This document shows positions 1 through 64,000 of a DNA stretch of 64,000 nucleotides, in pieces. The notes beneath the pieces were generated by a model. That model was not told where the DNA came from, ran no database searches, and saw only the letters and a program-made list of their open reading frames with translations. The position numbers were made by a program, and so were the translations under genes. Every line of letters begins with the position of its first letter. The stretch's first letter is position 1. Source of the stretch: an uncultured Fidelibacterota bacterium (GTDB lineage Bacteria > Fidelibacterota > Marinisomatia > Marinisomatales > Marinisomataceae); contig CACHCR010000005.1 of NCBI GenBank assembly GCA_902578385.1, forward strand, positions 2,707 to 66,706. Reading direction: 5' to 3'.

Positions 1-2
1 TC

Positions 3-143
3 AAGCATAAGCTTAAAGATTTGAAAAAAAATAAAATCATTGAGCTTATATATAAAAAACCTTTAACACCTTCAGATGATGAAATTTCTGAAAATAAAAG
101 AGCGCGTAGCGCCAAAATGAGAGTAGGAGAAAAAATTGGCTAA
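3..143 (+). CDS. rsmH: 16S rRNA m4C1402 methyltransferase RsmH/MraW, 3' end (partial)
   Basis: Frame 3 translates ...KKPLTPSDDEISENKRARSAKMRVGEKIG*, the RsmH C-terminal NxRxRSAKxR motif; directly upstream of ftsL-ftsI. Confidence 0.92.
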   Translation, partial: KHKLKDLKKNKIIELIYKKPLTPSDDEISENKRARSAKMRVGEKIG

Positions 144-441
144 AAAAAGAAGATTGAGTAAAGCTGATAAGCTAAAAAGAGAAAATATAAAATGGGTTTT
201 CATGTTTGTTTTACTTGTTTTGACAATAGCAGTTTATTTGGCATCATTTATTGAAGCTGACAAAACACAATCAAGCATTGATTTCAATAAGAAAACTTTA
301 GTGAAACTTACCGAAGATTTAAAAGTCAAAAAAAACTCAGTCGAGAGAATGAAAAGAGCTGATGTCATTTCAAAAAAGGCGAAGGAGATTGGCTTAGTTT
401 CAAGTAACCCAGAGACAATTATTATAAAAATAAATGACTAA
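136..441 (+). CDS. ftsL: Cell division protein FtsL-like
   Basis: Basic N-terminus, single TM helix, coiled coil ending A.EIGL; between rsmH and ftsI; TTG start. Confidence 0.75.
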   Translation: MAKKRRLSKADKLKRENIKWVFMFVLLVLTIAVYLASFIEADKTQSSIDFNKKTLVKLTEDLKVKKNSVERMKRADVISKKAKEIGLVSSNPETIIIKIND

Positions 442-2350
442 AAACTATATAAAATTTAAAAATAGAATAATTTTCATTCATATTGCAATTATGTTTGTAT
501 GGATAGGGTTTGCATTCAGATTATTTAATATTCAAATAATAAATAAAATGGATAATCCTCAAGGAATTAAACTTGAAACTGTAAAAGGACTTAGAGGAAA
601 TTTTTATGATGTTAATGGTATAAACCTTACTCAAAATCTAACCTTCTATAGGATTGGTGTTCATACAAAAAAAATTACCAATACAGACAATCTTTTAATT
701 GAGTTATCTGATTGTACTGGAACATCTATAGATAGTTATTATGAGAAATTAAATAGTGGAAGAGATTATATTGAGCTTGAAAAGAAAACAAATAGAAATT
801 GCGAGAAACTTCAAAAGAAATATCCGAACGAATTAATAATTAAAAAAAGTTTTAAAAGATATTATCCAGAAGAAAATCTCTTATCTCAAATAATTGGTTT
901 TACAAATATTGATGATTATGGAATATCGGGTTTAGAATTAAAATATAATAAATATTTAGAACCTATAAGCGGTTCAAAGCTTTCTAAAAGAAATGGTCTT
1001 GGAATCAAAATTTCTGATCCAACTCTTTATTCTGAATCTGCAAAGAATGGAGCAAATTTAACTTTAACAATTAATAAAGAATATCAAGCAATTTTAAGAG
1101 ACGAATTAATTACTCAAATGGAAAATGTCGGGGCAACTGCTTCAATGGGATTAATACTGAATCCCCAAACGGGCGCAATATTATCAATGGTAAATCTACC
1201 TGATTATAATCCTAATTTTCCTGGCGATTATGATGTGGAATTACATAAGAACAAAATTGTCACTGATTTAATTGAACCGGGTTCAACATTTAAAATTGTT
1301 ACAATGGCTGCTGCACTTGAAAATAACATCGAATTAACTGATGAATATAATGTTGAAGGGCCATATAATTTTCATAATATCAAAATGATTGAAGATTCTG
1401 AGCCACATTCAGTCTTAAATGTCAAAGAAATTCTTGCTTATTCAAGTAATATAGGAACTATTAAAATAGCTGAATCGCTTGGAAAAAAGAGTATTTATAA
1501 TCAAGCTCGAGAGTTTGGATTTGGAGTAAAAACAGGTTTTGACCCATCTACAGAAGCCGTTGGAATTTTTAGAGATCCTTCCAAATGGAGTTTATCTTCA
1601 ATGTATAGTATACCAATGGGATATGAGATTTCTTCAACTCCTTTACAAATTGCTATGGCTTATGCTTCTATTGCAAATGGAGGTTTTCTTCTGAAACCTT
1701 ATATCGTAGAAAAGATTGAAAAGCATGATGATACTATAATTAAAAATCAAAGAAATACTAAAAAAAGAGTTTTATCTCAATCAAATGCAGAAAAATTAAA
1801 ATCCATGCTTTCACATACTGTAAATCAAGGTAGTGGAAAGTCAGCTGCTATAAGAGGATGGAATGTAGCAGGTAAAACTGGGACTTCAAAAAAACTTATA
1901 AACGGACAATATTCTGAAAATGAATTCATTTCAAGTTTTGTTGGATTCTTTCCATCAGAAAATCCTCAACTTTTATGTTTAATCATTTTAGATAGTCCAG
2001 ATGCGTCAAGAAATTTACATTGGGGCTCAATGTCGGCAGCTCCTGTTTTTAAATCAGTAATGGACAGAGTGATAAACATTGATGATTCGATTTCAGTTTC
2101 AAGAAAATCAAAAAATAAGATTAAGAATGAACCAGTTTTAATCCAGAATAATATTGAAAGAATAATTGAGTATGTTGAAATGCCAGATTTATATGGAAAA
2201 ACAGTTAGAGAAGCATTTTCTGAACTTAAAAAAATTGGAATCAGACCTCAGATAAGTGGAAGAGGTTTGATTATTAGTCAAAGTATAGACCCAGGTAAAA
2301 AAATAGAAAAAAAATCAATCTGTATACTTAAAGCAGAAATACAAGAATAA
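434..2350 (+). CDS. ftsI: Septal transpeptidase PBP3/FtsI with C-terminal PASTA domain
   Basis: EPGSTFK (SxxK), SSN, KTG motifs; PASTA-like MPDLYGKTVREA. Confidence 0.93.
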   Translation: MTKNYIKFKNRIIFIHIAIMFVWIGFAFRLFNIQIINKMDNPQGIKLETVKGLRGNFYDVNGINLTQNLTFYRIGVHTKKITNTDNLLIELSDCTGTSIDSYYEKLNSGRDYIELEKKTNRNCEKLQKKYPNELIIKKSFKRYYPEENLLSQIIGFTNIDDYGISGLELKYNKYLEPISGSKLSKRNGLGIKISDPTLYSESAKNGANLTLTINKEYQAILRDELITQMENVGATASMGLILNPQTGAILSMVNLPDYNPNFPGDYDVELHKNKIVTDLIEPGSTFKIVTMAAALENNIELTDEYNVEGPYNFHNIKMIEDSEPHSVLNVKEILAYSSNIGTIKIAESLGKKSIYNQAREFGFGVKTGFDPSTEAVGIFRDPSKWSLSSMYSIPMGYEISSTPLQIAMAYASIANGGFLLKPYIVEKIEKHDDTIIKNQRNTKKRVLSQSNAEKLKSMLSHTVNQGSGKSAAIRGWNVAGKTGTSKKLINGQYSENEFISSFVGFFPSENPQLLCLIILDSPDASRNLHWGSMSAAPVFKSVMDRVINIDDSISVSRKSKNKIKNEPVLIQNNIERIIEYVEMPDLYGKTVREAFSELKKIGIRPQISGRGLIISQSIDPGKKIEKKSICILKAEIQE

Positions 2351-2360
2351 GGAGATAGTT

Positions 2361-3551
2361 ATGTTATTTGAATTTGATGAATTTTCAACGCAAAAAGCAA
2401 GAATCAAGGTTTTAGGAGTTGGAGGCGCAGGAGGAAATGCGATTAACAGAATGATTACATCAGGAATGGAAGGTGTAGAGTTTATTGCTATAAATACTGA
2501 TGCTCAAGACCTTGATAGTAATCCAGCAGAGACTAAGATTCAAATTGGAAAAGATTTAACCAAAGGTTTAGGAGCTGGCGCAAAACCTGAAATTGGAAGA
2601 AAAGCAATAATGCATGACAAAGAAGCAGTTTCATCATTAGTTGCAGGTTCAGACTTAGTGTTTGTTACAGCTGGAATGGGTGGAGGTACTGGTACGGGCG
2701 CAGCTCCAGTTGTAGCTAAGATTTGTAAAGAGCTTGGGATTTTAACCGTTTGTATTGTAACCCTACCATTTAATTTTGAAGGTCCAAAGAAAATGTCAGC
2801 GGCAATGAAAGGAATCTCAACAATGAGGAACTTTTGTGACACTTTAATTGTAATACCTAATGAAAAATTATTATCAGTGATTGATTATAATACAACTCTT
2901 GAAGAAGGATTTTCAGAGTCTGATTCTGTTCTATTGCAGGCTGCTCAAAGCATCTCTGATTTAATTAATAAGCAAGGAAATGTAAATATTGACTTTGCTG
3001 ATGTAGAAACAGTTATGAGTGGAATGGGAGATGCAGTTATGGGAACTGGTACTGCTCGTGGTGAAGAAAGAGCTGTTCTTGCAGCACAGCAAGCAATTTG
3101 TAGCCCTCTATTGGACAATCAATCAATTAAAGGGGCAAAAGCTGCTTTGGTTAATGTAACAGGAAATAAAAAAATGACAATGCGAGAAGTTGATGCAGCT
3201 ACTAAACTTATTTATGAAGAAGCTGGTCAGGAAGTTCATTTGATTTTTGGATGTGTTGTAGATGAAAATATGGATGATGAGTTAAAGGTTACTGTAATTG
3301 CTACAGGATTTAATCGTACCCCGATTGAGGATGTTCAATACAAAAAAGAAATTCAAAAGAACGAATTTCACAAAAATACTAACGATTTAATGGAATCTTC
3401 AAATACAACACTTTTTAATCAACGAAATGAAAACACTTTGGAAGAAGAAACTTTGGAAGAAGAAAATGAGGGTCCAACACTAGTTTTTGATGACTTTGAT
3501 CAAAGCGAAGCCTTAGAAGTTCCAGCATACATAAGAAAACAAAATAAATGA
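2361..3551 (+). CDS. ftsZ: Cell division GTPase FtsZ
   Basis: GVGGAGGN, GMGGGTGTG, NIDFADV, C-terminal core LEVPAYIRK; SD AAGGAG upstream. Confidence 0.99.
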   Translation: MLFEFDEFSTQKARIKVLGVGGAGGNAINRMITSGMEGVEFIAINTDAQDLDSNPAETKIQIGKDLTKGLGAGAKPEIGRKAIMHDKEAVSSLVAGSDLVFVTAGMGGGTGTGAAPVVAKICKELGILTVCIVTLPFNFEGPKKMSAAMKGISTMRNFCDTLIVIPNEKLLSVIDYNTTLEEGFSESDSVLLQAAQSISDLINKQGNVNIDFADVETVMSGMGDAVMGTGTARGEERAVLAAQQAICSPLLDNQSIKGAKAALVNVTGNKKMTMREVDAATKLIYEEAGQEVHLIFGCVVDENMDDELKVTVIATGFNRTPIEDVQYKKEIQKNEFHKNTNDLMESSNTTLFNQRNENTLEEETLEEENEGPTLVFDDFDQSEALEVPAYIRKQNK

Positions 3552-4882
3552 AATTTGAAGGAAAAAATGTAGGTATAGTAGGTTTAGGTAAAAGTGGTTA
3601 TTGGGCATCTAAATTAGCAAAAAACTTACACTATAATGTTTTTGTATCTGATACAAATTCTAAAATCGATACATCTATGATTGGTGATTTAGAAAATTTA
3701 GGTGTTGAAATAGAGCTTGGTAAACATACTAATAAGATTTTGAATTCAGATATAATTATTAAATCGCCCGGTATTTCAAATGATATTGAAATATTAAAAA
3801 AAATAAAAGAATCTGATATTCCTATTATTAGCGAGATAGAATTCGCCGGAATGATATCAAATGTTAAAAATATTTGTATTACTGGAACAAATGGTAAAAC
3901 AACTACAGTTTCATTGATTGATCAAATTTTAAAAGAAGATTTAAATGTTTTAAAATCTGGAAATATTGGAATACCTTTCTCTCAAATTGTTCTTGAACAT
4001 AGACTATATGATAAAAATGATATTGATTATTGTATTTTAGAGTTATCAAGTTTTCAGCTTGAACATTGTTCTCATTTAAAAAAAGAGATTTCAGCCTTTA
4101 TTAATATTTCAAATGATCATTTGGATAGATATGAATCTTTTAATGATTACTTCAATACAAAATTAAAAATTTTTGAAAATTCAAAATATTGTTTTTTTAA
4201 TAATGAAGATAAAATTTTAAAAGAAAAAATTAAAAATGACAATATCGATAAAGAACCATTTTCAACTCAAGAAGATAAAGGAAATTTCTTTTTTGAAAAT
4301 AATAAAATATTTTCTAATGATAGAAGTATTTCAATAAACATAGATGAGATTTCAATAAAAGGTATTCATAATATTTCTAATATAATGATTGCAGCTGAAA
4401 TAGCTCATAAGGTTGGTATTAAGAAAGAAAATATTTTCAAAGCTATAAAGAATTTTAAAGGATTAGAACATCGATTTGAATTTCTTAAATCATTTAATAG
4501 CATAGATTATATAAATGACTCAAAGTCGACAAATGTTGACTCAACAGTTAAAGCCTTAAAATCAATCACGAAAAAAGTAGTTTTAATACTTGGCGGTATT
4601 CCTAAAGAAAATGATTTTAATGAGATTCTTTTATATAAAAGTAAAATCTTAAAAATAGTTGTATATGGTGAAGCAAAGGACATGATTTATGATTCACTAT
4701 CTCAAGAGGTCGAAGTTCTAAAAATTCATTCATTTGATGATGCAGTTCATTTAGCAATAAAGAATGCAATTAAAGATAGCGTTGTTTTGCTTTCACCTGG
4801 CTGTGCAAGCTTTGATCAATTTAATAATTATGAAGAGAGAGGAATTAAGTATAAAAATATTATTGAAAGGTTTTATGCATGA
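3548..4882 (+). CDS. murD: UDP-MurNAc-L-Ala:D-Glu ligase
   Basis: GLGKSG, ITGTNGKTT, ELSSFQL, NDSKSTN, LSPGCASFDQF. Confidence 0.97.
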   Translation: MKFEGKNVGIVGLGKSGYWASKLAKNLHYNVFVSDTNSKIDTSMIGDLENLGVEIELGKHTNKILNSDIIIKSPGISNDIEILKKIKESDIPIISEIEFAGMISNVKNICITGTNGKTTTVSLIDQILKEDLNVLKSGNIGIPFSQIVLEHRLYDKNDIDYCILELSSFQLEHCSHLKKEISAFINISNDHLDRYESFNDYFNTKLKIFENSKYCFFNNEDKILKEKIKNDNIDKEPFSTQEDKGNFFFENNKIFSNDRSISINIDEISIKGIHNISNIMIAAEIAHKVGIKKENIFKAIKNFKGLEHRFEFLKSFNSIDYINDSKSTNVDSTVKALKSITKKVVLILGGIPKENDFNEILLYKSKILKIVVYGEAKDMIYDSLSQEVEVLKIHSFDDAVHLAIKNAIKDSVVLLSPGCASFDQFNNYEERGIKYKNIIERFYA

Positions 4883-6012
4883 ATATTAAGGAGCAAGGTC
4901 AAGATAGATTTTTATTTATGGCTGTTATAGCATTGATTTCATTTGGTTTATTTATGCTTTTTAGTGCTAGTTGGGTTAAATCATTAGAAATTACTGGAGG
5001 AGAATCTAGAACATACTTTCTAGTCAGTCAAATGATCAAACTAATACCGGCATTTTTTATATTTATATTATTAACAAAAATTAATTATAGAAGATTACAG
5101 TTTTTCTCCCCTTATTTATTATTCATTTCATTTCTTTTGCTAGTATATACTAGGTTGCAAGGATGTGATGGAGATTCCTGTAGGTGGTTATCTATTGGAC
5201 CTATTTCTTTCCAAACCTCTGATATTGCTAGATTTTCAATGATACTATTTTTAGCAAGTTATATTGATAATAATTATAAGTATATGCAGCAATTTGTTAA
5301 AGGTATTGTAATCCCTCTTTTAATAATCTCTCCTATAGCATTTATGATAATCATTCAACCTGATAATTCAACCACTCTTATTCTTTTAATGATTGCCTTT
5401 ACATTATTATTTGTCGGTGGTGCATCTTTAATTCAGCTTGCAACAATTGGAGTATTATCCGTTAGTACTATTGGTATTTTTATTTTAAATGAAAAAAATT
5501 ATGCTTTAGGAAGAATTTTGTCATTTATAGATCCTTCAAGTTCTGCTTCAATAGGTTACCAATCAAATCAGGCTTTGATAGGTTTAAAGCAAGGAGGATT
5601 GACAGGAATGGGTATAGGTGAAAGTATACAAAAGTATTCCTATTTACCAGAAACACATACGGACTTTATCTTTGCAATAATTGGAGAAGAGATGGGTTTC
5701 ATTACCGGAAGTATTTTAATGCTCGTTTATTATATAATATTTTATAGAGCTGTACAAATTTCTAAAAAATCAAATGATATTTTTGGAATTATATTATCTA
5801 TCGGGTTCGGTTTAAGTATAACAATATATGCTTTTATAAATATCGGAGTTGTTATTGGTATTATTCCAGTCACTGGCGTTCCTTTGCCATTTATAAGTTA
5901 TGGAGGTTCATCGTTAATCATAAACTTAATGATGGTTGCAATTCTTCTGAATATAAGTAAGGCCCAAAGAAAGCTTAATGTGAAAAGATGGAGATTAAGA
6001 GTAAATGCATAA
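4879..6012 (+). CDS. ftsW: SEDS peptidoglycan polymerase FtsW
   Basis: Multi-TM; QPD, YLPETHTDFIFAIIGEE, TGVPLPFISYGGSS. Confidence 0.95.
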   Translation: MNIKEQGQDRFLFMAVIALISFGLFMLFSASWVKSLEITGGESRTYFLVSQMIKLIPAFFIFILLTKINYRRLQFFSPYLLFISFLLLVYTRLQGCDGDSCRWLSIGPISFQTSDIARFSMILFLASYIDNNYKYMQQFVKGIVIPLLIISPIAFMIIIQPDNSTTLILLMIAFTLLFVGGASLIQLATIGVLSVSTIGIFILNEKNYALGRILSFIDPSSSASIGYQSNQALIGLKQGGLTGMGIGESIQKYSYLPETHTDFIFAIIGEEMGFITGSILMLVYYIIFYRAVQISKKSNDIFGIILSIGFGLSITIYAFINIGVVIGIIPVTGVPLPFISYGGSSLIINLMMVAILLNISKAQRKLNVKRWRLRVNA

Positions 6013-7087
6013 GCAAAATATACTTTTATGCGGAGGAGGTACTGGAGGACATTATTATCCCTTAATGGCTATAAAAAAAGACTTAGAATTAAAATCTGAT
6101 TTTAAGTTTTTATATGTTGGGGCAAAAAAAGGAATAGAAAATTCAAAAATAAAAAACGAAAGAATTGATTATAAGCTTGTTTCAATATCTGGCATTCAAA
6201 GAAAAATTTCAATTAGCTCAATTTTTAATAATACTAAAGTTTTTGTCAATATTTTGATTGGATTTTTTATTGTAGCACTTTTTTTCAAAAAACATAGACC
6301 TAAGCTTGTAATATCAACGGGAGGATATTCATCATTTTTACCTTTGCAAGTTGCAAGACTTTTTAATATACCGTACGTCATTCATGAACAGAATTCCTAT
6401 CCAGGTATTGTAACAAAAATGTTTGCTTCAAATGCTAAAGGAGTATTTTTAGGATTTCAAAATGCTGAAAAATACTTAAAAAATGCAAAAACAATTTTTA
6501 CAGGAAATCCTGTCTTGATTTCTGACTCAAAAGCAGTGCATTTAAATTTTAAAAATGATTTAAAAACCCTATTGGTTTTTGGCGGAAGTCAAGGATCTCA
6601 ATTTCTTAATAAAAAAATTGTGAATTTATTGAAAAATAAAAATCTAGAATTTTTAAATATTATCTGGATTGTTGGTAAAAAAAATTATCAATCATTAAAA
6701 CATTTACAAAATGATAATGTAATAATTTATGATTATTGTAATCAAATGTCTTCAATGTATAACGCAGTAGATATGGTTGTATCAAGATCTGGAGCAATGA
6801 CAATTGCTGAACTAATTAAGTTTAAAAAACCATCTATCCTTGTTCCTTTTAAGTTTTCATCTGAAAACCATCAACATTATAATGCTAAATTTCTTCAAGA
6901 TAGTTTATGCTCAAGCTTAATCGAAGAAGATTCTTTTGATAAAGAAACTTTTATTAATACCCTTAAAAATATGTGTGAAAATGAAAGAATTTTAGATTCC
7001 ATGAAAGATAATTTTAATAATATTTTAATACCAGATTCTTTAAATATGATTTCAAATTTCATTTTGGAGGAAAGATATGCTCTATAG
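6005..7087 (+). CDS. murG: MurG GlcNAc transferase
   Basis: GGGTGGH, HEQN, GNP, GGSQGS, SRSGA. Confidence 0.97.
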   Translation: MHKQNILLCGGGTGGHYYPLMAIKKDLELKSDFKFLYVGAKKGIENSKIKNERIDYKLVSISGIQRKISISSIFNNTKVFVNILIGFFIVALFFKKHRPKLVISTGGYSSFLPLQVARLFNIPYVIHEQNSYPGIVTKMFASNAKGVFLGFQNAEKYLKNAKTIFTGNPVLISDSKAVHLNFKNDLKTLLVFGGSQGSQFLNKKIVNLLKNKNLEFLNIIWIVGKKNYQSLKHLQNDNVIIYDYCNQMSSMYNAVDMVVSRSGAMTIAELIKFKKPSILVPFKFSSENHQHYNAKFLQDSLCSSLIEEDSFDKETFINTLKNMCENERILDSMKDNFNNILIPDSLNMISNFILEERYAL

Positions 7088-8444
7088 CGTTAAGAAAGTT
7101 CATCTAATAGGAATTGGTGGTATTGGTATGAGCGGCATAGCTGAGCTTCTATCAAATAAAGATTTTATAGTTACAGGATCTGATATTTCTGATTCTCCTA
7201 ATGTTCAAAGGTTAAAAAGTCTTGGAATAAAAATTACAATTGGACATGATAAAAATAATATTTCTGATTCTGAGCTTATAATTTATTCTGATGCAATACC
7301 GGATGATAATGTTGAGCTTAAAGAAGCTATTTCCAAAAATTTATTAATTTACTCTAGAGCTAAAATGATATCAGAAATAGCGAAGTTAAATAATTCAACT
7401 GTTGCTATTGCTGGAACTCATGGTAAAACAACTACCACTTCGATGGTTGGGAGTATATTAAAAAATTTGAATTTAGATCCAACTATAATTGTAGGAGGAG
7501 TTGTTAAGTCTCTTGATTCAAATTCAGTATTAGGAAGTGGGGATACATTTGTTGTTGAAGCAGATGAGTATAATAAAAGCTTGCTTCATTTGAATCCTAC
7601 AATTGCAGTTATAAATAATATTGATTTTGAACATATTGAATGTTACAAGGATCTGGATGATTTAAAAAAAACGTTTATACAATTCGCAAATTCTGTTCCT
7701 TTCTACGGGAAGGTCTCGGTCTGTTTGGATTCAGAAAATATAAAATCTATTATCAAAAAAATTGATAAGCCTTTAATTACTTATGGGATTGAAAATTCAG
7801 ATGTAGATATTAAAGCAGAGAATATTCAACAAAAAGATGGAAAAACAACTTTTAATATCATAATCAATAATCAAGTATTCAAAGTTAATTTATCAGTTCC
7901 AGGAAAATATAATGTATATAACGCACTTGCTGCAATTTCAGTTTGCTTTATAATGGGGATTGATATTAGTAGTGCATGCAAAGCTTTAAGTGGTTTTAGT
8001 GGAGTTAAGAGAAGATTTGACATCAAATCAAAAAATAATGTTATGATTGTTGATGATTATGCACATCATCCTGTTGAAGTTTTTAGCGTGATTAATGCAG
8101 TTAAGGATAATTGGAATAAAAAATTAACTGTTATTTTTCAACCCCATCTTTTTTCAAGAACTAAGGAATTTTATAAAGACTTCGCAAAATCTTTGATGAA
8201 AGCTGACAATGTTATGATTACTGAAATTTTTGCATCAAGAGAAAAAGATGATAATTCTATAACCTCTCAATTGATTGTAGATGAAATGATCAAATTAAAG
8301 CATCCAAATGTATCTTTTGTTCCACAAGCTGATATAGTTGATAAAGTAAAATCATTAGCAACAAACGAAGATATATTTTTAACAGTAGGTGCTGGAAATA
8401 TTTGGAGATATTCAGAGGAATTAGGAAAGTATTTTAATGATTAA
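7077..8444 (+). CDS. murC: UDP-MurNAc:L-Ala ligase
   Basis: GIGGIGMSG, GTHGKTTT, EADE, DDYAHHP, FQPH. Confidence 0.98.
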   Translation: MLYSVKKVHLIGIGGIGMSGIAELLSNKDFIVTGSDISDSPNVQRLKSLGIKITIGHDKNNISDSELIIYSDAIPDDNVELKEAISKNLLIYSRAKMISEIAKLNNSTVAIAGTHGKTTTTSMVGSILKNLNLDPTIIVGGVVKSLDSNSVLGSGDTFVVEADEYNKSLLHLNPTIAVINNIDFEHIECYKDLDDLKKTFIQFANSVPFYGKVSVCLDSENIKSIIKKIDKPLITYGIENSDVDIKAENIQQKDGKTTFNIIINNQVFKVNLSVPGKYNVYNALAAISVCFIMGIDISSACKALSGFSGVKRRFDIKSKNNVMIVDDYAHHPVEVFSVINAVKDNWNKKLTVIFQPHLFSRTKEFYKDFAKSLMKADNVMITEIFASREKDDNSITSQLIVDEMIKLKHPNVSFVPQADIVDKVKSLATNEDIFLTVGAGNIWRYSEELGKYFND

Positions 8445-9366
8445 AAATATTGTTAATAAGATTAATAGTAAAACATCCTCATTATGCTTGATTGATGAGC
8501 CACTAAAGAAGCATACTACTTATGGTATTGGTGGTCCAGCAGAGTTAATGATTTTTCCTAAAAATAAAAAAGATTTAATTAATGCTATTCAGATAATAAA
8601 TGATAATAAAATGGAATTAACTATTCTTGGATCAGGCTCAAATGTTCTTATCAGTGATAATGGAATTAAAGGTGCAGTAATTTCACTTAAAAATACGCTA
8701 AAAAATATTGAAGTAAGTGGAAACAACCTTTACGCTGAATGTGGAGCTATGCTAGGGAGGATAGTAAAATTAGCTGTTAAAAATAATTTAATTGGTTTAG
8801 AGAATCTTAATGGAGTTCCAGGTACTTTAGGTGGTGCGTTAATAATGAATGCTGGAGCGTGGGGTGGTGAAATTTCAGAAAATTTAGTATGTGTTGAACT
8901 TATTAATTCAAAAAATGAGCTTAAAAAAATACCAAAGAATGAAATAGATTTTTCATATAGAAAATCATCTTTTACTAAAAATGATATATTATTATCAGCT
9001 GACTTTAATCTTAAAAAAGCTAAGGATGATATAATTAGTGAAAACTTTGTAAAAGCACAAACTGGTAGAAAAAATTCTCAACCTCTAAATAAAAGATCTG
9101 CTGGTAGTTTATTTAAAAATCCAAAAAATAATTCTGCAGGAAAGCTCATTGATGAGGCAGGTCTTAAAGGTTATAGCATTGGAGATGCAAAAATTTCTGA
9201 AAAACATGCTAACTTTTTTATCAATGATGGAAAAGCATCTTCTAATGATATGCTCAAACTAATAAAAAAAGCACACGACACGGTTAAAGAGCAATTTTCT
9301 ATAAAACTCGAGCTTGAAGTAAAGTTGATGGGCTTTAATGAAAATGAAATTGAGGGATTATGTTAA
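8437..9366 (+). CDS. murB: UDP-N-acetylenolpyruvoylglucosamine reductase
   Basis: LGSGSN, PGTLGGALIMNAGA, SAGSLFKNP, HANFFIN. Confidence 0.97.
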   Translation: MIKNIVNKINSKTSSLCLIDEPLKKHTTYGIGGPAELMIFPKNKKDLINAIQIINDNKMELTILGSGSNVLISDNGIKGAVISLKNTLKNIEVSGNNLYAECGAMLGRIVKLAVKNNLIGLENLNGVPGTLGGALIMNAGAWGGEISENLVCVELINSKNELKKIPKNEIDFSYRKSSFTKNDILLSADFNLKKAKDDIISENFVKAQTGRKNSQPLNKRSAGSLFKNPKNNSAGKLIDEAGLKGYSIGDAKISEKHANFFINDGKASSNDMLKLIKKAHDTVKEQFSIKLELEVKLMGFNENEIEGLC

Positions 9367-10103
9367 AGCAATTTTATATATCGACTCTAAATTTTATAAT
9401 ATTTGTTGTTTTAATTATAGGTTTGTGTTTATTGTCTTTAAGCTGGGCAAATTTTAAGAAAATTTATCAAGTTGGAGAGATTAATATTTATGGAGCAAAT
9501 TTTTTTGATAGATCAATTATTGAAGAAAAAAGTTCAATCTTAAAATCAAGTAACATTTTAAATAATAATTTAAAAAATCATAAAATTGAAATATTACAAT
9601 TTGACCATATAGTTGATTGTAAAATTTCAAGACAATTTCCGTCAACAATTAATATAACTATTTATGAGAGAGAGCCAATAGCTCTAATTAGTAGCGATGA
9701 ACTAATTATTTTAGATTCTAATGGAATATGTTTACCTGTTGAACATTGTGATTTATCGTTACCCATCTTAACTAACTTCAAAACAAATCCTGAGTTATAT
9801 CCAAAGGGTTCAAAAACAGCATCAACAAATGTAATGAGTTCCGTTGCATTGATGAAGTTTACTAAGGATAGTCATCCAATAATCTATGATGAAATTTCAG
9901 AATTTGTTTTTAACGAAAATAGCGAATATGAAATAATTTTAAAAAATGGTAAAACGAGAATACTCCTTGGATCAAATATGCTTTCACGAAAGATAAAGTA
10001 TTTAGATTCATTTCAAAAGACCATTAAAGATAATAAACAAATTACGGATTTTAAATACATTGATTTAAGGTTTGATAATCAAGTAATAGTTAAAGAAGCA
10101 TAA
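9360..10103 (+). CDS. ftsQ: Cell division protein FtsQ/DivIB
   Basis: N-terminal TM, POTRA-like region ending RQFPSTINITIYEREP, C-terminal YIDLRFDNQVIV. Confidence 0.9.
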   Translation: MLKQFYISTLNFIIFVVLIIGLCLLSLSWANFKKIYQVGEINIYGANFFDRSIIEEKSSILKSSNILNNNLKNHKIEILQFDHIVDCKISRQFPSTINITIYEREPIALISSDELIILDSNGICLPVEHCDLSLPILTNFKTNPELYPKGSKTASTNVMSSVALMKFTKDSHPIIYDEISEFVFNENSEYEIILKNGKTRILLGSNMLSRKIKYLDSFQKTIKDNKQITDFKYIDLRFDNQVIVKEA

Positions 10104-11344
10104 TGAGAAATAAGATACAAATTGCATTTGATTTAGGATCATACAGTATTAAAAGTGCTGTTGGAAGAATTTTACCAGATGGAAAAATAGAAATTCTATC
10201 AATAGCGGAGATTCAAAGTGATAGTATTGATTGTGGTGACATAATTGACAAGGATTTATTGCTTTCTCATCTTGAAATATTAATTGAAAAAATGGAAAAA
10301 GATGCAAAAATAAATATTGATGAAGATGCTTGGGTTTCTGTTTCAGGTAGAGGAATTAAGTCCATCAATTCATCTACTCGAATTAGATCAAGGGAAAATA
10401 CAGATTTTGAAATTGACGACGAGATTAAACAAAAACTTCTCAACCAATGTTCTGACGTACAAGTTTCTTCTGACAGGTATGTTTTGCATAATATTGAACA
10501 AGGATATTACATAGGTAGTTCTCCGCTAATAAGAAACCCTGTTGGAATGGTAGGTAAATCTATTGATGCAAAAACTCATGTAATACATGTAAGAAATTTT
10601 AATCTTACACAATTGGATCATTGCTTTAATGAAGACTTGAGTATTGAACCATTTCCAGTATTTGATGGATATGCTGCATCATCATCAAATTTAACTCATG
10701 ATGAGAAAGATCTTGGAGTTATTTTTATTGATATAGGCTCAGATAAAACTAATATATTATTTTTTAAAGATAACTATTTGATTCATTCAAAAGTAATACC
10801 AATGGGATCTAAGTATGTTACTAAAGATATTGCAGCATATCTTCAAACATCAATTAAAGAAGCTGAAAGAGTAAAAATAGAAAATGTATCTGCTTTTGCT
10901 GATTTTGCAGATGAAGAAAATATTTTTGAAATAGAAATTCCAAATGATGATTTAAAGAAAAATGTAAATGAGAAGGAGATTTCAAAAATAGTGGAATTAA
11001 GATTTGAAGATGTTATAGATCAGGTACTTATTCAAGTAAAAAGTATTGGAAAATCAGTTACTGATTTTAAATCTGGAATCAAAATTTCTGGCGGAGGATC
11101 AAAAATTAGAAATCTAGATTTATTATTTAAAAAGCACTTTGCAGATGTTCCAATAGATTTTATGAAATTAAATAATATTGTTTATAAGGAAAATTTAGAG
11201 GATAAAAGAGAGCTAATTACTTTAATAGGTTTGTTAGCTTGGCCAATATTTAATGTAGAGGATAAATCTTCTTCATTACAATTAAAAGATATAGGCAGTT
11301 TAAGAAAAAGTATATCATCTCTATGGAAGGGTATTTTTGAATAA
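10103..11344 (+). CDS. ftsA: Cell division protein FtsA (divergent)
   Basis: DLGSYSIK, NPVGMVG, DEKDLGVIFIDIG, AERVK, SGGGS, C-terminal amphipathic ISSLWKGIFE. Confidence 0.92.
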   Translation: MRNKIQIAFDLGSYSIKSAVGRILPDGKIEILSIAEIQSDSIDCGDIIDKDLLLSHLEILIEKMEKDAKINIDEDAWVSVSGRGIKSINSSTRIRSRENTDFEIDDEIKQKLLNQCSDVQVSSDRYVLHNIEQGYYIGSSPLIRNPVGMVGKSIDAKTHVIHVRNFNLTQLDHCFNEDLSIEPFPVFDGYAASSSNLTHDEKDLGVIFIDIGSDKTNILFFKDNYLIHSKVIPMGSKYVTKDIAAYLQTSIKEAERVKIENVSAFADFADEENIFEIEIPNDDLKKNVNEKEISKIVELRFEDVIDQVLIQVKSIGKSVTDFKSGIKISGGGSKIRNLDLLFKKHFADVPIDFMKLNNIVYKENLEDKRELITLIGLLAWPIFNVEDKSSSLQLKDIGSLRKSISSLWKGIFE

Positions 11345-11366
11345 TTTTGGTTGGCTACCATAAAGA

Positions 11367-11406
11367 AAGATAGCTCCCGATTTCATTGAAGTTGGGAGCA
11401 TCTTTT
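11367..11406 (+). terminator. Intrinsic terminator-like hairpin after ftsA
   Basis: GCTCCCGATTTC-ATT-GAAGTTGGGAGC stem (two G-U pairs) followed by ATCTTTT. Confidence 0.75.
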
Positions 11407-11446
11407 AATCTTTGCTATCTATCTTCGTTCTATTAAATTCTGAACT

Positions 11447-11773
11447 ATGACAAACTTTTGGGAAGACCTAAAGAAAAATATAACTGAGTGGAGTATTGTT
11501 GCTTCAGAAAAAGCTGAAGAATTTACTCATGCAAGCAAGTTTAGAATTGATATTATTCAGTTAGAAAGAAAATTGTCAAGTCTTTATGTCAAACTTGGAC
11601 TGTATGTTTTTTCAAAAACCAAAGATAAAAACGTATTGAATTTTGTTGGAGATAAGAAATATCTTTCAATTGTTGACAACATTGATTCAATTAAGTCAAA
11701 TATTTCGGATATAAAGAAAGAAATTAATCATGAAGAAAATACATCTGATAAAGAGTTAAATAATGATAAATAA
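11447..11773 (+). CDS. Hypothetical coiled-coil protein
   Basis: 108-aa ORF, helical pattern, overlaps next gene start. Confidence 0.7.
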   Translation: MTNFWEDLKKNITEWSIVASEKAEEFTHASKFRIDIIQLERKLSSLYVKLGLYVFSKTKDKNVLNFVGDKKYLSIVDNIDSIKSNISDIKKEINHEENTSDKELNNDK

Positions 11774-12659
11774 GAAAAAATTTTCATTTCAGTTTCTTTC
11801 ATCAGAAAAACTTCATCAAGTAAACTTTTCTATTTCAAACTTTTTAATTTTTTTTACAGTTTTTACTGTTTCATTTATTGCCATAAACTATTCTTTAACA
11901 CAAAAATTTTCTGATGAATATTATAAAGAAAAATTGAAGCAGACCGATGAAAAGTATTCTGCAATTTCACAAGAATTAATTGACAAAATTTCAAAACTTG
12001 AACAGGAATTAAAACTTATAGAAGAAAAGGATTCAGAATTAAGAACTTATGCTACTTTAGCTCCATTAAGTGATGATGTTAAAGCTAAAGGAGTCGGTGG
12101 TTCTACTATTGAAGATTCATCAACTGAAGATTTAGATGGTAGTAGTATAATGTTATTGAAAGATAGAGTAGACTCTCTTGCTTTTGCAGTTGATATCCAA
12201 AAAGATAGTTATAATACAATTTTTAATAAAATTAAATCAAACGAAAAAATGTTTAGGCATATTCCCTCAATTGCTCCTGTTAAAGGTTATATAGGGTCTA
12301 GATACGGATATCGAACAGATCCAATTGATGGAAAAAGAAGAATGCATTCAGGGCTTGATTTTCCAGTTAATTTAAATACAGATGTAGTTGCTACAGGAGA
12401 CGGAGTAGTTACTAAAGCACAGTATGATTCTGGATGGGGTAGATATATTAAAATCGATCATGGTTACGGTTATGAGACTATATATGCGCACCTTTGGAAA
12501 ATTAATGTTAAAAAAGGTCAAAAAGTTAAACGCGGCGATAAAATTGGTAAATCTGGAAATAGTGGAAGGGCTGCTGGTTTTCATCTTCACTATGAAGTAC
12601 ATAAGAATAACAAAACTGTAGATCCATTAAGATATTTCTTTACTGGATATATAGACTAA
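11763..12659 (+). CDS. M23 family metallopeptidase (murein endopeptidase)
   Basis: TM + coiled coil + HSGLDF (HxxxD), YAHL, HLHYEV. Confidence 0.93.
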   Translation: MINKKKFSFQFLSSEKLHQVNFSISNFLIFFTVFTVSFIAINYSLTQKFSDEYYKEKLKQTDEKYSAISQELIDKISKLEQELKLIEEKDSELRTYATLAPLSDDVKAKGVGGSTIEDSSTEDLDGSSIMLLKDRVDSLAFAVDIQKDSYNTIFNKIKSNEKMFRHIPSIAPVKGYIGSRYGYRTDPIDGKRRMHSGLDFPVNLNTDVVATGDGVVTKAQYDSGWGRYIKIDHGYGYETIYAHLWKINVKKGQKVKRGDKIGKSGNSGRAAGFHLHYEVHKNNKTVDPLRYFFTGYID

Positions 12660-13984
12660 TGAATACTTCTATAATTAAAAAGTTTGCCTTAGAAACTTAT
12701 GGCTGTCAAATGAATGTCGCAGACTCTGAGCTTGTTGAAGGTATTTTGACTAATCTTGGTTTAGAAAAGACCTCAGATTATGATGAAGCAGATGCAATTT
12801 TTTTGAATACGTGTGCAATCAGAGAAAATGCCGAAACTAAAGTACATTCTAAGTTAGGAAATCTTCAAAAAATTAAGCTTAATAAACCCCATTTAATTAT
12901 TGGTGTTTTGGGTTGCATGGCACAAAATCTAAAAGATGATTTATTGAAAAATAAACCTTATGTAGATATTATTTTGGGTCCTGATTCTTACAGAAAAATT
13001 CCTGATTTGATTAATAGGCATGTCACTGATAATAAAAGTATTGTTGATACAAAACTTTCAAGATATGAAGTATATGAAAATTTGTTTCCATCTAGAGGGG
13101 ATACTTTTAATGCTTGGGTTTCAATTATGAGAGGGTGTGACAAATTCTGTTCTTTTTGTATTGTACCCTTTACTAGAGGAAGAGAGCGTAGTAGGAGTGT
13201 AGAAAGTATCGTTAAAGAAGTTAAAAAAGCTGTTGACCAAGGTTTTGTTGAGATTACACTTTTAGGACAAAACGTTAATTCTTATAATTTTGAAGGTAAA
13301 TCTTTTTCAGACTTATTATTAGATGTTTCTAATATTGATGGAGTTAAAAGAATTCGATACACCTCTCCTCATCCTCAAGATATCAATCAAGAATTATTGG
13401 AGGTAATGGCATCAAGACAAAATATTTGTAATTATGTTCATTTTCCAATGCAGTCTGGTTCAAATGAAGTTCTAAAAAGAATGAATAGAACATACACTAG
13501 AGAACATTTTTATGATATGGCCATGAAAATTAGAGAAATTATGCCTAGTTGCGGTTTATCTACTGATATTATTGTTGGTTTTCCCGGAGAAACAGATGAT
13601 CAATATAGAGAAACTTTAGACTTGATGGAAGCTATCAAGTTTAATTCAGCATTTACATTCAAATATTCACCAAGACCATATACAAAAGCAGAGCAATTTT
13701 CTGATCAAATATCAGAACAAGTCAAAAAAGATAGATTAGATGAAATGTTAATACTTCAAAGAAAACACACATTAGAATTAAATCAAAAAATGGTAGGTTC
13801 ATTTCAAAAAGTATTAATTGAAAAAGAGAGTAAAAAATCAAATATGCATTGGGCTGGAAGAACTGATTCTAATGAATGGGTGATAATTGAGAAAAATAAT
13901 AGTAATATTAAAGATATTGTGCCAGTTGAAATTACTGGTGCAACAGGTGTAATATTGCATGGAAAAGAAATCACAGGAGCGTAA
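12659..13984 (+). CDS. miaB: tRNA ms2i6A37 methylthiotransferase MiaB
   Basis: TYGCQMN, NTCAIRENAE, GCMAQ, radical SAM CDKFCSFC, TDIIVGFPGET. Confidence 0.97.
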   Translation: MNTSIIKKFALETYGCQMNVADSELVEGILTNLGLEKTSDYDEADAIFLNTCAIRENAETKVHSKLGNLQKIKLNKPHLIIGVLGCMAQNLKDDLLKNKPYVDIILGPDSYRKIPDLINRHVTDNKSIVDTKLSRYEVYENLFPSRGDTFNAWVSIMRGCDKFCSFCIVPFTRGRERSRSVESIVKEVKKAVDQGFVEITLLGQNVNSYNFEGKSFSDLLLDVSNIDGVKRIRYTSPHPQDINQELLEVMASRQNICNYVHFPMQSGSNEVLKRMNRTYTREHFYDMAMKIREIMPSCGLSTDIIVGFPGETDDQYRETLDLMEAIKFNSAFTFKYSPRPYTKAEQFSDQISEQVKKDRLDEMLILQRKHTLELNQKMVGSFQKVLIEKESKKSNMHWAGRTDSNEWVIIEKNNSNIKDIVPVEITGATGVILHGKEITGA

Positions 13985-14298
13985 TGTTTAGAGTCATAAG
14001 AGTTTTACTTATCTTGGGAGTACTAGCAGGTACTTTTTTGCTTTTTGACAAAAATAGTGAGAGTATAACGATTTATTTTTTTAGAGATAATGGATATGAT
14101 ATACCTGGATATCTTGCTTTTATTGGTTTCATTATGATTGGTGTGATTATAGGCTATATTATATCTCTAAAATCAGTGTTCTCCTACAGATCAGAAATTT
14201 CCAAACTAGTTAAGTCAAATAAAGAAATTTCAGAAGAGCTTGATAGTTTAAGAAATGTAGCCGTAGGCGAAGAATTTAGTTTCTCCGATAAGGAGTAA
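13984..14298 (+). CDS. LapA-family small membrane protein
   Basis: Two TM segments plus coiled-coil tail, directly upstream of lapB-like gene. Confidence 0.7.
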   Translation: MFRVIRVLLILGVLAGTFLLFDKNSESITIYFFRDNGYDIPGYLAFIGFIMIGVIIGYIISLKSVFSYRSEISKLVKSNKEISEELDSLRNVAVGEEFSFSDKE

Positions 14299-14302
14299 TT
14301 AT

Positions 14303-15352
14303 TTGGAATTTTTAGTTCTAAGCAATTTCCAAATTTTTTTAATAATTCTATCAGTTATTGTACTGATAATTTTCACTTTAGTTAATAATCGTTCAAAGAA
14401 TATCCCAACTGATACTGAAGCATTTAATTATGCATTAAAAGCATTAGTAGATGGCGATAAAGACAAAGCTTATAACTTATTAAGAGATATTATTTCTAAA
14501 GATTCAAATAATATTGATGCATATTTATTACTCGGAGACATTGTTAGAGAAAAAGATGTAAATCAAGCAATAAAAATTCATCAAACAGTAGTATTGAGGC
14601 CTCAAATAACTAAAGAAAAAAAAATTGAGGCTCACAAAGCTTTAGCAAAAGACTTTCTCAAAGACAAAAATATAATTAGAGCAGAAAGTGAATTAAATAA
14701 CATCTTACATATTGATTCATCTAACAAGTTTGCTCTAAGAGAGTTAAAGTATATTGCTACAGAAAATAAAAATTGGAAAGATGCGCTTAAATTAGAAAAA
14801 AAGTTAATGAAAATAGACATTAACCATAAAAAAAATGATGAATCTATGTTGAATTATTTTATTGCTATGGATTATAAGTCAAAAGATAATATTAAAAATT
14901 ATGTTTACTATCTTGAAAAAAGTGCTAAATCTGAAAATATTTATCCTGATTCTGCACTAGAGCTTGCAAATCATAACATGAGTAATGCTGAATTAGCAAT
15001 TTCATATTACAAGCTTTATGCGAAGCATATGCCATCTCAAAGAACTGTGGCATTTAATAAGATAGAAAATATTTTATTTGATAGTCAAAAATATGATGAA
15101 GTTGAAAATCTTTATAGAAGTTTATTAGAAAATGATTTTGATGGATTTGCTCTAAATAGATTAATTGATATTTTATTAGAAAAAAATGAAGTTTCAGATG
15201 CTAATGATCTTGTAGATAAATTTATGAAAAGTAATCATACTTGCCATTCTATAAGATTAAATAAATTAAAATTAGAATCAAGCAGTTTTGAAGTGAGAAA
15301 ATCTATTTCTTCCTTATGCAATGAGATGATTAAAGATGAAATTATTAAGTAA
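14303..15352 (+). CDS. LapB-like TPR protein
   Basis: N-terminal TM, AYLLLGDIVRE..DVNQAIKIHQ and ALAKDFL TPR motifs; no C-terminal CxxC pairs. Confidence 0.75.
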   Translation: MEFLVLSNFQIFLIILSVIVLIIFTLVNNRSKNIPTDTEAFNYALKALVDGDKDKAYNLLRDIISKDSNNIDAYLLLGDIVREKDVNQAIKIHQTVVLRPQITKEKKIEAHKALAKDFLKDKNIIRAESELNNILHIDSSNKFALRELKYIATENKNWKDALKLEKKLMKIDINHKKNDESMLNYFIAMDYKSKDNIKNYVYYLEKSAKSENIYPDSALELANHNMSNAELAISYYKLYAKHMPSQRTVAFNKIENILFDSQKYDEVENLYRSLLENDFDGFALNRLIDILLEKNEVSDANDLVDKFMKSNHTCHSIRLNKLKLESSSFEVRKSISSLCNEMIKDEIIK

Positions 15353-15974
15353 AACAATAATATTTTGCAGCACTATTGTTACTTTGATAGCTCAAAACGC
15401 CAATTTAGATCTTAGGTATGAACAAGCAATAAAGCTTACAAATGCGGATGATGCTTTAAAAATTTATGAAGAAATTATTAGCTCGAATCTGGAATCTGAT
15501 TATGTATGGCTTTCAAAGTTAAAAAAAGCCGAAATGTATTATGCTCGAGGTTCTTATATTACATCTTCAAATATTTTGAAAGAGTTTAATTTAAAAGCTC
15601 CAATTCACCTCCAAAGTCAGTCTGCAAAAAATTTATTATATAAATCGTTAAATGCTGCGGGAGAATCAGACACATTAAAAGTTTACCAAAAATTATTATC
15701 ATCAAAAAAAACCAAAAAAAATTCAGCAAAAACTTCTAAGAATAATAAAGTATGGTTTATCCAGTTTGGTGCTTTTTCTTCATTGGATAACGCTAAAGTC
15801 CTTAAAGAATCATTAGATGAAGAAAAAATAAGTGACACACGAATTGATCAAGTATTTAGAAATGGAAGAATGATTTATTATGTTAGAAGTTCACATTACA
15901 ATTCATATGATAAGGTATTAAACAAAAGTAAGAAGCTTAAAGGAAAGACTAAGTTTACTATTGGCGGTTTTTAA
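15336..15974 (+). CDS. Secreted TPR + SPOR domain protein
   Basis: Signal peptide, TPR-like helices, WFIQFGAFSSLDNA SPOR motif. Confidence 0.8.
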   Translation: MKLLSKTIIFCSTIVTLIAQNANLDLRYEQAIKLTNADDALKIYEEIISSNLESDYVWLSKLKKAEMYYARGSYITSSNILKEFNLKAPIHLQSQSAKNLLYKSLNAAGESDTLKVYQKLLSSKKTKKNSAKTSKNNKVWFIQFGAFSSLDNAKVLKESLDEEKISDTRIDQVFRNGRMIYYVRSSHYNSYDKVLNKSKKLKGKTKFTIGGF

Positions 15975-15976
15975 AA

Positions 15977-17818
15977 TTACTTTTTCGCAGCAAGATATAA
16001 TCTATGTAAGATTATCAAAATTAAAGTTATCCCCACAATATCATTAAAAGGGGAGGGTAGTGATAAGTTTGGCCAATAGTTTTTATCAAAGAATAAAGGA
16101 ACAGCTATAAAAATTGCCATTAAAGCTTCCCCAGTAATTAACCCAGAAGCTATTAAAAGCCCATTATTTTTACCTTCATCTGAAGCGCTTTTACTAGCTA
16201 TATGATTAAGCATTCCTCCAATAAAAATGGGAAGAGTTAATTCTATTGGAAGATATATTCCAATAGCTACTGCTAAAATCGGAACCCTAAAATCTGCATT
16301 TCTATATGCCTGGTATTGATCAATTAGAATGATAATGATTCCTAAAAAAGCTCCTGCATAAATCATTCCCCATTCTAAGTTTCCAGCAAAAACTCCATTG
16401 GCAACATTAGTCATTAGAACTGCTTGGGGAGCAGGTAAATCAGAACTACCGATGCCATAAGCCTCATGAAGAAGTGTCAAAACAATTCCAAGTGTTAAAG
16501 CAGCACTGACAACACCTACTAATTGCATAATTTGCTGCTTCCATGGAGTAGCACCTACTATATTTCCAGTTTTTAGATCTTGAAGGTTGTCACCACCAAT
16601 TGCTGCTGCACAACACACAACTGCACCAATTAATATTGCTGCAGCTGCTCCTTTTGATGAATCAACATCAAAAAAGGTAATAATAAGTAATGAGCTAAAT
16701 AATATAGTTGCAATTGTAACACCTGATATAGGATTATTTGATGATCCAACGACTCCTGCCATGTATGCAGCCACTGCAGAAAAAAGAAAGCCAAAAATTG
16801 CCATTACAAAAGATAAAATAATTGCCGAAGTCCATGATCCTATAATTCCAAAGTATGTTAATGATATAGGAATTAACATCATCACAATAGCCATAAAAAC
16901 ATAATTAATTGGTAAGTCCCTTTCTTCGAGAGAAATATTATCTGAGCTTTCTCTGAGTGTTTTCAAACTTAATTGAATGCTTTCAATCAAAGGTTTTGCA
17001 AGTTGAATTACAGACCAAATTCCGCCAACAACCATAGCGCCTACACCTAGATATCGTATTTTTGCATTCCATATTATATTTGCACTTTCAAAGTAATTAT
17101 CACCCTCAAATCCATATAGGTAAGAGTAAATAGGAATTGCCACAGCCCATGAAATAAGTCCACCAGTAAAAGCTAAAATACCAATATTTCTACCAACAAT
17201 ATATCCTACACTAAACAATGAAGGAGATAGACTTGCTCCCATTCCAAATAATGCTCCTTTAATAGCTACTGCTCCTCCAAGAGCACTTGACCAAACACCA
17301 AATGCTAATTCTCCAAGTTTTACTACTCCTCCCACAAGAGCAGAGAAACCAATCATTTTTAAACTTTTTTGGGATTTTTCAGCATCTGTTTCATGTCCTG
17401 TTTTTAAAACAGCTGCTGTTGCAACGCCTTCTGGAAAGCGTAATTGTGCTTTTAATATTAATGCCCTTCTTAGAGGAACTGTAAATAATGCTCCAAGAAT
17501 TCCACCAACCATAGCAATTTTTGTTACTTCCCAGTAGCTAATGGTATCCCAATAGCCAACAAGTAGAAGAGCAGGTAGTGTAAAAATAACTCCAGCAGCT
17601 AATGATTCTCCAGCCGATGCTGCAGTTTGAACAATATTATTTTCTAATATGTTAGATTCTTTAAAAAGTCTAAGTATCCCCATTGACATTATAGCTGCAG
17701 GAATGGAAGCAGAGATAGTCATCCCAGCATAAAGGCCTAAATATGTCATGGCAGATGATAGAATTATTGATAGAAAAATACTTAAAAAAAACGCTTTGAC
17801 TGTAATCTCATTTTTCAT
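15977..17818 (-). CDS. OPT-family oligopeptide/metal-chelate transporter
   Basis: YLGLYAGMTISASIPAA, ENNIVQTAASAGE, FPEGVATA, GSSNNPISG, LQDLKTG, LPAPQA. Confidence 0.95.
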   Translation of the reverse strand: MKNEITVKAFFLSIFLSIILSSAMTYLGLYAGMTISASIPAAIMSMGILRLFKESNILENNIVQTAASAGESLAAGVIFTLPALLLVGYWDTISYWEVTKIAMVGGILGALFTVPLRRALILKAQLRFPEGVATAAVLKTGHETDAEKSQKSLKMIGFSALVGGVVKLGELAFGVWSSALGGAVAIKGALFGMGASLSPSLFSVGYIVGRNIGILAFTGGLISWAVAIPIYSYLYGFEGDNYFESANIIWNAKIRYLGVGAMVVGGIWSVIQLAKPLIESIQLSLKTLRESSDNISLEERDLPINYVFMAIVMMLIPISLTYFGIIGSWTSAIILSFVMAIFGFLFSAVAAYMAGVVGSSNNPISGVTIATILFSSLLIITFFDVDSSKGAAAAILIGAVVCCAAAIGGDNLQDLKTGNIVGATPWKQQIMQLVGVVSAALTLGIVLTLLHEAYGIGSSDLPAPQAVLMTNVANGVFAGNLEWGMIYAGAFLGIIIILIDQYQAYRNADFRVPILAVAIGIYLPIELTLPIFIGGMLNHIASKSASDEGKNNGLLIASGLITGEALMAIFIAVPLFFDKNYWPNLSLPSPFNDIVGITLILIILHRLYLAAKK

Positions 17819-17849
17819 AATCTTAACTTAATAAATTTTTAAAGTAAAA

Positions 17850-18146
17850 ATGAAAAAAACTATTCTAAGCATAACAATTCTTTCTTTTACCTTCCTTAGT
17901 TTACATGTACATAGTCATAAACATGAGCATGCATTCGATGAAGATCATGCTTCAGATCATATTACGGTAGAGGAAGATTGTGGTTTTTGTTTGTTCAATA
18001 GTGAGGATTCATTAGCAGAATCGTCGACATTTTCTGCAAAAATTCACTTTAAAAATATTTCTTTAGAAAAGTATATAGTCAACTATATATCTTTCAGATT
18101 ATCTTGTTTCTTAAACAAGTCCCCCCCCTCAATAATTAACTCATGA
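17850..18146 (+). CDS. DUF2946/CruR-like His- and CxxC-containing leader protein
   Basis: Signal-like N-terminus, HVHSHKHEH, DCGFC, C-terminal NKSPP; immediately upstream of a TonB receptor. Confidence 0.72.
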   Translation: MKKTILSITILSFTFLSLHVHSHKHEHAFDEDHASDHITVEEDCGFCLFNSEDSLAESSTFSAKIHFKNISLEKYIVNYISFRLSCFLNKSPPSIINS

Positions 18147-18150
18147 CAAG

Positions 18151-18179
18151 TTGATATCAGTTTTTGATATCAAAGTTTT
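18151..18179 (+). promoter_or_regulatory. 9-bp inverted repeat between leader and receptor (attenuator/terminator or operator candidate)
   Basis: TTGATATCA-GTTTT-TGATATCAA followed by AGTTTT. Confidence 0.5.
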
Positions 18180-18202
18180 AACAAATCATTTTAGGAGAAA
18201 AA

Positions 18203-20605
18203 ATGAAAAACTATTTTAGTTTAATAATATTAATAAGTGCACTATTTGCACAAAACGAAGTGGCAGAATCTGATTCATTGAATCCGATTTCACTTGAAGG
18301 TGTTGAAGTTTATTCATCTTTAAGAAGTGTCAATGAAGGTGATCTTGCTGCTTCTGCTATTATTTTTAATGATGAATTAAAAGTAATGGAAGGACAACAC
18401 TTTAGTGACTTACTTTTAAAAGTCCCTAATTTGAATTATGCTGGTGGTACTTCTAGACCAAGATATTTTCAAATTAGAGGTGAAGGTTCTGTTAGCAGAT
18501 ATGCAGACCAAGGACCTCCAAGTCCTTACGTTGGATTAGTTTTGGATGGAATGGACCTATCTGAACTTGGAATGATTACACCATTATTTGATATGCAACA
18601 AGTTGAAGTATTAATGGGTGTTCAAACCAGTTTATTCGGTGCGTCAGCTTCAGGTTTAATAAACTTCAAAACAAACGACCCTACAGATGAAAAGGGTGGT
18701 TATGTTATGACTCAATTTGGTTCATACAATACCTATACCAATGGTCTTGTTTATAATTTGCCGTTTGAAAATGGATGGAAATTAAGACTTGTTGGTCATT
18801 CTAATGTATCAGATGGGTACAAAGAGAATGTTGCATTAGGTGATAACTATTCTTCTGCGGATAGAAATGAAACATCTTTAAGAGTTAAAATGCTTAAAGA
18901 AGGTGATTTAATTACTCAAAAATACACCATAATTCATTCTGATTTTGATAATGGTTATGATAATTGGGCACCAGATAATAATACCGACAACATTACGTAT
19001 TCTGATAATCCAGGAAAAGACAGTCAAAAGTCACAAATTTTTATCGCTGACTATAAATATGATTTAGGTGAGCAAATTGTAGACTTTAATATTGGAATGT
19101 CAAGTAATGAAACATTGCACAGTTACGATTCTGACTGGGGTAACTATGACTTCTGGCTTAACTTCGATGGTGATGACCATCATGAAGATGACCATGATGA
19201 TCATGGTGACGAGCATGGAGATGATGATCATGATGATGATCATGACGATGACCATGGAGATGATGACCATGATGATGACCATGACGATGACCACGATGAT
19301 TTTGATTACATGTCATATGATTTCTTTGATTCATTTGAAAGAGATATTGATACAAGAACAGTTGATTTAAGATTTAGATCAAACGTTAATGACAATAATA
19401 GAGTTGACTATGTTTTTGGATTGTATAATTCTACTTATGAAGAAACAACAGATGCTGCTGGATACGTTTTTGGCGGATCTGCTACTGGATTATCTACAGG
19501 GTATGATATTATTACAAAATCATTATATGGTGAACTAGCATATAATTTCAAAAATTCATCAACTTTAGCTGTTGGTTTCAGACATGAAGCAAGAGACATT
19601 GATTATTTTGATTTTGAAAATGCTAGCGGAAGTTTTGAGTTAGATGGCGACTGGAATACCTCATTCAAGGTTTCATATGAGATGCATCCAACAAGTAATC
19701 TTCATTGGTATATTTATGCTGCTGAAGGTTATCATCCGGCAGGAATTAATCAAAATCCATATTTAGATCTTGAAGACAAGACTTACGATGATGAAATCTA
19801 TACTGATGTAACAACTGGAATTAGATGGTATACTGATAACATTAAATTGACAACTTCATTGTTCTACTTAGAACATGATGGACACATCTTTGAAGCAACT
19901 GAACAATTAGATCCAGCAAATCCTAATGCTTTTGCATTTTTTAAACAAAATGCAGATTCAGGATATGAATATGGAACTGAAACTCATGGTCAATTTCAAT
20001 TTTCAGATAAATTATCTATGGGCTTAACTTTAGGTTATATGAGTTCTGAAATTCATTTTGGAGACCATGATGACCACGGTGGACATGATGACCATGGAGA
20101 CGATCATGATGATCACGGAGATGATGACCATGATGATGACCATGACGATGACCATGATGATGACCATGGAGATGATGACCATGATGACCATGGAGATGAT
20201 GACCATGACGACCATGGAGACGATCATGATGATCATGGTGGACATGAAGGACATGCCGATCACGGACAAAAAGCTCATGCTCCAAATTGGAATTATAGCT
20301 TATCATTTAACTATAATTTCACTGAAGATAGTTCATTGATGGTTGAAATTGCAGGTAAAGATTCATTTGTCTTTGATTCAATGCATGATGAATATGAGTC
20401 TGAACCATATCATTTATTAAATGCTTATTACTCGCATTCATTTAATGATCTAAGGTTAGGATTCTACGCTAAAAACATCCTTGATGAGTCTTATGCTGAT
20501 CGTGGATTTATTATGGCGTTAGAACCTCCTCATTTCCATGAGGAACTATATAAATCATTTGGCCCTCCAAGAGAAATTGGAATGTCATTAACATATAGTT
20601 TCTAA
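18203..20605 (+). CDS. TonB-dependent receptor with two His/Asp-rich insertions (putative metal uptake)
   Basis: Signal peptide, TonB-box-like LEGVEVYS, plug PNLNYAGGTSRPRYFQIRG, KNILDESY, terminal LTYSF; SD TAGGAG. Confidence 0.92.
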   Translation: MKNYFSLIILISALFAQNEVAESDSLNPISLEGVEVYSSLRSVNEGDLAASAIIFNDELKVMEGQHFSDLLLKVPNLNYAGGTSRPRYFQIRGEGSVSRYADQGPPSPYVGLVLDGMDLSELGMITPLFDMQQVEVLMGVQTSLFGASASGLINFKTNDPTDEKGGYVMTQFGSYNTYTNGLVYNLPFENGWKLRLVGHSNVSDGYKENVALGDNYSSADRNETSLRVKMLKEGDLITQKYTIIHSDFDNGYDNWAPDNNTDNITYSDNPGKDSQKSQIFIADYKYDLGEQIVDFNIGMSSNETLHSYDSDWGNYDFWLNFDGDDHHEDDHDDHGDEHGDDDHDDDHDDDHGDDDHDDDHDDDHDDFDYMSYDFFDSFERDIDTRTVDLRFRSNVNDNNRVDYVFGLYNSTYEETTDAAGYVFGGSATGLSTGYDIITKSLYGELAYNFKNSSTLAVGFRHEARDIDYFDFENASGSFELDGDWNTSFKVSYEMHPTSNLHWYIYAAEGYHPAGINQNPYLDLEDKTYDDEIYTDVTTGIRWYTDNIKLTTSLFYLEHDGHIFEATEQLDPANPNAFAFFKQNADSGYEYGTETHGQFQFSDKLSMGLTLGYMSSEIHFGDHDDHGGHDDHGDDHDDHGDDDHDDDHDDDHDDDHGDDDHDDHGDDDHDDHGDDHDDHGGHEGHADHGQKAHAPNWNYSLSFNYNFTEDSSLMVEIAGKDSFVFDSMHDEYESEPYHLLNAYYSHSFNDLRLGFYAKNILDESYADRGFIMALEPPHFHEELYKSFGPPREIGMSLTYSF
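19166..19300 (+). repeat. Coding tandem repeat, (G)D2-3H units, tract 1
   Basis: GAT/GAC/CAT codon repeats encoding 11 His in about 45 residues. Confidence 0.95.
20054..20278 (+). repeat. Coding tandem repeat, (G)D2-3H units, tract 2
   Basis: About 75 residues with about 21 His. Confidence 0.95.
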
Positions 20606-20615
20606 CATCTTATTT

Positions 20616-20653
20616 TCATAATTTAGCGGGTATTATTGCCCGCTAAATTATGA
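20616..20653. promoter_or_regulatory. 15-bp perfect inverted repeat overlapping the polA start codon
   Basis: TCATAATTTAGCGGG-TATTATTG-CCCGCTAAATTATGA. Confidence 0.7.
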
Positions 20654-23364
20654 GTTCAACAAAACAAAAAAGATTATTCATTATTGATGGTTATGCTACC
20701 TTATATCGAGCGCATTACGCATTAATTAGAAATCCACTTACTAATTCTGCAGGAACTCCAACAAGCGCTATTTTTGGTTTTGCAAATCAAGTTTTTCAAT
20801 TGATTGAAGAGGAAAAACCAGATTATTTAGTAGCTGCATTTGATTCTAAAGGTAAAAATTTTAGACATAAAATTTTCGAAGAATACAAAGCTAATCGATC
20901 TGAAATGCCAGATGAAATACAGACTCAATTACCTTATTTATGGACGCTTCTTCAAGGAATGAATATTCCTGTTTTAAGAGTAGATGGCGTTGAAGCTGAT
21001 GATATTATTGGAACTGTTGCTAAGCAATGTAGTGATAATGGCTTACAGTGTAATATTGTTAGTGGTGATAAAGATTTTATGCAATTAATTGATGATTCAA
21101 CATTCCTATATGCTCCTCAAGCTAGAAAAAGAGAAAAAGAAATATTTGATGTTAATAAAGTTGTAGAAAAATGGGGAGTAGGTCCTGAAAATATCATTGA
21201 TTTGCTTGGTCTTATGGGAGATAGCTCTGATAATGTTCCAGGCGTCCAAGGAGTTGGCCCAAAAACAGCTATGAAGCTTATTCAAGAGCACGGAAATATT
21301 GAGAATATTTATGAAAACATAGATTCTATTAAAAATGAAAAAATGAAAGATAAATTACTTTCAGATAAGGATAATGCTTTATTAAGTAAACAGCTTGTAA
21401 CCATTCTTACAGATGTAAATATTGATTCATCTGTAGAAGATTTCGTAATCAAGGAAATGAATACATCAAAACTTGAGGATATTTTCAAAGAGTTGGAGTT
21501 TTCTGGATTGCTTAAAAAAATTGGATCTACTGAAACCATTGAACAAAAATCAGTAAATAGAAAGAAAGATTATAAGAACATTCTAAATCTAGAAGATTTG
21601 ATTGGTTTTGTTGAGTCGCTTGAGCAGGGTAAATGGTTGTCAGTTGATTTAGAGACTACCTCTGTGAATCCGATGGCAGCTGAAATTGTTGGATTTAGTT
21701 TTTCAACAAAGAAAGATACTGGATTTTATGTTCCAATTTTATTTAAAGATAAGAAAGAAAATTTATTTGGGAACAACGATTTAGAAGAAGCAATTAGAAT
21801 ATTAAAACCATATTTAGAAGATGAAAATATTCCAAAAACAGGACAAAATATTAAGTACGACGCTCTTATTATGAAGCGTTTTGGAATTGATCTTAAAGGT
21901 ATTGAATTTGATACTATGATTGCTGCACATTTACTTAACCCAAACGCTAGGTCATACAAGCTTGATAATTTATCGTTAGCTCATTTGAACTATAAAATGG
22001 TACCGATTAAAGACTTAATAGGAGTTGGAAAAAATCAAATTACCATGGACCAAGTTTCTTTAGATGATATATCTTTTTATGCTGCAGAAGATGCAGATGT
22101 TGTTATTGAATTAACTGAAATTTTTATGAAAGATTTAAAAAAACAAAAATTATTTAATTATTTCAAGTCCATAGAAATTGATTTATTACCTGTGCTTATA
22201 GATATGCAATTTAATGGTATTTTTATTGATAAAGACTACTTGGAAAACAGATCCAATGAGATTGGCAAAAAAATTGAGTCATTGGAATCAGAAATAATTG
22301 ATTTGGCTAGTGAAGAGTTTAATCTTAACTCATCGCAACAGCTTGCTGTGATACTTTTTGACAAATTAAAACTTCCAATGATTAAAAAAAGGTCTACTGC
22401 AGAAGCTGTTTTAAGTGAGTTGAAGGATAAACATCCTTTACCAGAGCTAATTCTTTCTTACAGAAAGTTGTATAAGTTAAAAAATACCTATTTAGACCCA
22501 TTACCATCTTATATTATTTCTGATACTCAGCGAGTTCATTCATCGTTCAATCAAACAATGACTGCAACAGGAAGATTATCTACAAGCAGTCCAAATTTTC
22601 AAAACATACCAATTAGAACTGAGGATGGTAAAGAAATAAGGAAAGCAATTAAAGCACAATCAAATGAGTATCAAATTTTCTCCGCGGATTATTCACAAGT
22701 AGAATTAAGAGTAATGGCGCATCTTAGTGGAGATGCATCATTAATTTCTGCATTAAATAATGGCGAGGATATACATACTTTTACTGCAAAAAATATTTTT
22801 AATGTAGATAATGATGATATGGTTCTTCCAGAAATGAGAAGGATAGCTAAAATTGTAAATTTTGGAATCATGTATGGAGCAGGTCCATTTAGATTAAGTC
22901 AAGAACTTGACATTCCATTTGGAGAAGCAAAGCAAATTAAAGATGCATATTTCAATAAATATAAAGGAATTGAAGAATATATTGAAAATTCTAAGCTTCA
23001 GATTAAAGAAACTAAATCTGTTGAAACTTTGCTAGGAAGAAAGAGAGCTGTTTGGGACTCAGATAGTCAAAATAAAATTCGAAGAGATGCTGCTGAGCGA
23101 ATGGCAATTAATATGCCAATTCAAGGAACTGCCGCAGAAATGATTAAATTGGCTATGATAAAAATTCATCGTCAAATGAATAAAGAAAATTTAAAATCTA
23201 AACTCATCATGCAAATTCATGATGAGTTGTTATTAGAAGTCCACCAAGATGAAATTGATTATATTTCAAAGATGGTAATTGAACATATGAGAGATGCTAT
23301 GAAGCTTGATGTTCCAATTGAAATAGATTTTGGCGTTGGTCCTTCATGGTATGAGGCGCATTAA
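20650..23364 (+). CDS. polA: DNA polymerase I
   Basis: 5'-exonuclease (IIDG..YRAHYA, EADD, GDSSDN), 3'-5' exonuclease (DLET), motifs A DYSQVELR, B RRIAKIVNFGIMYG, C QIHDEL. Confidence 0.99.
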   Translation: MSSTKQKRLFIIDGYATLYRAHYALIRNPLTNSAGTPTSAIFGFANQVFQLIEEEKPDYLVAAFDSKGKNFRHKIFEEYKANRSEMPDEIQTQLPYLWTLLQGMNIPVLRVDGVEADDIIGTVAKQCSDNGLQCNIVSGDKDFMQLIDDSTFLYAPQARKREKEIFDVNKVVEKWGVGPENIIDLLGLMGDSSDNVPGVQGVGPKTAMKLIQEHGNIENIYENIDSIKNEKMKDKLLSDKDNALLSKQLVTILTDVNIDSSVEDFVIKEMNTSKLEDIFKELEFSGLLKKIGSTETIEQKSVNRKKDYKNILNLEDLIGFVESLEQGKWLSVDLETTSVNPMAAEIVGFSFSTKKDTGFYVPILFKDKKENLFGNNDLEEAIRILKPYLEDENIPKTGQNIKYDALIMKRFGIDLKGIEFDTMIAAHLLNPNARSYKLDNLSLAHLNYKMVPIKDLIGVGKNQITMDQVSLDDISFYAAEDADVVIELTEIFMKDLKKQKLFNYFKSIEIDLLPVLIDMQFNGIFIDKDYLENRSNEIGKKIESLESEIIDLASEEFNLNSSQQLAVILFDKLKLPMIKKRSTAEAVLSELKDKHPLPELILSYRKLYKLKNTYLDPLPSYIISDTQRVHSSFNQTMTATGRLSTSSPNFQNIPIRTEDGKEIRKAIKAQSNEYQIFSADYSQVELRVMAHLSGDASLISALNNGEDIHTFTAKNIFNVDNDDMVLPEMRRIAKIVNFGIMYGAGPFRLSQELDIPFGEAKQIKDAYFNKYKGIEEYIENSKLQIKETKSVETLLGRKRAVWDSDSQNKIRRDAAERMAINMPIQGTAAEMIKLAMIKIHRQMNKENLKSKLIMQIHDELLLEVHQDEIDYISKMVIEHMRDAMKLDVPIEIDFGVGPSWYEAH

Positions 23365-24461
23365 TGAGTTATTTAGGTCCAAAAGTTCATATTGATTTAC
23401 ACCAGCTGAAAAAAAACTATCAATTAGTTAAGAATGAGGTTGGCGAAATTCCTATTATGGCTACTGTTAAGGCAAATGCTTATGGTCATGGAGCTGTTAA
23501 AGTATCAAAAGCTCTCGAGGAAGAAGGAGTGAGGTATTTAGCTGTATTCACAATTGATGAAGGAATTGAATTGCGAGATGCTGGTATTAAAACAGATATC
23601 TTTATTTATGCAAAATTTGATCCTACAAGAATTGAAGAAGCTTCAAAGTATAACTTAACTTTAAATATTTCATCTTTTGATGATTTGAAAGCGCTTAAAG
23701 CGCATAACGGAAATGCTGTCAAAGTTCATTTAAAGATAGATACAGGCATGACAAGATTAGGAGTCCCTTTAGAGCAAGCAGAAGCATTTTTAAAGGAAGC
23801 AAATCAGCTCAATAGCATTGAATTGGAAGGATTGTATTCTCATTTTGCCACTGCAGATGAAGGAGACCTTTCTTATGCTAATAGTCAGCTTAGTAAGTTT
23901 AATGAGGTTGTAAAAATTGCAAAAAAATTAGATATATATCCTACTTTTATTCATTGTAGTAACAGTGGAGCCATTTTAAATGTAAAAGAATCCAGATTTA
24001 ATATGGTAAGAGCTGGAATGCTTCTTTATGGAGCTTTTCCTTCAGATGAAGTTCCACAAGAACTTCCGATAAAACCAGTGATGACTTTTACTGCTCCTGT
24101 TGTTGAAATTAGAGATGTTAAAGCAGGAACCCATATCAGCTATGGTGGAGTCTATACTACCAAATCAGATACTCGCATTGCTGTTGTACAAGCTGGTTTT
24201 GCTGATGGAGTACCTCGTCCTTGGTATATTGATGGTTTTGTAAAGTTCAAGGATCAGAATTTTAAAATTACTGGAAGAATCTGTATGGATCAGTTAATGA
24301 TAGATATTGGATCAGCTGATATTCAATATGGAGATGAAGTTTTAATTTTTGGGTCAAATGAACACGGAAGTATTGATATTAATCACATTGCAAAAAAAAT
24401 TGATTCCACGTCTTATGTTTTAGTTACTGCTATTGGTATTCGCCCTAAAAGAGTTTATTAA
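23364..24461 (+). CDS. alr: Alanine racemase
   Basis: VKANAYGHG, KIDTGMTRLG, SHFATAD, GRICMDQ. Confidence 0.97.
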   Translation: MSYLGPKVHIDLHQLKKNYQLVKNEVGEIPIMATVKANAYGHGAVKVSKALEEEGVRYLAVFTIDEGIELRDAGIKTDIFIYAKFDPTRIEEASKYNLTLNISSFDDLKALKAHNGNAVKVHLKIDTGMTRLGVPLEQAEAFLKEANQLNSIELEGLYSHFATADEGDLSYANSQLSKFNEVVKIAKKLDIYPTFIHCSNSGAILNVKESRFNMVRAGMLLYGAFPSDEVPQELPIKPVMTFTAPVVEIRDVKAGTHISYGGVYTTKSDTRIAVVQAGFADGVPRPWYIDGFVKFKDQNFKITGRICMDQLMIDIGSADIQYGDEVLIFGSNEHGSIDINHIAKKIDSTSYVLVTAIGIRPKRVY

Positions 24462-24607
24462 TTCGAGGAGCAAACTAAGCCTAACCAAGGGTAAGAGAAA
24501 GGAATTAAGAGGTAATTTTAAACTTTAACTTGCTCCTCATTAATACTTATGTTTTTTTTAAAAAAAAGTTCCTCCTTTTTCTATTTATAGTTATTATACA
24601 AACAGAT

Positions 24608-24681
<74 letters not shown>

Positions 24682-24711
24682 CTAACCTCCAAATGAAAAA
24701 GGATACAAATA

Positions 24712-25920
24712 ATGAAATTGTACAAATTTTTTTCAATCGCTCTTTCAACACTACTAATTATGAATTGTAATTCCAATAATGATGAACAGTTGATGGAAAA
24801 AGCTAAAGAATTATCTCAAAAATTTATTATTACAGATGGTCATATTGATACTCCATGGAGAATGCATAAGTGGGGATATGAAGATATTTCAAAAAGGTCT
24901 CCAGGTGACTTTGATTATGTAAGAGCAAAAGAAGGTGGATTAGATGTTCCTTTTATGGCTATTTATGTTCCTGCAACTTACCAAGTAACTGGTGGGGCAA
25001 AAGAAAAAGCAGAAGAGTTAATTGCTATTGTTGAAAGAATAGTTTCTGATCACCCAGATAAATTTGAGATTGCCCATAGTCCTGAAGAAGCTGAAAGAAT
25101 TGTATCTGAAGGAAAAATAGCATTACCAATGGGTATGGAAAACGGAGCTCCGCTGGAAGAAGATTTATCTAACGTTCAATATTTTCATGATAAAGGTATT
25201 AGCTACATTACGCTCACGCATTCAGAAGATAATTTAATTTGTGACTCTTCATACAATCTAGGAGAACGTACACATAATGGTCTAAGTGCTTATGGAAGAG
25301 AGGTTGTCAAAGAAATGAATCGTGTAGGTATTATGGTAGATATTTCACACGTTTCTGATGATGCATTTTATCAAGTCATGGATGTTACTCAAGTTCCAGC
25401 AATTGCTTCACATTCATCATGTAGGCACTTTACTCCTGATTGGGAAAGAAATATGGATGATAATATGATTAAAAGACTTGCAGAGAATGGAGGAGTTGTC
25501 CAAATAAATTTTGCGTCATATTTTGTTGATCAAGCATCAAAAGATACCAAAGCTCCAATTGATGCTGATGTAGCAAAGTATATTAAAGATAATAATTTAG
25601 ATCCAACTGATTATGCTTCTTATGACGAATATAGAAGGGAGCAATACGATAAAAGATTTTTATATGTTAGCTCTGAAAAAGTTGCTGATCATATTGATCA
25701 TGTTGTCAATTTAGTTGGTATTGACCATGTGGGTTTTGGTTCTGATTTTGACGGAGTTGGTTATACACTTCCAACTGATTTAAAAGGCCCAGAAGGGTTT
25801 CCTATGGTTATTTTTCATCTTCTTAAAAGAGGATATACTGAAGAGGAAATTGAAAAAATTTGCTATAAGAATGTATGGAGAGTATGGAAAGCAACTGAAG
25901 AGTTTGCTAAACTTAACTAA
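24712..25920 (+). CDS. Membrane dipeptidase (peptidase M19), probable lipoprotein
   Basis: DGHIDTP, GMENG, YITLTH, VDISH, ASHSS, GSDFDG; N-terminal signal with Cys. Confidence 0.93.
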   Translation: MKLYKFFSIALSTLLIMNCNSNNDEQLMEKAKELSQKFIITDGHIDTPWRMHKWGYEDISKRSPGDFDYVRAKEGGLDVPFMAIYVPATYQVTGGAKEKAEELIAIVERIVSDHPDKFEIAHSPEEAERIVSEGKIALPMGMENGAPLEEDLSNVQYFHDKGISYITLTHSEDNLICDSSYNLGERTHNGLSAYGREVVKEMNRVGIMVDISHVSDDAFYQVMDVTQVPAIASHSSCRHFTPDWERNMDDNMIKRLAENGGVVQINFASYFVDQASKDTKAPIDADVAKYIKDNNLDPTDYASYDEYRREQYDKRFLYVSSEKVADHIDHVVNLVGIDHVGFGSDFDGVGYTLPTDLKGPEGFPMVIFHLLKRGYTEEEIEKICYKNVWRVWKATEEFAKLN

Positions 25921-26656
25921 GTACTTGTCTTAATCTTTCAAATACTATAGCACTTACAGCAGTAGCAACATTTAAAGAATTCATTTCATGAGACATCGGG
26001 ATTGTTGCAAGAAAATCTGAATTTTTAAGTACTTGTTTGCTAATACCACTTCCTTCACCTCCAAAAATCAAAACAGATCTACCCTTCAAATCAATAGCAT
26101 ACCAATCTTTTGCTTCAATATTATTTTCAAAGCTTGTTATCCAAAAGTCATTGTCTTTGAAATGGCTTATAGCTTTATTGATATTTGTTACTGAAAATAA
26201 AGGAACTTTTGAGAACCCCCCTTGACTGACTTGAGCCACCGCACTTGTCATTGAAACACTATTTCTATCCGTAATAACAACTCCGTCAATATTTCCGCCA
26301 GCACAAATTCTTAAGATTTGCCCCAAGTTGTGAGGATCTTGAACCTGATCAAGAACAACAAAACAAGCTGTTTCATCTTCAACTGTCGGTAGTTCATGAA
26401 AGGTTTTAGCTTGAGCCTTAATAAAAATACCCTGTGCTCTATTATTATCAACATATTTCTTAAAACTTTCCGAATCAACTTTCTCAATAGAGTTTTGAGA
26501 TATATCACCTAATGCAGCATTAACTTTATCGCTATTGTCCGCGGGGGAATTTCTTTCAATGATTACTTGATTGACGTCAATAATTGATGATTTAATAGCA
26601 TCATGACATCCATTTATGCCAAAAACTGTTATTCTATGTTTTGTAAAACTATTCAT
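25913..26656 (-). CDS. rlmB: TrmH/SpoU-family rRNA methyltransferase (RlmB-like)
   Basis: LDQVQDPHNLG, GGEGSGI, IPM..MNSLNVATA; ATG at 26656 preferred to the track start. Confidence 0.85.
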   Translation of the reverse strand: MNSFTKHRITVFGINGCHDAIKSSIIDVNQVIIERNSPADNSDKVNAALGDISQNSIEKVDSESFKKYVDNNRAQGIFIKAQAKTFHELPTVEDETACFVVLDQVQDPHNLGQILRICAGGNIDGVVITDRNSVSMTSAVAQVSQGGFSKVPLFSVTNINKAISHFKDNDFWITSFENNIEAKDWYAIDLKGRSVLIFGGEGSGISKQVLKNSDFLATIPMSHEMNSLNVATAVSAIVFERLRQVLS

Positions 26657-26688
26657 AAAAATTTCTGTAAATTTTATAAACAATTTTA

Positions 26689-27087
26689 ATGATAAAAATT
26701 AAAGAATCAGAGTTACATTTTTCCTTTGTTAGATCTAGCGGGCCAGGGGGGCAACATGTCAATAAAGTCTCAACAGCTGTTCAATTAAAATATAATATAT
26801 ATGAATCAGATATTTCTGATGATATGAAGCAAAGATTTATATCTGCTTATGGAAAACGAATTTCAAAAAATGGATTTATTACAATTATTGCTCAATCTTT
26901 TAAATCTCAGAAAAAAAATAAAGATGATGCAATAAATAGATTAGAAAAATTATTTAACGATATTAAAATACAAGCAAGAAGAATTCCTACGAAACCTTCT
27001 AGGAGTTCTAAAGTAAAAAGAGTTGAAAATAAGAAAAAGAGATCACAGGTAAAAAAAAGTAGAATGAAGGTAAGTTTAGATGATTAA
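26689..27087 (+). CDS. arfB: Alternative ribosome rescue factor ArfB (YaeJ)
   Basis: RSSGPGGQHVNKVSTAV plus basic tail RRIPTKPSRSS. Confidence 0.95.
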   Translation: MIKIKESELHFSFVRSSGPGGQHVNKVSTAVQLKYNIYESDISDDMKQRFISAYGKRISKNGFITIIAQSFKSQKKNKDDAINRLEKLFNDIKIQARRIPTKPSRSSKVKRVENKKKRSQVKKSRMKVSLDD

Positions 27088-27619
27088 GTTAATTTTATCA
27101 CTATTATTGTTTGTAGGTCTTTATGGACAAGATGCCAGTGATGATATTTCAGACAATATTCAACCATTATTAGTTGAGGAATTATCTGATTTAGAATTAA
27201 TGCTAATTGCAAACATCAATACAAATGAAACCCTTGAAACTTTTTTTAAACTAGATGTGATAAATGAATCAATTAAACTTAATGCTCCAGAATACGATAG
27301 ATTTGCTCAAAAGAATAATACCGGTATGTTTTTTCCTGTAAATACTTCTACATCGCTCTATCTTGATGCTGGATTACCTGGTTGGGTTGAAGCAAGCAAA
27401 TATATTTCTAGTAATAACGATTCGTATTCAAGTGGTTTTTTTAATTCATCACTAGATAAGTTTACATATTACAACTCAAGAAAAGGTTTTTTTGATACAG
27501 ACAATTATTTTAAAGATCCATGGGATCAAAGATCACTGGACGATTATATTAGATATATTCACATGCCTCCGGTAATCAATCATTCAGAAATAAATACGAT
27601 TTATGATAGAAATAAATAA
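27080..27619 (+). CDS. Hypothetical secreted protein
   Basis: Signal peptide; overlaps both neighbours. Confidence 0.7.
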   Translation: MIKLILSLLLFVGLYGQDASDDISDNIQPLLVEELSDLELMLIANINTNETLETFFKLDVINESIKLNAPEYDRFAQKNNTGMFFPVNTSTSLYLDAGLPGWVEASKYISSNNDSYSSGFFNSSLDKFTYYNSRKGFFDTDNYFKDPWDQRSLDDYIRYIHMPPVINHSEINTIYDRNK

Positions 27620-29042
27620 AGTATTAAATACTATTTTAAATGAATCTATTGAACTCCCAGAAGTATTAGTTCAAGGCCTTACTAATAATTCCTTAAAAGT
27701 AAAAAAAGGATACATTTTTTTTGCTTTTAGAGGAGAAAATAATGATGGAAATGACTTTATTGAAGATGCATTTAAAAATGGAGCTTGCTTAGCGATTACT
27801 GATTCATATGAAGTTGAATCACAAAAAAATGTAATAAAAGTTGATGATGTTAGAACTGCAGCTGGCATCGCTTGCTCAAATTTTTACAATTTTCCGCAAA
27901 ACAAAGTAAGGTTGATAGGAATTACTGGTACGAATGGTAAAACATCAACATCAACCATTTTAAAAAGCATTTTAGATGCTGAAAATGAAAAGACTTTACA
28001 AATTGGAACAAGCGGAATAAAGCCTTCTTTAGATATGACTCCTGGTCTAACTACGCCAGATATTTTTGATTTGTATGAAATATTAAATCATGCAGTTAAT
28101 GAAGATTACAAAAATGTTATTTTAGAGGTTTCTTCACACGCATTATCACAAAGAAGAATAGAAAACATTTTTTTTGATATAACTGCATTTACAAATCTTA
28201 CACTTGATCATTTAGATTATCATAAGACAATGGATGAATATTTCAGTGAAAAGCTTAAACTTTTTAATTTAAATAAAGAAAATGGCTCTTCTGTTTTAAT
28301 GATTGATGATGAATATGGTAAGAGAATAGCTGAGTTAAATCCACATGCCAAATGTATTTCTCTTGAAACAAAAGATGCCGATTATTCTTGTGAAATATAT
28401 AGCATTAATAATTTAGGAATAACAGGTACTTTAATATGGGATTCCAAAACTTTAGACTTTGAATCTAAGCTTATTGGTTCATTTAATTTAGAAAACCTGA
28501 TTCTTGCTGCAAGCATTGCAATTGAGCTGAATATTTCAAAACAATATATTTCTGAAGGAATTAAAAATTGCACAAAAATAGATGGAAGACTTCATTTGGT
28601 TGAAAATAAAAGCAATCAAATGATATTTTTAGATTATGGACACTCTCCTGATGCATACTTAAAAGTATTAAAAACTCTAAAAGATAATTTTAATCATCCT
28701 TTGAAAGTTCTTTTTGGCGCTGGAGGTGGTAGAGATAAATCTAAAAGACCAAAAATGGCGGAAGTGGTTGAAAAATATTCTGCAGAATGTTATTTAGCAC
28801 CTGATAATCCTAGATTTGAAGACATTGAATCAATAAATGATGATGTAATAAATGGATTTTCTAATGAAAATTATCATTCTTTTAATGACAGAAAAGAAGC
28901 GCTTGAATTTGCTTTAAAAAATTTAAAGACAGATGAAATATTAATTATTTTTGGAAAAGGAACGGAAGAATATCAAGAAATTAATGGTGCGAAACATTTT
29001 TATTCTGATTGTGATATAATTAAAGAATTTTATGAGAATTGA
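27603..29042 (+). CDS. murE: UDP-MurNAc-tripeptide synthetase MurE (mDAP type)
   Basis: GTNGKTST, LTTPD, EVSSH, DHLDYH, DNPR motif. Confidence 0.96.
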   Translation: MIEINKVLNTILNESIELPEVLVQGLTNNSLKVKKGYIFFAFRGENNDGNDFIEDAFKNGACLAITDSYEVESQKNVIKVDDVRTAAGIACSNFYNFPQNKVRLIGITGTNGKTSTSTILKSILDAENEKTLQIGTSGIKPSLDMTPGLTTPDIFDLYEILNHAVNEDYKNVILEVSSHALSQRRIENIFFDITAFTNLTLDHLDYHKTMDEYFSEKLKLFNLNKENGSSVLMIDDEYGKRIAELNPHAKCISLETKDADYSCEIYSINNLGITGTLIWDSKTLDFESKLIGSFNLENLILAASIAIELNISKQYISEGIKNCTKIDGRLHLVENKSNQMIFLDYGHSPDAYLKVLKTLKDNFNHPLKVLFGAGGGRDKSKRPKMAEVVEKYSAECYLAPDNPRFEDIESINDDVINGFSNENYHSFNDRKEALEFALKNLKTDEILIIFGKGTEEYQEINGAKHFYSDCDIIKEFYEN

Positions 29043-30270
29043 TTTAAAAGAAAAAAACCATTTTTTAACAGTTTTTGAGACTTTTTTTAATCAATCTATT
29101 GATAGGCCAATAAATGGAATATCAATAGATAGTAGAAATATCAAAAAAAATGATTTATTTATTGCTATTAAAGGAGAAAATTTTGATGGAAATGATTTCG
29201 TTGATCAAGCCTTACAAAATGGTGCAAGCTATACGTTATCATCAAATAAAAATGAAAGCACTTATCATCTTTTAGTTGAAGATTTAAATATTTTTATAAA
29301 AGAGTTATCAATTAGCTGGTTGCAAAGTTTTGATGGAAAAATTGTAGGAATCACAGGCTCAAATGGTAAGACTACAACCAAGGATTTGATAGCACACTTG
29401 CTCCAATCAAAATTTAAAGTTGAAAAAACTTTAGGTAATTACAACACCTCAATAAGCGTTCCTTTATCAATTTTTTCTTTTTCTCTAGATTCTGAAATAT
29501 ATGTTTTGGAATTAGGAGCAAATAAAGTTGGAGATATACAATATTTATCCTCGATAGTCAAACCAGATTATGGAGTAATTACAAGTATTGCAGCAGCACA
29601 TCTTGATGGACTTGGTTCAATAGAAAATATTGAAAAAGAAAAAAAATCTATTTTATATCATTCAACTAAGGAATATAACTTCAATGAATTAAAGCCAAAT
29701 TCTTTAGCAATTAATTTTAAAGAACATAAAAGTAATATTTTTATAAAAAATTTAGAAATTGCTTCTCATGTTGCTAATGATATTTTTAAAGATTTTAATT
29801 TTCATGATTTGAATGGGGATTTACTAATTAATTGTTTAGAAAGTTTCAAAATGCCTCCAGGAAGAGGTGAAATCTTATCATTAAATAAAGTTAAAATTAT
29901 AGATGATTCGTATAATGCGAATCCAGAATCTGTTAGAGCGGCATTAGATCACCTGAGTTGTTTTGAAGAATATAGAAAATTTTTTGTTTTTGGAGATATG
30001 AAGGAGCTAGGAGATGATGAAGAGAATTTCCATACAGAAGTTGGTCAATATGCAGTTGAAAAAGCAGACATTTTATTTACTGTTGGCAAGTTAGCTAAAA
30101 ATGCACAATCTAATAGTAATAACTTTGCATTAAGCTTACATTTCAATGATAATTTTTCTTTATTAGAAAAGTTAAATGAACTTTTAACAGACGGAGACAT
30201 TGTTTTGATTAAGGGGTCCAGAAGTATGCAACTTGATCAATTAATTAATGAATTAAAAAATGTTAAATGA
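29032..30270 (+). CDS. murF: MurF D-Ala-D-Ala adding ligase
   Basis: ITGSNGKTTTKD, DDSYNANPES, GDMKELG, KGSR. Confidence 0.95.
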   Translation: MRIDLKEKNHFLTVFETFFNQSIDRPINGISIDSRNIKKNDLFIAIKGENFDGNDFVDQALQNGASYTLSSNKNESTYHLLVEDLNIFIKELSISWLQSFDGKIVGITGSNGKTTTKDLIAHLLQSKFKVEKTLGNYNTSISVPLSIFSFSLDSEIYVLELGANKVGDIQYLSSIVKPDYGVITSIAAAHLDGLGSIENIEKEKKSILYHSTKEYNFNELKPNSLAINFKEHKSNIFIKNLEIASHVANDIFKDFNFHDLNGDLLINCLESFKMPPGRGEILSLNKVKIIDDSYNANPESVRAALDHLSCFEEYRKFFVFGDMKELGDDEENFHTEVGQYAVEKADILFTVGKLAKNAQSNSNNFALSLHFNDNFSLLEKLNELLTDGDIVLIKGSRSMQLDQLINELKNVK

Positions 30271-31369
30271 ACTATTGATACCACTAAGAGACTATTTTGG
30301 TTTCTTAAATCTTTTTGAGTATATCACTTTTAGAGCTGGGGCTAGTGCAATTTTAGCACTATTAATTAGTTTTATATTTGGACCATTTGTAGTAAGAAAA
30401 CTAATTAATCTTCAAATTGGTGAATCAATAAGGGATCATGGCCCTGATTCTCACAAAGAAAAGCAGGGTACACCTACGATGGGTGGTGTTATAATTATTT
30501 TATCAACAATTATTCCAACAATTCTATTAGCAGATTTAAATAATTTATTTATTCAAATAATTTGCTTATCAATGGTTTGGATGGGTTTAGTTGGTTTTTA
30601 TGACGATTATTTAAAAGTAGTTAAGAAAAGTAAAGATGGTTTAAGTGGAAGGTATAAATTGCTTGCTCAAACTATTCTTGGAGTTTTTATATCATATTTA
30701 TTAATTAATTCAAATGTATATGGAGACTACACTCTTTTAACTTTTGTTCCTTTTTTAAAAAATGTTTCCATTAATTTCTTTTATCCTATCATTTATGCTG
30801 TTTTTATTATTTTAGTTGTTTCAGCTACTTCAAATGCAGTAAATCTTACTGATGGTCTGGATGGCTTAGCTGCCGGGTTATTAGCTATTTCTGTGAGTGT
30901 ATTTGGTGTAATTGCATATATATCAGGAAGGGTTGATTTTACCGACTACTTATACATCGCTTATTTACCATTAGCTAGTGAACTTACAATTTTTGCCACT
31001 GCGTTTTTTGGTGGATGTCTTGGCTTCTTATGGTTTAATGCAAAGCCTGCAGAGATTTTTATGGGAGATGTAGGATCTTTGTCAACAGGAGCTGCATTGG
31101 GAACATTAGCAATTCTTCTTAAGAAAGAAGTATTATTATTAATTGTTGGAGGAGTTTTTGTAATAGAAACATTATCTGTAATTATTCAAGTTTTATATTT
31201 TAGATATACCAAAAATAAATATGGTGAAGGTAAAAAATTCTTTCTAATGGCACCTATTCACCATCATTTTGAACTCAAAGGTTGGCCCGAATCAAGAGTC
31301 GTTACTAGATTTTGGATCATAGGCATACTTTTTGCTTTAATGTCTTTGACTACCTTCAAAGTTAGATAA
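30260..31369 (+). CDS. mraY: Phospho-MurNAc-pentapeptide transferase
   Basis: KQGTPTMGG, DDYLK, NAVNLTDGLDGL, FMGDVGS, MAPIHHHFE. Confidence 0.98.
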   Translation: MLNELLIPLRDYFGFLNLFEYITFRAGASAILALLISFIFGPFVVRKLINLQIGESIRDHGPDSHKEKQGTPTMGGVIIILSTIIPTILLADLNNLFIQIICLSMVWMGLVGFYDDYLKVVKKSKDGLSGRYKLLAQTILGVFISYLLINSNVYGDYTLLTFVPFLKNVSINFFYPIIYAVFIILVVSATSNAVNLTDGLDGLAAGLLAISVSVFGVIAYISGRVDFTDYLYIAYLPLASELTIFATAFFGGCLGFLWFNAKPAEIFMGDVGSLSTGAALGTLAILLKKEVLLLIVGGVFVIETLSVIIQVLYFRYTKNKYGEGKKFFLMAPIHHHFELKGWPESRVVTRFWIIGILFALMSLTTFKVR

Positions 31370-31370
31370 G

Positions 31371-33164
31371 ATGAGAAGACAAACTTTAAGTGTTAAAATA
31401 GGCAAGGTCTTTATTGGCAGTGAACATAGTATAAAGACCCAATCTATGACAACAGCATCAACTATGGATACCAATCAAAGTGTTGATGAAGCAATAAGAA
31501 TTATCAAGGCTGGCGGAAAACTAGTAAGATTTACAGCTCCGAACATTAATGAAGCAAAAAACTTATTAAATATTAAAAATGCTTTGGTTGAAAAAGGCTA
31601 TGATCATCCTTTAGTTGCCGATATTCATTTTACACCAAATGCTGCATTAGAAGCATCAAAAATAGTAGAAAAAGTAAGAATTAATCCTGGAAATTATGTT
31701 GATAAGAAAAAATTTGAAGTGAAAGAGTATGATGATGCATCTTATCAAGATGAGCTATTAAAGATTGAAGAAAAGTTTATTCCTTTAATTAATTCTTGTA
31801 AACAGAATGATGTAGCTATGAGAATTGGTACCAATCATGGATCATTGTCTGATAGAATAATGAATAGATTTGGCGATACTCCTCTTGGAATGGTTGAATC
31901 GGCAATGGAATTTTTAAGGATTTGCAAGCAAAATGATTATGATCAAATTGTTTTATCAATGAAGTCAAGTAATCCAATTGTAATGATTCATGCATACAGA
32001 TTACTTGTTAAATCTATGGAAGATGAAAACATGCATTATCCGCTTCATTTAGGAGTTACAGAAGCAGGAGATGGGCTAGATGGAAGAATAAAGTCTGCAT
32101 TAGGTATAGGAACTTTATTAACAGAAGGAATAGGAGATACTATTCGAGTCTCACTGACTGAAGATCCTGAATTTGAAATTCCTGCAGCTGAAAAAATTCT
32201 TGAAAAAATTGATAGTTTTTCTAAAAAAGTAAGACTCAAGAATACTAATAAAAGAGCTTTTTCATTTTTTAAAAGAGAAACTGAATCTATCGAAAATGTT
32301 GGAGATAAAAATCCACCTATTGTGATTTCAAATAATCCAAATGATTTTGAAGGAAATTTTCCAGATTATTTATTTGTAAATGATATCAGTAATTTAGATG
32401 ATTCAAAAAAGTATATTATTGAAGCAAAAGATTGGAATAAAAATTTTTCAAAAAATATTTTTCCATATTTTAATTCTCTTAAAGATTTTAGAAAATCTGA
32501 ATCAGTATCAGATATTTTAAATTTTGTCGAGATAGATTTATCAAAGGTAAAGAATACTATTATGCAAACATTTTCAAATAATGTTGTTATAGTTTTAGAT
32601 GTAGATAATAATAGAAGACATGATATTTTAAGTGCTTTTAATTTTTTTGAAGAAAAACGAATAAAAATACCAGTTATTTTAAGAGGAAATTATCAAAGTT
32701 CAGACTTTGAGAAAGTTGCAATAGATGCTTCAATTGATTTAGGTTCAATTTTATTAGAAGGAATGGGCAATGGAATATGGATTCAAGCAATGGATTTTGA
32801 ACCAAAAATAAATGAACTTTCATTTCTTATATTGCAAAATACTAGAACTAGAATTTTTAAGACTGATTATATATCATGTCCTTCATGCGGAAGAACAAAA
32901 TTTGATTTACAAGAAACAACAGCTTTAGTTAAAAAACATACAAATCATTTAAAAGGATTAAAAATTTCAGTAATGGGTTGTATTGTTAATGGACCAGGGG
33001 AAATGGCAGATGCAGACTATGGTTATGTTGGATCTGGAGATGGTATAATATCACTTTATAAGGGTAAAGAATTAGTTAAAAGAAACATTTCTAGTGAAGA
33101 TGCTGTGGATGAATTGATACTCTTAATCAAAGAAAATGACGATTGGGTCGATCCTAAAAATTAA
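31371..33164 (+). CDS. ispG: HMBPP synthase IspG, long three-domain form
   Basis: QSMTT, ADIHF, RINPGN, RIGTNHGSL, HLGVTEAG, SCPSCGR, MGCIVNGPGE. Confidence 0.97.
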   Translation: MRRQTLSVKIGKVFIGSEHSIKTQSMTTASTMDTNQSVDEAIRIIKAGGKLVRFTAPNINEAKNLLNIKNALVEKGYDHPLVADIHFTPNAALEASKIVEKVRINPGNYVDKKKFEVKEYDDASYQDELLKIEEKFIPLINSCKQNDVAMRIGTNHGSLSDRIMNRFGDTPLGMVESAMEFLRICKQNDYDQIVLSMKSSNPIVMIHAYRLLVKSMEDENMHYPLHLGVTEAGDGLDGRIKSALGIGTLLTEGIGDTIRVSLTEDPEFEIPAAEKILEKIDSFSKKVRLKNTNKRAFSFFKRETESIENVGDKNPPIVISNNPNDFEGNFPDYLFVNDISNLDDSKKYIIEAKDWNKNFSKNIFPYFNSLKDFRKSESVSDILNFVEIDLSKVKNTIMQTFSNNVVIVLDVDNNRRHDILSAFNFFEEKRIKIPVILRGNYQSSDFEKVAIDASIDLGSILLEGMGNGIWIQAMDFEPKINELSFLILQNTRTRIFKTDYISCPSCGRTKFDLQETTALVKKHTNHLKGLKISVMGCIVNGPGEMADADYGYVGSGDGIISLYKGKELVKRNISSEDAVDELILLIKENDDWVDPKN

Positions 33165-33209
33165 CTTACATTGCTTGAACAATTAAACTTTTATGTGTAA
33201 AGTCCTTTG

Positions 33210-34256
33210 ATGGGGTTAGAAAACTATATACCAGCAAACTTATTGCTTTGGATTGAACCAATTGTTACAATCTTTTTAGGGATTGTTTTAGGATTATTTT
33301 TTAAAAAATTTCTAGTTTCTAGGTTAAAATCTTTATCAGAAAAAAACAATTGGCGGAGTGATGATGTAGTCATAAATGCAATTGATTCAGTAATTGTGTT
33401 TTGGTTTTTCTTAGCCTTTTCTTCAATGGCTATTGGAAACTCAAATCTTCCTGGTCCTGAAGATATCTACCAAAAAATTATATCAGCTTTTCTAATTATT
33501 TCTATTAGTTTTACTGCTTCAAAGGTTGTTTTAGGATTATTAGATATTTGGTCTCAGACAAATAAATCACTTCCTTCAACTGGTATTTTTAAAGGCTTAA
33601 CAAATGTTGCAATATTCTCAATTGGAATATTATTTATTCTACAATCTTTTGGTATATCGATTACTCCTCTAATTACAGCTCTTGGTGTTGGAGGTTTAGC
33701 AGTTTCATTAGCTTTAAAGGATACATTATCTGATTTATTTGGTGGAATTAACATTCTTCTGAGTAAAACAATGCAAGAAGGTGATTACGTTCAGCTTGAT
33801 AATGGTTACCAAGGATATGTTGAAAATGTAGGTTGGAGATATACTACAATCCGTGAAAGAGCTAATAATATAATTTCTATTCCAAATTCTGTGCTTTCAG
33901 GTTCAATTTCTAAGAATTTTTCTTCTATGGATTCAGCTTTTAGGGTTCCTATTCAAATTGGAGTTTCATATGATAGTGACTTAGATCATGTTGAAAAAGT
34001 AGCTCTTGAAGTAGCAAATGAAATATATGAAGAACTTGATTGTGTAAGTAAATCATATAAACCAGCAATTAGATTTAGAGAGTTTGCTGATTCCAGCGTT
34101 AATTTTTTCATTTATTTTCAAGGAAAAAATTTTGGAGATCATAATACTATTCTTAATAGTTACATCAAAAAACTTCATAAGAGATTTAAGGAAGAAAAGA
34201 TTGATATTCCTTACCCAATAAGAACTCTTATTCACAAGAATGAAATTAAGGATTAA
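33210..34256 (+). CDS. MscS-family mechanosensitive channel
   Basis: LGVGGLAVSLALKDTL, IPNS, IGVSYDSD, IDIPYP. Confidence 0.93.
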   Translation: MGLENYIPANLLLWIEPIVTIFLGIVLGLFFKKFLVSRLKSLSEKNNWRSDDVVINAIDSVIVFWFFLAFSSMAIGNSNLPGPEDIYQKIISAFLIISISFTASKVVLGLLDIWSQTNKSLPSTGIFKGLTNVAIFSIGILFILQSFGISITPLITALGVGGLAVSLALKDTLSDLFGGINILLSKTMQEGDYVQLDNGYQGYVENVGWRYTTIRERANNIISIPNSVLSGSISKNFSSMDSAFRVPIQIGVSYDSDLDHVEKVALEVANEIYEELDCVSKSYKPAIRFREFADSSVNFFIYFQGKNFGDHNTILNSYIKKLHKRFKEEKIDIPYPIRTLIHKNEIKD

Positions 34257-34677
34257 AGCTTTCAATAAAAGAGCTCAAGAGCTCTATGAAAATCATTCAC
34301 ACTTTCACGCAGGAGATGCAGGGTTAGACTTATTTGTTATCGAAGATCAAGTCATACCTGCAAAAAGTACACATCCTATTCCATTGCAAATAGCGTGTGA
34401 AAACGTTGATAATAAAGCATACTATTTATTTCCAAGATCAAGTATTTCTAAGACTCCATTAAGGTTAGCTAATTCAATAGGTTTGATTGATGGCGGATAT
34501 AGAGGAGAACTGGTTGGAATGGTTGATAATATTTATGATGAAGATTTTCATATTAAAAGAGGAGAAAGATATTTTCAGCTCGTAGCTGTTGATAGTTCTC
34601 CAATAGAGTTTGAACTAGTTACAGAATTATCGGAATCAAGCCGTGGAGAGGGTGGATTCGGAAGCACTGGCAGATAA
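34240..34677 (+). CDS. dut: Trimeric dUTPase
   Basis: AGLDL, PRSS, GLIDGGYRGE, RGEGGFGSTG. Confidence 0.96.
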   Translation: MKLRIKAFNKRAQELYENHSHFHAGDAGLDLFVIEDQVIPAKSTHPIPLQIACENVDNKAYYLFPRSSISKTPLRLANSIGLIDGGYRGELVGMVDNIYDEDFHIKRGERYFQLVAVDSSPIEFELVTELSESSRGEGGFGSTGR

Positions 34678-34776
34678 TTAATATTTCATTTGTTATTCTA
34701 AATACTAAATTTTAAAATTACCGTGCGAAAATAAGTAAATATGACATTTTTGCATATAAAAGCATTAAAATGCAAG

Positions 34777-34793
34777 TTGGCATGTTTTTTGCA
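34777..34793 (+). promoter_or_regulatory. Sigma54-type -24/-12 promoter of groESL
   Basis: TTGGCATGTTTTTTGCA, exact GG-N10-GC spacing, 41 nt upstream of groES ATG. Confidence 0.7.
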
Positions 34794-34834
34794 ATAATTA
34801 TTATAAAATTATTTAATAAAAAAAGGATAAAAAA

Positions 34835-35125
34835 ATGTCTTTAAAAATTAAACCACTCGAAGATAGAGTAGTTGTTGAAGCAATGGCTGCTGATGAAACA
34901 ACAGCCAGTGGTATTATACTTCCAGATACTGCTCAGGAAAAACCACAGCAAGGAACTGTTGTTGTAGTTGGTCCCGGAAAAAATAATGAAGATGGTACTA
35001 CAGGCGCTATGAATGTTAAGGCTGGTGATGTAGTATTATATGGTAAATATTCAGGTACAGAAATCACCTATGAGGGCAAAGATTTGCTCATCATGAGAGA
35101 GAGTGATATTCTGGCAATTTTATAA
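34835..35125 (+). CDS. groES: Co-chaperonin GroES
   Basis: [29 protein letters not shown]. Confidence 0.99.
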
Positions 35126-35135
35126 GGAGGAATAA

Positions 35136-36779
<1,644 letters not shown>

Positions 36780-36806
36780 TGATCACAGTTTTCTGTGAAA
36801 TTAAAT

Positions 36807-36840
36807 ACAAAAAACCCTCTATTTTGAGGGTTTTTTGTTT
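36807..36840 (+). terminator. Rho-independent terminator after groEL (probably bidirectional)
   Basis: ACAAAAAACCCTC-TATTTT-GAGGGTTTTTTGT. Confidence 0.9.
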
Positions 36841-36879
36841 GTAAAATATCAATATGTTTAAAATAAGTTTAATTACTTT

Positions 36880-37392
36880 ATGATGATTGAAGAAAAAGTT
36901 TACTTATCTATTGGCTCAAATATTGGAGATAGAGAATCAAATATAGCTTCATCAATTGCTATGCTAGGTTCATATATTGAAATATCAAAAATAAGATCAT
37001 CCTCTTTTTATGAAACTGAGCCTTTATATAACGAAGATCAACCAGCTTTTTTAAATATAGTTTTAGAGATTGAAACTTCCTTAACACCTTTTAAACTTTT
37101 AGATAAGATTAGAGAAATTGAAAAAATGCTTGGTAGGGAAGAAAAAAGAATAAAAAATCAACCTAGAACCATTGATATAGACATAGTAATTTTTAAAGAT
37201 AGTTTTATAGATACTTCTGAATTGCAAATACCTCATCCTGGAGCTTTATTAAGAAATTTTGTATTAATTCCATTAGCTGAACTTATACCAAATGAATTTT
37301 TTCCTAAAACTAACGTTAAAATTGTTGATTTACTTAAAAAGTGTCCTGATACTTCAGTAGTTCAAAAATACATAATCAATAAAAAAGCATGA
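36880..37392 (+). CDS. folK: HPPK folate biosynthesis kinase
   Basis: YLSIGSNIGDR, YETEP, PRTIDIDI, IPHP. Confidence 0.95.
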   Translation: MMIEEKVYLSIGSNIGDRESNIASSIAMLGSYIEISKIRSSSFYETEPLYNEDQPAFLNIVLEIETSLTPFKLLDKIREIEKMLGREEKRIKNQPRTIDIDIVIFKDSFIDTSELQIPHPGALLRNFVLIPLAELIPNEFFPKTNVKIVDLLKKCPDTSVVQKYIINKKA

Positions 37393-38030
37393 AAGAGTTA
37401 GATATATATATTGCAATTGAGGGACCTATAGGAGTTGGTAAAACAAGTCTCGCTGAATTGATTGCAGATAAATTAAATGCAAGAAAAGTTTTCGAAAAAT
37501 TTGAAGAAAATCCGTTCCTAAAAGACTTTTATGATGATCCAGAGTCAAATGCATTTCAAACTCAAATATTTTTCCTTCTTCAAAGATACCAACAGCAACA
37601 AAAAGATATAAGACAATTAAATGTGTTACAAAAAGGAGTAGTCACCGACTATATGTTTGAAAAAGATAGATTATTTGCTGATTTTACTCTTAATTCTGAA
37701 GCTGAGTTTAAGCTTTATTCGCATGTTGCTGACATTTTTGAGAAAGATATTGTTAAACCTGATTTAGTTGTCTATTTACAAGCTGATACCCCTAGATTAA
37801 TGAAAAATATTAAAAAAAGAGGTAGAGATTTTGAGAAGCATGTTACTCAAGATTATATTAACCAGGTTAATGAAAGATATCAGGAATTTTTTGTCAATTA
37901 TGAGGAAGGACCATTGCTAATAATTAATACAAATAATATAGATTTTGTTGAAAATTCAGAAGATTTTGATAATTTGTTAAACGAAATACATAAGCCACAT
38001 CAAGGAATAAAATATTTCAATCCATCTTGA
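37389..38030 (+). CDS. Deoxynucleoside kinase
   Basis: IAIEGPIGVGKTSL, ENPFL.DFY, PDLVVYL, IKKRGRDFE. Confidence 0.93.
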   Translation: MKELDIYIAIEGPIGVGKTSLAELIADKLNARKVFEKFEENPFLKDFYDDPESNAFQTQIFFLLQRYQQQQKDIRQLNVLQKGVVTDYMFEKDRLFADFTLNSEAEFKLYSHVADIFEKDIVKPDLVVYLQADTPRLMKNIKKRGRDFEKHVTQDYINQVNERYQEFFVNYEEGPLLIINTNNIDFVENSEDFDNLLNEIHKPHQGIKYFNPS

Positions 38031-38031
38031 T

Positions 38032-38175
38032 ATGTTAAAGTATTTAATAGCAATTTTAGTTTTATGGATGATTTATAGGTTTTCGAAAAAAAATCAAGAT
38101 GAAATCATTATCAATAAAGATACAAAAATAGATTTTAAAAAGGTGAAAGATGCAGAATTTGAAGATAATGAATAA
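38032..38175 (+). CDS. Small single-TM protein (47 aa), missing from ORF track
   Basis: MLKYLIAILVLWMIYRFSKK...VKDAEFEDNE*; fills the gap exactly and overlaps the next ATG. Confidence 0.7.
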   Translation: MLKYLIAILVLWMIYRFSKKNQDEIIINKDTKIDFKKVKDAEFEDNE

Positions 38176-38752
38176 AGCTATATTTCTATTATTAATTGCA
38201 TTAACTGTTGGTTCTTTAAACGCTCAAGATAAAATACAAAATATTAATTTTTTATTTGCGAATAATGGATATGGTTTTGGTTACGAATATGAAAAATTTC
38301 GTAAATCAAATGTTTCAATTGGTCTTGATTTAAGGTTTTATGATATAAGGAATGATGAATTTCCAATTTATGATCCTTTCTACAATCAGTTTACAGTTGC
38401 TGGAGAGAAAGATATATTATTATTCCCCTTATTTTTTAAAACAAATTATTATTTATTTGATGGCCAAATAGCAAACAGTTTTAGGCCATATATTACTTTT
38501 TCAGTTGGTCCTTTTATAGCTGTAGATGGCGATGAAACAATTTCAAGTTTTTCAAAAAAATGGGGAAGCACAGAGTCGCAAACTAATCTAGGTGCATCTT
38601 TAGGCTTTGGTGTTAATTTTTCGCAACCTTCTGGCAATACTTTGTCGCTAGGACTTGGTTATGATTATCTAAATGTTGAGAAATCAATACATTCAAAAGA
38701 AGACTTTGGCGGTGGATACCTATTTTTAAAATATCAAATTAATCGTGAGTAA
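38168..38752 (+). CDS. Putative small outer-membrane beta-barrel protein
   Basis: Signal peptide from ATG 38168, alternating Gly/aromatic strands (RPYITFSVG, LGFGVNF, LGLGYDY). Confidence 0.7.
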   Translation: MNKAIFLLLIALTVGSLNAQDKIQNINFLFANNGYGFGYEYEKFRKSNVSIGLDLRFYDIRNDEFPIYDPFYNQFTVAGEKDILLFPLFFKTNYYLFDGQIANSFRPYITFSVGPFIAVDGDETISSFSKKWGSTESQTNLGASLGFGVNFSQPSGNTLSLGLGYDYLNVEKSIHSKEDFGGGYLFLKYQINRE

Positions 38753-39470
38753 TTTTTCATTTATTGATAAAAAAAATATTAAGAATTCATCTTTTATATT
38801 AGATGAAAAGGAATCACATCACATTATATCTGTTTTAAGATTGAAAGAAAATTCTAATTTAACCTTAACAGATGGACAAGGAAAAGTTTACCATGCAGTA
38901 ATTATTGAATTAAATAAAAAATCAGTTAAAGGTAAAATTTTAAGAGAAGAAAAAATTTTAAATGAACAAAAATATTTGATTCATTTAGCCTTGCCATTAA
39001 TAAAAAATAATAGATTTAAAATAGCTTTAGAGAAATCAGTTGAACTGGGTGTTAATGAAATTACTCCAATAAAATTTGATAAATCAGTTAAGTCAAAAAT
39101 TAATTATGATAAAATCCATTCTATAGTTCACTCAGCTTGCAAGCAAAGTACGAGACCTTATTTTCCTAAGTTAAATAAGCTAAAAACTTTTAGAGAGTGG
39201 TATGATTCAAATGCAGTAAATATTGTTTGCTTAATTGACTCAGAAAAAACTATTCTTGATCAACTAGATTTAATTAAAAGTTCTTTAAAAAATAATCATA
39301 AAATCAATTTAATCGTTGGTCCGGAGGGTGATTTTTCAGAAATTGAAAAAAAATTTATAAATGAAAAAAATTTCATTAAAGTTAATCTTGGTGGAACTAT
39401 ATTAAGGTCTGAAACAGCAATAGTTTCTTTTATATCAATCATTAATGAATTATTGATTAATAATGACTAA
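38745..39470 (+). CDS. rsmE: 16S rRNA m3U1498 methyltransferase RsmE
   Basis: HIISVLR, EKSVELGV, VGPEGDFS, LGGTILRSETA. Confidence 0.95.
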   Translation: MSNFSFIDKKNIKNSSFILDEKESHHIISVLRLKENSNLTLTDGQGKVYHAVIIELNKKSVKGKILREEKILNEQKYLIHLALPLIKNNRFKIALEKSVELGVNEITPIKFDKSVKSKINYDKIHSIVHSACKQSTRPYFPKLNKLKTFREWYDSNAVNIVCLIDSEKTILDQLDLIKSSLKNNHKINLIVGPEGDFSEIEKKFINEKNFIKVNLGGTILRSETAIVSFISIINELLINND

Positions 39471-39807
39471 AACAATATTTGAAAAAATTATATTAAGAGA
39501 AATACCTGCAAATATTCATTATGAAGATGATGAGGTAATTGTAATTGATGATATAAATCCAACTGCCCCTATTCATCTTCTAATAATTCCAAAAAAGAAA
39601 ATTGAAACATTGAATGATCTTGCAGAAGGTGATACAAAATTAGTTGGAAAGCTATTTCAAGTTGCAAAAAATATGGCTTCAAAGTTTGGAATAGACAAAT
39701 CAGGTTATAGAGCAATTTTTAATTGTAATGAGGATGGTGGACAAACTGTTTACCATATTCACCTTCATTTGGTTGGAGGTAGATCATTTAGTTGGCCCCC
39801 TGGATAG
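39463..39807 (+). CDS. HIT-family nucleotide hydrolase (HinT)
   Basis: TIFEKII, GGQTVYHIHLHLVGGR..WPPG. Confidence 0.95.
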   Translation: MTKTIFEKIILREIPANIHYEDDEVIVIDDINPTAPIHLLIIPKKKIETLNDLAEGDTKLVGKLFQVAKNMASKFGIDKSGYRAIFNCNEDGGQTVYHIHLHLVGGRSFSWPPG

Positions 39808-39812
39808 AGAAG

Positions 39813-41918
39813 ATGAATATTTCAAAATTAGAAATTTTTGGATTTAAATCATTCGCTAAAAAGGAAACAATACTTTTTAATAGTGGAATTACGGGAATTG
39901 TTGGTCCAAATGGCTGTGGTAAAACAAATATTGTTGACGCAATAAGGTGGGTATTAGGTGAGCAAAAAACTAAAAGATTAAGAAGTTCTAAAATGGAAGA
40001 AGTTATTTTCAATGGTGCTTCTAATGTAAAACCATTGGGTTTATGTGAAGTATTTCTAACTATTGAAAATAATAAAGGGCTTTTACCAGTAGAATATTCA
40101 GAGGTAGAAATTGGAAGGAGATTATATCGATCTGGTGAAAGTGAATACTTCATTAACAGAAATAATTGCCGATTAAAAGATATTTCAAATCTCTTTGTAG
40201 ACACTGGCTTGACTTCAGATGCTTATTCAGTTATCGAACTAAATATGATAGAACAAATACTATCCGATAAAGATGATAGCAGAAGAAAGATGTTTGAAGA
40301 AGCTGCTGGAGTCAATAAATATAAATCTAAAAGACAATCTGCTTTAAAAAAGTTTGATTTGAATTCAAGAGATTTAGAAAGAATTGATGATATAATAGTA
40401 GAAATTCAACTTCAAGTAAAAGCTTTAGATTTGCAGCTAAAAAGATTTAAAAGACATGAAAAACTTTCAAGTGAATTGAAAGAGCTAGAAATAGATTTAT
40501 CTTCCGCAAGAATTATGGATCTTGATAATATTATTGTTCCTCTAGAGTCAATGCTTAAAAAAAAGAATACTCTTTTGAAAAAAAATACTTCAAAAAAAGA
40601 GGTCGAAAGCGTTGAATTTGATAATGCTAGAGATGCTTATTTGAAAGAAAAAGAGGAGCTTTCAAAAATGAAAGCTAAGATTGATAAGCTCACTGAGAAT
40701 TTACTTTCAGAAATTCAAGAAAAAAATCAAGAATCATCGAAAGGTGTAGGGCTTCTTGAAGATGAACTTCAGAAAAAAATTAATCAACTTAACCAATTTG
40801 ATAAGGATTATATAAAGATAGTGTCTAATAAAGATGTAACTAAAACTTTATCGACTGAAAGTAAAGAAAAGTTTAAAAATAAAAATTATACAGTAATTGA
40901 AACTGACAAAAAATATGATAAACTCAAAGCAAGTATTAAAGATTACAAGGATAAGATAGATAAGTATAGAAAAGATAAAGAGTTTGATTTTTCAAAAATG
41001 GATGAATCTATTAAAAATATTCAGGATAAAATAAATTCAAATAATTTAGATCTTGAAAAGAAAGAAAATGATGTTAATAAAGCATTTATAAATATGGAAA
41101 CCATTAGAGCAAAACTTGATTCAGATAAATTTAGTAAAGATGACCTCTTTTATGAGATAAAAGAAGCAGAAATGAAAATCGCCGAATCAAATTTGAAAAA
41201 ATCACAAATTATGCAAACAATGGTTGAAAAATTTGGAAAAGATATTAAGCTTAAGTCTTTAAAAGAATATAATATTTCAGATATGGTTTTTAGAGTAGAA
41301 AAAATCAAGAGGAGTATAGAATCAATTGGTCCGATAAATTGGGCAGTAAAGGATGAACATGAAGAAAAATCTGCAAGATTAAATAACCTTCTTAATCAAA
41401 AGTCAGATTTAATTGATGCTGAAAATAATTTAAAAGAAGCGATTAAAAAAATTGACAATATTGCTCAAGAACAATTTTTTGAAACTTATAATAAGGTAAG
41501 AGATAATTTTGAAACAATGTTCACTGTTTTCTTTAATGGAGGAAAAGGCTCTTTAGAGCTTTCAGATCCTGATGATCCTTTAAACTCAGATATAAATATT
41601 TTTGCACAACCTCCTGGAAAAAGAAATAATTCATTAAAAATGTTATCAGCGGGTGAAAAATCATTAACAGCGATTGCGTTATTATTTTCAATTTATCAAT
41701 ACAAGCCTAGTCCTTTCTGCATTTTGGATGAAATTGATGCACCTTTAGATGATATAAATATTAAAAAATTTACAGACGTTATTAAAGATTACAGTAAAAC
41801 TACGCAGTTTATTATGGTTACCCATAATAAATTAACAATGGAGTCTGCTGATTGTATTTATGGTGTTACTGCTGAAAAGCAGGGAATTTCTAAGTTAATG
41901 TCTATTGATTTTTCGTAA
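39813..41918 (+). CDS. smc: Smc chromosome segregation ATPase, shortened (701 aa, no recognisable hinge)
   Basis: GFKSFA, GPNGCGKTN, FEEAAG, PPGK, LSAGEK, LDEIDAPLDD, VTHNK; ATG at 39813. Confidence 0.9.
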   Translation: MNISKLEIFGFKSFAKKETILFNSGITGIVGPNGCGKTNIVDAIRWVLGEQKTKRLRSSKMEEVIFNGASNVKPLGLCEVFLTIENNKGLLPVEYSEVEIGRRLYRSGESEYFINRNNCRLKDISNLFVDTGLTSDAYSVIELNMIEQILSDKDDSRRKMFEEAAGVNKYKSKRQSALKKFDLNSRDLERIDDIIVEIQLQVKALDLQLKRFKRHEKLSSELKELEIDLSSARIMDLDNIIVPLESMLKKKNTLLKKNTSKKEVESVEFDNARDAYLKEKEELSKMKAKIDKLTENLLSEIQEKNQESSKGVGLLEDELQKKINQLNQFDKDYIKIVSNKDVTKTLSTESKEKFKNKNYTVIETDKKYDKLKASIKDYKDKIDKYRKDKEFDFSKMDESIKNIQDKINSNNLDLEKKENDVNKAFINMETIRAKLDSDKFSKDDLFYEIKEAEMKIAESNLKKSQIMQTMVEKFGKDIKLKSLKEYNISDMVFRVEKIKRSIESIGPINWAVKDEHEEKSARLNNLLNQKSDLIDAENNLKEAIKKIDNIAQEQFFETYNKVRDNFETMFTVFFNGGKGSLELSDPDDPLNSDINIFAQPPGKRNNSLKMLSAGEKSLTAIALLFSIYQYKPSPFCILDEIDAPLDDINIKKFTDVIKDYSKTTQFIMVTHNKLTMESADCIYGVTAEKQGISKLMSIDFS

Positions 41919-42000
41919 AATAAATCATTTGTAGTATTCGTTACTTTTAGACAAATTACGCCTGTTTTAATAACAAAATAAAAAAAGAGAAAAAAAATTT

Positions 42001-42555
42001 ATGGCAACAAAAATTAGACTTAAAAGAATTGGTCGAAGAAACAGACCTTTTTATAGAATTATTATTATCGATTCTAGAAAAAGAAGAGATGGATCTGCAA
42101 TTGAGCAGGTTGGTTGGTATAATCCAATTGAAAATAATAAAGAGAAAAATTATAATCTTAAAGAAGATAGAATTCTTGAATGGCTTAAGCTTGGTGCACA
42201 AGTAACGGATCCGGTGAATAAGTTAATGAAAAGATCGGGATTAGCTTATAGATGGCATCTAATGAAGCAAGGACTGTCTGAAAAAGAAATTGATAAAGCT
42301 GTTGAAAAATGGAAGAAAGAAAGAGATAAAGTAATTCAAGATAGAATTAAGGCTAATAAGGCTAAGAGAGAAAAAGCAAAAGCTAAAAAAGAAGCTGCTA
42401 AAGTCACGGAGGAAGCTCCTGCTGAAGAAGAAAAAGCGGAGGAAGCACCGGTAGAAGAAGCTCCTGCTGAAGAAGAAAAAGCGGAGGAAGCTCCTGCAGA
42501 AGAACCTGCTGAAGAAGAAAAAGCTGAAGAAGCTCCTGCTGAAGAAGAAAAATAA
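42001..42555 (+). CDS. rpsP: 30S ribosomal protein S16 with acidic repeat tail
   Basis: KIRLKRIG, PFYRI, GWYNP, WLKLGAQ. Confidence 0.97.
   Translation: MATKIRLKRIGRRNRPFYRIIIIDSRKRRDGSAIEQVGWYNPIENNKEKNYNLKEDRILEWLKLGAQVTDPVNKLMKRSGLAYRWHLMKQGLSEKEIDKAVEKWKKERDKVIQDRIKANKAKREKAKAKKEAAKVTEEAPAEEEKAEEAPVEEAPAEEEKAEEAPAEEPAEEEKAEEAPAEEEK
42409..42552 (+). repeat. Coding repeat (EEAPAEEEKA)n in S16 tail
   Basis: Repeated GAAGCTCCTGCTGAAGAAGAAAAA-type units. Confidence 0.9.
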
Positions 42556-42578
42556 ATTTTTAAAAGCTCCTCGATAAT

Positions 42579-43262
42579 ATGGAAGTTTTTATAATAACGC
42601 CTTTTCCAAATACGATTAATGTATTAATCGAAAACAATATTACTAATCAAGGAATTAAAAAAAACCTTCTCAATGTTGAAGTTGTCAATCTTAGAGATTT
42701 TACTAATGATAATTACAAAAAAATTGATGATGAGCCTTACGGAGGAGGTAGTGGAATGGTAATGATGTGTCAGCCATTATTTAGTGCGATTGATTATTGT
42801 ATTAATAAATCGCAAAAAAAGCCTAAAGTAATTTTTCCCTCTCCTAAAGGAAAAGTTTTGAATCATAAAATGAGTAGTGATTTGAGTAATGAAAATGCAC
42901 TTATTTTTATTTGTGGTCACTATAAAGGAATTGATGAGAGAGTAATTGATAAATATGTTGATTTAGAAATATCAATAGGAGATTTTATCATTTCAAACGG
43001 TGAACTTTCAACCATGATTATATTTGATTCAATTGCAAGATTGGTTCCTGGAGTTTTGAATGATTTAAATTCTGCTATGACGGATTCTTTTGTTGACGAT
43101 TTACTCGATGCTCCTTATTTTACGCGGCCTAATGAAATTGATGGATTAAAAGTTCCAGAAGTATTATTATCTGGCGATCATAAAGCAATTGAAAAATGGC
43201 GAAATGATAAAAAGTTAGAAATTACAAAAGACAGAAGACCTGATCTTTTAAAAGAAAAGTAA
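42579..43262 (+). CDS. trmD: tRNA m1G37 methyltransferase
   Basis: [38 protein letters not shown]. Confidence 0.97.
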
Positions 43263-43266
43263 AATA

Positions 43267-43587
43267 ATGAGTAACACTTTAAGAGAAGATATACCAAATT
43301 TTAAAGCCGGAGATGTGCTTTCAATCTACGTTAATGTAAGAGAAGGGCAAAAGGTAAGACAACAGCTTTACAAAGGGACTGTCATTGCTCGTAAAGGTTC
43401 TGGTATCGCTGAAACAATTACTGTAAGAAAAATTTCTAATGGTGTTGGAGTTGAAAGAATCTTTCCACTTCATTCTCCATCAATTGCATCCATCAAAGTT
43501 GATAGAGTAAATAAAGTAAGAAGAGCCAAATTATATTATTTGCGTGGATTATCTGGTAAAGCAGCTCGTCTTGCAGAAAAGAAGTAG
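43267..43587 (+). CDS. rplS: 50S ribosomal protein L19
   Basis: [30 protein letters not shown]. Confidence 0.98.
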
Positions 43588-43590
43588 AAC

Positions 43591-44733
43591 TTGCCTTCTA
43601 CTAGATCCATCCTATTTGTTTTAAGTTTATCTCACATGTCAAATCACATCATTATGATGTTGATACCTAGTATGTATATAAATTTGATTGATTTTTTTTC
43701 ACTTAATGCTGCTGAGGTAGGACTAATATTTGGTATTGTAAGTTTTTGTTTTGGTGTTGGTTCTTTGCCAATGTCTTTCTTATATAATAAATATGGGCCA
43801 AAAAGATTGATTGCATTTTCGCAGATAGGAATTTTTATATCTGCTTTATTAGTAAGTATATCAAATGATGTTGTAATGTTTTCATTTAGTAGTATTTTAT
43901 TAGGGCTTTTTGCAAGTATTCATCATCCAGTTTCTTTAACTTTAATTTCTGAAACTTTTGATAAGGATATTGCTAAGGCCAATGCTTTTCACGGAGTCTT
44001 TGGTTCAATCGGTGTTTCTCTAGGTCCTTTAATATCATTTTTTGCTTTATTACATTTTAGTTGGCATTATGCATTTATTTTTACAGCAATTTTAAATGCT
44101 TTTTTATTACCTCTTTCTTTAAAGTTTATCCCTAATACCGAAAAAATGGATATTATAAGTTTAAATGACTTTAACGATAAGAGGCAAAACTCAATTTTAA
44201 TGATTTTTTTCCTAGTTTCATTTGTAGTTGGCTTATCATTTACAGTTTTTAATACATTTATACCCTCAGTATTTAATTTAGATTTTGGTTCCAACTCAAA
44301 CTCAATTGTCTCAGCAATTATGTTAACTGGTTTTATAGGTCAAATTCTTTCTGGATATTTTGGAGATAAATTTGATAGAATTAAACTATTATCTACAGTT
44401 TTTATTTTACTTTTACCTTTATTTATTTCAATAATTTTCGTTGGAAAAAAACTAATTATATTTATTTCAATTTTTTTAGCAATATTGATGTATTCAATTC
44501 AACCATTAATCAATTCAATAATAAAGGATATAACTACTTTAAGAATAAGATCAGTAGTATTTGGTTTGAACTTCTTCTTAATGTTTGGTCTTTCAGGATT
44601 AGCAGCATATATGGGAGGATTAATAGCAGATAACTATAGTTTTAAATTAATTTTCCCTATATTTTCTTTACTGTTTCCAATTGGAATTTTGTTACTTTAT
44701 TTATTACAAATGAAAAAAAAGGTTAAAGTTTAA
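43591..44733 (+). CDS. MFS transporter
   Basis: About 12 TM segments, SIHHP, GYFGDKFDR. Confidence 0.88.
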   Translation: MPSTRSILFVLSLSHMSNHIIMMLIPSMYINLIDFFSLNAAEVGLIFGIVSFCFGVGSLPMSFLYNKYGPKRLIAFSQIGIFISALLVSISNDVVMFSFSSILLGLFASIHHPVSLTLISETFDKDIAKANAFHGVFGSIGVSLGPLISFFALLHFSWHYAFIFTAILNAFLLPLSLKFIPNTEKMDIISLNDFNDKRQNSILMIFFLVSFVVGLSFTVFNTFIPSVFNLDFGSNSNSIVSAIMLTGFIGQILSGYFGDKFDRIKLLSTVFILLLPLFISIIFVGKKLIIFISIFLAILMYSIQPLINSIIKDITTLRIRSVVFGLNFFLMFGLSGLAAYMGGLIADNYSFKLIFPIFSLLFPIGILLLYLLQMKKKVKV

Positions 44734-45533
44734 TGTTAGTTAGTATGACAGGGTTTGGCTCATCGAGCTATGAAGATTCAAATTTATCAATTAACATTGA
44801 ACTTAAGTCATTTAATTCTAGATATTTTGAATTAAATACCAAATCTTTTGATTTATCAGGTCCTTTAGAATACAAAATTAGAAATTACCTTAAGAAACAA
44901 CTTTATAGAGGGTCAGTTACACTTATTGTAAAGGTTGATTCAAAAGATTCATTTAAGTTTAATGATCATAAAACAGCTAGTGTATTAAAAGCATATGATG
45001 AAATAGAAAAAAAATATGGTGTTAAATTAAATTACAGTCAGCTCCTTCGAAATAATGATATATTAACTTATGATTCACATAGTAAATCAATACAGAATAA
45101 AATATTTTCTTCACTAAAATTAGCTACTAAAGAGTTGGTGCAAATGAGAAAAAATGAAGGTATGCAAATTGAAAAAGAGTTTTTTAAATATTTAGCTATT
45201 GCAAAAAAAGATTTAATGAAAATTGAAAAAATTCAGGAAAAAGTTCATAACAAAAAAGTTAATTCTAAATCTAATATTGAAAATTTAGATGAGATTGAAA
45301 AAATTGATATTTCTGAGGAAATTGATAGAATTAATAGCCATCTAAAACAAATTTCTCAATCAATTAAATCTCCTCAACTTTCGGGGAAAAAAATTAATTT
45401 CATTCTTCAGGAAATTAATAGAGAATCAAATACAATTTTATCAAAATTCTTAAATAAAAGTGTTTCTAAATATGCTATAAGTTTAAAAATGCAAGCAGAG
45501 AAGCTAAGAGAGCAAGTGGGAAATATTTTATGA
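44733..45533 (+). CDS. YicC/YloC family endoribonuclease
   Basis: SMTGFG, DISEEIDR..SH, GKKINFILQEINRESNT, EKLREQV. Confidence 0.92.
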   Translation: MLVSMTGFGSSSYEDSNLSINIELKSFNSRYFELNTKSFDLSGPLEYKIRNYLKKQLYRGSVTLIVKVDSKDSFKFNDHKTASVLKAYDEIEKKYGVKLNYSQLLRNNDILTYDSHSKSIQNKIFSSLKLATKELVQMRKNEGMQIEKEFFKYLAIAKKDLMKIEKIQEKVHNKKVNSKSNIENLDEIEKIDISEEIDRINSHLKQISQSIKSPQLSGKKINFILQEINRESNTILSKFLNKSVSKYAISLKMQAEKLREQVGNIL

Positions 45534-46090
45534 AAAATTTATTCATAGTTTCAGGATCTTCGGGTTCAGGTAAAACTACATTATTGGAGTTATTATCTAG
45601 AGATTTAAATATTGAAATTTCAGTTTCATTTACAACTCGTAATAAGAGAGAATATGAAATTGACGGAGTTCATTATAATTTTATATCAAAAGAAAAATTT
45701 AAAAAAATGATTAATGAAAATTTATTTCTTGAATATGAAAATGTTCATGGAGATTTATATGGAACTGCATTAAGTAGTTTGAAAGAGTACATAGATAATA
45801 AAAAGCTTTTATTTTTTGAGTTAGATGTAAATGGAGCTGTTAGTTTAATGAATTATTATCCTAATAATACTGTTTCAATCTTTTTATCACCTCCAAATCT
45901 TAATGAATTAAGAAAAAGGTTAGTTTTAAGGTCAACTGAAACTGAACAAGAAATTAATAAAAGACTAAGTAGGTTTGAAGAAGAAGATAATTTAAAAAAA
46001 GAATTTGACTATAATCTTATTAATGATAACTTCGAAACCACATTTGAAAAAATAAAAGAAATTATAAATAGACATAAAAAAGAGGATTAA
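45530..46090 (+). CDS. gmk: Guanylate kinase
   Basis: GSSGSGKTT, SFTTR, EIDGVHYNF, YGT. Confidence 0.96.
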   Translation: MKNLFIVSGSSGSGKTTLLELLSRDLNIEISVSFTTRNKREYEIDGVHYNFISKEKFKKMINENLFLEYENVHGDLYGTALSSLKEYIDNKKLLFFELDVNGAVSLMNYYPNNTVSIFLSPPNLNELRKRLVLRSTETEQEINKRLSRFEEEDNLKKEFDYNLINDNFETTFEKIKEIINRHKKED

Positions 46091-46091
46091 A

Positions 46092-46379
46092 ATGGCTGTT
46101 GAACCTATATCATTTACCAAATTACTGAAAAAAACAGACGATATTTATGAAGCTGTTGTTGTCTCTTCTAAAAGAGCAAAACAAATGCTTCAAGATAGAA
46201 TTGTTAAACAGATGATTGATGATAATGAAGAAATCTCTGAGGATGGAATTCTAGCTGAGCCTGTAGTTAGGGAGAATATTGATTTCGATAAAGAAGATAA
46301 GGTAACCTCTTTAGCTTTAGATGAATTTCTTGACGGTGAAATTGATTGGGATAAGACCGAAGAATCAATTGAGCAGTAA
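46092..46379 (+). CDS. rpoZ: RNA polymerase omega subunit-like
   Basis: IYEAVVVSSKRAKQ, ALDEFLDGEI; follows gmk. Confidence 0.8.
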   Translation: MAVEPISFTKLLKKTDDIYEAVVVSSKRAKQMLQDRIVKQMIDDNEEISEDGILAEPVVRENIDFDKEDKVTSLALDEFLDGEIDWDKTEESIEQ

Positions 46380-47139
46380 ATCTTCCAAATACAAATACAT
46401 TAAACAAAATAAGCAATTATTCGGAGACGAGATATATTTGCGTCCACTAAAAATTTCAAATGACTCCAAAAAAGTAAAAATTCATGATTCATGGTATAAA
46501 GAATTAAAAAAAGAATTTGAAAAAGAGTATTGGAAAAATCTTTCTAGTCAAATTAAAGATCTTTATAAGAATAAAATTGTTTATCCTAAACCATCCTTGA
46601 TGTTTAATGCTTTAAATTCAACACCTTTAAATAGCGTTAAAGCAGTTATCATTGGACAAGACCCTTATCATGGAGAGGGACAAGCAAATGGCCTATCTTT
46701 TAGCGTTAATAACGGTATTTCAATTCCTCCGTCATTAGTAAATATTTTTAAAGAGTTGAAATCAGACATTAATATCCAAAAACCAAATTCAGGAAATTTG
46801 CAATCATGGGCAGATCAAGGAGTATTAATGCTTAATACTGTCTTGACTGTTGAAAAAGATAATGCAAATTCTCATAAAGGTATTGGCTGGGAAATTTTTA
46901 CAAATCGAATTGTTGAAATTGTTTCATCTAGCTTACAGAGTGTAGTTTTTATTTTATGGGGCAAGCAGGCTCAGTCATTTAAAGATATAATTGATTCTTC
47001 AAAACATTTAATAATTACTTCTGTTCATCCATCTCCATTGTCAGTTCATAGAGGTTTTTTTGGATCCAAACCTTTTTCTCAAACAAATAATTTTCTAGTA
47101 GAAAATGGGATTGAACCAATTGACTGGAAATTAAAATAA
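46369..47139 (+). CDS. ung: Family-1 uracil-DNA glycosylase with N-terminal extension
   Basis: GQDPYH, GLSFS, PPSL, QGVLMLN, HPSPLS; start uncertain (in-frame TTG 46369 or ATG 46321). Confidence 0.93.
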   Translation: MSSKSSKYKYIKQNKQLFGDEIYLRPLKISNDSKKVKIHDSWYKELKKEFEKEYWKNLSSQIKDLYKNKIVYPKPSLMFNALNSTPLNSVKAVIIGQDPYHGEGQANGLSFSVNNGISIPPSLVNIFKELKSDINIQKPNSGNLQSWADQGVLMLNTVLTVEKDNANSHKGIGWEIFTNRIVEIVSSSLQSVVFILWGKQAQSFKDIIDSSKHLIITSVHPSPLSVHRGFFGSKPFSQTNNFLVENGIEPIDWKLK

Positions 47140-47224
47140 TATTTTTTGTATTTAAGGATTGTCTTGTCAGATAATCAAAAGATTACTAATCTATTAAAAT
47201 AAATATTTTATATTGTTGAAAGAG

Positions 47225-47233
47225 TGTGGATAA
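47225..47233 (-). promoter_or_regulatory. Consensus DnaA box upstream of dnaB
   Basis: TGTGGATAA = reverse complement of TTATCCACA, 6 nt before dnaB ATG. Confidence 0.6.
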
Positions 47234-47239
47234 ATATAG

Positions 47240-48583
47240 ATGGCTGAAAATAAAAAAAATGAAGGTTTAAACTTACAACCTCAAGCTTTAGAGGCAGAAG
47301 AAGCAGTTCTTGGGTCTATGATGATTGATGAAGATGCTGCAAATAAAGCAATAAGTATCTTGGGTTCTAGTCATTATTTCTATAAAGATTCTCATAGAAA
47401 GATTTTTGAAGCTATGATTTCATTAATGAATAATAATGATCCAATAGATACTGTTTCTGTATCAGATGAGCTTAAAAAGGGAAAAAATTTGAAATCAATT
47501 GGTGGAATTTACTACTTAACAGGTTTAGTAGATAAAGTTCCAACATCTGCAAGAGTTGAAACTTATGCTGAGATAGTAAAAGAAAAAGGAATGTTAAGAG
47601 ATTTAATTTCTACATCTCATGAAATATCTAAAAAAGCTTTAGATGCTGGAGATTCAGTTGGATCGATCCTCGATGAAGCAGAGCAATCTATTTTTAATTT
47701 AAGCGAGAAAAAAACATCTAAAATTTATGAGCATATAGATCCTATTTTAAATAGTACAGTTAAAAGAATTGAAGAAATTGCTGCAAATCCTGGTTCAACA
47801 ATTGGTATACCATCTGGATTAATTGATTTAGATAAATTAACAGCAGGTTTTCAGAACGGAGATTTAATTGTTTTAGCTGGTAGACCTTCTATGGGAAAAA
47901 CAGCTTTAGCTTTAACAATTGCAAGAAATGCTGCAATTGAAAATAATTCTGCCACTGCAATTTTTAGTCTTGAAATGTCAAGTGATCAGTTAGGTCAAAG
48001 ACTATTAACATCAGAAGCTAAAGTTGATAATTCACTTGTTAGAAGGGGAAGTACTAATATAAAGTGGAAAAATATTAATATTGCTGCCGGAAAACTTTCT
48101 CAAGCTCCGCTTTATATAGATGATACTCCCGCCTTATCAATTCTTGATTTAAAAGCTAGAGCAAGAAGGTTGAAGCGTGAAAGAAATATTGAATTAATCA
48201 TTGTTGACTATTTACAGTTAATGCAAGGTCCTAAAAATGCAGAAAATAGACAAAATGAGATTTCACAAATTACGCAGTCTTTGAAGGCTTTAGCAAAAGA
48301 GCTAAATATACCAGTTATAGCACTTTCACAGCTTTCTAGAGCAGTTGAACAAAGAACTAAAAAAGAGCCTATTCTTTCAGATTTAAGAGAAAGTGGTGCT
48401 ATTGAACAAGATGCTGATGTTGTGATATTTTTGTATAGACCAGCAGTTTATGACAAGGAAGATCAAGAATTAAAGGGTATTGCATATCTTATCGTTGCAA
48501 AGCAAAGAAATGGTCCAACTGGTAGAGTAACAGCAAGTTTTATCGATACATATGCAAGATTTGACAATCATACAGAATTCTAA
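47240..48583 (+). CDS. dnaB: Replicative DNA helicase
   Basis: EAEEAVLG, GRPSMGKT, VDYLQLM, LSQLSR, SDLRESGAIEQDAD, KQRNGPTG. Confidence 0.99.
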   Translation: MAENKKNEGLNLQPQALEAEEAVLGSMMIDEDAANKAISILGSSHYFYKDSHRKIFEAMISLMNNNDPIDTVSVSDELKKGKNLKSIGGIYYLTGLVDKVPTSARVETYAEIVKEKGMLRDLISTSHEISKKALDAGDSVGSILDEAEQSIFNLSEKKTSKIYEHIDPILNSTVKRIEEIAANPGSTIGIPSGLIDLDKLTAGFQNGDLIVLAGRPSMGKTALALTIARNAAIENNSATAIFSLEMSSDQLGQRLLTSEAKVDNSLVRRGSTNIKWKNINIAAGKLSQAPLYIDDTPALSILDLKARARRLKRERNIELIIVDYLQLMQGPKNAENRQNEISQITQSLKALAKELNIPVIALSQLSRAVEQRTKKEPILSDLRESGAIEQDADVVIFLYRPAVYDKEDQELKGIAYLIVAKQRNGPTGRVTASFIDTYARFDNHTEF

Positions 48584-48585
48584 TA

Positions 48586-50748
48586 ATGAGCAAAAATGTC
48601 ATTAAAGATAATAATGAGGTTATAGCTGAAAAAAGCAAAGCTCTTTTAAAAAGAATTCCTTTAAAAAAAAATAGAAATCAAGTTGAAAATGCTCTTGAAT
48701 TTTCTATCAAAATGCACCACGGTCAAAAAAGAAAGTCCGGATTACCATTTGTTAGTCATTGTATAGATGTTGCCAATATTCTAATAGATTGGAATATGGA
48801 TCATACAACTATTGTAAGCGCATTATTACATGACGTGGTAGAAGATACTGAAGTGAAGTTAAATGATATTGAGAAAGAATTTGGTTCAGATGTTGCACTT
48901 CTTGTAGACGGTGTTACAAAAGTTGAAAATATTGCTTTTCATTCTAAAGAACATAAGCAGGCAGAAAATTTTACAAAGCTATTTCTTTCTTTAGCAAAAG
49001 ATTTGAGAGTAATAATTATAAAATTTGCTGATAGATTAAATAATATGGAAACAATTCAATTTCTTTCTCCACAAAAAAGAAAAGAAATTGCAGTGGAAAC
49101 AAAAGAAATTTTTGTGCCTTTAGCTCATAGGCTTGGAATGGCTAAGCTTAAATGGGAATTAGAAGATTTATCTCTTAAGTGTTTAGATCTTAGAGCTTTC
49201 AATAGTATTAAGAAAAAAATTGAAACTTCAGAGAGACTAAATCAGGACATATTATCAAATGCAATAAAACCAATTAAGTCTGAGCTTAATTCTTATAAAA
49301 TTAAATCAGATATTTTTGGGAGATATAAATCAATTTCATCAATTAATAGAAAAATGAAAAGCAGAGGTAAAAAATTTGAAGAAATTTATGATTTATATGC
49401 TATCAGAATTGTTGTTGATAAAATTGAAGAATGTTATCTTACATTGGGCGTAATTCATAGTATATATCCTCCACTTCAAGATAGGTTTAAAGACTTTGTT
49501 GCTACACCAAAGTCAAATGGATATCAGTCAATTCATACAACAGTACTAACTAAAGATAATCGTCTTACTGAGTTTCAAATTAGAACAAATGAAATGGATC
49601 ATACTGCGGAGGTTGGAGTTGCAGCTCACTGGCTATACAAAGGCAATGAACAGATAGGTGAATTTGATTCTCAAGTTTCATGGCTAAGAGATTTGTTACA
49701 AATGTTAAATAGTGATAGTTCTGAACCTGAAGAGTTAATGGATTTGCTAAAAATTGATATGTTTGAGGATGAAATTTTTGTTTTTACCCCAGCAGGCGAT
49801 TTAATCAAACTTCCAATTAACTCAACTCCTCTTGATTTTGCTTTTGCGATTCATGGAGGATTAGGTTTTACTACTGTTAGGTCTAAAGTAAACAAAAAAT
49901 TAGTACCTTTAAGTTATAGTTTACAAAGTGGGGATATTATAGAGATTGAAACCAATAAAAATCAAACTCCTAATAGCGGATGGCTAAAGTTTGTTAAAAC
50001 ATCCAAGGCAAAACACGAAATATCCAAATATTTAAGAAAAATTGAGTTAGAAGAAAGCATAAAAATTGGGAATGAAATCTTAGAAAAGTCACTAAGAAAG
50101 CTAAAAATATTAGATAAAATGAAAGATTTTAAAAAAAGCTATTCATTAGCAGGTTTTAAAACATTAAATAATATGCTCTCTGATATCGGCAGAGGTGGAG
50201 TAATTGTTAAAGATATAATTCCAAAAATTTTTCCTGATTTAAATAATAATCTTAAAAAGGAAATAGATGCAACTGAATTTATTGATTCCGCTAGGTCAGA
50301 TGTAGAGGGTATTAATTTAGATGGAGTAAAAAATTTAGTTGTTGATTACGGAAAGTGTTGTAATCCTATTCCAGGAGATGATGTCATTGGATATATTTCA
50401 AGAGGAAGAGGTTTAATAGTTCATGAACAGTCATGTTCAAATTTATCTTCACTTTCTTCCAAAAAAGATAGATTAGTATCAGTAAATTGGAATGCTAAGG
50501 AAAATTTAGCTTTTCGTTCAAAAATTCATATTACATGCATCGATACTGCAGGTATGTTAAATGAAATTGCTAATATAATTTCAAAAAATAATGTTAACAT
50601 GTTGGACGTTTCAACTGATGTAAAAGAAGGTGGAATTGCAAACATATGGATTATTTGCAAAGTGCAGAGTAGGAAAAAGTTAGATGCTGTTATCAATGAT
50701 ATTCAAAAAATTAAAAACGTTGATTCAGTTGAGCGTGTACATGAGTAG
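48586..50748 (+). CDS. rel: Bifunctional (p)ppGpp synthetase/hydrolase Rel/SpoT
   Basis: HD motif LLHDVVEDT, RFKD, NGYQSIHT, TGS, CCNPIPGD, ACT domain. Confidence 0.95.
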   Translation: MSKNVIKDNNEVIAEKSKALLKRIPLKKNRNQVENALEFSIKMHHGQKRKSGLPFVSHCIDVANILIDWNMDHTTIVSALLHDVVEDTEVKLNDIEKEFGSDVALLVDGVTKVENIAFHSKEHKQAENFTKLFLSLAKDLRVIIIKFADRLNNMETIQFLSPQKRKEIAVETKEIFVPLAHRLGMAKLKWELEDLSLKCLDLRAFNSIKKKIETSERLNQDILSNAIKPIKSELNSYKIKSDIFGRYKSISSINRKMKSRGKKFEEIYDLYAIRIVVDKIEECYLTLGVIHSIYPPLQDRFKDFVATPKSNGYQSIHTTVLTKDNRLTEFQIRTNEMDHTAEVGVAAHWLYKGNEQIGEFDSQVSWLRDLLQMLNSDSSEPEELMDLLKIDMFEDEIFVFTPAGDLIKLPINSTPLDFAFAIHGGLGFTTVRSKVNKKLVPLSYSLQSGDIIEIETNKNQTPNSGWLKFVKTSKAKHEISKYLRKIELEESIKIGNEILEKSLRKLKILDKMKDFKKSYSLAGFKTLNNMLSDIGRGGVIVKDIIPKIFPDLNNNLKKEIDATEFIDSARSDVEGINLDGVKNLVVDYGKCCNPIPGDDVIGYISRGRGLIVHEQSCSNLSSLSSKKDRLVSVNWNAKENLAFRSKIHITCIDTAGMLNEIANIISKNNVNMLDVSTDVKEGGIANIWIICKVQSRKKLDAVINDIQKIKNVDSVERVHE

Positions 50749-51157
50749 TAAATTAATTGGTATTGATTTTGGTCTTGCAAAAATAGGTTTATCTATATCA
50801 GATCCGTCAAAAATTATTTCAATTCCCTTAAAAGTTGTTAGATATAAGACAAAAAATGAGCTTTTAAAAAAACTTAATGAAATTGCTATTGAAAATGATG
50901 TCAATGCTTTTGTTATTGGATATCCTTTAAATATGAATAATAAAAAAAATGAAATGACTGAATTAGTTGACCAGTTTAAAGCAGATCTCATTAAAATGAA
51001 TTTTAAAGTTTATCTTCAAGATGAAAGATTATCGAGTGAGTCTGCAAAAAAAATTATTCATCAACAGAATATTAAAACAGGAGAGAATAAAGAGAAGATT
51101 GACTTAATTGCTTCAACAATTATACTTCAATCATTTTTAGATAAAGGAGCGGCTTAA
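50741..51157 (+). CDS. yqgF: YqgF/RuvX nuclease
   Basis: IGIDFG..KIGLSISD, VIGYP, DERLSS, IILQSFLD; ATG 50741. Confidence 0.93.
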   Translation: MSSKLIGIDFGLAKIGLSISDPSKIISIPLKVVRYKTKNELLKKLNEIAIENDVNAFVIGYPLNMNNKKNEMTELVDQFKADLIKMNFKVYLQDERLSSESAKKIIHQQNIKTGENKEKIDLIASTIILQSFLDKGAA

Positions 51158-52542
51158 TGAGTACAAAGAATTTATTTTTAGCTCTTTTAAGTGGCATATT
51201 ATTGGGATTATCTTTTCCTCCATTTCATTTAGGATTTCTTGCATGGATTTTTTTAGTTCCTTTATTCAAAATTTTTTATGAAAAAAATAAATTTCAAGAA
51301 AAGGCATTATCATTTTATATAGCCGGATTTACAAGTTATGCTATCATAACTCATTGGGTAGCATTGAACTCTGGTACGTCTGTTCAGGTAGCTGTTTTGT
51401 CTTATCTTGCAATATGTTTTTTTTATCCACTATACTGGTTGGTTTTTTTGTTTATTCTTAATTCTTTAAAAAAATTAAAGTTTTCAACTAATACCCAGCT
51501 TATTCTTATCCCTTTAATTTGGGTATTTATTGAAAACTTAAGGGATTTTGGACCTTTAGCTGCTCCATGGTTAAATTTTTCGTTAAGTCAAACGGGTTAC
51601 GATAGATTGATTCAAGCTGTAAGTATTCATGTAGACTTATCTACATTTTTGATTGTTCTTTTTAATATACTTTTTTTCAAATTTATATTTTTAAAAGAAA
51701 AAAAATACCTCTATGTTTTTTCATTTATTCTTATCATAAATATTATTGTTGGACAGGTAATAATTAGGAATTATAATTCTGGAAATTTTTCTAAAGAAAT
51801 TAAAGTTTCAATTGGTCAACCTGTAATCTATCCTGATGAAAAATGGAATCCTAACTTAAGAGAAAGAAATGAAAAAATTATGAACAATCTTCTTGAACAA
51901 TCTTTGAAAGCCAATCCAGACATCATTATATGGCCTGAAGCTGCTTTAACATCTTTTTTAGCTGTATCTAATTCGAAAAAAAGGATTGATCTTCAAAAAA
52001 GACTTAATAGTTCTGCTTTAATTACAGGCATTCCTCAAAGGGTTTATTTAAATGATGAATTAAAGGTTTATAATAGTGCAATTTTTATGAAATCGGATGG
52101 TTTCTATGATACTTATCAGAAAATCTTTTTAGTTCCTTTTGCGGAATATGTACCTTTTTTTCAAAACTGGTTAACAAAAATTAATCAGTTTGATGATATG
52201 GGAAGTTTTACACCAGGAGAAAACTACAATACTTTTGAAATAAATAATATTAAATCATCTATTATGATCTGTTATGATTCGAGCAGTTACAGGATAGCCA
52301 AAAAAATGGTTGATAAGGGTGCGGAAATAATTTTTGTAGTTACAAATGATTCATATGTTGGAAAAGCAATGCCATATCAACATTTTGAACATGCAAAATT
52401 GCGTGCCATAGAGTTGGGTATTCCAATAGTTCAAAGTGCAAATAATGGTATATCTGGAATAATTCTTCCATCAGGAGAAGTTTTATTGAAATCAGATATT
52501 GATGAAAGAAATACATTTAATTATTCAATTAAGTTAAAATGA
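51157..52542 (+). CDS. lnt: Apolipoprotein N-acyltransferase
   Basis: TM N-terminus, WPEAA, K..LVPFAEY, ICYD, TND, NNGIS. Confidence 0.95.
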   Translation: MSTKNLFLALLSGILLGLSFPPFHLGFLAWIFLVPLFKIFYEKNKFQEKALSFYIAGFTSYAIITHWVALNSGTSVQVAVLSYLAICFFYPLYWLVFLFILNSLKKLKFSTNTQLILIPLIWVFIENLRDFGPLAAPWLNFSLSQTGYDRLIQAVSIHVDLSTFLIVLFNILFFKFIFLKEKKYLYVFSFILIINIIVGQVIIRNYNSGNFSKEIKVSIGQPVIYPDEKWNPNLRERNEKIMNNLLEQSLKANPDIIIWPEAALTSFLAVSNSKKRIDLQKRLNSSALITGIPQRVYLNDELKVYNSAIFMKSDGFYDTYQKIFLVPFAEYVPFFQNWLTKINQFDDMGSFTPGENYNTFEINNIKSSIMICYDSSSYRIAKKMVDKGAEIIFVVTNDSYVGKAMPYQHFEHAKLRAIELGIPIVQSANNGISGIILPSGEVLLKSDIDERNTFNYSIKLK

Positions 52543-53279
52543 GTAGATATAAAATAACTATTCAATATGATGGCAATAGTTTTTCTGGATTTCAATCTCA
52601 AAAAAATAAGTCAGGTATTCAAGATCAAATTGAATCATCTATTGCAAAACTAAACAATAATAAATTAGTAAAAGTCTATGGTGCTAGTAGGACAGATGCT
52701 GGTGTTCATGCTTTGGGACAAGTAGCACATTTTGATATTGTCTCTCAATTATCGGATGATGATTTTCTAAGAGCCATAAATGCCAGATTAAATAAAGAAA
52801 TTAGAATTTCCAAATTAGTAAAAGTAGATGATTGTTTTCATAGTAGATTTGATGCTAAAAGTAAAAAATATGAATATTTTTGCTGTACTGAAGAAAATCC
52901 ACTTTTTTTAAAAAATCATCATTTTATTAAAAAAATCGATTTTAATCTAATTAAAAAGGCATCTAAGTTAATCGAGGGAGAGCATGATTTTTTATCATTT
53001 TCAAAATTTTCAGGTAAAGAAAATAATAGGTGTAAGATTTTTAGCTCTGAATGGCTTTTTGATGATAAAAATAAACAAAAACTATCATATATTATTCATG
53101 GAAATAGATTTTTGCATCATATGGTTAGATATTTGGTTGGAACTATGATTGCTGTAGGACAAAATAAAATTTCAATTGAAGATTTTTTAATTTTGTTAAA
53201 TAATCCAAAGAAAGATGCAAGGATATTTAAAGCTCCGAGCAAGGGCTTAATTTTGAGGGAAATTTTTTATGAGAATTAA
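52539..53279 (+). CDS. truA: tRNA pseudouridine 38-40 synthase
   Basis: YDG..FSGFQ, SRTDAGVHA, FLHHMVR. Confidence 0.96.
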   Translation: MSRYKITIQYDGNSFSGFQSQKNKSGIQDQIESSIAKLNNNKLVKVYGASRTDAGVHALGQVAHFDIVSQLSDDDFLRAINARLNKEIRISKLVKVDDCFHSRFDAKSKKYEYFCCTEENPLFLKNHHFIKKIDFNLIKKASKLIEGEHDFLSFSKFSGKENNRCKIFSSEWLFDDKNKQKLSYIIHGNRFLHHMVRYLVGTMIAVGQNKISIEDFLILLNNPKKDARIFKAPSKGLILREIFYEN

Positions 53280-54333
53280 AATTTTAAGTTTGTTTATGTT
53301 TCTTTTTCTAGGTTGTAATGAAAGAAGTTTAAATAATGAACAAGGTCTTATTTCTAAAGATACAGCTATATCTCAAGCTGTTGAGTTGGCAAGCCCGGGA
53401 GTAGTAGGTATTTATAGAAGTCAGGAAGTAGTTTTAAGGACAAGGTGGGGTGGTTATAGAAATCTTAAACCAATTTCATCTAACGGATCAGGATTTATTA
53501 TAAGCGAAGATGGATATATTTTAACAAATGCACATAACATAAAAGATAATTTACGTTCTGAACTTATTACAACTGATATTAGTATAACTGTAGTTGTTCC
53601 TGGAGGAGAAATGTATAATGCTTCTATTGTAGGAATTGATATGATATCAGATATTGCACTTTTAAAAATTAATGGGAATAATTTTAATTATTGTAATTTG
53701 GGTAACTCTGATAATGTAAAGGTTGGTGAATGGGCAATTGCTCTTGGAAATCCAAGAAATTTAATTTCAAATGCTCAATATCAACCAATTGCATCAGCTG
53801 GAATTATTAGCGCTATTAATGCAGATTTTAATCTTGATACTCAGACAGGAAAATTATTAGATAATATGATTCAAACTGATGCATCTCTTAATCCAGGGAA
53901 TAGCGGAGGACCGTTAATAGATTCAAGTGGTAAAGTAATTGGAATAAATACTTTTATTAAGGCAGATTCTCAGAACTTAGGATTTGCAATTCCAATAAAT
54001 TTTGCAAAAAAAATTGCAAATGAATTAAAACTTAAGGGAGTAATTGATAGAAGAGTTTCTTTTGGTCTTTCAGCTACACAGTACATTTATGGAGAAAATC
54101 GTGATCAAATAGGATTGTATATTGATAGAGTTGATTATTCAGACTCTGCCCGAAATGAGGAATTATATAGGGGAGATATAATTATAGCAGTAGAAGGCTT
54201 TAGGATAGAATCATTAGAGGAAATTAAAGCAGTTTTGATTAAATTAGATTTAAGAGCTGGTGATGAAGTAGGATTGACAGTTATAAGAGAAAACGATTTT
54301 GAGGATGTAAGTTTAACTTTAGGAAAAATATGA
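53269..54333 (+). CDS. HtrA/DegP-family serine protease with one PDZ domain, lipoprotein
   Basis: Lipobox FLGC; TNAH, DIALL, GNSGG catalytic triad. Confidence 0.92.
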   Translation: MRIKILSLFMFLFLGCNERSLNNEQGLISKDTAISQAVELASPGVVGIYRSQEVVLRTRWGGYRNLKPISSNGSGFIISEDGYILTNAHNIKDNLRSELITTDISITVVVPGGEMYNASIVGIDMISDIALLKINGNNFNYCNLGNSDNVKVGEWAIALGNPRNLISNAQYQPIASAGIISAINADFNLDTQTGKLLDNMIQTDASLNPGNSGGPLIDSSGKVIGINTFIKADSQNLGFAIPINFAKKIANELKLKGVIDRRVSFGLSATQYIYGENRDQIGLYIDRVDYSDSARNEELYRGDIIIAVEGFRIESLEEIKAVLIKLDLRAGDEVGLTVIRENDFEDVSLTLGKI

Positions 54334-54608
54334 CAAGAAGAAGTATTCAGTTAATAGTGTTCGGTCTTTGTTCAGGGGCTTTACTTGGAACACTTGTTGG
54401 TGATTTTATGGCTTTTCTTCTTCCTGATGGAAGCGCAGTTAAGCAATTTTTTCTATTATCTTATGATTTTACATTTGGCTCAATGAATAGTGATTATTTA
54501 ATTGATTTAGGAGTAATAGTAATTGATTTTGGTTTTATTTTAAAATTTAATGTTTGTAGTATTATTGGTTTTGGGATTGCATATTATTTATTAAAATACT
54601 TTAGATAA
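54330..54608 (+). CDS. DUF4321-like small membrane protein
   Basis: GALLGTLVG.., IDLGVI..FGF.LKFN..SIIG. Confidence 0.7.
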   Translation: MTRRSIQLIVFGLCSGALLGTLVGDFMAFLLPDGSAVKQFFLLSYDFTFGSMNSDYLIDLGVIVIDFGFILKFNVCSIIGFGIAYYLLKYFR

Positions 54609-54622
54609 AAAAAGAGGTTTAT

Positions 54623-54799
54623 ATGTTCAATTTAGGTACTGGTGAGTTAGTTTTAATTTTTTTAATTCTTTTACTTCTTTTTGGAGGAAAGAGATTACCT
54701 GGTATTGCTAGAGGATTCGCTAACTCTTTAAGAGAGTTTAGAGGAGCTTTGGACGATACTAAGGAAGAAATTAAAAAATCTGAAAATTCTGACAAATAA
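54623..54799 (+). CDS. tatA: Twin-arginine translocase TatA (missing from ORF track)
   Basis: MFNLGTGELVLIFLILLLLFGGKRLPGIARGFANSLREFR...; SD GAGG. Confidence 0.93.
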   Translation: MFNLGTGELVLIFLILLLLFGGKRLPGIARGFANSLREFRGALDDTKEEIKKSENSDK

Positions 54800-54805
54800 G
54801 ATTAG

Positions 54806-56167
54806 ATGAATCCATCTAATTCTCTCGAACAGAAATTACTGATTGAAAAAGAGAATATTTCAAACAGTAAAACTAATTCTGTTATAAGAAGTCGTTTTGA
54901 AAAAATTGATTTAAACAAAAAAAGAAATGGAATTTTGGAGAATAAAACATTTCTTATTAAAGATAATATAGCAATCAAAGGCGAACCCTTAACTTGCTCA
55001 TCAAATATTTTAAAATCTTACAAATCTCCTTTTAACGCAACGGTTATAGAAAAAATCCAAAAAGAAGGTGGAATTATAACTGGCCAAACAAATTGTGATG
55101 AATTTGCTATGGGTTCGTCTTCTGAATTTTCTATTTATGGATCAGTAAAGAATCCATTTAATTCAGATTTGGTTGCAGGAGGATCTAGTGGTGGTTCTGC
55201 AGCAGCAATTGCAGAAAATCTTGCTGATATATCACTTGGTTCAGATACTGGAGGTTCAGTAAGGCAGCCATCTGCATTCTGTGGCATTTATGGTTTAAAG
55301 CCGACCTATGGCAGAATTTCAAGGTATGGGCTAGTAGCACATGCATCATCTTTTGATACAATAGGTATCATGTCAAAAGATTTGACCGATGTTTATAAAA
55401 CATTTTCTGTCATTTCTGGGATTGATAAAAAAGATGCAACAAGTTGTAATATTCCTTTAAATGATAAATTTTCTTTCAAAGCTTCAAAGTTGCCGAAATC
55501 TATTGGAGTAGTTAATAAAAATATTTTAAAGGATGTAAATCCAGAAATAAAAGACAGATACTATTTATTAATTGATTTTTTGAAATCAAAAAAAGTAGAA
55601 ATTATAGAAATTGATTTACCTTTCTTTGAATACTGTATTCCTGCATATTATGTATTAACAATGGCTGAAGCATCTTCAAATCTATCAAGATTTGATGGAG
55701 TTAGATACGGTAATAGATCAGATTCCAATGATTTATCTGAATTATATGTTAAAACTAGATCCAAAGGGTTTTCAGATGAGGTTAAAAGAAGAATTATGAC
55801 AGGAACATACGTATTATCTTCAGGCTACTATGATGCATATTTTTCAAAAGCGCTAAAGGTAAGAAGATTAATAAGAAATGGTTATTCTGATATTTTTAAA
55901 AATTGTGAAAATTTATTAATTCCTACAACTCCTGATTTACCATTTAAGTTAGAGAATAATTTAAAAGATCCACTTAAAATGTATTTGTCAGACTTGTTCA
56001 CAGTTCCAATAAATTTGGCAGGCATCCCATCTATAAATGTTCCTGTAGGTTATTCTTCAAATAATCTACCTATTGGTTTACAAATAGTTTCTAATTCATT
56101 TAAAGAGGAAACTTTATTTAGTTTGGCTCATATATTAAATGAAGAGGAAATTTTTGAAAAAGCTTAA
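54806..56167 (+). CDS. gatA: Asp/Glu-tRNA amidotransferase subunit A
   Basis: IKDNI, DEFAMGSS, GGSSGGSAAA, GSDTGGSVRQP, NLSRFDGVRYG, EVKRRI. Confidence 0.96.
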   Translation: MNPSNSLEQKLLIEKENISNSKTNSVIRSRFEKIDLNKKRNGILENKTFLIKDNIAIKGEPLTCSSNILKSYKSPFNATVIEKIQKEGGIITGQTNCDEFAMGSSSEFSIYGSVKNPFNSDLVAGGSSGGSAAAIAENLADISLGSDTGGSVRQPSAFCGIYGLKPTYGRISRYGLVAHASSFDTIGIMSKDLTDVYKTFSVISGIDKKDATSCNIPLNDKFSFKASKLPKSIGVVNKNILKDVNPEIKDRYYLLIDFLKSKKVEIIEIDLPFFEYCIPAYYVLTMAEASSNLSRFDGVRYGNRSDSNDLSELYVKTRSKGFSDEVKRRIMTGTYVLSSGYYDAYFSKALKVRRLIRNGYSDIFKNCENLLIPTTPDLPFKLENNLKDPLKMYLSDLFTVPINLAGIPSINVPVGYSSNNLPIGLQIVSNSFKEETLFSLAHILNEEEIFEKA

Positions 56168-57132
56168 TGGAATTCTTATACCCAAATTTTTTATTTGCAA
56201 TACCTGCATTTTTAATTTTAATTATTATTAAAAAAATATTTTTAAAAAGATCTTCTTCTATCCAGGTTTCAAATTTCAATAGCCTTAAAAATTATTTTGG
56301 CAATCAAGGAAAACTAAAGATTTCAATTATAAATGTTTTATTTATTATTTCAATCACACTTCTAATAATTGGATTAGCTAGACCTAGAATATCATTGGTT
56401 GATGAAAATATTACTGTGGAAGTAATCGATATTATTCTTGTATTAGATACTAGTAGTAGTATGCTAGCTGAAGATTTTAAGCCAAATAGATTAGAGGCAG
56501 TAAAGGATGCTGCACAGAAATTTATAGCAAATAGAAACGGAGATAGGATTGGTTTATTAGTTTTTGGTAAAGAGACCTTTATTCAGTGTCCTTTAACTAT
56601 CGATTATAGTGTCTTAAATAGTCTATTGAACGAAGTTACTGTAATGGAGCCAAAATATGATGGTACTGCCATTGGAGTAGCCATTGCAAGCGGAGTTAAT
56701 AGATTAAGAAATAGCGATTCAGAAAGCAAAGTTATTATTTTACTTTCAGATGGGAGTAATAATGCTGGATCAATCGATCCTATATCAGCTGCAAAAATTG
56801 CAAAAGAGTATGGAATTAAAGTCTATACCATTGGAGCTGGTACTAACCAATCAATTACGCAAATTCCTGGAAGAGGGTTTGTCAGAAATGAAATTGATGA
56901 AGAGACTTTAATTGGTATTGCTGATGTTACAAATGCCAAATACTTTAGAGCAATTGATAAAGCTAGTCTATCTGGAATATATTCTGAAATTGATAAACTT
57001 GAAAAATCTGAAATTTCAGTAAGTTATTTTTCAAGCTTTGAAGAAGTTTATATATGGTTCATTTTATTAGGATTCGTTTTTATAATTTTATCTGAATTGT
57101 TAAGAACCTACTATTTCAGGAGAGTTCTGTGA
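56167..57132 (+). CDS. batA: BatA vWA domain protein
   Basis: MEFLYP, LARP, DTSSSM MIDAS, GTAIG, LLSDG. Confidence 0.9.
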   Translation: MEFLYPNFLFAIPAFLILIIIKKIFLKRSSSIQVSNFNSLKNYFGNQGKLKISIINVLFIISITLLIIGLARPRISLVDENITVEVIDIILVLDTSSSMLAEDFKPNRLEAVKDAAQKFIANRNGDRIGLLVFGKETFIQCPLTIDYSVLNSLLNEVTVMEPKYDGTAIGVAIASGVNRLRNSDSESKVIILLSDGSNNAGSIDPISAAKIAKEYGIKVYTIGAGTNQSITQIPGRGFVRNEIDEETLIGIADVTNAKYFRAIDKASLSGIYSEIDKLEKSEISVSYFSSFEEVYIWFILLGFVFIILSELLRTYYFRRVL

Positions 57133-58121
57133 TTTTAGAGCATATAGAAATAGCTCTATTTTGTTTAATTATTTTTATCTTAAGCATAATATTTTATTTA
57201 TATAGATCTAATAAATATAAAGTCTTTGATAATAGAAATTTTTCAAAAAATTTCTTTGATAAATTATTTATTGGAAGTGATTCAAGAATAAAATTCAAAA
57301 TGATTTTAAGGTATTTAGGTATTTTGAGTTTGATTTTTGCTCTAGCAGGAATTAAAACTGGCATTACAGTAAAGCCTGTTGAGAGAAAAGGTGTAGATAT
57401 TATTTTTTGCATTGATGTTTCTTTAAGTATGGATGCCCAGGATATAAAGCCCTCAAGAATTAATAAAGTTAAATTTGAAATGTCAAAAATTGTTGATAAC
57501 CTAGAAGGTGATCGTATTGGCATAGTAGTTTTTTCTGGTTCAAATTTTCTTTATTTACCTTTAACTATGGATTATGATGCTTCAAAGCTCTTTATAAAGA
57601 GCATTGATACATCAATGATCTCTTCAAGAGGTACAGATATCCCAAATGCAATAAAAACATCTGTTGAAGCATTTGGAGATGAGGGAGAACAGCAAAAAAT
57701 GATTTTTCTCTTTTCAGATGGTGAGGATCATAGTGAAAATTCATTAGAAAATATATCTTTTCTAATTAAAAATAAAATCGATTTACATGTAATTGGCGTT
57801 GGTAGCACTAAAGGCTCTCTAATTCCGTTAAGTGGTAAAGAAAATTCTTTTGTAAAAGACTCTAAGGGTGAGCTTGTTTTATCAAAAATTAATTCTGATT
57901 TTTTGAGGAGTATTGCAGATATAAATAATGGAAAAATTTTAAGAATATCCAAAAGTGAACCTGTAAGTGAAAATATTATTGATATCATTAATTTAGGAGA
58001 AGATTCATTAATAAGTTCTTTTGAATTTTCAGATTATGAACATAAATATCAATATCCATTAGCAGTTTCAATAATACTTTTAATAATTTCAAACTTATTA
58101 TTATCTGGAAGAAGAAGATGA
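57129..58121 (+). CDS. batB: BatB vWA domain protein
   Basis: DVSLSMDAQDIKPSR, PLTMDY, SDGEDH, G+GS..GS.IP. Confidence 0.88.
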   Translation: MILEHIEIALFCLIIFILSIIFYLYRSNKYKVFDNRNFSKNFFDKLFIGSDSRIKFKMILRYLGILSLIFALAGIKTGITVKPVERKGVDIIFCIDVSLSMDAQDIKPSRINKVKFEMSKIVDNLEGDRIGIVVFSGSNFLYLPLTMDYDASKLFIKSIDTSMISSRGTDIPNAIKTSVEAFGDEGEQQKMIFLFSDGEDHSENSLENISFLIKNKIDLHVIGVGSTKGSLIPLSGKENSFVKDSKGELVLSKINSDFLRSIADINNGKILRISKSEPVSENIIDIINLGEDSLISSFEFSDYEHKYQYPLAVSIILLIISNLLLSGRRR

Positions 58122-58846
58122 AATACATTATTCCAATATTATTTTTTAACCTATTATTATGTCAAGATATTGGGCAAAAGATGTTTAAAAATGGAGATAC
58201 AGATTCCGCTATTAAATATTATCAGCATCTACTAGAAGATGAAGATTTATCTAAGGATAATATTATTTATAATTTAGCTTCAATTTATTCCTCAGTTGAT
58301 AGTCTTGAAAGAGCAGAAGAGTTCTTTAATCTTGCAATTCAAGATAGTTTAAATCCATCTGCAGAGTTAAGCTATAATCGCGGAAATATGTTTTTTAAGT
58401 CTCAAAAACTCGAAGAAAGTTTAAAATCATATAGAGACGCACTATTAAAAAATCCAAATGACGATGAGGCAAGAAAAAATTATGAGTTTGTTAAAAATGA
58501 AATCGAAAAAAACAAACAAAATAAACAAGAAAATCAACAGGAAAATGAAGATAGTCAAAAATCTGAAAATAATGAGAATAATCAAAATGAGGATAAAAAT
58601 CAGAGTGATGAAAATAAGGATGATAAGTCAAATGATTCTGATAAAAATCCAGAAAATAATAATAATGACGATGGACCTTCAGAGAAAGAATCTTCACAAT
58701 CCCCTAAACAAGAAAATAATTCAGATCGTCAAATGAATGTTGATCAAAATGTTGAAAATATTCTAAATGCTATGAAAGAAAATGAACAAGTAAACAAAAA
58801 AAGAAAGCAAAATAATTATTCAAATGAAAGTGGAAAAGAATGGTAA
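58118..58846 (+). CDS. batC: BatC TPR protein
   Basis: YNRGN, NPNDDEARKNYE, N/Q/E/D low-complexity linker, terminal KEW. Confidence 0.85.
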   Translation: MKYIIPILFFNLLLCQDIGQKMFKNGDTDSAIKYYQHLLEDEDLSKDNIIYNLASIYSSVDSLERAEEFFNLAIQDSLNPSAELSYNRGNMFFKSQKLEESLKSYRDALLKNPNDDEARKNYEFVKNEIEKNKQNKQENQQENEDSQKSENNENNQNEDKNQSDENKDDKSNDSDKNPENNNNDDGPSEKESSQSPKQENNSDRQMNVDQNVENILNAMKENEQVNKKRKQNNYSNESGKEW

Positions 58847-60546
58847 AATTTTCTTTATTTTTACTGTTTTTTTTCAGTTCCATTTATAGTCAACAGCTAT
58901 CATCAACCGTATCAAGTAATAAAATTGGTTTAACTGAATCATTAATTTTTACAATTAAAATTACTGACATTGATAGCAACCCTTCAGTTGATATTAAACA
59001 AATTGAAGATAATTTCACTATTATATCTGGACCTAACATTGGTAGTGAATATAGATTTGTTAATGGAAATAAATCATCATCAAGATCAATTTCTTGGACA
59101 TTAATTCCATTAAAAGACGGTCTTCTTGAAATTCCATCTATTAATGTTAATGTAGGAAAAAAATCATTTAATACTAAAATACACCAAGTTCAGGTTTCAA
59201 AGCAAAAATCTTCAGAAGCTACTAAAGATATATTTCTTGAAATAAAAGTTAGTAATGATAAGGTTGTTGTAGGAGAGCAGATAAAATTATCATATACTTT
59301 TTATACTAAAATTGCATCCAAAGTTATTTCCACTGAATTTCCAAAATATAGCGATTTTTGGGTTGAAAAAATGTTTGATCCTGTTGGTATGCAATTTACT
59401 CCTGAAAGCTGGGAAGACATTGAGTTGAATGGGTATAATTATAAGTCATTAAAAATTTTTGAAGTTGCTATATTTCCTTTAAAAGAGGGTGTATTTGATC
59501 TTGAATCAATGATAATGAAAGTTGAAACCAAGGAAAAAGATTCTTCATTTAATAGATTATTTTGGGATGACCCTTTTTTTGATACTTTTTCACAAAGAAC
59601 AAAAGCAAAGATTTTAGTTTCAGATCCAATAACCATTGAAGTTTCTTCTTTAAAAAATATTCCTGAAAATTTTACAGGAGCTGTTGGAAAATTTACATTG
59701 AACTCATCGCTATCAAATTCAAGTATTGATGAAGGTTCTCCTTTTATTTTTAAAGTTGTTCTTGATGGGAAAGGTAATCTTGCAAATATTGGTAGACCAA
59801 AGATAAGTTTTCCAGACAATATTGATATTTTTGAAGGAGAAACAATTATTGATAGGAATATCTCAGACAATTTTTCTGGCTCTATAACATGGGAGTATAA
59901 TTTAATTCCACGAAAAAATGGCATATTTTCTATTGATGTTATTGAAGTACCATATTTTAATTCCTCAACAAAATCCTGGTCAAAGGCATCTTCAAAAAAA
60001 ATAGATTTTACGGTTAATAAAAGTCTTATTTTTGATAGTAGCGATAAAGATTTAATATCTACAAAATCTAATGTTATACGCTATAATAGAATCGGTAAAC
60101 AGGATTGGTTATCATCTTCCAAAATTCAAATTGAAAAAACAATTATTTTTATACTATCAATTTCATTGATTTTTTTTGTAATACCATTTTTTAAATCAAA
60201 ATTTGATTCTGTCAAAAATTTAATTTTTAATTTTATGTCAGTTAAATCAGCACTAAATAATGCCATAAATAGCTTAAATGAAAGTGAATCGCTTTATAAT
60301 GATGGCTCAAAAATAATTATAAAATTTTTCTACCAAAAAAATATGATTAATTCTATAAATATGGATATATCAACCTTGAAATCTTCTTTAAAAAATAAGA
60401 TTAATAATAAAGATTTTAATGAATTATCAAAACATCTTGATGATTTTCAAACAAAATCATATTCGCAAGTTGATGATTTTAAGGATATAAAAAGTGCGGT
60501 TAATTCATTAATAAAAGTTCTAAAAAGGATTGATTTATATGTATAA
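58840..60546 (+). CDS. batD: BatD family protein
   Basis: Signal peptide, VGEQI, FTGAVGKF, GKGNL; position in bat operon. Confidence 0.88.
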   Translation: MVKFSLFLLFFFSSIYSQQLSSTVSSNKIGLTESLIFTIKITDIDSNPSVDIKQIEDNFTIISGPNIGSEYRFVNGNKSSSRSISWTLIPLKDGLLEIPSINVNVGKKSFNTKIHQVQVSKQKSSEATKDIFLEIKVSNDKVVVGEQIKLSYTFYTKIASKVISTEFPKYSDFWVEKMFDPVGMQFTPESWEDIELNGYNYKSLKIFEVAIFPLKEGVFDLESMIMKVETKEKDSSFNRLFWDDPFFDTFSQRTKAKILVSDPITIEVSSLKNIPENFTGAVGKFTLNSSLSNSSIDEGSPFIFKVVLDGKGNLANIGRPKISFPDNIDIFEGETIIDRNISDNFSGSITWEYNLIPRKNGIFSIDVIEVPYFNSSTKSWSKASSKKIDFTVNKSLIFDSSDKDLISTKSNVIRYNRIGKQDWLSSSKIQIEKTIIFILSISLIFFVIPFFKSKFDSVKNLIFNFMSVKSALNNAINSLNESESLYNDGSKIIIKFFYQKNMINSINMDISTLKSSLKNKINNKDFNELSKHLDDFQTKSYSQVDDFKDIKSAVNSLIKVLKRIDLYV

Positions 60547-61279
60547 GATCATAATAATTATTTCAATCCAATTATCATTTATTTTTTCTCAAAATGTAGA
60601 TGAATTATTTAGTACTGCTAATAAATATTATAATGAAAGTAAATATGAAGAGGCAATCCAAATTTATGAAAAAATTATTGAAAGAGATGTTTTCTCAGAA
60701 GATTTATACTTAAATCTTGGTAATGCATATTTTCAGAATCTTGAAAATGGCTCAGCTAGATGGTCATACGAAATGGGTTTAAAATTGAACCCAAGAAATC
60801 CTGATTTAAGGAATAATAATAATGTAAATAAGAATTATATTGAAAATTATATTGAAGTTCCTAAGAATAGTATTATTGACTTTATAAATTTGTTTTTTCA
60901 ATCCTTATCGCTCAATCAATTTATTTTAATTAACTCTATAATAATTCTAATTACATCTCTATCTTTTTTTATTAAAAAGGTTTTTAAAATAAATGTTTTT
61001 GATAGGTTATTTATAGTTTTTGTAATGATTTCATTTATATTCGTTTCGATAACTTTTATAAAAAACCTATGGGATCATAATAATAATTTTGCAATTATTA
61101 TTAAACAGGAATCGGTTGTTTATTCGGCTCCATTTTTAAATCAAGCAATTGAACAATCAGTATTTTATAGCGGAAATAAAGTTAAAGTCATACAGCAAAC
61201 TGAATCATGGATTGAAGTTTCTTCATTTGATGGAAGAAAAGGTTGGATTCAAGCTCAAGATGTAAGAAATTTGAATTAA
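60539..61279 (+). CDS. batE: BatE TPR + SH3 protein
   Basis: LYLNLGNAY, LNPRNPD, two TM segments, C-terminal W.EV...GRKGWI. Confidence 0.85.
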   Translation: MYKIIIIISIQLSFIFSQNVDELFSTANKYYNESKYEEAIQIYEKIIERDVFSEDLYLNLGNAYFQNLENGSARWSYEMGLKLNPRNPDLRNNNNVNKNYIENYIEVPKNSIIDFINLFFQSLSLNQFILINSIIILITSLSFFIKKVFKINVFDRLFIVFVMISFIFVSITFIKNLWDHNNNFAIIIKQESVVYSAPFLNQAIEQSVFYSGNKVKVIQQTESWIEVSSFDGRKGWIQAQDVRNLN

Positions 61280-61280
61280 G

Positions 61281-61694
61281 ATGAGATATTTTTTATTATT
61301 TTTTTTAATGAATTTCGCAATATGTCAAACCGACTTTATAAAACCCAGCGATTTTAATGACAATCCCCCAAATTTTCCTAAAGTTGTTTTGCCATCTTTT
61401 ACTACAGAAGAAATTGCTGAAACTGATACTCTAGATTCAACAAGCTATCTTGTCAAAGGGTATAGAGTTCAGATTGTAATTTCACAAAATGTAAATGAAC
61501 TTGAAGTTATTCAAGATAAGCTTATGAAATCAGTTGATAAAAAAATTTACATAATCTTTGAGTTACCAAATTATAAGTTGAGAGTTGGAAATTTTTTAAA
61601 TAGAAAGGAAGCAGAAAGTTTTCAGAAAAAAATTGTACGATTGGGATATAGAACAGCTTGGGTAGTTCCAACTATGATTGAAATGGAAGATTAA
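61281..61694 (+). CDS. SPOR domain protein
   Basis: GYRVQI, PNYKLRVGNF..RKEAE, AWVV. Confidence 0.85.
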   Translation: MRYFLLFFLMNFAICQTDFIKPSDFNDNPPNFPKVVLPSFTTEEIAETDTLDSTSYLVKGYRVQIVISQNVNELEVIQDKLMKSVDKKIYIIFELPNYKLRVGNFLNRKEAESFQKKIVRLGYRTAWVVPTMIEMED

Positions 61695-62422
61695 TGGCTG
61701 GTCATAGTAAATGGTCTACAATTAAAAGAAAAAAAGGGGCACTCGATCAAAAAAGAGGAAAGCTTTTTTCAATGATTAGTAAAGAAATCACTGTTTCTTC
61801 AAGGCTTGGAGGAAAAGAAATAGATTCTAATCCTCGTCTAAGACAAGCAATTAAAAAAGCAAAATCATTAAATATGCCAAATTCAAATATTGATAAAGCA
61901 ATAAAAAAAGGTGTTGGCGAGCTTGAAAATGTTATGATCGAGGAAGTTTCATATGAGGGATATGGCCCATTTGGAGTTGCAATTATAGTTGAAGCGATAA
62001 CTGATAATAAAAATAGAACAGTTGCAGATGTAAGACACGCTTTATCAAAATTTGGTGGTTCTTTAGGTCAGGCAGGTAGTGTTTCATGGAATTTTGAAAG
62101 AACAGGAATAATATTGATTGATAAAAAGCAAATCACTGAAGATAAAATTTTTGAATTCTCAATTGAAAACGATTGTATTGAATTTTTTGATGATGGAGAC
62201 TATTATAGGTTGCACTTTAATTCTAATGAACTATATAACAAGATTGAAACATTTGAAAAACAAAATATTAAAGTTGATTCATCATTTTTAGATTACATAC
62301 CAAAGGACGACATAGAATTATCAGAAGATGAAAATTTAAAAGTTGAGAAGCTTTTAGAATTTTTAGAAGATTTAGAAGACGTTCAAAATGTATTTTCAAA
62401 TCAAACATTAGGAAGAACATAG
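61694..62422 (+). CDS. yebC: YebC/PmpR family protein
   Basis: MAGHSKWSTIKRKK, NPRLR, YEGYGP, TDNKNRT, EDVQNVFSN. Confidence 0.96.
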   Translation: MAGHSKWSTIKRKKGALDQKRGKLFSMISKEITVSSRLGGKEIDSNPRLRQAIKKAKSLNMPNSNIDKAIKKGVGELENVMIEEVSYEGYGPFGVAIIVEAITDNKNRTVADVRHALSKFGGSLGQAGSVSWNFERTGIILIDKKQITEDKIFEFSIENDCIEFFDDGDYYRLHFNSNELYNKIETFEKQNIKVDSSFLDYIPKDDIELSEDENLKVEKLLEFLEDLEDVQNVFSNQTLGRT

Positions 62423-62892
62423 TGGTTATTATAGGATTTGATCCAGGACTAACAAATACAGGTTATGCGGTTTTGAGAAAAAAGAATAATGACATTTCAT
62501 TGATTGAATGCGGCTTAATTAATCCTAAAAAAAGCAAAATTATCTCTGAAAGATTGTATACAATCTTTAGTCAAGCTAGTGATTTAATAAAAAAATTCGA
62601 ACCTTCAACAATTTTTGTGGAGAATGTTTTTTACGGGAAGAATGTCCAGTCAGCAATAAAATTAGGTCAAGCTAAATCATCAGTAATGTTGGCAGCGGAA
62701 CATAATAAGATTAGTTCACAAGAGTTTAGTCCAAGAGAAATAAAACAATCGATAGTTGGTAATGGATCTGCATCTAAAGAACAGGTTGCATTTATGGTGA
62801 AAAAAATATTTAAATTAGATGATAATATTTTGAAGAAAAATGATATTTCAGATGCTATTGCAGTAGCATGGTGTGGATTAAATAGGACATAA
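62422..62892 (+). CDS. ruvC: Holliday junction resolvase RuvC
   Basis: GFDPG..NTGY, VENVF, KLGQA, GNGSASKEQV, DISDAIAVA. Confidence 0.96.
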   Translation: MVIIGFDPGLTNTGYAVLRKKNNDISLIECGLINPKKSKIISERLYTIFSQASDLIKKFEPSTIFVENVFYGKNVQSAIKLGQAKSSVMLAAEHNKISSQEFSPREIKQSIVGNGSASKEQVAFMVKKIFKLDDNILKKNDISDAIAVAWCGLNRT

Positions 62893-63486
62893 ATGATTGA
62901 TTCAATTTCAGGTAAAATTTTTAAAAAAGAACCAACAATGCTTTTCATTCAAAATGGTGGGGTTGTTTTTAGTATATCTATATGTTTAAGAGATTATGAA
63001 AAGCTCCCAAAAGAGGGCGAAAGCGTTTTTATTTTCACATACCTTAATGTTAAGGAAAATTTAATGGAATTATATGGCTTTTTGGATTTAGAGCGAAGAT
63101 CACTTTTTTCAAATTTAATTGATGTGTCAGGAATTGGTCCTAGAACAGCTATTAATCTTCTTTCTAATGCATCAGTATCAAGTTTCAAAGAAAATATATT
63201 ATCTGAAGATGTTAAGTCACTTAGTTTAATACCGGGCATAGGTCCAAAAACTGCCAAAAGAATTATTTTAGATATTAAAGAAAAAATTTCTTCAATACCT
63301 GTATCTCAAAATAATATTGATAATTCTAAAGTAGATTTTTCATATGATGATATCTATACTGCACTTTCTTCACTTGGATATAAAAAATCTCAAATTGATA
63401 AAGCAGTTAAAAAGTTGAATGATGAAGGTTCTTATGAGGGCGATATTGAAAATGTAATCAAAAGAATTTTGGCAATCATTCGATGA
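62893..63486 (+). CDS. ruvA: Holliday junction DNA-binding protein RuvA
   Basis: LYGF, VSGIGPRTA, IPGIGPKTAKRI, ALSSLGY. Confidence 0.96.
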   Translation: MIDSISGKIFKKEPTMLFIQNGGVVFSISICLRDYEKLPKEGESVFIFTYLNVKENLMELYGFLDLERRSLFSNLIDVSGIGPRTAINLLSNASVSSFKENILSEDVKSLSLIPGIGPKTAKRIILDIKEKISSIPVSQNNIDNSKVDFSYDDIYTALSSLGYKKSQIDKAVKKLNDEGSYEGDIENVIKRILAIIR

Positions 63487-64000
63487 GTGATTATAAAAAA
63501 ACTATATTATACGACTCTCATAAAACTTTGAAAGCTAAATTAGTTCCTTTTTCAGGATTTTGGATGCCACTTCAGTATTCTAGTATCGTTAAAGAACATC
63601 ACCATGTTAGACAGAAATGTGGAATTTTTGATGTTAGTCATATGGGTGAATTTATAGTCTCAGGACAAAATGCAGAAAAATTCTTACAAATGGTCACTAC
63701 TAACGATGTTACAGTACTCAAGCCAGGAAAAGTACAGTATTCTGCTTTCTGTAATGATCTTGGTGGAGTTATCGATGATTTGTTGGTATATCACCTTGGA
63801 GATTATTATATGCTGGTTGTCAATGCTTCAAATATTGATAAAAACTTCAAATGGCTTTCTTCGCAATTAATAGATGGCGTGTCATTAGAAAATCATTCTG
63901 GTTCCATTTCTTTGATAGCAATGCAAGGTCCTTTATCAAGAAAGTTCTTAAAAAACCTTTATCCTCAAATTGATAGTTTAAAATATTACGAAACTTTAAT
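63483..64000 (+). CDS. gcvT: Glycine cleavage aminomethyltransferase GcvT, 5' part (runs off window)
   Basis: MSDYKKTILYDSH..LVPFSGFWMPLQYSSIVKEH..VRQKCGIFDVSHMGEF..GGVIDDL..VVNASN..MQGP. Confidence 0.95.
   Translation, partial: MSDYKKTILYDSHKTLKAKLVPFSGFWMPLQYSSIVKEHHHVRQKCGIFDVSHMGEFIVSGQNAEKFLQMVTTNDVTVLKPGKVQYSAFCNDLGGVIDDLLVYHLGDYYMLVVNASNIDKNFKWLSSQLIDGVSLENHSGSISLIAMQGPLSRKFLKNLYPQIDSLKYYETL

Follow-up and report, generated by a model that had tools for sequence, protein, structure and literature searches.

A candidate metal-modulated ribosome-arrest leader ending in KSPP upstream of a TonB-dependent receptor in Marinisoma

Can a small peptide that ends in Lys-Ser-Pro-Pro, with lysine where RAPP arrest peptides carry arginine, act as a metal sensor for the TonB-dependent receptor gene that follows it? 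The locus that raises this question lies in a 64,000-nt stretch of DNA (the window) from an uncultured marine Fidelibacterota bacterium of the genus Marinisoma, whose genome of roughly 1 Mb is 76% complete and has a GC content of about 30%. Two characterised leaders frame the question. In the available excerpts of PMC9426467, CruR stalls the ribosome at RAPP without copper, blocks Rho and turns on an importer; the spacing, 45 residues, matters. CutF is described as stalling with copper and thereby opening a Shine-Dalgarno hairpin (excerpts of PMC9973294; bioRxiv 2025.02.05.636593). According to the accessible part of PMC9973294, leaders of this kind, which contain Cys, His or both, are frequently found ahead of TonB receptors, and not all of them are thought to be copper-specific (PMC9973294; bioRxiv 2025.02.05.636593, in excerpt).

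An earlier note, made from the letters of the window, had read the leader as a 98-aa ORF ending 56 nt before the receptor, with a signal-like start, a His cluster, CGFC, a spacer of about 40 residues and a C-terminal NKSPP. All of these parts are present at the place given, while the length, the gap and the SIINS that follows NKSPP belong to the sequence as assembled (17850–18146, 98 aa), which is extended by one extra C. The C8 run at 18121–18128 is one base shorter in the contigs of four out of four independent runs (three RNA, one DNA; four studies), and the true leader end is therefore NKSPPQ-stop; the SIINS tail arises because of the extra C. So corrected, the ORF spans 17850–18135 on the forward strand (94 aa, stop codon at 18133–18135), NKSPP stands one residue from the end, and the gap to the receptor is 67 nt. 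NKSPPQ-stop is also the usual ending among close homologues in the alignment. Tails after the C run differ between database entries (Q, SIINS, LNN; P0001, P0041); KSPP is unaffected by extra Cs, and beyond the four runs error and slippage look alike.

The corrected leader opens with a signal-like N-terminus (17850–17903, forward strand), where by eye a basic start is followed by 14 mostly hydrophobic residues (5–18); the same pattern recurs in our alignment of leaders (A1), and this segment may serve export or membrane anchoring. The His cluster follows (residues 19–37, 17904–17960, forward strand; His at 19, 21, 23, 25, 27, 33 and 37), then the CxxC (CGFC, residues 44–47, 17979–17990, forward strand), whose Cys pair is invariant in the alignment, and finally the Asn-Lys-Ser-Pro-Pro codons (residues 89–93, 18114–18128, forward strand), the candidate arrest motif. 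The spacer from CxxC to K90 is 42 residues. Among 795 ATG-started ORFs of 50–170 aa in the window genome, a hydrophobic N-terminus, a CxxC and a diproline in the last 15 residues occur together once, in the window leader; one other ORF has CxxC and PP without the architecture. RNA contigs cover the leader and one spans leader and receptor, coverage that speaks neither to expression level nor to a single transcript.

Upstream, the leader start codon is separated by 31 nt (17819–17849) from that of a divergent OPT-family oligopeptide transporter gene (15977–17818, reverse strand), a synteny marker; a second marker, a polA-like gene named from its translation (20650–23364, forward strand), lies downstream and is common to several outgroup loci. 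The 31-nt gap, the site of a TPP aptamer in relatives, holds no aptamer here and no Shine-Dalgarno sequence for the leader, and a scan for sigma-70 promoters and terminators returned chance-level matches only. Given such a gap, a near-leaderless leader mRNA and promoters within the facing genes are likely.

Conservation shows what selection acts on. Profile A1, made from 20 divergent leaders (22–80% identity to the first member), matches 31 of 38 Marinisoma genomes. Of the seven others, G009 and G029 are leaderless at an intact locus, contigs of G004, G007 and G010 end at or ahead of the leader site, and in G015 and G035 the receptor itself went unmatched. Ten of about 95 A1 columns are invariant (M1, I5, H21, both Cys and N-K-S-P-P), H21 being the sole invariant His of the cluster in the genus. 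N-K-S-P-P is kept in 25 of 25 genus leaders with synonymous variation at all five codons, and CxxC and Lys are separated by 42 residues in 23 of them and by 41 in two, so that the conserved CxxC-spacer-xPP block expected in the earlier note was borne out. Leader indels precede CxxC; the CxxC–KSPP interval varies by one residue, in two genomes. Counted in the alignment, 77 of 83 database homologues have NKSPP; the remaining six comprise four truncated or divergent tails, one frameshift and one NKPPP. The dN/dS of the leader is 0.16–0.74 and below 1 in 13 of 13 pairs. The leader ORF is thus a real, selected protein feature under purifying selection.

The selected entity might be the finished product: a small protein that is exported, binds metal as a chaperone or buffer and acts in trans with the receptor, KSPP being structural. 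A signal-like start combined with His and Cys ligands would suit such a protein, as would a weak similarity to the models of CzcI and LIC10965 (E about 0.008), which falls far short of the cut-off. It sits badly with so few invariant positions and with a spacer that diverges in sequence but not in length; moreover, the leader comes first in gene order, ahead of the receptor at every locus where both are seen, and CruR and CutF act in cis in the accessible descriptions. We therefore hold a trans-acting protein to be very improbable and favour a leader that acts in cis.

The same features bear on the kind of leader this may be. Its first-gene position and fixed CxxC-to-motif spacing agree with the CruR/CutF-type architecture proposed at the outset. 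It is shorter than 150 aa, has PP in its last 15 residues and lies within 1000 nt of a same-strand gene, as in the rule set of PMC9973294, and its Cys/His motif stands at a fixed distance (42/41 residues) from the Pro motif, a criterion of the same source; the first position of the motif, Arg in the RAPP type, is Lys. The DUF2946 search suggested in the earlier note gave the opposite answer. Neither the window protein nor six other KSPP proteins nor 21 RxPP parents match Pfam DUF2946/PF11162 (above 23.7 bits), one distant relative scores 12.2 bits, and DUF2946 membership was rejected on this result together with KSPP in place of RAPP in all 25 genus leaders. Among Atlas clusters with a Pfam assignment, the closest one carries DUF2946 in 20% of its members (score 0.92), which is a lead.

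A1 weakly matches ORFs that end in RAPP in a different genus of the order. The receptor behind those ORFs is ZnuD-like, in the sense of similarity only (NCBIfam E 1e-46, 160 bits against a cut-off of 950); its best solved relative is ZnuD (E 2.7e-29), with OprC at 1.7e-7. Such a receptor was found in 66 of the 195 genomes examined from the rest of the order, against none of 38 Marinisoma genomes, and 28 of the 30 best ZnuD-like loci examined carry signal-His-Cys leaders ending in RAPP, RGPP or RPPP. Omitting two leaders with ambiguous bases and two loci without a leader left a set of 26 parents; 18 have the full CxxC, and 16 of these 18 place the Arg 42 residues beyond it. When the 3690 six-frame ORFs of the genome were scored with an HMM of the 26, the window ORF came top (E 0.0034; next 0.013). 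The HMM reached basal KSPP leaders down to E 7e-7; of the 20 A1 rows three fell below the matches listed and one at background level. HHalign joins KSPP and RxPP leaders over the His-CxxC part only (96%, E 4.2e-9), a profile search of all collected sequences found two LLRAPP proteins at E 3e-4, and within the genus the parent profile matched four of 38 genomes, always at the position of the KSPP leader; no separate RxPP metal leader was found in Marinisoma.

The KSPP leader thus likely descends from Arg-type leaders of a zinc-type importer. Given the homology and the equal 42-residue spacer, Lys stands at the Arg position, which upholds the substitution first noticed at this locus. The His cluster had been taken for an addition; since the cluster region holds 2–9 His in the RxPP parents and 3–7 in KSPP leaders, it is inherited instead, with H23 invariant in the parent family, and His/Cys mixtures are described in the accessible part of PMC9973294. 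The leader–receptor gap is about 500 nt in the one parent locus inspected and much shorter here. The parent family itself (L242-L263; e.g. L255:340-657, L251:274-597), located ahead of ZnuD-like receptors throughout the order, is unannotated, lacks a meaningful Pfam match and carries an extra CxxxC-His motif, and eight of 26 such leaders are without the second Cys of CxxC. Elsewhere, at L132:4024-4341 (G211), a CxxC leader ending in RPPP precedes an ABC-2/DUF3526 operon in an arrangement that resembles Caulobacter znuGHI.

In the accessible part of PMC12992588, none of 19 substitutions replaced Arg in ApcA, ApdA and ApdP, all of them impairing arrest; this Arg binds the G2061/U2504/G2505 pocket of 23S rRNA (PMC10951233, in excerpt). 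KSPP might accordingly be an ordinary EF-P-sensitive diproline pause, or a dead motif, with any control exerted through mRNA pairing between the Ser-Pro codons and the receptor Shine-Dalgarno and through leader translation. EF-P was found in four of five genomes, and 622 long ORFs of the window genome contain KxPP ten times and RxPP twice. Arguing for a specific arrest instead, N and K are invariant despite synonymous variation, although RNA pairing needs neither, and the spacer is fixed to one residue. QAPP, HAPP and LPPP also arrest in vitro (PMC10987492, in excerpt), so non-Arg arrest motifs exist. P0094 (127 aa), which contains His and CxxC and ends in HSPP, is another non-Arg variant. On the 23S rRNA sequence, an altered ribosome was rejected as the explanation of Lys: the pocket nucleotides are unchanged in ten Marinisoma 23S genes relative to relatives, and the 2057–2611 A–U pair is common to RxPP users. 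Domain V of 23S (L275-L284) has 22 fixed differences from relatives, among them a genus-specific paired change near 2070/2441, outside the pocket; the 23S positions follow E. coli numbering. A natural Lys version with nameable Arg parents of the same spacer offers a matched pair for arrest chemistry, and motif searches limited to RAPP/RGPP would miss KSPP leaders.

The RNA between leader and receptor bears on the same choice. Where Ser is encoded by TCT, pairing between the Ser-Pro codons and the receptor Shine-Dalgarno is predicted, and a ribosome on PP lowers the predicted opening energy of that site by 3–8 kcal/mol in seven of 27 genomes; in G022, G036 and G011 it stays near 11 kcal/mol with the ribosome in place. 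The Ser codon is TCT or TCC in 22 of 25 leaders and the first Pro codon is never CCT, which makes up 41% of genome Pro codons. This suggests a constraint at the nucleotide level, and long Shine-Dalgarno-hiding stems reach z-scores of -3.75 and -4.05 in two relatives; both would fit control by mRNA pairing. Taken with the protein-level conservation, we consider an ordinary pause or dead motif improbable and retain a specific arrest. In the window, the receptor Shine-Dalgarno (AGGAG, 18193–18197) and start codon lie in a predicted weak local hairpin (18186–18206, forward strand). Shine-Dalgarno occlusion found no support in the window's clade (11 genomes), whose opening energies of 5.9–7.1 kcal/mol resemble those of control genes (median 6.4, n=73) and change by at most 0.5 kcal/mol with a stalled ribosome.

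A second element lies in the gap itself, a 9-bp hairpin at 18151–18173 (forward strand) with compensatory and G-U variation among relatives. With five sequences without the hairpin, 90.5% of cells are paired, double changes occur at seven of nine pairs and none of 500 shuffles equals it, a control that sequence kinship can beat. RNAalifold over 26 sequences found no consensus structure for the whole gap. The hairpin could be a Rho-type pause site, a processing site or the core of a longer Shine-Dalgarno-hiding stem. A rho-like gene is present by motif match, and in a Rho-site scan the C-over-G excess in the last 120 nt came mostly from the Ser-Pro-Pro codons.

What, then, does the receptor import? 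The gene at 18203–20605 (forward strand) is a TonB-dependent receptor, as first read (Pfam Plug above cut-off, barrel below it), and an orthologue of TPP-riboswitch-led receptors of the order. A structure model (pLDDT 75, pTM 0.78) predicts a 22-strand barrel in which two His/Asp tracts, between strands 7 and 8 (19163–19321, forward strand) and between strands 17 and 18 (20069–20251, forward strand), are disordered; by strand count both would be extracellular loops. In sequence and fold the receptor is nearest to FyuA (4EPA), it matches neither NF038289 nor the ZnuD structure, and its homologues have generic names only. ZnuD has His-rich outer loops. The maximum His count per 30 residues is 7–10 in 27 leader-clade receptors versus 1–4 in 46 outgroup receptors, and is 5 in G009, 3 in G029 and 8 in G004, where the upstream region is missing; the outgroup orthologues are without the His/Asp loops. 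Genus-wide barrel His gains occur in riboswitch-only alleles too, and therefore either arose before the leader or have no connection with it. Other receptors of the genus and of the outgroup carry an N-terminal carboxypeptidase-like domain, lost in the window's clade (18203–18280).

Outside Marinisoma, receptor orthologues were found in 80 genomes. In 40 outgroup loci chosen for flank length, a TPP riboswitch stands at the receptor start in 39 (34 over the Rfam cut-off, five at 48–54 bits), the remaining one having no TPP match; seven further loci gave five matches and two cut by contig ends. A CxxC-PP ORF ahead of the receptor is absent from all 47. Several share polA or OPT synteny, and at one locus a gene whose translation looks NMT1/ThiY-like comes after the receptor. 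The window has no RF00059 match at E up to 1 between 17500 and 18400, nor does its genome, which is 76% complete. Eight of 38 Marinisoma genomes have a TPP match: directly before the receptor, without leader, in G009 and G029; before the leader in G011, G022, G036, G012 and G017, three of them over the Rfam cut-off; and before a different receptor in G007. A metagenome scan yielded three loci, all with riboswitch and leader. The leader start codon occupies the receptor start-codon position of G009, and the OPT–leader gap is 96–98 nt with the aptamer versus about 22–50 nt without it, lengths differing by clade. In G029 (L143) the aptamer is weak (42 bits) and the receptor lacks an ATG start, possibly by decay or use of a non-standard start. 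In G007 the riboswitch and the unrelated TonB receptor behind it lie on a 3-kb contig (L140, G007:C49), possibly a contaminant, next to part of another receptor that bears a ZnuD-type C-terminal motif.

Three states, riboswitch only, riboswitch plus leader and leader only, therefore occur on one receptor lineage. Because of the outgroup, riboswitch-only is ancestral. The OPT tree requires at least five changes of riboswitch state, and a single clade of riboswitch-less loci is rejected (p-AU 0.0008, quick OPT tree). G004, G009 and G029 fall outside the leader clade on the receptor tree (support 94), whereas G009 and G029 on the OPT tree, and G009 likewise on gyrB, are nested among leader-bearing genomes. 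From this conflict we infer that alleles recombine, which leaves the order of events within the genus unsure; repeated riboswitch loss is not fully distinguishable from regain. The coexisting states provide a rare test of regulator switching and may perhaps show how a transporter changes substrate.

A leader that pauses the ribosome in cis could also serve a receptor that still imports thiamine or a vitamer; the leader would then respond to copper, to redox or to the state of secretion, while the two loops rich in His and Asp would be decoys or phage-defence variation. The aptamers retained ahead of five leaders fit this, as do the plug core motifs, which persist within the 103 of 163 outgroup-invariant sites that the receptor keeps, a loop length that varies strongly between close relatives, and the sensing of copper by the characterised CxxC leaders in the available excerpts. 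Gene content points the same way. In five genomes checked, ThiE and PnuC are absent from all and TPK is present in four; G061, a single contig at 96% completeness, carries TPK but neither ThiE nor a further candidate receptor for thiamine, and the leader-bearing receptor may therefore still import thiamine. In 25 of the 38 Marinisoma genomes a TonB receptor gene stands divergent to that of thiamine pyrophosphokinase (L146, G000:C4:7883-11215); it was rejected as a replacement thiamine receptor, being missing from G061.

Set against thiamine import are the loss of the riboswitch from most leader loci, not as a single clade, and the weakness of the G029 aptamer; about 40 receptor positions that are invariant in the outgroup are altered across the genus, several of them in the plug, and the parent leaders precede ZnuD-like and not OprC-like receptors. 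That last point also supports a lean to zinc rather than copper, in line with the Zn/Ni/Co sensing raised in the earlier note. We judge the thiamine reading unlikely; the receptor, whose orthologues are TPP-riboswitch-led, was probably repurposed from vitamin to metal uptake. The five genomes checked contain one Fur-family gene and a ZIP transporter but no ZnuA. NiSOD is present in only two of them, which makes nickel a weaker candidate than zinc; in one genome (L204:613-1089, G000:C4) the nickel superoxide dismutase gene is followed by a membrane protein gene.

We consider it fairly probable that the leader is a cis-acting, metal-modulated ribosome-arrest leader of the CruR/CutF kind. If so, the case for zinc as the sensed metal is about evenly balanced, and the leader likely keeps the receptor on when metal is scarce, the CruR sign being favoured for an importer. 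We propose that the nascent chain would be targeted to Sec and that the ribosome would pause with the two Pro codons in the P and A sites, where 42 residues would place the CxxC and His just outside the tunnel and translocon; metal binding would alter the pull on the chain and shorten the pause. In several clades receptor expression would persist because the paused ribosome sits on the Ser-Pro codons, the pairing partners of the Shine-Dalgarno, while in the window's clade the ribosome might instead block Rho at the intergenic hairpin. Historically, the leader would have moved from a ZnuD-like operon onto an Omr1-like thiamine receptor, Arg would have become Lys, the loops would have grown and the riboswitch would have been dropped several times. 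The full proposal, in which a leader kept from the operon of a lost ZnuD-type receptor, Lys-based arrest, His/Asp loops and repeated riboswitch loss together mark the conversion of a vitamin importer into a zinc importer, is tentative and well short of an even chance. If true, a riboswitch was swapped for a nascent-peptide sensor, and the starting, double-switch and final states are alive in one genus.

How does this leader compare with named systems? The literature available to us on Lys-type (KxPP) arrest, on Marinimicrobia TPP or zinc, and on riboswitch–arrest-peptide tandems held nothing on such a system; the 29 logos of PMC9973294 Fig. S6, a source available in part, may hold a Lys cluster. 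Outgroup orthologues resemble the Omr1 TPP-riboswitch thiamine receptors (PMC10881298, in excerpt) in having the aptamer directly at the start, whereas the window locus has lost the aptamer, contains an inserted leader and encodes two His/Asp loops. ZnuD (Neisseria; PDB 4RDR) is the best solved relative of the parent-locus receptor, not of the window receptor. Like members of the ApdA/ApdP/SecM and RQH family, the leader is a small, putatively exported uORF with x-small-Pro-Pro close to its C-terminus, and Ser at the second position is partly permissive in RAPP-like arrest peptides (excerpts of PMC10951233, PMC12992588, PMC10987492); it differs in its Lys at the first position, where the natural variants described in the accessible text are R, Q, H, T and L.

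The closest likeness is to CruR and CutF. CruR (Bp2923; B. pertussis cruR-bfrG(crtA)-bp2921) is likewise the first gene before a TonB-dependent transporter (PMC9426467, in excerpt) and shares CxxC, fixed spacer and a diproline motif one to three residues from the end; its export signal has a putative counterpart in the signal-like start of the window leader. The window leader differs from it in KSPP versus RAPP, a spacer of 42 versus 45 residues, a gap of 67 versus 162 nt and the PF11162 result, and its locus in the absence of a PepSY gene, a receptor of TPP-riboswitch lineage and the low GC content. CutF (Rhodobacter capsulatus cutFOG) resembles it in the Cys motif, Pro-rich end and short gap with a stem-loop, and its Sec signal likewise has a putative counterpart; Shine-Dalgarno-hiding stems like those of CutF are predicted in several Marinisoma clades, though unsupported in the window's. 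It departs from CutF in having CxxC rather than CxxxC and in its target, an importer rather than a detoxifying oxidase, for which the opposite sign of control is therefore expected. Judged from its sequence, the leader is a real, previously uncharacterised variant of the CruR/CutF kind that stands outside DUF2946 by test.
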